Notes under the pieces: model-generated | The model's database searches: none | What the model was told of the DNA's origin: nothing | The model's input: the letters and a program-made list of their open reading frames with translations, nothing else | Translations under genes and position numbers: made by a program | Shown: piece by piece, positions 1 through 41,210 of the stretch | Position numbering within the stretch: position 1 is the first letter of the stretch | Layout: the number at the start of each line of letters is the position of its first letter | IMG/VR virus record: IMGVR_UViG_2880406838_000008 | Reading direction: 5' to 3' (one strand) | Length of the DNA stretch: 41,210 nt | DNA from: a virus | Lineage: Duplodnaviria; Heunggongvirae; Uroviricota; Caudoviricetes

Positions 1-11153: not shown

Positions 11154-14100
11154 TCAGCATTCCTCCGTCACGTCGCATGGACAGCATCACCGCCTGCACC
11201 CGCTGGTCAATCAGCTGCACAAGACTGCCTGCCGCCTCCGGCCCTATCTGGCCATTAGTCCCGTCATTCTGAATGGCGATATGGTAGACCGGGGAATACA
11301 CCAGACCCGCACTGCCGTTCATACTGCCCACCGCGCGCACACCCAGCGAGCCATCCGCCGCCCGGGTCAGGGGCATAATGGCTTCAGGTCCGGCCTCCCC
11401 CATCAGCCCGGCCCCTTTTGCAAAGGCAAAGTACGTGGGCGTATCCACAATACTGTTGCTGTACGCACTCAGGTTTGCCGAGGTATACACGCCGCCTTTT
11501 GCATTGGCCACCGCTCCGCCCAGCCAGTCACCAATGCTGCCGAGAAATCCTCCCGCACCGGACATACCGTTTGCCGCCGTCTTAATTCCGTTGACAATGG
11601 CCGCATTCATAAGAACTTTTGATATTTCCTGCAGTACGGATGAGGCCCAGCTGCGCCATTCCACTTTGTTTCCGTTCAGCATCTCCGTGATGTTATTCAC
11701 CATCCCTGAGATACCCTCCGTCGCAAGCTGTGCTGCCTGTGAGGCGTAATCGGACGCATTATCCACCCAGTTACTGAATCCCTCCTGCAGCCCTTTCTGC
11801 CAGTCCGCACGCTGCGCATCCGATTCGGCATAAAAAGTTTCCTGGTCTTTAAGGCGTTCACTCAGATACTGCGCGTTCTGTGCCAGAGCCTGTCTGTAAA
11901 AATCCTCACTGATATCCCCGGTCTGATACTGAGACTGAAGGTCCGCATCCTTCTGGCGGAAGCTGTCGCGGATCTGCTGCAACTCCCGCATGCGTTCTCT
12001 GGCTCGCTCCCCCTGCCCGTACCCCAGCAGTTCAGCATCATTCGACGCACGCGCAGCCGCATTCTCATTCTTCAGTGTCTCTTCCCGGGATCGCAACTGT
12101 TCCCGGATTTTTTGCTGGTCAATCAGGGCCGCATTGCGCAGCAGCTCCTGCTTCTGTATCTCCGTCAGGGTTTTCAGTTCGCCCTGCGCAGTCTGGTACT
12201 TCAGCTTCGCCAGCTCTGTATTCTGACCGGCCAGTGCCAGTTGCGCCTTCTGCTGCTTCAGCAGCCGGGAAAAACTGTCTTCCGCTTTTTCCGTCTCTGA
12301 TTTTCCACCCCGGGATTTAGGTTTGTTCGCCTCGTTATTACGCCAGGCTTCCAGAGCATTACTGATATAACGCTGTCTCGCCTCCTGATACGAATCCCCC
12401 ACAAAACCAAGGTCATCCGCCGCATACCCCAGCCGGGCACGCTCTTTTTCTTCCCCTTTCAGTCTGGACAGGGCCAGCTCACGCTCTGTTTTTGTCAGGG
12501 CACTCTGCTGTTTATCATCCAGAGTGGCCTGTGGCAGCCGTAACGGCACATTCACCAGTCCCTGCCGCTGCTGAAGCAGTTCATTACCCAGCCCCAGCAG
12601 ACGGTTGAATTCCGTATGCTGACCGTTCATAACCAGCATGGACTGGTACACCTTATTCTGCTCTGCCGCCTGCTGACGAATTAACGCCACACGACGGTCT
12701 TCCAGCCCGGCAAGCACATCCTGAATGGACTGCGCTTTTTCCTGCATCTGTGCCAGACGGGACTGCTCAACGGCAAGCTGCTCTGTTGCCTGAGCAAGCC
12801 CTTCCGTTACGGTCTTCACCGAGGTCAGATGGTTTATCATGAATCCGTCACCGGTCGTCCAGCCCGGGTTCGCCAGAACATACTGATATCCTGCGATTTT
12901 TTCCTGCAGGGATTTCACCCGACTGGCCTGTTCATCAATCAGTCGGTTCTGCTCTGTCAGCGCCGCCCGTGTTCGTCCTTCATTATCTGAGGCTTCAGGC
13001 AAAGACATTGACGGCGTTTTATGCGCGATTTCATCTATCGTCAGTGCATACTGGCGCGCAGACTCCCTGGCCTGCTCCTGATTCTGGTACAGCGTGTACC
13101 ATGCTGCAGCCCCCAGCATCACCAGTCCGGGTACGCCACCAACCAGCCCCAGCGCACCGCTCATCAGACGTGAGCCCACCGCCGTTGTACTGTTCAGCGC
13201 ATTCTGGGCGGCGCTTCTGGCAGCAATATTTCTGTTCAGGCGTTCCTGTGTGGCCGCCAGACGGGCTTCTGCAGCAATCTGCATCTCCGTCCCGCGGGCT
13301 GCCGCCACGGCCTGCTGAGCACGGTACACGGCTGCTCTTGCCCGCGCCGTGGCAATCTGCGTTCCCCTGAACTGTGCTTCCGCCAGTGCAACTTCATTAC
13401 GTGCAGCCGTCACAAGTCCTGCCGTGGCAGACATCGCTCCGGAGGCCATATTGCCAAAGTACCGGGCAACCCCGACGGCAACCAGTGCCCCCACGGCTGT
13501 TGCCACATTATCAATCTGTCCGGCAACACCGTTCAGCACGCCGGAGAGCGTTTTCGTCACCCCGCTGGCCTCATTCGCACCACCCACCCAGGCCATAAAG
13601 GCGTTTTCCACCTTTGTGATCCCGTCAGAGACCGTTTCCGGCATGGCCGCGTATTCATCACGCAATACCTCCAGCTGGCTGATTAACGCAGGAACGACTT
13701 TATCCGCCGTCAGTTGACCATCGTCCGCCATCGCCTTCAGATCTTTACGGGCCACGCCCATACCCGCAGCCAGTGCACGTACGATCCGGTCACCACTTTC
13801 ATTGACCGAATTAAATTCCTCACCGCGCAACACACCCTGTGCCAGCGCCTGGCTGAACTGGGTGATCACCGAACCCGCCTCAGCCGTACTGGCACCGGAG
13901 ATTTTCAGCCCCGTGGAAATGGCCTCCGTCACCTTCAGCACATCATCAGCACTGTAACCATATTCACGCATTGAGGCTGCCGAGCGGGCAAACAGGGCCG
14001 CATTATCCGAAAAAGCGGTACCTGTCCGCTGACTGATATCCATCAGCACTTTCTGTGATGACGAAAATTCATCAGATGACTGCGACGCCTGTTTCAGACG

Positions 14101-14388
14101 GGCATTCACGGAACTCCACTCATCAGCCAGTGAAATCAGGTGTCCGGTGGCAAAGGCACCGGCAAATGCGCCAGCCATTCCGACAGCAGAACCGCGAATT
14201 TCCGTCAACTGGCTGTTCAGTTCTGCCAGGGCACGTCGCTGATCCCGGGCTGCCGCAGCGGCCTGACGCCCGCCATTCTGCAGGGTCCGGTAATATTCAC
14301 TGCCCATACGGGAAGCCCGCTGGATCTCCGACTGGAATGACTGCGAATTTGCCGAAATTTTGATAATCAGTTCACGTAACGTCGCCAT
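11146..14388 (-). CDS. H: tail tape measure protein H
   Basis: 1080 aa, long alpha-helical/coiled-coil composition rich in A/Q/E/R, Gly-rich hydrophobic C-terminal region; follows the G/G-T chaperone genes. Confidence 0.9.
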   Translation of the reverse strand: MATLRELIIKISANSQSFQSEIQRASRMGSEYYRTLQNGGRQAAAAARDQRRALAELNSQLTEIRGSAVGMAGAFAGAFATGHLISLADEWSSVNARLKQASQSSDEFSSSQKVLMDISQRTGTAFSDNAALFARSAASMREYGYSADDVLKVTEAISTGLKISGASTAEAGSVITQFSQALAQGVLRGEEFNSVNESGDRIVRALAAGMGVARKDLKAMADDGQLTADKVVPALISQLEVLRDEYAAMPETVSDGITKVENAFMAWVGGANEASGVTKTLSGVLNGVAGQIDNVATAVGALVAVGVARYFGNMASGAMSATAGLVTAARNEVALAEAQFRGTQIATARARAAVYRAQQAVAAARGTEMQIAAEARLAATQERLNRNIAARSAAQNALNSTTAVGSRLMSGALGLVGGVPGLVMLGAAAWYTLYQNQEQARESARQYALTIDEIAHKTPSMSLPEASDNEGRTRAALTEQNRLIDEQASRVKSLQEKIAGYQYVLANPGWTTGDGFMINHLTSVKTVTEGLAQATEQLAVEQSRLAQMQEKAQSIQDVLAGLEDRRVALIRQQAAEQNKVYQSMLVMNGQHTEFNRLLGLGNELLQQRQGLVNVPLRLPQATLDDKQQSALTKTERELALSRLKGEEKERARLGYAADDLGFVGDSYQEARQRYISNALEAWRNNEANKPKSRGGKSETEKAEDSFSRLLKQQKAQLALAGQNTELAKLKYQTAQGELKTLTEIQKQELLRNAALIDQQKIREQLRSREETLKNENAAARASNDAELLGYGQGERARERMRELQQIRDSFRQKDADLQSQYQTGDISEDFYRQALAQNAQYLSERLKDQETFYAESDAQRADWQKGLQEGFSNWVDNASDYASQAAQLATEGISGMVNNITEMLNGNKVEWRSWASSVLQEISKVLMNAAIVNGIKTAANGMSGAGGFLGSIGDWLGGAVANAKGGVYTSANLSAYSNSIVDTPTYFAFAKGAGLMGEAGPEAIMPLTRAADGSLGVRAVGSMNGSAGLVYSPVYHIAIQNDGTNGQIGPEAAGSLVQLIDQRVQAVMLSMRRDGGMLSG

Positions 14389-14439
14389 TCACCTTTCTCC
14401 GGGCAAAAAAAACCTGCCACAGCAGGTTTTCATCATTAT

Positions 14440-14754
14440 TTATGACATTGCTGCAAGGCTCAGCGCGTCTTCCAGCGCCGCAAACGGATCCACCTCCGGC
14501 TTATCCTCATCCTCGCCCCAGCAGAGCATGGCGTCCTTCAGTGCAACATTCATCCCCTGTGCCCCGAAAACCGCTTTCACGATCTGTGCATTACGGATAT
14601 CCCCGCGCTCATCACCCAGCGGGGATACCCTGTCGAACTCCATCCACATCATCGCCTCGCTCGCACTCAGGCTGTGGCGCAGTTCGGATAAGGTGCGCCC
14701 CAGACGGAGCGCAAGTCGCATCAGAAAGCGAATTTCCGGGCGGGCTACTTTTTT
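14440..14754 (-). CDS. T: T segment of the G-T tail assembly chaperone, reached by -1 programmed frameshift from G
   Basis: ORF in the -1 frame relative to G, continuous from the slippery heptamer A-AAA-AAG (14748-14754) through MRLALRLGRTLSEL... to the stop at 14440. Confidence 0.7.
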   Translation of the reverse strand, partial: KKVARPEIRFLMRLALRLGRTLSELRHSLSASEAMMWMEFDRVSPLGDERGDIRNAQIVKAVFGAQGMNVALKDAMLCWGEDEDKPEVDPFAALEDALSLAAMS

Positions 14755-15119
14755 CTGGCCGACTCTGCATCAGCGATCAGTTCCAGTGCCTGACGCAGCA
14801 ACCGGGCATGTACCGGACCATAGACGGCCAGCACCTGCTCACGGTCGTCCGGAGCGAACACCCGCTGCAGATCCGTATCACACAGGACATCGCAGAACAG
14901 CGTCACATCCGCTTCCAGGTTACGGCGGGTTTTCGCCACCACCGACAGGGTATCGTCATCCTCTCCATCACCATTGAGCACTTCCTGCCACAGATACCAG
15001 GCCTCTGCCGAAGGCTCCCGCAGCACCACGCTGACATTTCTCCATTCCGGCACCTTCACCGTTTTATGACGGAACCCCGACAGTCTGGCCAGCGCCAGTG
15101 TTTTCAGATCTTTTGCCAT
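14745..15119 (-). CDS. G: tail assembly chaperone G
   Basis: 124 aa, acidic; ends ...ESARKK-TAG with the A-AAA-AAG slippery site directly before the stop, as in lambda G/G-T. Confidence 0.8.
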   Translation of the reverse strand: MAKDLKTLALARLSGFRHKTVKVPEWRNVSVVLREPSAEAWYLWQEVLNGDGEDDDTLSVVAKTRRNLEADVTLFCDVLCDTDLQRVFAPDDREQVLAVYGPVHARLLRQALELIADAESARKK

Positions 15120-15124
15120 AAGCC

Positions 15125-15841
15125 TTATCCGCCCGCACCATTAACCGTTACCGTACACGCATCAGAGGTAATGCTCTGCGGCTGTTCTGCAGAATCCGTT
15201 ACCATGCAGGTATAAGCCCCCTTATCACCTGACTGCGCATTGGCTTTACTGAAAGTGTCAGTAGTCTGTCCCTCGACCGGCTGACCATCCTTCTTCCAGG
15301 CGTATTTATAAGGCGGCGTTCCCCCGTTGACACTGACTGACATTGTCAGCAGCGCACCTGTATTCACGGTAAGTGTCTTCTCCGGATTTTTCACAAACGC
15401 CAGCGGTACCACATAGGACACCGGTTTACCCTTCAGGCGAAGTGAAAACGTTGCAGCCACCACGCCGTTGGTACCGGATGACCAGGTGTGCTGACGCACT
15501 TCCGCCAGGAACTTAAAGCCCTTACCGGACGGAAACTGCACCTTAAACGCATACACCGTGTCATTGTCATAGGCATCACGCAGGGCGTTCTGGGCCTGAT
15601 TCAGATAAAAATTACCCGACATGGAAATCTCGGACGACGCCCCCAGACCGTTGATGTTCTCCTGCTCTGTGGAGCAGAGCGTGGTCACATCAATATCCTG
15701 TTTCTGACCGGCGGTGAACTGGACTTCCTTGATGGTGCAGTCCAGGCGCAGATATTCCGCCTTATCCATAGTTTCAGCAGTCGCCGGGGCAGATGAAATC
15801 ATCACCTGCGTCAGCTGTGAGCGTTCATACAAAGCAGACAT
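15125..15841 (-). CDS. V: major tail protein V
   Basis: Start at internal ATG 15841 with AGGAGG RBS (MSALYERSQ...); about 238 aa with an Ig-like C-terminal extension; immediately upstream of G. Confidence 0.85.
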   Translation of the reverse strand: MSALYERSQLTQVMISSAPATAETMDKAEYLRLDCTIKEVQFTAGQKQDIDVTTLCSTEQENINGLGASSEISMSGNFYLNQAQNALRDAYDNDTVYAFKVQFPSGKGFKFLAEVRQHTWSSGTNGVVAATFSLRLKGKPVSYVVPLAFVKNPEKTLTVNTGALLTMSVSVNGGTPPYKYAWKKDGQPVEGQTTDTFSKANAQSGDKGAYTCMVTDSAEQPQSITSDACTVTVNGAGG

Positions 15842-15909
15842 TCTGCCTCCTGATAATAAAAAAACCCGCACGCGGCGGGGTATGGGTTTTGTAGAAAAAA
15901 AAGAAAAAG

Positions 15910-16254
15910 TCACACCGTGACCTGAAACTCCAGGGTTGCACGGTAACAGCGGTTTTCCGGAATATAGTCCTGCATTTCACTGACGGATCCCGGGGCCAGC
16001 AGCATTATGGCTTCACGGGCGTCCTGACGTATCTGACGCGCCTGCGTCACAGTCCCGGCATAAACGTCTATCTGCACCGACACTGAGGACTCCGCCTGCC
16101 CGCCCATCACGTCCGCAGACACCGATGAAATCAGGCTGAAAACCACCCACGGAAGCGCCACCGACGGCCTGCCATCCAGCAGGGGGACCACATACGGGTA
16201 CACCTGCCCGCCGGCAAGATGCGCCAGATAAGGATACAAATCCGCCTCCGTCAT
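15910..16254 (-). CDS. U: tail terminator protein (gpU-like)
   Basis: 114 aa; ATGA start/stop overlap with the upstream gene; position immediately before V. Confidence 0.6.
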   Translation of the reverse strand: MTEADLYPYLAHLAGGQVYPYVVPLLDGRPSVALPWVVFSLISSVSADVMGGQAESSVSVQIDVYAGTVTQARQIRQDAREAIMLLAPGSVSEMQDYIPENRCYRATLEFQVTV

Positions 16255-16697
16255 CGTCTCAGTACCTCATCAATGGCCCGGTTCATCCGCGCAATCGCCA
16301 CCTGAGCTGCCTGTTCACTGCGCACATCAAACGCCGGGCGCACAAACGGGTGCGGTGGCATATTCACGGTCCCCATTTCCACAAACCGCCAGTAGAAAGC
16401 ATTGCGCGGGTTATCCGCCTTCATGGTGTTATCGCTGTTACCGGTGTCCGGATTAACACCACGGATATGGACACCGGATTCCATCCCGCCATCGCGGGAG
16501 CGCCGGGAAAGGACCACCACATTGCGGCGCAGTTTTCCCCTGCGTACCGGTGCCCGTGACACCACTTCTTCTTTCAGCACATTCGCACCCGCACGGGTTG
16601 CCTCACGCAGCACCCGGTTATTTTCCGCACCACTCAGAAGCTGCAAATCGCGGCTGATGTCCTCCAGCCCCGAAAAATCCAGCAGGGTTTCGATCAT
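16251..16697 (-). CDS. tail completion protein (HK97 gp10-like / Z-like)
   Basis: 148 aa; motifs (APVRRGKLR..., FVEMG..., FVRPAF) recalled from the HK97 gp10 family; position before U. Confidence 0.6.
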   Translation of the reverse strand: MIETLLDFSGLEDISRDLQLLSGAENNRVLREATRAGANVLKEEVVSRAPVRRGKLRRNVVVLSRRSRDGGMESGVHIRGVNPDTGNSDNTMKADNPRNAFYWRFVEMGTVNMPPHPFVRPAFDVRSEQAAQVAIARMNRAIDEVLRR

Positions 16698-17044
16698 TTT
16701 TCCCCTCCCAGCCGACAGAGAATTTCCAGACGCCCGCCGGTCACATCCGGCACGGGCAGCCCGACAACGTTCAGGATCCGGTCACGCCATGGACCACTCA
16801 GCACATGAAGTCGTGACGCTGCCGTGATTTCCCGGCCGGACTGACCGCGCACCCAGATGCGGATTTCCGCCTGCGCCATTTCCGCACCGGACTGCATCCG
16901 CTCCCGGCTGCTCCTGCCACGGATATCCGCATGAATTTTCCCGCATGACACCCATTCTTCCGTCATTTCTCCGGCAGCATTACGGGTTAACACCGGGTTC
17001 AGAACACTTATCATCTGTGTCAGACGACCTGCAGATATTGCCAT
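16694..17044 (-). CDS. head-tail adaptor / head closure protein
   Basis: 116 aa; pattern (...EMAQAEIRIWVR..., ...RLHVLSGPWRD...) resembles the phage head-tail joining family; overlapping stop/start with neighbours. Confidence 0.55.
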   Translation of the reverse strand: MAISAGRLTQMISVLNPVLTRNAAGEMTEEWVSCGKIHADIRGRSSRERMQSGAEMAQAEIRIWVRGQSGREITAASRLHVLSGPWRDRILNVVGLPVPDVTGGRLEILCRLGGEK

Positions 17045-17053
17045 TCCCCCTCC

Positions 17054-17380
17054 TCATAACACCGTCGGACAACGCAAATCGTAAATCAGCACGGACACAG
17101 AAAACGGCAGTTCCCCCTGCACGAGGTCTTCCCGCTCAGCAAGATCCGGATTCCGGTACAGCATCCCGGTCAGTCGCATGGCAGCCCCCTTCATCCGGGT
17201 TAATGCCTCGCCCGGGATCAGCTCACCGTCCTCACGAATCACCTTATCCCGGCTGCCCTGAATGTAGGCCAGCAGCACGGCGGTAGCCTGACGAACCTTG
17301 TCCATCAGCATGTCATCATCCGCGTCATGGTCGACACGCAGATGTGCCTTGATCTCTTCCAGTGTCAGTAATGCCGTCAT
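17054..17380 (-). CDS. head-tail connector protein (gp6-like)
   Basis: 108 aa; N-terminal LTLEEIKAHLRVDHDADDDML is typical of gp6-like connector proteins. Confidence 0.6.
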   Translation of the reverse strand: MTALLTLEEIKAHLRVDHDADDDMLMDKVRQATAVLLAYIQGSRDKVIREDGELIPGEALTRMKGAAMRLTGMLYRNPDLAEREDLVQGELPFSVSVLIYDLRCPTVL

Positions 17381-18438
17381 TTTCCGCCTCCTGCATCCCG
17401 TCCACGTTTGGCAGCCAGGGTCCAGCCTGATGAATGAGCTTCTCCGGGTTTATCACCGGTCATACTGTTGCAGTGCCACAGCGAGCCCCCCCACGTCACC
17501 GTATCACCGGGGTGGTAGGTTTCACCGGCTCTGAACACACCGCGGTAGAGCATCACCGGCAGGGAAAATGTTTTTTCCGTACGCTGGCCACTGCTCTGCC
17601 GGACCACCACAGTGAACGACCGTTCGCCGGTCATGCTGACGTCAATATCGGCCACCCCGTCAACCAGGCATTCCCATCCCCGCATCCCGTGCGTTTTTTC
17701 ATACGCCCGCCAGAGTCCGCCCTGGTGTGTGGCATACGTGCCCCGGGGAAAGGATTTTTGATCGTCAATGGCGGGGATTATTTCCAGTGCCGTGGCATCA
17801 CGCCCGTCCTGCGGAGCCGGCAGGGCTCTCACCGCATCCAGAACAGCCTTCTGCAGAACATCGGGATCATAGTCACGACCATCACGCGGAACAGGAATAT
17901 GGCTTACCGCCTCTTTCACCATCTGTTCAAGCATCGGACGCACATCATCGGGGGTAATACTTTTGCCGTCCGCCGGTACCGGAATATTCGCAACCGCATC
18001 ATTCACCGCCTGCTTCAGTACTTCCGGATCATAATCACGACCGTCACGCGGAGCAGGGATATGGCTTACAGCCTCTTTCACCATCTGCTCAAGCATCGGA
18101 CGCACATCATCGGGGGTGATACTTTTGCCGTCCGCCGGTACCGGAATATTCGCAACCGCATCATTCACCGCCTGCTGCAGTACATCCGGATCATAATCAC
18201 GACCATCACGCGGTACCGGAATGGTCCCCACAGCGTCATCCACCATCGCCTGCAGAACCGGATGTACCTCATCCACCGTCACATGCTTCTGTAATACCGC
18301 CGACAGGGAAGCCAGTTTCTCTTCAAACGCTTGTGCCTGCGCGGCCATCTTCCCCTCAAATGTGCGCTGTAAATCCGCCAGCACCGTGGAGAATTCTTCG
18401 CCCAGTGCACGAATAATGGACAGTTCCCGTTCCGTCAT
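17377..18438 (-). CDS. structural protein of unknown function with tandem 54-aa repeats (possible head decoration protein)
   Basis: 353 aa; N-terminal coiled coil, about three near-identical 54-aa repeats (IPVPADGKSITPDDVRPMLEQMVKEAVSHIPAPRDGRDYDPEVLKQAVNDAVAN), beta-rich C-terminal domain; overlaps the portal stop. Confidence 0.5.
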   Translation of the reverse strand: MTERELSIIRALGEEFSTVLADLQRTFEGKMAAQAQAFEEKLASLSAVLQKHVTVDEVHPVLQAMVDDAVGTIPVPRDGRDYDPDVLQQAVNDAVANIPVPADGKSITPDDVRPMLEQMVKEAVSHIPAPRDGRDYDPEVLKQAVNDAVANIPVPADGKSITPDDVRPMLEQMVKEAVSHIPVPRDGRDYDPDVLQKAVLDAVRALPAPQDGRDATALEIIPAIDDQKSFPRGTYATHQGGLWRAYEKTHGMRGWECLVDGVADIDVSMTGERSFTVVVRQSSGQRTEKTFSLPVMLYRGVFRAGETYHPGDTVTWGGSLWHCNSMTGDKPGEAHSSGWTLAAKRGRDAGGGK

Positions 18439-19799
18439 TTTCTCAGTATCCCCCTGAACATCGCTTTCACTGCATCATGCTCTGTTTCACTGATTGCCTT
18501 ATTACCGTCAGATGCGCCGTCAGGCAGTTGTGCTGAAACTGTTTTCCCGGCCGACGCGAACGGGTCCTCACGGGCATCACGACGGGACAGCGCCTCCAGA
18601 CTGTAGTTCTGCTGCTGAAGATACAGTGCATCACCGCCGGCAAGGGGCGGCAGGTTCTCACGTTTACGGGCCTCATTGGGCGTGAGAAGCGTATTTTTCA
18701 CCGATTCACCCAGTGTTTTCATGCGCCGTTCGCTGTCCATTCTCAGCAGCGTGGTGACGTCAAACTCCGTGCTCTCGTTTTCCCCCGTTTCCAGCGCCTC
18801 ATCCAGTAACAGCTCAATGGACTCAATCAGCGTCTGCAGACACTGGGAATAATACTGCTGCTCCAGCGCCTCCACGTTGTCACTGGAAGGCGGGTGGCCA
18901 ACGCCAATCTTGTAGGCCAGGACACGGAACACCGAACAGACAATTTCAGCGGTCATCTTCAGTTGTTCCACCGTCTGCGCATCCACCGGTGAAAACGTCG
19001 TGGGGTTGTATTTTGCCCCGTTGCTCAGAATGGCCGTTTTCCCCGCATTTTCGCCGGTATACCCGCTGTCCCAGTTGCTCTTCAGTTTTTTCGCATTTTC
19101 TTCCGTAATACTGCCGGGGATCTCAATCACCCCGGACGGCCTGCCGCCATTTCTGAAAAAAGACGTCGAATTTTCCTGAATATGATGCCCCTGCGTGGCC
19201 GCCAGCCCGGCAGCATACACCGGCGGCAGCCCCACAAGCGGATGAAAAAAACAGTTAAACCGGTCGTGGATCACTTCCCTGGCAGGCACCGTCACCGCCT
19301 CCGTGATCCCGCAGTTCCGGTCCGGTGTAATGCGATAGAACACCTCGCCGTCATCCGCCACCAGAGGTTCAACCCGGCTCCAGTCCAGAATACGCAGTTC
19401 TTTGATCTGCCCCCGGGCATTACGGATTTTCAGCACCACCGTATTGCCATGACGCAGTTTGGCGTTCAGCCACAGTTCAAAAAACTGGATGCGGTTCTGC
19501 TGGGCGTTGGGACGACGACAGAGGCGGGCAATATCCCCCCGGCGCGTTTCCCTGCGTATCCCATGCGCATCCGTCTGCATAAGACGCAGCCGCATTTTGG
19601 CGATATCCTGGGATATCAGCGAAATACATGCAAACACCGCATGAAAGGAGAGGACGGCTTCAGGATCGGCTTTCACGCCCTGCTGCCAGGCGCCGGAAAA
19701 GGGCTCAGCCACCGCCTGAAACAGGCTGGTCCAGCCCGCCTCTCTTACGTCACGTCCTGATTTCTGGTTTTTTCGGGTTCGCCGTAAAAGGTTCCACAT
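18435..19799 (-). CDS. portal protein (HK97-family)
   Basis: 454 aa; motif blocks FFRNGGRPSGVIEIPGSITEENAKKLKSNWDSGYTGENAGKTAILSNGAKY and TPNEARKRENLPPLAGGDALYLQQQNY recalled as portal-family signatures. Confidence 0.8.
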   Translation of the reverse strand: MWNLLRRTRKNQKSGRDVREAGWTSLFQAVAEPFSGAWQQGVKADPEAVLSFHAVFACISLISQDIAKMRLRLMQTDAHGIRRETRRGDIARLCRRPNAQQNRIQFFELWLNAKLRHGNTVVLKIRNARGQIKELRILDWSRVEPLVADDGEVFYRITPDRNCGITEAVTVPAREVIHDRFNCFFHPLVGLPPVYAAGLAATQGHHIQENSTSFFRNGGRPSGVIEIPGSITEENAKKLKSNWDSGYTGENAGKTAILSNGAKYNPTTFSPVDAQTVEQLKMTAEIVCSVFRVLAYKIGVGHPPSSDNVEALEQQYYSQCLQTLIESIELLLDEALETGENESTEFDVTTLLRMDSERRMKTLGESVKNTLLTPNEARKRENLPPLAGGDALYLQQQNYSLEALSRRDAREDPFASAGKTVSAQLPDGASDGNKAISETEHDAVKAMFRGILRK

Positions 19800-19966
19800 T
19801 CGCCATGCTCCGCATCACGTTTCTTTTTCTGACCTGCCGGACGTCGCACCGTGATGTACTCCGCCTTCCCCAGGCGAACCAGCACCTCCGCACACGGCTG
19901 TGCCACATCACGGATATCCCCGGCCCGGGCATCATGCGTGCCCTGCAGATATCGGATCTTTGCCAT
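19745..19966 (-). CDS. small hypothetical protein between capsid and portal genes
   Basis: 73-aa ORF with ATG at 19966; its 3' end overlaps the annotated portal start, so the true extent is uncertain. Confidence 0.3.
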   Translation of the reverse strand: MAKIRYLQGTHDARAGDIRDVAQPCAEVLVRLGKAEYITVRRPAGQKKKRDAEHGECGTFYGEPEKTRNQDVT

Positions 19967-20010
19967 AACCTGTTACGGGAGGCGCACGCCTCCCGTCCTC
20001 CTTATCAGAC

Positions 20011-21948
20011 TCAGCCGCCGGACGCACTGCCGTAGTTCACTCCGGTGATCACCGCCACCGCCGCGGTACGGCGACGACGCCAGTTGATCCAGCGCTCCGC
20101 ACGGATGGCCACGCTGCCTGTCTGGAACATGGAAACCAGCTCCACCGGGGACGGCGTGGTACTGTCGCCGGTCGGCTCAGACTGCATTTCCAGTGATGCT
20201 TCACGGGACATATCCACTGCCACGCCGCCGTCATCCGCCAGATAAATATCCGGGGCATTCACCAGCACCAGCTGGTCACCCACGTACTGGGAGACAATCA
20301 CCGGCAGCCCCTGGAAGGAGCCACCCAGCAGGGTCATGTCCGGGTATTCCTTCTGACCCAGCGCATTTTTACGCATGGACAGTGCCAGGGCATTGGTGCT
20401 GGACATCAGCCAGACCGCACCGGTGGGCTGCAGGTTTGCTGCCACAAACTGTCCAAACGCAGCCTCTGCATCCGCATCCGGGTTACCGGTTGATGCCGTG
20501 CCCTTCACATCATGGGTGATGGACGCCGGGGAGACATCTGCCACTGCGGCTTTTTTCGGGTCCACAAAGTCTGTATCCAGACGCGCCACCACCGCTTCCG
20601 CCAGCGCATTACGGACCAGTGCATCAGCAGCCGGACTGGAAAAACGGATCAATTCTTCCGTCAGTACCGCAATGGCCGACACTTTCGCATGACTGAAGGT
20701 GATGGATTCAAAATCAAACTTCGTCAGGGGTCTGGCCTTACCCTCACCCACCCAGCCGGCAGCACCGCCGGACACCTGGGCGTGCACACGGATATTGAAC
20801 GGCACCTGACGAAGTGCAGGGATCCCGCCCTGACCAAATCGCCCGATAATGGTCTGCGGACGCAGGTAATCAATAAAGTCCTGTGCGTATTCCTGATATT
20901 CAGACAGGCTGCCTGCCCACTGCGGATCCGTGGTGGTCCCCGCGCCCACTGCCGATTTCAGGACATGATGCAGACAACTGTCATCCGGATACTGACGACG
21001 GGCCACTTCCAGGGCTTCAGATCGGACGCCTTTAGCCGCAGCCAGCGATTTGGCAAAGCGGGCGAAGCCAATCCCCTTATCCAGTTTCTGCTCCACACGG
21101 ATCACCGGCGCAGAAGCCACCGCGGCCACATTCCCGTTACCGGCCTGTTTCACCGGCTGCGCCGTGGCGGCCTTACCGGCTTCCAGTTCACGCAGGCGCT
21201 TCAGGTGCGCATCCACCTGACGGATTTCCGCTGCGGTGTTGTCGTAGTGCTCTTCCTCCTCCACATCCAGCGTGCGCCCTTCCTCTGCGGCTTTGGTCAT
21301 GACCTCCTCAAGGGAGGCTGCCAGCGCTGCACGCTTGTTTTCAAAACTTTTAATCTGTTCGCCAATATTCATTATGGTCTTTTCCTTATGAAAAACGGTT
21401 GTTGACTGTGCCGCAGCGCCGGCAGAAGATGCGATTTTCACCACCGGTTTCCGGTTGCCGGACGCGGCAGAAAACGGGCGGTCGTAAGATTTAATGGTCC
21501 GGATGGTGCATTCCGCATTCGCGGGCACGGTGACGGCAGACACCTCCATCAGTTCCCAGCGCAGAAAATGCAGTCCGCCTCCGTCCAGAAAGGTGTATTC
21601 ATGGGGACGGAAGCCCACGGACAGCCCCCTGACCAGCCCGGTCTTAATGGCCGCCCAGACCTCATCCAGCCGGGCAGCCAGTTGCGACGGCATATCCGGT
21701 ACGGGCTTCACCAGTGTTGCCGTGATTTCCAGCCCTTCGCTGACCCGGCGTACCGTACACTGCCCCACCGGGCGGGAATGGTCATGCTGCCAGAGAAACG
21801 GGATCGCACTGCCAAACTCCGCGCCCTCCGGCTCCAGGATGTCACCATCCCGATCCGGAGAAGGCGTTGACGCAATCCCGGTGATCACCCGTTCATCCTC
21901 ACTGAAGGATTTCACCGTCAGCAGGGAACAGGCCCGTTTAAGAGTCAC
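20011..21948 (-). CDS. prohead protease - scaffold (delta) - major capsid protein fusion ORF, HK97-like
   Basis: 645 aa in one frame. N-terminus has protease motifs (ITGIASTPSPDRDGDILEPEGAEF, WQHDHSRPVGQ, GLSVGF); the middle is a charged coiled-coil segment; the C-terminal about 300 aa look like an HK97-fold capsid. Internal ATG at 21372 is preceded by an AAGGAAAAG RBS; AGGAGG RBS before the ATG at 21948. Confidence 0.75.
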   Translation of the reverse strand: MTLKRACSLLTVKSFSEDERVITGIASTPSPDRDGDILEPEGAEFGSAIPFLWQHDHSRPVGQCTVRRVSEGLEITATLVKPVPDMPSQLAARLDEVWAAIKTGLVRGLSVGFRPHEYTFLDGGGLHFLRWELMEVSAVTVPANAECTIRTIKSYDRPFSAASGNRKPVVKIASSAGAAAQSTTVFHKEKTIMNIGEQIKSFENKRAALAASLEEVMTKAAEEGRTLDVEEEEHYDNTAAEIRQVDAHLKRLRELEAGKAATAQPVKQAGNGNVAAVASAPVIRVEQKLDKGIGFARFAKSLAAAKGVRSEALEVARRQYPDDSCLHHVLKSAVGAGTTTDPQWAGSLSEYQEYAQDFIDYLRPQTIIGRFGQGGIPALRQVPFNIRVHAQVSGGAAGWVGEGKARPLTKFDFESITFSHAKVSAIAVLTEELIRFSSPAADALVRNALAEAVVARLDTDFVDPKKAAVADVSPASITHDVKGTASTGNPDADAEAAFGQFVAANLQPTGAVWLMSSTNALALSMRKNALGQKEYPDMTLLGGSFQGLPVIVSQYVGDQLVLVNAPDIYLADDGGVAVDMSREASLEMQSEPTGDSTTPSPVELVSMFQTGSVAIRAERWINWRRRRTAAVAVITGVNYGSASGG

Positions 21949-21960
21949 ATCAGCCTCCTG

Positions 21961-21986
21961 AAAATAAAAAAACCGCCGGAGCGGTT
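21961..21986 (-). terminator. putative intrinsic terminator between terL and the capsid gene
   Basis: Minus-strand hairpin AACCGC-tccg-GCGGTT followed by TTTTTTATTTT, directly upstream of the capsid gene RBS. Confidence 0.4.
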
Positions 21987-22011
21987 CGTGATGGTTACAG
22001 TGTGAACAGGG

Positions 22012-23673
22012 TTATATGAAAAAAACCGCATATTCTTTCTTTTTCGGTTCCGGGTTAAGGGACATCAGGGAGACCGCATTGAACAGCGCCATCAGCGGGT
22101 CAATTTTTCCCCGTCCGCTGGCCTGTTTGGTGATAAGAATGGCGTTACCTTTAGGCTCCACCCGGGCATTACCGACACACCAGGCCATCAGGGGCTGATC
22201 ACCGTGAATCAGCACCCCTTCAGCCAGTTTGCGCTCGGTGGTTTTGATGGCCCCGCCCAGCTTCCAGCCCTGGCTTATCCCCACCACACTCTCATCGGGG
22301 ATCCCGGCTTCCGCCAGTGAATCCAGAATCTGCCCCACACCTGACGGGTCAATACCGATATGATCCAGTAACTCAGCCTCATGAATACGACGCACATACT
22401 CCGCCACTTCCGCCGTGTCATCCCCGACCCGACGGACAATCGTCATGTCTCCACAGGCCACAAAATCCTGAAACCGGGATGCCTCACTCTTCCGTCTGAC
22501 CACCGCGGTTTCATGCACCCAGGCATGGCCCCAGCCCAGCCATTCGCGGGTTTCCCTGTCACGGCCAGTCACGTACATTCCCAGCAGATCATCCAGGCCC
22601 CCGCCGTCAATCCCCACCGTCACCACATCAGCGCGCTGCAGGATATCGTCCAGGCTGACGCGCCTGCCCTGCTGCTCCCAGAAATCCGCCCCTGCCCAGC
22701 GGTCAGAACGCAGGGCAAGACCGATTTCCACATTGGCGTGTTTTGACATGAAACCGCGGAAAGTCTCTTCCCCGGCTTCCCGGGCTTTACGATACTCCCG
22801 GTACAGAAAGGCCTCATCCACCGAATAACCGAGATTCGGGTTAACCATGGCGAGGTTTTCCATCAGCAGGTGCTCACCGCTCTCCACCATTTCAGGAGGA
22901 TGCTCAAAAATCACCGGCAGAAAGTGCGGATCATGAATTTTGCCGTCACGGACATCCCGGGCGTACTGCAGTTTCTGCCTGAACACCCCGGCAGGCGGTT
23001 CATTCGACTGGGTGGTTGTGTACACCACAAACCCTTCCGGACGTGAAGCCAGCCCGCCGATGGCTTCACGTAACATGTCCTCCGCTTTGTACTGCTTGCC
23101 AAACAGCCACAGTTCATCAATCAGTGTCCCCACGGACTTGATACCGGACACCGTATTCGGATCGGCTGCCACCACCTTCAGGGTGGTGTCCGTCACCCGA
23201 TGGGTGATGGTCCGGATATGTGTCTGCACCTGACAGAGGTCATCCAGATCATCGTCCCGTCGTACCATATCCCTGGCAGGGTTGAAGGCGTTAGCCGCCA
23301 CCTCCACGGTCGGGGCCAGAATGGTGTAGCCCGCCGCCTGCCGCCAGTTCAGTAACAGCGCCGTCATCATGATCCCCGCGGCCAGCGTGGACTTCGAGTT
23401 TTTCTTGGGGATAAGGATAAAAACTTCCTTGATATGGCGTACACCGGTCTGCGCATCGTAGGAGCCAAACAGGGCCGCCACCAGGTCAAACACCCACGCT
23501 GCACAGGACTCCCCGAATGTCGGGCTACCCGGTGCATCCACAATCCGCAGTTGTTTAAAAATCGCCAGTGCATGTGCAGCCTGGTCCGGATAAATCGGAG
23601 CCGGAATAATCGACAGCCCCTTTTTCAGGCGCTCTGCCCAGTCCGGACATGCCGTGCTCCACACAGGTATCAT
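22012..23673 (-). CDS. terminase large subunit (Terminase_1 / HK97-type)
   Basis: 553 aa; Walker-A-like PKKNSKST near the N-terminus; nuclease-domain blocks VTVGIDGGGLDD... and C-terminal ...ILITKQASGRGKIDPLMALFNAV. Confidence 0.9.
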   Translation of the reverse strand: MIPVWSTACPDWAERLKKGLSIIPAPIYPDQAAHALAIFKQLRIVDAPGSPTFGESCAAWVFDLVAALFGSYDAQTGVRHIKEVFILIPKKNSKSTLAAGIMMTALLLNWRQAAGYTILAPTVEVAANAFNPARDMVRRDDDLDDLCQVQTHIRTITHRVTDTTLKVVAADPNTVSGIKSVGTLIDELWLFGKQYKAEDMLREAIGGLASRPEGFVVYTTTQSNEPPAGVFRQKLQYARDVRDGKIHDPHFLPVIFEHPPEMVESGEHLLMENLAMVNPNLGYSVDEAFLYREYRKAREAGEETFRGFMSKHANVEIGLALRSDRWAGADFWEQQGRRVSLDDILQRADVVTVGIDGGGLDDLLGMYVTGRDRETREWLGWGHAWVHETAVVRRKSEASRFQDFVACGDMTIVRRVGDDTAEVAEYVRRIHEAELLDHIGIDPSGVGQILDSLAEAGIPDESVVGISQGWKLGGAIKTTERKLAEGVLIHGDQPLMAWCVGNARVEPKGNAILITKQASGRGKIDPLMALFNAVSLMSLNPEPKKKEYAVFFI

Positions 23674-24233
23674 CCGCTTTCCTCATTATCATTATTCACC
23701 ACCAGGCGGGGTGGTGGTGGCACCGCAAAACGGTTAGCCGCTTTTTTCGCCGCGTCACCTTTTGCCGATTTTTTACCGGCATCCCCTTTTTTGTGGTGCG
23801 TGAATTGCGCCAGCTTATAAGCCGCATCCAGCGCCAGCCTGGGGTCGGTATTAATGTTCTCCACCAGAAGACGCCCCATCGCTTTCACCGGATCGGGAAG
23901 ACCGTCCTCCATATACTCAATACCAGGAGATATCACCACGGGCGGTGGCATCTCCGGATTTGTTTCGTCCGGCTGTGGTATTGCAGCCGCCTCACGGCGA
24001 CGGGGTTTATCCTCCGGCTCTGATTTTTTCTGCCGGTAAACAGGAACCTCATCCACCTCCACCGTCTCGCACTGTTTACGGGCTATAAACGCAAGCACCT
24101 CCGGATCTTTTGCCAGCTGCGAGCCTTTAACCCTGGCTGTCTTCGCCGAATAACCGGCGGCAAGGGCTGACGCTGTTTTGTTTTTCCCGGACATGAGCGC
24201 CAGCGCAAATTTTCGTTTTTGCGTTGTCAGCAC
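23670..24233 (-). CDS. terminase small subunit
   Basis: 187 aa; basic N-terminal region with HTH-like segment, Pro-rich acidic linker, overlaps the terL start; directly downstream of the putative cos region. Confidence 0.7.
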   Translation of the reverse strand: MLTTQKRKFALALMSGKNKTASALAAGYSAKTARVKGSQLAKDPEVLAFIARKQCETVEVDEVPVYRQKKSEPEDKPRRREAAAIPQPDETNPEMPPPVVISPGIEYMEDGLPDPVKAMGRLLVENINTDPRLALDAAYKLAQFTHHKKGDAGKKSAKGDAAKKAANRFAVPPPPRLVVNNDNEESG

Positions 24234-24522
24234 AGCCTCCTCCCGGGTCCAGAACGCACTCAGCCGGGTATGGTTCAGCCCATTTTTCCCGGCGTCTCAT
24301 GCCGCAAATGTTAACTGCTGCCTGGTTAACATTTGCTGAAAAAGCCAGTTAACATTTTTTTCGCACAACAAACTGAATAATAAAGATAAAAACCGAAAAA
24401 ATGCCCGGGCAGCCAGTTAACATGTTAACTGGCCTGAAACAGGAATTTTTTCTCTGCATGAGACGGGGGGCGGTGTCCGGGGCGATCGTTTTTTTTCGCC
24501 GGATGATCCCCCCCGGGTCTGG

Positions 24523-24888
24523 TCACAGGCCAGTGATTCCGTCGGCCCTGAGCGTGCCATCAGGAAGCTCAGGCAACGTCGGATCAGGCATACCACTCGC
24601 CGCTTCACTCGCTGACTTCTGGCGATGGCATTCAGTACAGAGGGTCCAGAGGTTCGTCTCCTCATTACCACCACCGAACTGAAGTGCAATGCGGTGATCG
24701 AGTTCACTGTCACAGAGGTCAACCACGCGTCTACAGAGACAACAGTGTCCGGCATCCCTCCGCCAGATACGACGTTTGAGGGAAACCCGGGCACTGCCAC
24801 TGACACGACGCTGTTCACCCTTCAGAATATTCACCCGCCGGGTGTTCAGAGTTTTGATTCTGCCCGGTAACGTACGAAGCACAGCCAT
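24523..24888 (-). CDS. HNH endonuclease (terminase-associated)
   Basis: 121 aa with HNH/zinc motifs (HCCLCRR...DHRIALQFGG...NLWTLCTECH); adjacent to the terminase genes as in HK97-like cos phages. Confidence 0.8.
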   Translation of the reverse strand: MAVLRTLPGRIKTLNTRRVNILKGEQRRVSGSARVSLKRRIWRRDAGHCCLCRRVVDLCDSELDHRIALQFGGGNEETNLWTLCTECHRQKSASEAASGMPDPTLPELPDGTLRADGITGL

Positions 24889-24929
24889 GAAAAATCCTCG
24901 CCATATAGCTTGTCACCAGAGGAAAGAAA

Positions 24930-25157
24930 ATGTCATCGAAAAACCGGCCCCGCAGAACAACAACCCGCAACATCCGATTTCCAAACCAGATGATTGAACA
25001 AATTAACATCGCTCTTGACCAGAAAGGTTCAGAAAATTTTTCTGCGTGGGTCATTGAATCTTGCCGCCGGGAGCTGGCAGCAGACATAAAATATGCCCGT
25101 CAGTTGACTATAAAAAAGAATGATACACAGTATGCTCTGCGATGGCTGTTCATATAA
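24930..25157 (+). CDS. small basic protein, possibly DUF3950/YlcI-like
   Basis: 75-aa ORF on the opposite strand to the late operon; N-terminal RPRRTTTRNIRFPNQMIEQINIALDQKG resembles a ribbon-helix-helix-like motif I recall for YlcI-type proteins. Family assignment is from memory only. Confidence 0.4.
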   Translation: MSSKNRPRRTTTRNIRFPNQMIEQINIALDQKGSENFSAWVIESCRRELAADIKYARQLTIKKNDTQYALRWLFI

Positions 25158-25525
25158 CTATTTCTTTATATTGCTGAATTTATAAAAAATCACAGACATT
25201 AGCTGTATTAATTCCGAATTGAAATAATCAGCCATATAGAATAAAAATAAAGCATAACAATAATAATCTTCTACCCAATCAGTACATTACTGCTGTGACT
25301 CCAACACGGCAGTTTTTTTATTGAACAGATTCCAGTTTCTTCCACCATCGCACCGGACGGGCGACCATGAGGGGAGAACGCCGCGCTCCGTTTACGCGGT
25401 AAACCCCGGTGTGTATCGTTTTTGATTATCCCCGCACACTCTCGCAGAGGAGTCTCCCTGTCGGGCTGCGGTCTCTGTTAATGCAGGAATACGGCGACAA
25501 TACCGCGCATGGATAATAAGGTCGC

Positions 25526-25750
25526 TCAACACACTGGCTGTAATTCAGCGGATACCATTCGGCATTTATCAGTATTCATCACACACTCAACGGTGAATTC
25601 TTCATGCGTGGCATTCACTTCATATGTTCGTGAATAACATTCAGTGCATTTACCTCTGAACACCTCTTCAAGCAGAACACGGCCATGTTGCAAAACACGG
25701 AACGGAATTGTTCCCTGAAAAGGTTTTACCGTTACCTGTAATTTCTTCAT
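25526..25750 (-). CDS. small Cys-containing hypothetical protein
   Basis: 74-aa ORF whose start overlaps the Rz stop (translational coupling); function unknown. Confidence 0.35.
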   Translation of the reverse strand: MKKLQVTVKPFQGTIPFRVLQHGRVLLEEVFRGKCTECYSRTYEVNATHEEFTVECVMNTDKCRMVSAELQPVC

Positions 25751-26241
25751 ACATCCTCCGGATAATAAAAAGCCTGCTTAGTACACTGAGTGCGGATATA
25801 GTCCTGCGCCCCTTCCAGCTGCTTCTGCATTGTCATCAACCGTTCTCTGAGGATGAAATAATCCCGTTCAGCGGTGTCTGCCAGTCGGGGGCCGGTTGCA
25901 TTATCCACGCCGGAGGTGCCGGTGGCTTCACGCACGGTACCGGGGCAGGTGGCGTTGATCCGCAGGCGCTTACGACCAGCGGCAACATCAGCGCGCAGAG
26001 TTTCATTTTCAGCTCTCGCATCGGCTAATTCCCTCGAGTATCTGGCATCAAGTGCAGCAACATCACGCTGGCGCTGCTGCATATCAGTAATGGTTGCATT
26101 TGCCAGCTCCAGCTCACTGACTTTTTTATCGCGCTGCTCTTTGTAGGTTATGGCGTTATCACGGTAATGATTCAGTCCCAGACTAAGCGCACCACAGGCC
26201 ACCAGCAGGGCAATGATGACCACGCACAGTACGCGGTTCAT
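25747..26241 (-). CDS. Rz: i-spanin Rz
   Basis: N-terminal transmembrane segment (MNRVLCVVIIALLVACGALSL) followed by a charged coiled-coil periplasmic domain; contains the embedded Rz1 ORF in the +1 frame. Confidence 0.8.
   Translation of the reverse strand: MNRVLCVVIIALLVACGALSLGLNHYRDNAITYKEQRDKKVSELELANATITDMQQRQRDVAALDARYSRELADARAENETLRADVAAGRKRLRINATCPGTVREATGTSGVDNATGPRLADTAERDYFILRERLMTMQKQLEGAQDYIRTQCTKQAFYYPEDV
25836..26021 (-). CDS. Rz1: o-spanin Rz1 (lipoprotein, embedded in Rz)
   Basis: 61 aa; lipobox LVVSAC and Pro-rich body (CVKPPAPPAWIMQPAPDWQTPLNGIIS) closely resembling lambda Rz1. Confidence 0.8.
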   Translation of the reverse strand: MRELKMKLCALMLPLVVSACGSTPPAPVPCVKPPAPPAWIMQPAPDWQTPLNGIISSSENG

Positions 26242-26538
26242 TTCACCACCAGCGTATCTGACCAATGAAATAACCGGAAGCCATAATCACAAACACCCGC
26301 CAGATAAGGATGAACTTCCAGGTGGATAATTTTTCAGCCATCATTCGAATCTCCCGAATCAGTTTGCTAAAATCAAACACACTTTCTCCTTTGACTTTTC
26401 CGGAGTCAGGAAACACAAAACCCCGCTTGCGGTCAACAAACGGGCTTTTACTTTTATTCACTTAGTTTTTGCCAGTTCGCAGGATTTCGTGTTATCCGCC
26501 CGTGTGAGCAAACCGCATTTTTCAGCAAAATATTCTGC

Positions 26539-27072
26539 TTATCTGTCAATTCCCCAGCACGCCAGCGCGCTCTCCTGGTCACGCCGTGAGACCTGACCGT
26601 AGCAGTTGTTTGAGCGAATACGGCAGTCTCTGCCACCGTCCTTAATCCACCAGCGAATCGCCTCGCATGCTCCCCTGCGGTCACCAGCATTAATCCGTCT
26701 GTAAAACGTCGACGGGAAACACTTACCGGGGCCAATGTTGTACGGACAGAATGACGCAATCCCCGCTTTCTGGGGTTCGGTCAGTGGCACTCTGATGTTT
26801 TTCTCCACCCATGCCAGCGCCTTATCACGTTCAATGGCGTTAACCTGGTCGCATTTTTCCTTCGACAACTTCATGCCCGGGACGACAGGTTTACCATCCA
26901 CCAGGATGGCACCGCGGCAGATGGTCCAGATACCCGCACCATCACGGTATGCCGTGGTGTGGTTACCTTCTTTTTCGTCAAGAAACTGGTCGAGGATTTC
27001 AGGCGCAGACGCCCCTGCACCAATCAGCGCCAGAACGGCAGCCGACAGGCCGTATCTGATTTTTGCGTTCAT
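26539..27072 (-). CDS. R: SAR endolysin (phage lysozyme, P21 R-like)
   Basis: 177 aa; N-terminal signal-anchor-release segment (LSAAVLALIGAGASAP) then a lysozyme catalytic region (EGNHTTAYRDGAGIWTICRG). Confidence 0.85.
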   Translation of the reverse strand: MNAKIRYGLSAAVLALIGAGASAPEILDQFLDEKEGNHTTAYRDGAGIWTICRGAILVDGKPVVPGMKLSKEKCDQVNAIERDKALAWVEKNIRVPLTEPQKAGIASFCPYNIGPGKCFPSTFYRRINAGDRRGACEAIRWWIKDGGRDCRIRSNNCYGQVSRRDQESALACWGIDR

Positions 27073-27122
27073 GGATATTTATCAGGGTTTATCGATTTCA
27101 AATCCCTGGATATATTAAGTCT

Positions 27123-27470
27123 TCAGGCCAGCGGTGGAGTCTTCAGAGAACCCGTAATTATTCCCGGTAGTTTTCCTCTGTAGGTTATCAACACATCCTG
27201 CGCCTCTAAAATGATGGGCCGCTTTTCCGGCAACGGACCATCCCCTTCACATAACCCGGCAGCAACATCCATGAAAAACTGCTTCGCCTGCTTTTTCGCC
27301 TCAGCTTCGTAAAACTCCAGCGTGGCACCTTCAGTACGGTCAAGACTAATCGCCACATCTGGCAACAACAGTGACGGATACCCACCAATTTCCAGTGCCA
27401 CAGTAACAGTAATCTTATCCGGGTAATTATTTATCCCTTTAACAACCAGTTCGTATTTTTTCTTCATCAC
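27123..27470 (-). CDS. hypothetical protein inserted between holin and endolysin
   Basis: 115-aa ORF starting 2 nt after the holin stop; soluble, no transmembrane segment; not part of the canonical S-R-Rz cassette. Confidence 0.45.
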   Translation of the reverse strand: MMKKKYELVVKGINNYPDKITVTVALEIGGYPSLLLPDVAISLDRTEGATLEFYEAEAKKQAKQFFMDVAAGLCEGDGPLPEKRPIILEAQDVLITYRGKLPGIITGSLKTPPLA

Positions 27471-27471
27471 T

Positions 27472-27678
27472 TTACTCTCCCCGCACCGCCTTACGCCGGT
27501 CCTCTCTGATTTTGAAATACAGGTTAGTCAGATACGTCAGCAGGCCAAACAGCAGACTCCCCAGTACACCTATTGCCACCCACTGGGACGGAGAGACTTT
27601 GTCCAGCAGTTGCAGTAACCAGTATCCCGTCCCTACCGCTGACGTGGTGTATGACACACCTGTTGTGATTTTTTCCAT
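27472..27678 (-). CDS. S: pinholin (P21 S-like holin)
   Basis: Start at internal ATG 27678; 68 aa [68 protein letters not shown], two transmembrane segments and a charged C-terminus, closely resembling S21. Confidence 0.8.
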
Positions 27679-27854
27679 CTGATGTATGTCTCCGTCACCG
27701 CCGACAGAAAATGAAAGTAAAGGAAAACAAAAAGCCGCCAGTGTCACCCACTGACGGCCAACTCCGGGAGCCGTGATTATGGCATTCAGGCTCTGCTAAA
27801 AATGCCAGATAACATTCCGGCCCCCCTGGTTCAGGTTATAAATGACACAATATC

Positions 27855-27974
27855 TTGACAACATCCGTCACTGTCTGTCAGAAAATATACCGCCAGGCAT
27901 AAGTATCATGTGAAATCCAACTATCCTTTTGAGCCAGCACCTCCCCACCGAAAGTCAGTGCTGGCTGTTTTTTT
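27855..27974 (+). ncRNA. candidate small RNA unit 1 (TTGACA promoter element plus intrinsic terminator)
   Basis: TTGACA at 27855-27860 followed by ctgtctgtcagaaaat; downstream hairpin AGCCAGCAC-(17 nt)-GTGCTGGCT and T-run at 27932-27974; no ORF. Antisense to the late operon. Confidence 0.3.
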
Positions 27975-28022
27975 CCTTAATAAAGCATCTGTAACTGAAA
28001 CAATCCGCATATTGATAATATA

Positions 28023-28122
28023 TTGACAGGCATCATTGCTGTCTGTGAAAAATAAGTCTCTACAAACATACAAGGCCTTTTAGCCAGCGTCTTCTTTCAG
28101 GTCAGTCGCTGGCTCTTTTTTT
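28023..28122 (+). ncRNA. candidate small RNA unit 2 (paralogous to unit 1)
   Basis: TTGACA at 28023-28028 with the same ctgtctgtgaaaaat element; CA-rich body (ctctacaaacatacaagg); hairpin AGCCAGCG-(17 nt)-CGCTGGCT plus T-run ending 28122, abutting the nanS-p stop. Confidence 0.3.
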
Positions 28123-28123
28123 A

Positions 28124-41210: not shown

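Follow-up and report, generated by a model that had tools for sequence, protein, structure and literature searches.

Conserved internal start-site features in a fused prohead protease-capsid gene of BP-4795-type phages suggest a nested capsid product

How many proteins are made from a single reading frame that encodes both the prohead protease and the capsid protein of a tailed phage? The question is raised by a 41,210-nucleotide stretch of viral DNA (IMG/VR virus record IMGVR_UViG_2880406838_000008; hereafter the window). Its 645-codon protease-delta-capsid ORF (20011..21948; this and all features below lie on the minus strand) opens with GTG, closes at the stop codon 20013-20011 and contains no stop codon between the protease and capsid domains. 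The Shine-Dalgarno (SD) sequence of the full-length product, AGGAGG (21954..21959), lies 5 nt upstream of the GTG, with an anti-SD duplex energy of -10.3 kcal/mol. A sequence-only reading had described protease, scaffold and capsid as joined in one 645-codon frame, in an unusual position before the portal gene. It had also raised the possibility of a separate product from an internal ATG.

Pfam, AlphaFold2, Foldseek and hhalign bear out the description of the frame. The encoded protein has three parts: an S78 protease, a two-helix delta or scaffold-like segment, and an HK97-fold capsid. Residues 1-639 match PHROG 617 (E 1e-261), and the AlphaFold2 model of the whole fused protein has a mean pLDDT of 85.

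The N-terminal part belongs to the Peptidase S78 family (HK97 gp4-type), as first proposed. The protease domain comprises residues 18-153 (21490..21897) and is modeled with pLDDT >90. The match to Pfam Peptidase_S78 (PF04586) covers residues 48-152 at 34.7 bits (cut-off 21), and alignment to HK97 gp4 with hhalign (probability 97%, E 6.7e-11) places H55 opposite the catalytic H65 and S110 opposite S114. Both residues are intact in the window protein and invariant among 70 diverse homologues, which are 36-53% identical to it. It is followed by a linker, residues 154-192 (21373..21489), which is predicted to be disordered (pLDDT <50 over residues 155-190) and varies in both length and sequence among relatives, as seen in alignment column statistics.

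Beyond the linker, residues 193 to ~265 (21154..21372) form the delta or scaffold-like segment. AlphaFold2 models it as two long helices (residues 195-222 and 229-262), and residues 198-262 of the family profile match residues 4-68 of the solved major head protein 9gyi_B, which upholds the earlier description of a charged, coiled-coil, scaffold-like stretch. The C-terminal region, residues ~290-645 (20014..21081), is an HK97-fold capsid domain, again as proposed. Disordered stretches at residues 268-279 and 336-340 are candidate sites of maturation cleavage. Pfam Phage_capsid (PF05065) matches residues 386-635 with 53.8 bits (cut-off 24.2), and profile searches against the PDB return major capsid proteins (E 1e-17). 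The best Foldseek matches are the capsids of Bxb1, D3 and HK97, with E-values of 2e-15 to 1e-10 and target-normalized TM-scores of 0.5-0.75. A direct hhalign comparison gave no significant alignment between the capsid part and HK97 gp5 (probability 0.13%), leaving only a motif-level correspondence usable. Aligned by these shared motifs alone, the chainmail cross-link residues of HK97, K169 and N356, fall on R406 and G611 of the window protein and the catalytic E363 on E618, so that the window lacks the complete K/N/E set that 111 of 131 family sequences carry at these positions. With R406 and G611, its capsid protein is predicted to remain monomeric rather than cross-linked.

The gene is not a novelty of this window but an ordinary, common and already annotated one. 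The same gene occurs at 96-100% identity in 92 phage records, among them BP-4795, phage 2851 and JLK-2012, which represent Marienburgvirus and related Shiga toxin (Stx)-converting phages. In these three it is annotated as a major head protein/prohead protease (ORF56 in BP-4795, gp17 in phage 2851), and their head module is 96-98% identical to that of the window at the nucleotide level. BP-4795 ORF56, a "putative major head protein/prohead protease", shares 98.6% protein identity with the window protein; residue 406 is R in the window and K in BP-4795, and otherwise nothing of substance differs. Matches to the 5.8-kb head module as a whole, at 90-99% identity, were obtained in 94 phage records, 92 of which cover at least 80% of it. 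Of 5426 complete E. coli genomes, 1254 carry the intact frame, at 2975 places in all.

The fusion also extends well beyond this group. Fused homologues of ~645 aa occur down to 38% identity, at 73-77% identity across Enterobacterales and in many other phyla. When homologues were clustered at 50% identity and the best 150 cluster representatives were used, 123 were 600-700 aa long and matched across both domains. A scan of viral contigs returned only near-identical E. coli copies and hence was uninformative about conservation. At the level of loci, one uninterrupted frame is present in 60 of 82, the window included, while the remaining 22 are split; the fused loci come from different species and share 35-58% best-segment identity with the window protein. 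In a rough tree, the root is fused and ~12 changes between the fused and split states are needed, as would be expected if a capsid start were already functional inside the fused gene.

The position of the gene is likewise a property of the family. On the minus strand, the order is HNH endonuclease gene (24523..24888; PF01844, E 5e-6), terS (23670..24233; Terminase_2, E 4.5e-8; annotated as such in BP-4795 and phage 2851), terL (22012..23673; TerL_ATPase and TerL_nuclease), a hairpin with a T-run, the fused ORF, a 73-codon ORF (19745..19966), and the portal gene (18435..19799; Phage_portal PF04860, E 3.5e-79), whose start the 73-codon ORF overlaps by 55 nt. This small ORF matches PHROG 829 (unknown function; E 4e-39) and corresponds to ORF57 in BP-4795; it has no Pfam match, and a tblastn search over 81 distant loci found no homologue. 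BP-4795-type phages have the identical order of terS, terL, fused gene, small ORF and portal. Of 81 distant relatives spread over many phyla, 76 keep the succession of terL, protease-capsid, small gap and portal. A local rearrangement as the origin of this order is ruled out by these 76 loci with the portal downstream of the capsid, which make it a family trait. The order had been called unusual, and it does differ from that of HK97 (terL, portal, protease, capsid). Comparison with the head modules of related phages thus showed that both the fusion and the gene order are real, but neither is peculiar to the window, since both belong to a large family that is already annotated. As a separate observation on the window's prophage, its early region looks degraded and carries two IS3-family transposase ORFs.

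Several known phages help to place this architecture. Pseudomonas phage PAJU2 encodes gp03, annotated as a "prohead protease fused capsid protein", with the same fused architecture. It was found through a fused homologue from Pseudomonas donghuensis (L086), to which gp03 is 55% identical at the protein level and which in turn is ~50% identical to the window protein. PAJU2 shares the order of terS, terL, fused gene, small ORFs, portal, an ORF of ~330 aa, adaptor and head closure, but it infects another host and has two small ORFs between capsid and portal where the window has one. HK97 shares with the window the S78 protease family (gp4), the capsid fold of gp5 and an N-terminal helical delta domain. 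There, a T-run hairpin is followed by a GTG-started protease and then by an ATG-started capsid gene 2 nt past the protease stop; the window shares this layout but lacks the stop codon that separates gp4 from gp5, and the HK97 portal precedes the protease, whereas the portal of the window follows the capsid. Burkholderia phage vB_FUB47a, a member of the same family at 39% identity, has the order terS, terL, protease, capsid, small ORF and portal, yet its protease and capsid are separate genes in different frames. Its protease stop codon lies within a TAAGGA that doubles as the SD of the capsid gene.

Nested protease and scaffold genes are found in lambda (C/Nu3), herpes simplex virus (UL26/UL26.5) and Mu (I/Z). 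In such pairs, a long protease-bearing product and a shorter, internally started bulk assembly protein co-assemble through their shared C-terminal part. By analogy, the logic of the window's gene would be the same if its internal start is used. The shared part would differ, being a separate scaffolding protein in those pairs and the capsid itself, with its delta domain, in the window. The protease fusion described in a CBASS preprint is not a precedent, as it joins the protease to the scaffold rather than to the capsid. Arthrobacter phages of clusters AM and AU (e.g. Circum gene 12), with actinobacterial hosts, are described as having a single gene for the capsid and maturation protease functions, which was called unusual (PMC5513430).

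The candidate internal start is an in-frame ATG (21370..21372) that encodes Met193 and would begin a capsid-only product of 453 aa. An SD-like AAGGA (21383..21387) is situated 10 nt before the ATG, so the frame does contain an in-frame internal start codon with a ribosome-binding site (RBS), the arrangement expected of a nested pair that may yield two products. The AAGGA sits within a TAAGGA whose TAA is out of frame in the window; this TAAGGA provides the protease stop codon in L147 and L001, two of the split loci. The internal RBS had been described as strong; it and the ATG are both present, but the RBS is of moderate strength. Its anti-SD duplex energy of -6.2 kcal/mol ranks in the top 13% of in-frame positions in its own ORF, and synonymous resampling indicates that it is no stronger than the amino-acid sequence predicts (p = 0.36).

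Comparison across the family provides a clearer signal. The junction Met is kept in 111 of the 123 fused representatives, amid an otherwise variable linker, and the exceptions are mostly Val or Leu. At the nucleotide level, the junction codon of the 60 fused loci is ATG in 56, GTG in two and TTG in two, that is, a start codon in all of them. The first residue of the unfused capsid proteins of relatives aligns precisely with position 192 or 193. The mean anti-SD energy at the junction of the fused loci is -7.4 kcal/mol, compared with -5.9 kcal/mol where the separate capsid genes of the 22 split relatives begin. The corresponding mean for 859 other in-frame ATGs is -2.8 kcal/mol (Mann-Whitney p = 3e-24 against the junction), and the junction SD also exceeds the value obtained by synonymous-codon resampling (-7.39 observed, -5.65 expected; Wilcoxon p = 1e-9), although both p-values overstate independence because the 60 loci are related to one another. 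In 98% of loci, local mRNA structure is weaker around the junction than elsewhere in the ORF (mean z +1.95, and +2.67 in the window), although a linker rich in Lys, Thr and Asn could account for this.

These comparisons strongly back the earlier suggestion of a separate scaffold-capsid product from 21372, a product that remains putative. Most likely, the ORF is translated both from GTG 21948, giving a protease-capsid fusion, and from ATG 21372, giving the capsid alone. We interpret the locus as a head gene of a lambdoid, Stx-phage-like prophage of the BP-4795/phage 2851 type, with dual starts, co-assembly and self-removal of the protease, and give this reading a probability of roughly 0.68. 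Initiation at GTG 21948 would produce a ~70 kDa protein comprising the protease, flexible linker, delta domain and capsid, while initiation at ATG 21372 (Met193) would produce a ~49 kDa delta-capsid protein of the same kind as HK97 gp5. Co-assembly of the two would rely on their identical delta and capsid parts, with the covalent tether carrying the protease into the procapsid and the ratio of the two initiation rates setting its copy number. Once enclosed in the shell, the protease would cut away the delta domain and the linker along with itself, and the mature capsid protein would be left.

In more general terms, we consider it fairly probable that the family represents a conserved nested pair in which the capsid itself is the nested product. 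A weakly started (GTG) fusion would co-assemble with the capsid, and its tether would take the place of the non-covalent protease targeting of HK97, with the dose set by the initiation ratio. The dozen or so switches between fused and split states across bacterial phyla would then have occurred as the capsid start was kept in both. Full-text searching, which covered the literature incompletely, turned up no experimental work on what the fused gene makes; its products may therefore already have been determined.

Three other explanations were weighed against the dual-start reading. The gene might make only the full-length 645-aa protein, with protease and capsid at 1:1 and self-cleavage after assembly, the junction ATG and SD being a leftover or idle in initiation. 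The uninterrupted frame and the strong AGGAGG at its 5' start fit such a single product, as do the moderate internal SD of the window and its unremarkable codon choice. By a rough estimate, the interior of a T=7 procapsid could also hold 415 copies of a ~32 kDa protease, linker and delta portion. However, a leftover would not retain a start codon, a capsid-grade SD and unstructured mRNA in 60 diverse fused loci, and the fused state at the root of the rough tree implies that these features have long persisted in the fused form. We regard a single product as unlikely, though as the most serious of the three.

The in-frame SD-like sequence might instead act as a translational pause site rather than as a ribosome-binding site, so that the protease could fold by the time the delta domain leaves the ribosome. 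The idea that ribosomes are slowed during elongation by internal SD-like motifs is published but disputed, and SD-like sequences are indeed enriched just past the protease domain. Pausing would account neither for the ATG, GTG or TTG start codon retained at a constant spacing after the SD-like sequence nor for the exact start of unfused capsid proteins at the junction, which makes this explanation improbable. As for a sequencing error or frameshift in a defective prophage, the degraded early region with its transposase ORFs might point that way. The identical frame at the 2975 E. coli places, its presence in the deposited genomes of BP-4795 and phage 2851, and fused homologues in Enterobacterales and other phyla, down to the 38% identity given above, rule out artefact, frameshift or pseudogene for practical purposes, including the sequencing error that had been named as a way for the fusion to be false.

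Roughly one in four complete E. coli genomes contains the head module, frequently more than once, and many Shiga-toxin-converting phages have it too. Because it is so widespread, the way it builds its capsid bears on the spread of toxin genes. What the comparison of relatives adds to the known gene is a conserved candidate internal start, which suggests that capsid is also made without protease. If this start is used, the locus would be a natural case in which an enzyme is covalently tethered for delivery into a protein shell and translation controls its dose, and would be of relevance to the engineering of capsids and encapsulins.

Two hairpins flank the fused gene. The first (21961..21987) is terminator-like, with a 7-bp stem, a 4-nt loop and a T-run. 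It reads GAACCGC-TCCG-GCGGTTT (21987-21970) followed by TTTTATTTT and lies immediately upstream of the fused gene's RBS, where a terminator scan and RNA folding confirmed the hairpin and T-run reported earlier. Ahead of the protease start, 15 of 79 loci, the window being one of the 15, have a comparable T-run hairpin, though of differing sequence, compared with 15 of 820 control windows. HK97 has a T-run hairpin in a similar position before gp4, annotated as a "putative terminator". The second hairpin (19977..19994), GGGAGGC-GTGC-GCCTCCC, is GC-rich, has no T-run and sits just past the capsid stop codon, the place that matches another "putative terminator" after HK97 gp5.

The protease and capsid domains are encoded in a single 645-codon ORF (21948-20011, minus strand), which begins with GTG, has AGGAGG 5 nt upstream of this start and contains no stop codon between the two domains. 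Pfam assigns residues 48-152 to Peptidase_S78 and residues 386-635 to Phage_capsid, both above curated cut-offs. In a profile comparison with HK97 gp4 (probability 97%), the catalytic residues H65 and S114 of gp4 correspond to H55 and S110 here, and neither of the latter two varies in an alignment of 70 diverse homologues. The N-terminal part thus carries the S78-type protease proposed in the sequence-only reading.

To examine the fold, we used the same alignment for AlphaFold2 modeling of the fused protein (mean pLDDT 85). In the model, residues 18-153 form a compact domain (pLDDT > 90) and 155-190 a disordered linker; these are followed by two long helices (195-222 and 229-262) and, from about residue 290 through the C-terminus, by a large domain. 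Foldseek searches of the PDB returned HK97-fold capsids, among them those of Bxb1, D3 and HK97 (E 2e-15 to 1e-10). A sequence-based search with a family profile likewise picked out major capsid proteins in the PDB; together with the Pfam match, these searches bear out the proposed capsid fold of the C-terminal part. Residues 198-262 match the N-terminus of the 9gyi major head protein in the family profile, and the helical segment after the linker fits a delta or scaffold domain. The linker is otherwise variable and contains two short family-conserved motifs, A-A-S/T-G at residues 161-164 and P-G-A/V-S/T-G at 176-180 (window about 21409-21468), the second degenerate in the window (AGAAA). These motifs are candidate sites of protease cleavage or of capsid targeting.

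The fusion itself is very common and already annotated. The 5.8-kb head module occurs at 90-99% identity in 94 phage records, with at least 80% covered in 92 of them; the nearest are JLK-2012, phage 2851, Stx2a_WGPS6 and many Stx1a/Stx2-converting phages, while BP-4795 was found through the protein (98.6% identity). Close phage records name the gene 'putative major head protein/prohead protease', PHROG 617 models the whole fusion, PHROG 4523 bears the name 'major head and protease protein', and the note to Pseudomonas phage PAJU2 gp03 reads 'prohead protease fused capsid protein'. Of 5426 complete E. coli genomes, 1254 carry the fused gene, at up to 7 copies apiece; Salmonella, Enterobacter, Klebsiella, Serratia, Pantoea and Kosakonia also have fused homologues (644-648 aa, 73-77% identity). 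Among the best 150 representatives from a library clustered at 50% identity, 123 are 600-700 aa long with both domains matched, down to 38% identity. A similar fusion in Arthrobacter phages has been called an unusual feature (PMC5513430). A sequencing error behind the fusion is ruled out by the recurrence of the frame across phage records, E. coli genomes and other genera; the single frame for protease, scaffold and capsid is real, and its original interpretation was sound.

What we add is comparative evidence suggesting that the fused gene retains a working, putative capsid start within it. In the window, this is the in-frame ATG at 21372 (Met193), with AAGGA upstream at a spacing of 10 nt. 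A Met is found at this protease/capsid junction in 111 of the 123 fused representatives, within a linker of variable length and sequence; the exceptions are mostly Val or Leu. At the nucleotide level, the junction codon of 60 fused loci is ATG in 56, GTG in 2 and TTG in 2, and many loci carry GGAGG upstream within Lys/Glu-Glu-Gly codons, as in ccgaaGGAGGgcacgggaATG. Among the representatives, the first residue of unfused capsid proteins is precisely the one that aligns with 192 or 193.

Anti-Shine-Dalgarno (anti-SD) duplexes at fused junctions have an average energy of -7.4 kcal/mol, compared with -5.9 where the capsid genes of split relatives truly start. As a control, 859 other in-frame ATGs of the same ORFs averaged -2.8 kcal/mol (p = 3e-24), and synonymous resampling gave -5.65 expected against -7.39 observed (p = 1e-9), indicating a match beyond amino-acid constraint; both p-values are too small because the loci are mutually related. 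Duplexes reached -5 kcal/mol at 85% of fused junctions and 18% of controls. In 98% of loci, folding is also weaker in the 60 nt about the junction than elsewhere in the ORF (mean z +1.95), which may be partly a composition effect. For the window itself these measures are moderate (folding z +2.67, synonymous resampling p = 0.36), and its internal ribosome-binding site, described as strong from sequence alone, is likewise moderate (-6.2 kcal/mol).

Protease and capsid share one frame in 60 of 82 loci, the window included, and are separate genes in the other 22. A rough neighbour-joining tree built from the capsid part requires about 12 state changes under parsimony, which puts the fused state at the root. 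Where the genes are split, the protease gene ends just 5' of the capsid start, its stop codon in some cases falling within the SD of the capsid gene. Two such relatives (L147 and L001) carry caaTAAGGAttcc...ATG at the boundary; the window has the same TAAGGA, but with the TAA out of frame.

In HK97, a T-run hairpin is followed by a protease gene with a GTG start and then a capsid gene with an ATG start; the window has this layout without the intervening stop codon. We propose that GTG 21948 would yield a 645-aa protease-linker-delta-capsid product and ATG 21372 a 453-aa delta-capsid product. The two would co-assemble via their common part, tethering the protease within the procapsid, and after assembly the protease would remove itself, the linker and the delta domain. 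Modeled disordered segments at residues 268-279 and 336-340 are candidates for the cleavage site. The main rival explanation, which is less probable, is that only the full-length protein is made and each capsid subunit carries its own protease; this leaves the retention of start-site features in fused genes unexplained.

Upstream of the fused ORF are an HNH endonuclease gene (24888-24523), the adjoining terS (24233-23670) and terL (23673-22012); downstream are a 73-codon ORF (19966-19745) and the portal gene (19799-18435; Pfam Phage_portal, E 3.5e-79). All head-region genes are on the minus strand, and every previously reported coordinate was confirmed. HNH genes beside terminase genes are known in HK97-like cos phages. 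HK97 runs terS, terL, portal, protease, capsid, whereas the window places the portal after the capsid. We compared 81 loci, namely Burkholderia phage vB_FUB47a and 80 from different species, spanning Alpha-, Beta- and Gammaproteobacteria, Actinomycetes, Clostridia, Flavobacteriaceae, Planctomycetes and others. In 76 of them the portal follows the capsid gene on its strand (median gap 343 nt); the other five lack a portal match, and three of these stop less than 400 nt past the capsid stop codon. A terL match is immediately upstream in 53 loci, and the annotations of PAJU2 and vB_FUB47a give the window's order. The order recurs in related head modules and is therefore a stable trait of a large family, so that the position once considered unusual is so only by the HK97 standard.

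The 63-nt spacer between terL and the fused ORF holds the terminator-type hairpin noted earlier, a 7-bp stem followed by TTTTATTTT (21987-21961). Among 79 loci, 15 (the window included) have a T-run hairpin no more than 90 nt 5' of the protease start, compared with 15 of 820 control windows in the same scan; the hosts of these 15 loci are mostly gamma- or betaproteobacterial and the stem sequences differ. In HK97, a hairpin at the same place is annotated as a putative terminator, with another after gp5; the window has a GC-rich hairpin past the capsid stop codon (19994-19977). The upstream hairpin could halt non-antiterminated transcription or stabilise mRNA.

Shared motifs allow the HK97 chainmail residues K169, N356 and E363 to be placed on the family: the aligned positions read K/N/E in 111 of 131 sequences, and most of the others deviate from the triad at more than one of them. 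Among the nearest E. coli copies, BP-4795 included, 62 have K/G/E and 10 have R/G/E, and this Stx-phage lineage is, from these residues, probably unable to form the HK97 isopeptide cross-link. The window has R/G/E, with R406 (20731-20733) and G611 (20116-20118) on the minus strand within the capsid domain.

The 73-aa ORF matches PHROG 829, a family of unknown function, and overlaps the portal start by 55 nt. Its ATG has no good adjoining SD; an 18-nt hairpin separates it from AAGGAGG (20003-19997) and, if folded, could draw the two near each other. Directly 3' of the portal gene, with an ATGA overlap, a 353-codon ORF (17377-18438, minus strand) contains a 162-nt tandem repeat in 2.3 copies (17846-18222) and a weakly CBM_5_12-like C-terminus; gp6-like connector and head-completion genes follow on the same strand. 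The BP-4795 counterpart has 461 aa, so repeat number varies, and PAJU2 has an ORF of about 334 aa at this place. One PHROG 'portal' profile (859 positions) covers both the portal and the 353-aa ORF, whose product might be a decoration or head-fibre protein. Elsewhere, two equally scoring IS3-family transposase ORFs in opposite orientation (34702-35592, plus; 38106-38996, minus) flank an exodeoxyribonuclease VIII-like gene (35632-37911), and a tyrosine integrase gene lies at 39915-41210. The prophage early region looks disrupted and the head module intact.

What the first reader, a model, noticed from the sequence alone, without database searches (positions are those of the whole stretch)
17770..18230. 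Near-perfect 162-bp tandem repeats inside a head-module structural gene
The 353-aa protein encoded just after the portal contains about three tandem copies of a 54-aa unit, itself built from two related 27-aa halves (IPVPADG.../IPAPRDGRDYDP...). The copies are nearly identical at the DNA level, so copy number is likely to vary by slippage or recombination. Such repeats in a virion-associated protein suggest a surface-exposed decoration or adhesion-like role, but the family is unrecognised.
Basis: seen in the sequence. Interest (0 to 1): 0.5.

Follow-up and report, generated by a model that had tools for sequence, protein, structure and literature searches.

The report
Portal-coupled head protein with variable repeats
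The repeats are real and their number varies between related prophages; they form the stalk of an uncharacterised fibre-like protein that always sits next to the portal gene in this type of phage head module, and that databases mislabel as a broken portal gene.

Summary
On the minus strand, ORF 17377-18438 (353 aa) carries two full 162-bp units that are 93.8% identical, plus partial units. Each 54-aa unit is a 25-aa half and a 29-aa half. Copy number varies among E. coli relatives in 54-aa steps, giving proteins of 245, 353, 407, 461 and 569 aa.

The ORF is a separate gene whose start overlaps the portal stop (ATGA). This split layout is the norm: 72 of 73 loci from different bacterial species have it. 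The gene follows the portal in 53 of 55 usable viral contigs with a related portal.

In about a third of E. coli copies a G5-to-G6 change fuses it in frame to the portal. RefSeq therefore calls the window's arrangement a "frameshifted portal pseudogene", which is probably wrong. Both forms show purifying selection.

The architecture is an N-terminal coiled coil, a variable acidic stalk (collagen-like in 24 of 150 relatives) and a conserved C-terminal beta domain containing a CBM5/12-like fold.

Function is untested. Repeated independent fusions to the portal C-terminus point to a fibre anchored at the portal, probably inside the capsid. An external neck fibre remains a serious rival. Interest is moderate.

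The parts
18435..19799 (-). Portal gene (454 aa)
   Evidence: PF04860 Phage_portal, E 3.5e-79, covering aa 54-382. The ORF is listed.
18450..18454 (-). G5 homopolymer in the last codons of the portal (AGG GGG). G6 in relatives fuses the portal and the downstream ORF in frame.
   Evidence: Sequence. The survey of 81 E. coli-type copies (window included) found 54 G5 and 27 G6, with three identical 60-nt junction haplotypes present in both states. Fused proteins read ...AMFRGDTEKMTERELS.
18435..18438 (-). ATGA overlap of the portal stop (TGA) and the start (ATG) of the repeat protein
   Evidence: Overlapping or abutting start and stop codons are the rule in the 72 split loci of other species.
17377..18438 (-). 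Gene for the 353-aa portal-coupled repeat protein (the finding)
   Evidence: ORF. phrog_1289 E 7e-179 and phrog_2271 E 7.5e-244. pN/pS is 0.40 for the N-terminus and 0.20 for the C-terminal domain.
18283..18438 (-). N-terminal 52 aa: one long amphipathic helix with a 3-4 hydrophobic spacing (coiled-coil type)
   Evidence: AlphaFold2 helix 3-50 with pLDDT 85-96. The heptad pattern was read from the sequence.
18223..18282 (-). Partial B-type half unit (aa 53-72, VTVDEVHPVLQAMVDDAVGT)
   Evidence: Sequence comparison with the B units.
18061..18222 (-). Full 162-bp unit 1 (A1 aa 73-97 plus B1 aa 98-126)
17899..18060 (-). Full 162-bp unit 2 (A2 aa 127-151 plus B2 aa 152-180), 93.8% identical to unit 1
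17824..17898 (-). Third A half unit (aa 181-205), 75% identical to A1 at DNA level
17767..17823 (-). Degenerate A' unit and linker (aa 206-224, LPAPQDGRDATALEIIPAIDD)
   Evidence: G212, D214, A215, P222 and I224 are invariant or nearly invariant in the family.
17404..17766 (-). Conserved C-terminal beta domain (aa 225-345). Its last ~50 aa have a CBM5/12-like fold.
17486..17492 (-). Second homopolymer, G7 (TGG GGG GGC, the W-G-G of GDTVTWGGSLWHC). G6 variants truncate the C-terminal domain.
   Evidence: G7 in 71 matched copies and G6 in 2 (L073, L081). L002 and L083 have the same truncated ending.
17054..17380 (-). Downstream gp6-like head-tail connector gene, with a 4-nt overlap
   Evidence: PF05135, E 7.8e-8. 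Synteny is conserved.
20011..21948 (-). Prohead protease fused to the major capsid protein (645 aa), upstream member of the same conserved module
   Evidence: PF04586 and PF05065. Synteny.

Best explanation
SHOWN.
- The 353-aa ORF is an intact, separately encoded gene, probably translationally coupled to the portal gene through the ATGA overlap.
- It is the near-constant neighbour of one portal subfamily, in the module protease-MCP fusion, small ORF, portal, this gene, gp6-like connector.
- It has three parts. The first is a ~50-aa N-terminal coiled-coil helix. The second is an acidic stalk of alternating 25-aa and 29-aa helix-plus-PxPxDG-loop units. The third is a conserved C-terminal beta domain with a CBM5/12-like sub-fold.
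- The stalk gains and loses whole 162-bp (54-aa, in-frame) units.
- One extra G in a G5 tract 13 nt before the portal stop fuses the gene in frame to the portal.

INFERRED.
- Unit number changes by unequal homologous recombination or slippage between the 94%-identical copies. Many near-identical prophage copies per genome would help this.
- The protein is a trimeric, segmented fibre. Relatives replace or extend the stalk with true collagen G-X-Y runs.
- Its N-terminal helix docks on the C-terminal end of the portal, the crown side, which faces the capsid interior. The stalk is then a length-tolerant spacer, and the C-terminal domain acts as the folding and registration knob or binds another conserved head component.
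- On this reading the split and fused forms are two ways of making the same portal-attached structure.
For: Separate gene is the norm:
- 72 of 73 loci from different species of Gamma-, Beta- and Alphaproteobacteria are split, with start-stop overlaps of several kinds and in both frame offsets.
- The Stx1-converting phage BP-4795 (454 + 461 aa), Salmonella phage FSL SP-016, Rhizobium phage RHph_X2_26 and Pseudomonas phage PAJU2 are all split.

Obligate partner of this portal type:
- 53 of 55 usable viral contigs whose portal is 45-68% identical carry the gene directly after the portal.

Functional coding:
- pN/pS is 0.20 for the C-terminal domain and 0.40 for the N-terminus, the same in the G5 and G6 classes.

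Copy-number variation:
- E. coli alleles are 245, 353, 407, 461 and 569 aa.
- Serratia protein P0122 has three nearly identical 54-aa units of its own sequence type, indicating an independent expansion.
- Units 1 and 2 share a 58-bp exact run.
- Genomes that have a match hold a median of 4 matching places, up to 22.

Portal association:
- Independent in-frame fusions to the portal C-terminus exist in at least three lineages. These are E. coli G6 (including phage 2851, 859 aa), a Pantoea-type group (P0243, L118, L239 and L241, 1150-1248 aa, diverged from each other but with an intact C-terminal domain) and L238.

Fibre nature:
- 24 of 150 cluster representatives have at least 8 G-X-Y triplets, up to 41. 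L228 has a much longer run.
- AlphaFold2 gives a confident N-terminal helix and C-terminal domain.
- The stalk is acidic, pI 4.4.
Against: - No experiment places the protein in or on a virion. Literature searches found nothing on it.
- All fold neighbours of the C-terminal domain are outward-facing: chitin-binding modules, tail fibres of Agrobacterium phages 7-7-1 and Milano, and collagen-like phage fibre proteins.
- A collagen rod of tens of nanometres, as implied by L228, fits awkwardly inside a ~55-nm head.
- The fused E. coli alleles could be tolerated loss-of-function states rather than working proteins, because G5/G6 switching and recombination could hide decay.
- Trimerisation and portal docking were not modelled. 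Only monomer prediction was available, and the stalk has pLDDT 52-78.
Confidence: 0.42

Rival explanations
1. An external fibre at the neck or on the head. This covers a fibritin-like whisker or collar, or the decoration or adhesin the first reader proposed. The N-terminal coiled coil would anchor it to the portal clip or the connector, the repeats would form the shaft, and the CBM5/12-like knob would contact a surface glycan.
For: - Fold neighbours are external fibres and carbohydrate-binding modules.
- Collagen-like segments occur in 24 of 150 relatives.
- The gene lies between the portal and the gp6-like connector.
- The plan of N-terminal anchor, segmented helical shaft and C-terminal knob parallels T4 fibritin (my knowledge).
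Against: - Evolutionarily stable in-frame fusions to the portal C-terminus occur in at least three lineages. In all solved portals I know of, that end faces the capsid interior.
- The supposed ligand-binding knob is the most conserved part of the protein across phages of Alpha-, Beta- and Gammaproteobacteria. This is the opposite of what receptor-binding tips usually show.
- The Pfam CBM_5_12 score is below the cut-off.
Confidence: 0.27
2. An assembly-only factor. It would be tethered to the portal inside the prohead, for example to recruit the portal into the shell built by the protease-delta-MCP fusion. The prohead protease would then remove it, so it would be absent from mature virions.
For: - It is an obligate companion of the unusual protease-MCP fusion plus portal module.
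- It is helical, acidic and tolerant of length change, like scaffolding proteins.
- It tolerates fusion to the inward-facing portal end.
- In P22, T7 and SPP1 the gene after the portal is a scaffold or a minor head protein (my knowledge).
Against: - The capsid protein already carries its own N-terminal coiled-coil (delta-like) segment.
- Collagen-like rods and a tightly conserved beta knob are not features of known scaffolds.
- No cleavage data exist.
Confidence: 0.15
3. The RefSeq reading. The real gene is one long portal gene, and the window copy is a frameshifted pseudogene in a decaying prophage.
For: - PGAP annotates the identical sequence, and a shorter allele, as 'phage portal protein, frameshifted'.
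- Many fused proteins are deposited.
- Phage 2851 has the fused form.
Against: - The split form is the state in 72 of 73 species-level loci and in isolated phages.
- G5 is the commoner and more diverse state in E. coli: 54 copies in 15 junction haplotypes against 27 copies in 4.
- The start codon overlaps the stop as in the distant relatives.
- pN/pS is 0.2-0.4.
Confidence: 0.06
4. A programmed -1 ribosomal frameshift on the G run. It would make both the 454-aa portal and a portal-extension fusion from the G5 allele.
For: A -1 slip of the tRNA-Gly on GGG within AGGGGGA would give exactly the protein sequence of the G6 fusions.
Against: - There is no canonical X XXY YYZ heptamer.
- The 85 nt downstream fold no better than shuffles (z = -0.91).
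- The G run is absent in most other genera, and the frame offset differs among relatives.
- The -1 frame is open for only 12 codons upstream of the ATG.
Confidence: 0.04

Closest known systems
T4 fibritin (wac), the neck whisker fibre
   Same: The plan is the same: an N-terminal attachment region, a shaft of short helical segments separated by loops, and a small C-terminal domain that probably registers the chains. The number of segments varies among relatives.
   Different: There is no sequence or fold match. Fibritin is external and is never fused to the portal. Here the loops are PxPxDG motifs and the C-terminal domain is a ~120-aa beta domain, not a foldon.
C-terminal helical barrel of the P22-type portal
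   Same: It is a helical, coiled-coil-type extension at the inward-facing C-terminal end of a portal. In the fused alleles this protein is literally a portal C-terminal extension.
   Different: The portal here is HK97-type (PF04860). The extension is normally a separate polypeptide. It carries repeats and a beta knob, and its length varies from about 245 to more than 800 aa. There is no homology.
SPP1 gp7 / Mu gpF minor head proteins
   Same: The gene sits immediately after the portal, and the product is thought to bind the portal inside the head. I recall portal fusions being described for that family too (my memory, not tested here).
   Different: There is no PF04233 match and the architecture is entirely different.
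CBM5/12 chitin-binding modules
Collagen-like phage fibre proteins and the tail fibres of Agrobacterium phages 7-7-1 and Milano
   Same: They are the best Foldseek neighbours. Relatives of this protein contain true collagen runs.
   Different: The matches are weak (TM about 0.1-0.2, E 8e-4 at best). Those proteins are tail components encoded in tail modules, whereas this one is encoded in the head module next to the portal.

Membership tests
Phage portal protein (Pfam PF04860), the name databases give this ORF | A match to the portal domain model | tested here: not met
   The 353-aa protein has no PF04860 hit. The complete domain (profile positions 2-321 of 321) lies in the upstream 454-aa ORF. 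Standalone homologues named 'phage portal protein' by NCBI carry no portal domain.
PHROG families 1289 and 2271 | A significant match to the family profile | tested here: met
   phrog_1289 E 7.4e-179 over aa 1-353, and phrog_2271 (859-position fused form) E 7.5e-244. The label 'portal protein' comes from the fused members.
CBM5/12 carbohydrate-binding module | Sequence score at or above Pfam's gathering cut-off | tested here: not met
   21.1 bits against a cut-off of 26.2, aa 303-325. Relatives score 21.9-24.7 bits.
CBM5/12 carbohydrate-binding module | The fold of the module | tested here: met
CBM5/12 carbohydrate-binding module | Binding of chitin or another glycan through exposed aromatic residues | not testable with these tools
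   W243, W255, W321, W339, Y230 and Y308 are nearly invariant. Whether they are exposed, and whether they bind anything, was not determined.
Collagen-like trimeric fibre | Runs of G-X-Y triplets | tested here: not met
   The window protein has none. 24 of 150 family representatives have 8-41 triplets, and L228 has a much longer run. The feature therefore belongs to the family, not to this member.
Programmed -1 ribosomal frameshift site | A slippery heptamer, a downstream stimulatory structure and conservation among relatives | tested here: not met
   Only a G5 run is present. The downstream fold has z = -0.91. The run and the frame offset are not conserved.
Homopolymer contingency (phase-variable) locus | Both tract lengths present on otherwise identical backgrounds in natural populations | tested here: met
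   Three identical 60-nt junction haplotypes occur with both G5 and G6.
Homopolymer contingency (phase-variable) locus | A high switching rate within a lineage | not testable with these tools
   A 5-6 nt tract is short for a classical contingency locus. The rate cannot be estimated from assemblies.
SPP1 gp7 / Mu gpF minor head protein (PF04233) | A match to the family model | tested here: not met
   No hit at E <= 1.

The most novel reading that the evidence does not exclude
HK97-type siphophages of this module may carry a previously undescribed internal structure. It would be a set of trimeric, variable-length fibres hanging from the portal crown into the DNA-filled head, a separately encoded counterpart of the P22 portal barrel. 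These fibres could be attached non-covalently or, after a single-base change, covalently.
Probability: 0.3. Interest if true: 0.7.

Novelty: new variant of a known kind. Interest (0 to 1): 0.45.

Why it matters
1. Annotation. RefSeq marks the normal two-gene arrangement as a frameshifted portal pseudogene and names standalone homologues 'phage portal protein'. This touches over a thousand complete E. coli genomes and many other species. It can make intact prophages, including Shiga-toxin-converting ones, look defective.

2. Biology. A protein present in nearly every member of a widespread head module, found in phages of Alpha-, Beta- and Gammaproteobacteria, has no known role. Repeated portal fusions give a concrete, testable hypothesis about where it sits.

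3. Practical use. The 162-bp array and the two G tracts are polymorphic markers among otherwise near-identical prophages. Many deposited fused proteins come from contigs of only 1.6-6 kb, so this prophage region is often fragmented in draft assemblies.

Tried and rejected
- Programmed frameshift: rejected. There is no heptamer, no downstream structure and no conservation.
- Pseudogene: rejected on population, comparative and selection evidence.
- Pfam, NCBIfam and a PDB sequence profile gave nothing beyond a sub-threshold CBM5/12 hit and noise from helical repeats.
- The AFDB50 fold library was not available.
- A first attempt to scan genomes with the 72-sequence alignment failed for lack of a conserved stretch. 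A smaller alignment worked.
- Literature searches for portal frameshifts, Pankowvirus, phage 2851, PAJU2 and the O157 prophage pool gave no functional or proteomic data on this protein.
- The phi330 paper reports virion mass spectrometry, but neither its text nor its supplement mentions the portal or this protein; the peptide maps shown are for the short-tailed phages. The phi330 record also has extra frame breaks in this region, so it was not used as evidence.

Full report
THE OBSERVATION

The window is the late region of a lambdoid E. coli prophage, read on the minus strand. Its order is terminase, a 645-aa prohead-protease/capsid fusion, a 73-aa ORF, the portal, the ORF in question, a gp6-like head-tail connector, and then tail genes. 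The ORF region is 100% identical to E. coli E2855 (NZ_AP018796.1) and to an O111:H8 strain.

Tandem Repeats Finder gives a 162-bp period at 17846-18222, with 2.3 copies and 91% matches. In the 353-aa product of 17377-18438 the unit is 54 aa. It consists of a 25-aa A half (IPVPRDGRDYDPDVLQQAVNDAVAN) and a 29-aa B half (IPVPADGKSITPDDVRPMLEQMVKEAVSH). The layout is partial-B, A1 B1, A2 B2, A3, A'.

The two full units differ at 10 of 162 positions, six of them synonymous, and share a 58-bp exact run. Nothing else on the strand exceeds 43% identity to unit 1. The small corrections are that the halves are 25 and 29 aa, and that only two copies are near-perfect.

COPY NUMBER

E. coli genome hits of 738, 1062 and 1223 bp already show steps of 162 bp. 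Among 80 IMG/VR contigs plus annotated records, the protein is 245 aa (A a), 353 aa (ABABAa), 405-407 aa, 461 aa or 569 aa.

Serratia protein P0122 carries three almost identical 54-aa units of its own sequence type. Arrays thus expand independently in different lineages. Among the genomes that have a match, the median is 4 matching places and the maximum 22, which gives ample partners for recombination. The mechanism itself, unequal recombination or slippage, is inferred.

WHAT THE GENE IS

RefSeq annotates portal plus this ORF as one 'phage portal protein, frameshifted'. Many deposited proteins are in-frame fusions reading ...AMFRGDTEKMTERELS. The window reads ...AMFRGILRK-stop, with the ATG of the next ORF overlapping the TGA. 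The only difference is a G5 tract (18450-18454) in place of G6.

In 81 E. coli-type copies (window included), G5 occurs 54 times in 15 junction haplotypes and G6 occurs 27 times in 4. Three identical haplotypes occur in both states. Both states occur at each common copy number and in named phage genome records. BP-4795 and Lys8385Vzw are split, and phage 2851 is fused at 859 aa.

Outside E. coli the answer is clear. Of 73 loci from different species of Gamma-, Beta- and Alphaproteobacteria, 72 are split. They show ATGA, TGATG or longer overlaps, in either frame offset, and no conserved slippery site. The split form is therefore ancestral and normal, and the pseudogene label is very probably an artefact of using fused proteins as references.

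A programmed -1 frameshift is not supported. Both allele classes are under purifying selection, with pN/pS 0.20 in the C-terminal domain and 0.40 in the N-terminus.

THE FAMILY

A search of 1.84 billion cluster representatives finds 5,683 relatives at E <= 1e-3 and 652 at E <= 1e-30. Among the 150 best, lengths have quartiles of about 300, 390 and 480 aa, and only one is fused to a portal. There is no Pfam or NCBIfam model.

Synteny is conserved throughout: protease-MCP fusion, portal, this gene, connector. Scanning viral contigs with a portal profile, 53 of 55 usable loci whose portal is 45-68% identical have the gene directly downstream. It is a core member of this head module, not an accessory.

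ARCHITECTURE

AlphaFold2 with a 72-sequence alignment gives mean pLDDT 80.
- Residues 3-50 form a confident helix. Its hydrophobic residues follow a 3-4 spacing.
- The repeats appear as short helices joined by PxPxDG loops, with low confidence (pLDDT 52-78).
- Residues 225-345 form a very confident beta domain (pLDDT 93-98).

The stalk is acidic (pI 4.4, net charge -14) and the C-terminal domain is near neutral.

In 24 of 150 relatives the stalk contains 8-41 G-X-Y triplets. One relative (L228) has a much longer collagen run, about 70 triplets by eye. The family is therefore best seen as a trimeric segmented fibre. Trimerisation is inferred, not modelled.

WHERE IT ACTS

This is inference. Three observations point to the portal C-terminus:
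- The gene is adjacent to the portal, and the overlapping start and stop codons are consistent with coupled translation.
- It co-occurs almost without exception with this portal type.
- It has fused in frame to the portal C-terminus independently in at least three lineages. One of these, the Pantoea-type group, has diverged considerably while keeping the C-terminal domain intact.

In every portal structure I know of, the C-terminus lies in the crown, inside the capsid. The extreme C-terminus of these portals also ends in a short motif shared by several relatives (AMFRGILRK, AMIRGFLTK, AMLKGMLNHE; other relatives end differently), directly before the N-terminal helix of this protein. In addition, the C-terminal knob is the most conserved part of the protein across very different hosts, unlike receptor-binding tips.

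My best reading, at confidence about 0.4, is a portal-anchored fibre on the inner side of the portal vertex. The stalk would be a length-tolerant spacer.

The main rival, at about 0.27, is an external neck fibre of the fibritin kind. Its support comes from the fold neighbours and from the long collagen rods, which would fit poorly inside a head. An assembly-only role in the prohead, at about 0.15, also fits the fusions. No paper in the library reports this protein in a virion proteome or structure.

VERDICT

The repeat and its variability are real. The protein is a genuine, conserved but uncharacterised and misnamed component of a widespread head module. It toggles between free and portal-fused forms by a one-base change. 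It is a new variant of known kinds, namely phage fibres and portal extensions. Its function and location remain to be shown.

Noticed in passing
window 17486-17492 (minus strand): A second homopolymer, G7, lies inside the CBM-like motif (GDTVTWGGSLWHC). Copies with G6 (L073, L081), and L002 and L083 with the same ending, terminate early as ...VTWGARCGTATV and lose the end of the conserved domain. This could be sequencing error, decay or a second switch.
   Followed up: partly
window 19745-19966 (minus strand): A 73-aa ORF lies between the capsid gene and the portal and overlaps the portal start. It is conserved in enterobacterial relatives (tblastn hits), has no Pfam match, and is annotated only as hypothetical.
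   Followed up: partly
L228 (IMG/VR contig IMGVR_UViG_643348564_000004), 4507-7074: This homologue of the repeat protein has a long uninterrupted collagen G-X-Y run (about 70 triplets by eye) between the repeats and the conserved C-terminal domain. It also has repeated beta-hairpin inserts (GVG.A.ALIDRSG.LV.TL.NGE...). P0264 has 41 triplets.
   Followed up: partly
L118, L239 and L241, and protein P0243: These Pantoea-type relatives are 1150-1248-aa natural portal fusions. Their stalk uses a different repeat (LPxPEPLPDI plus a helix, more than 20 copies), and a Met aligned with the start of the separate gene is still present inside the fused ORF.
   Followed up: partly
window 2385-3704 (minus strand), repeat at 2663-2753: A side tail fibre gene (phage_tail_N, Collagen and Phage_fiber_C domains) has its own 45-bp and 9-bp collagen-coding tandem repeats.
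   Followed up: no
window 35632-37911 (minus strand), repeats at 36278-36384: A 759-aa ORF with a C-terminal Rv2179c-like 3'-5' exoribonuclease domain contains a run of degenerate 21-bp tandem repeats.
   Followed up: no
window 30991-31074: A 23-bp unit is repeated 3.7 times at 70% identity. It overlaps an ORF at 30688-31470 and was not examined.
   Followed up: no
window 28124-29974 (minus strand): A 616-aa ORF combines DUF1737, a sialate-type carbohydrate esterase (SASA) domain and DUF6645. In the matching E. coli E2855 locus (L001), the DUF6645 gene at the corresponding position upstream of the lysis genes is annotated as frameshifted.
   Followed up: no
window 15125-15913 (minus strand): The major tail tube protein carries a C-terminal immunoglobulin-like domain (Ig_2 / I-set hits).
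   Followed up: no
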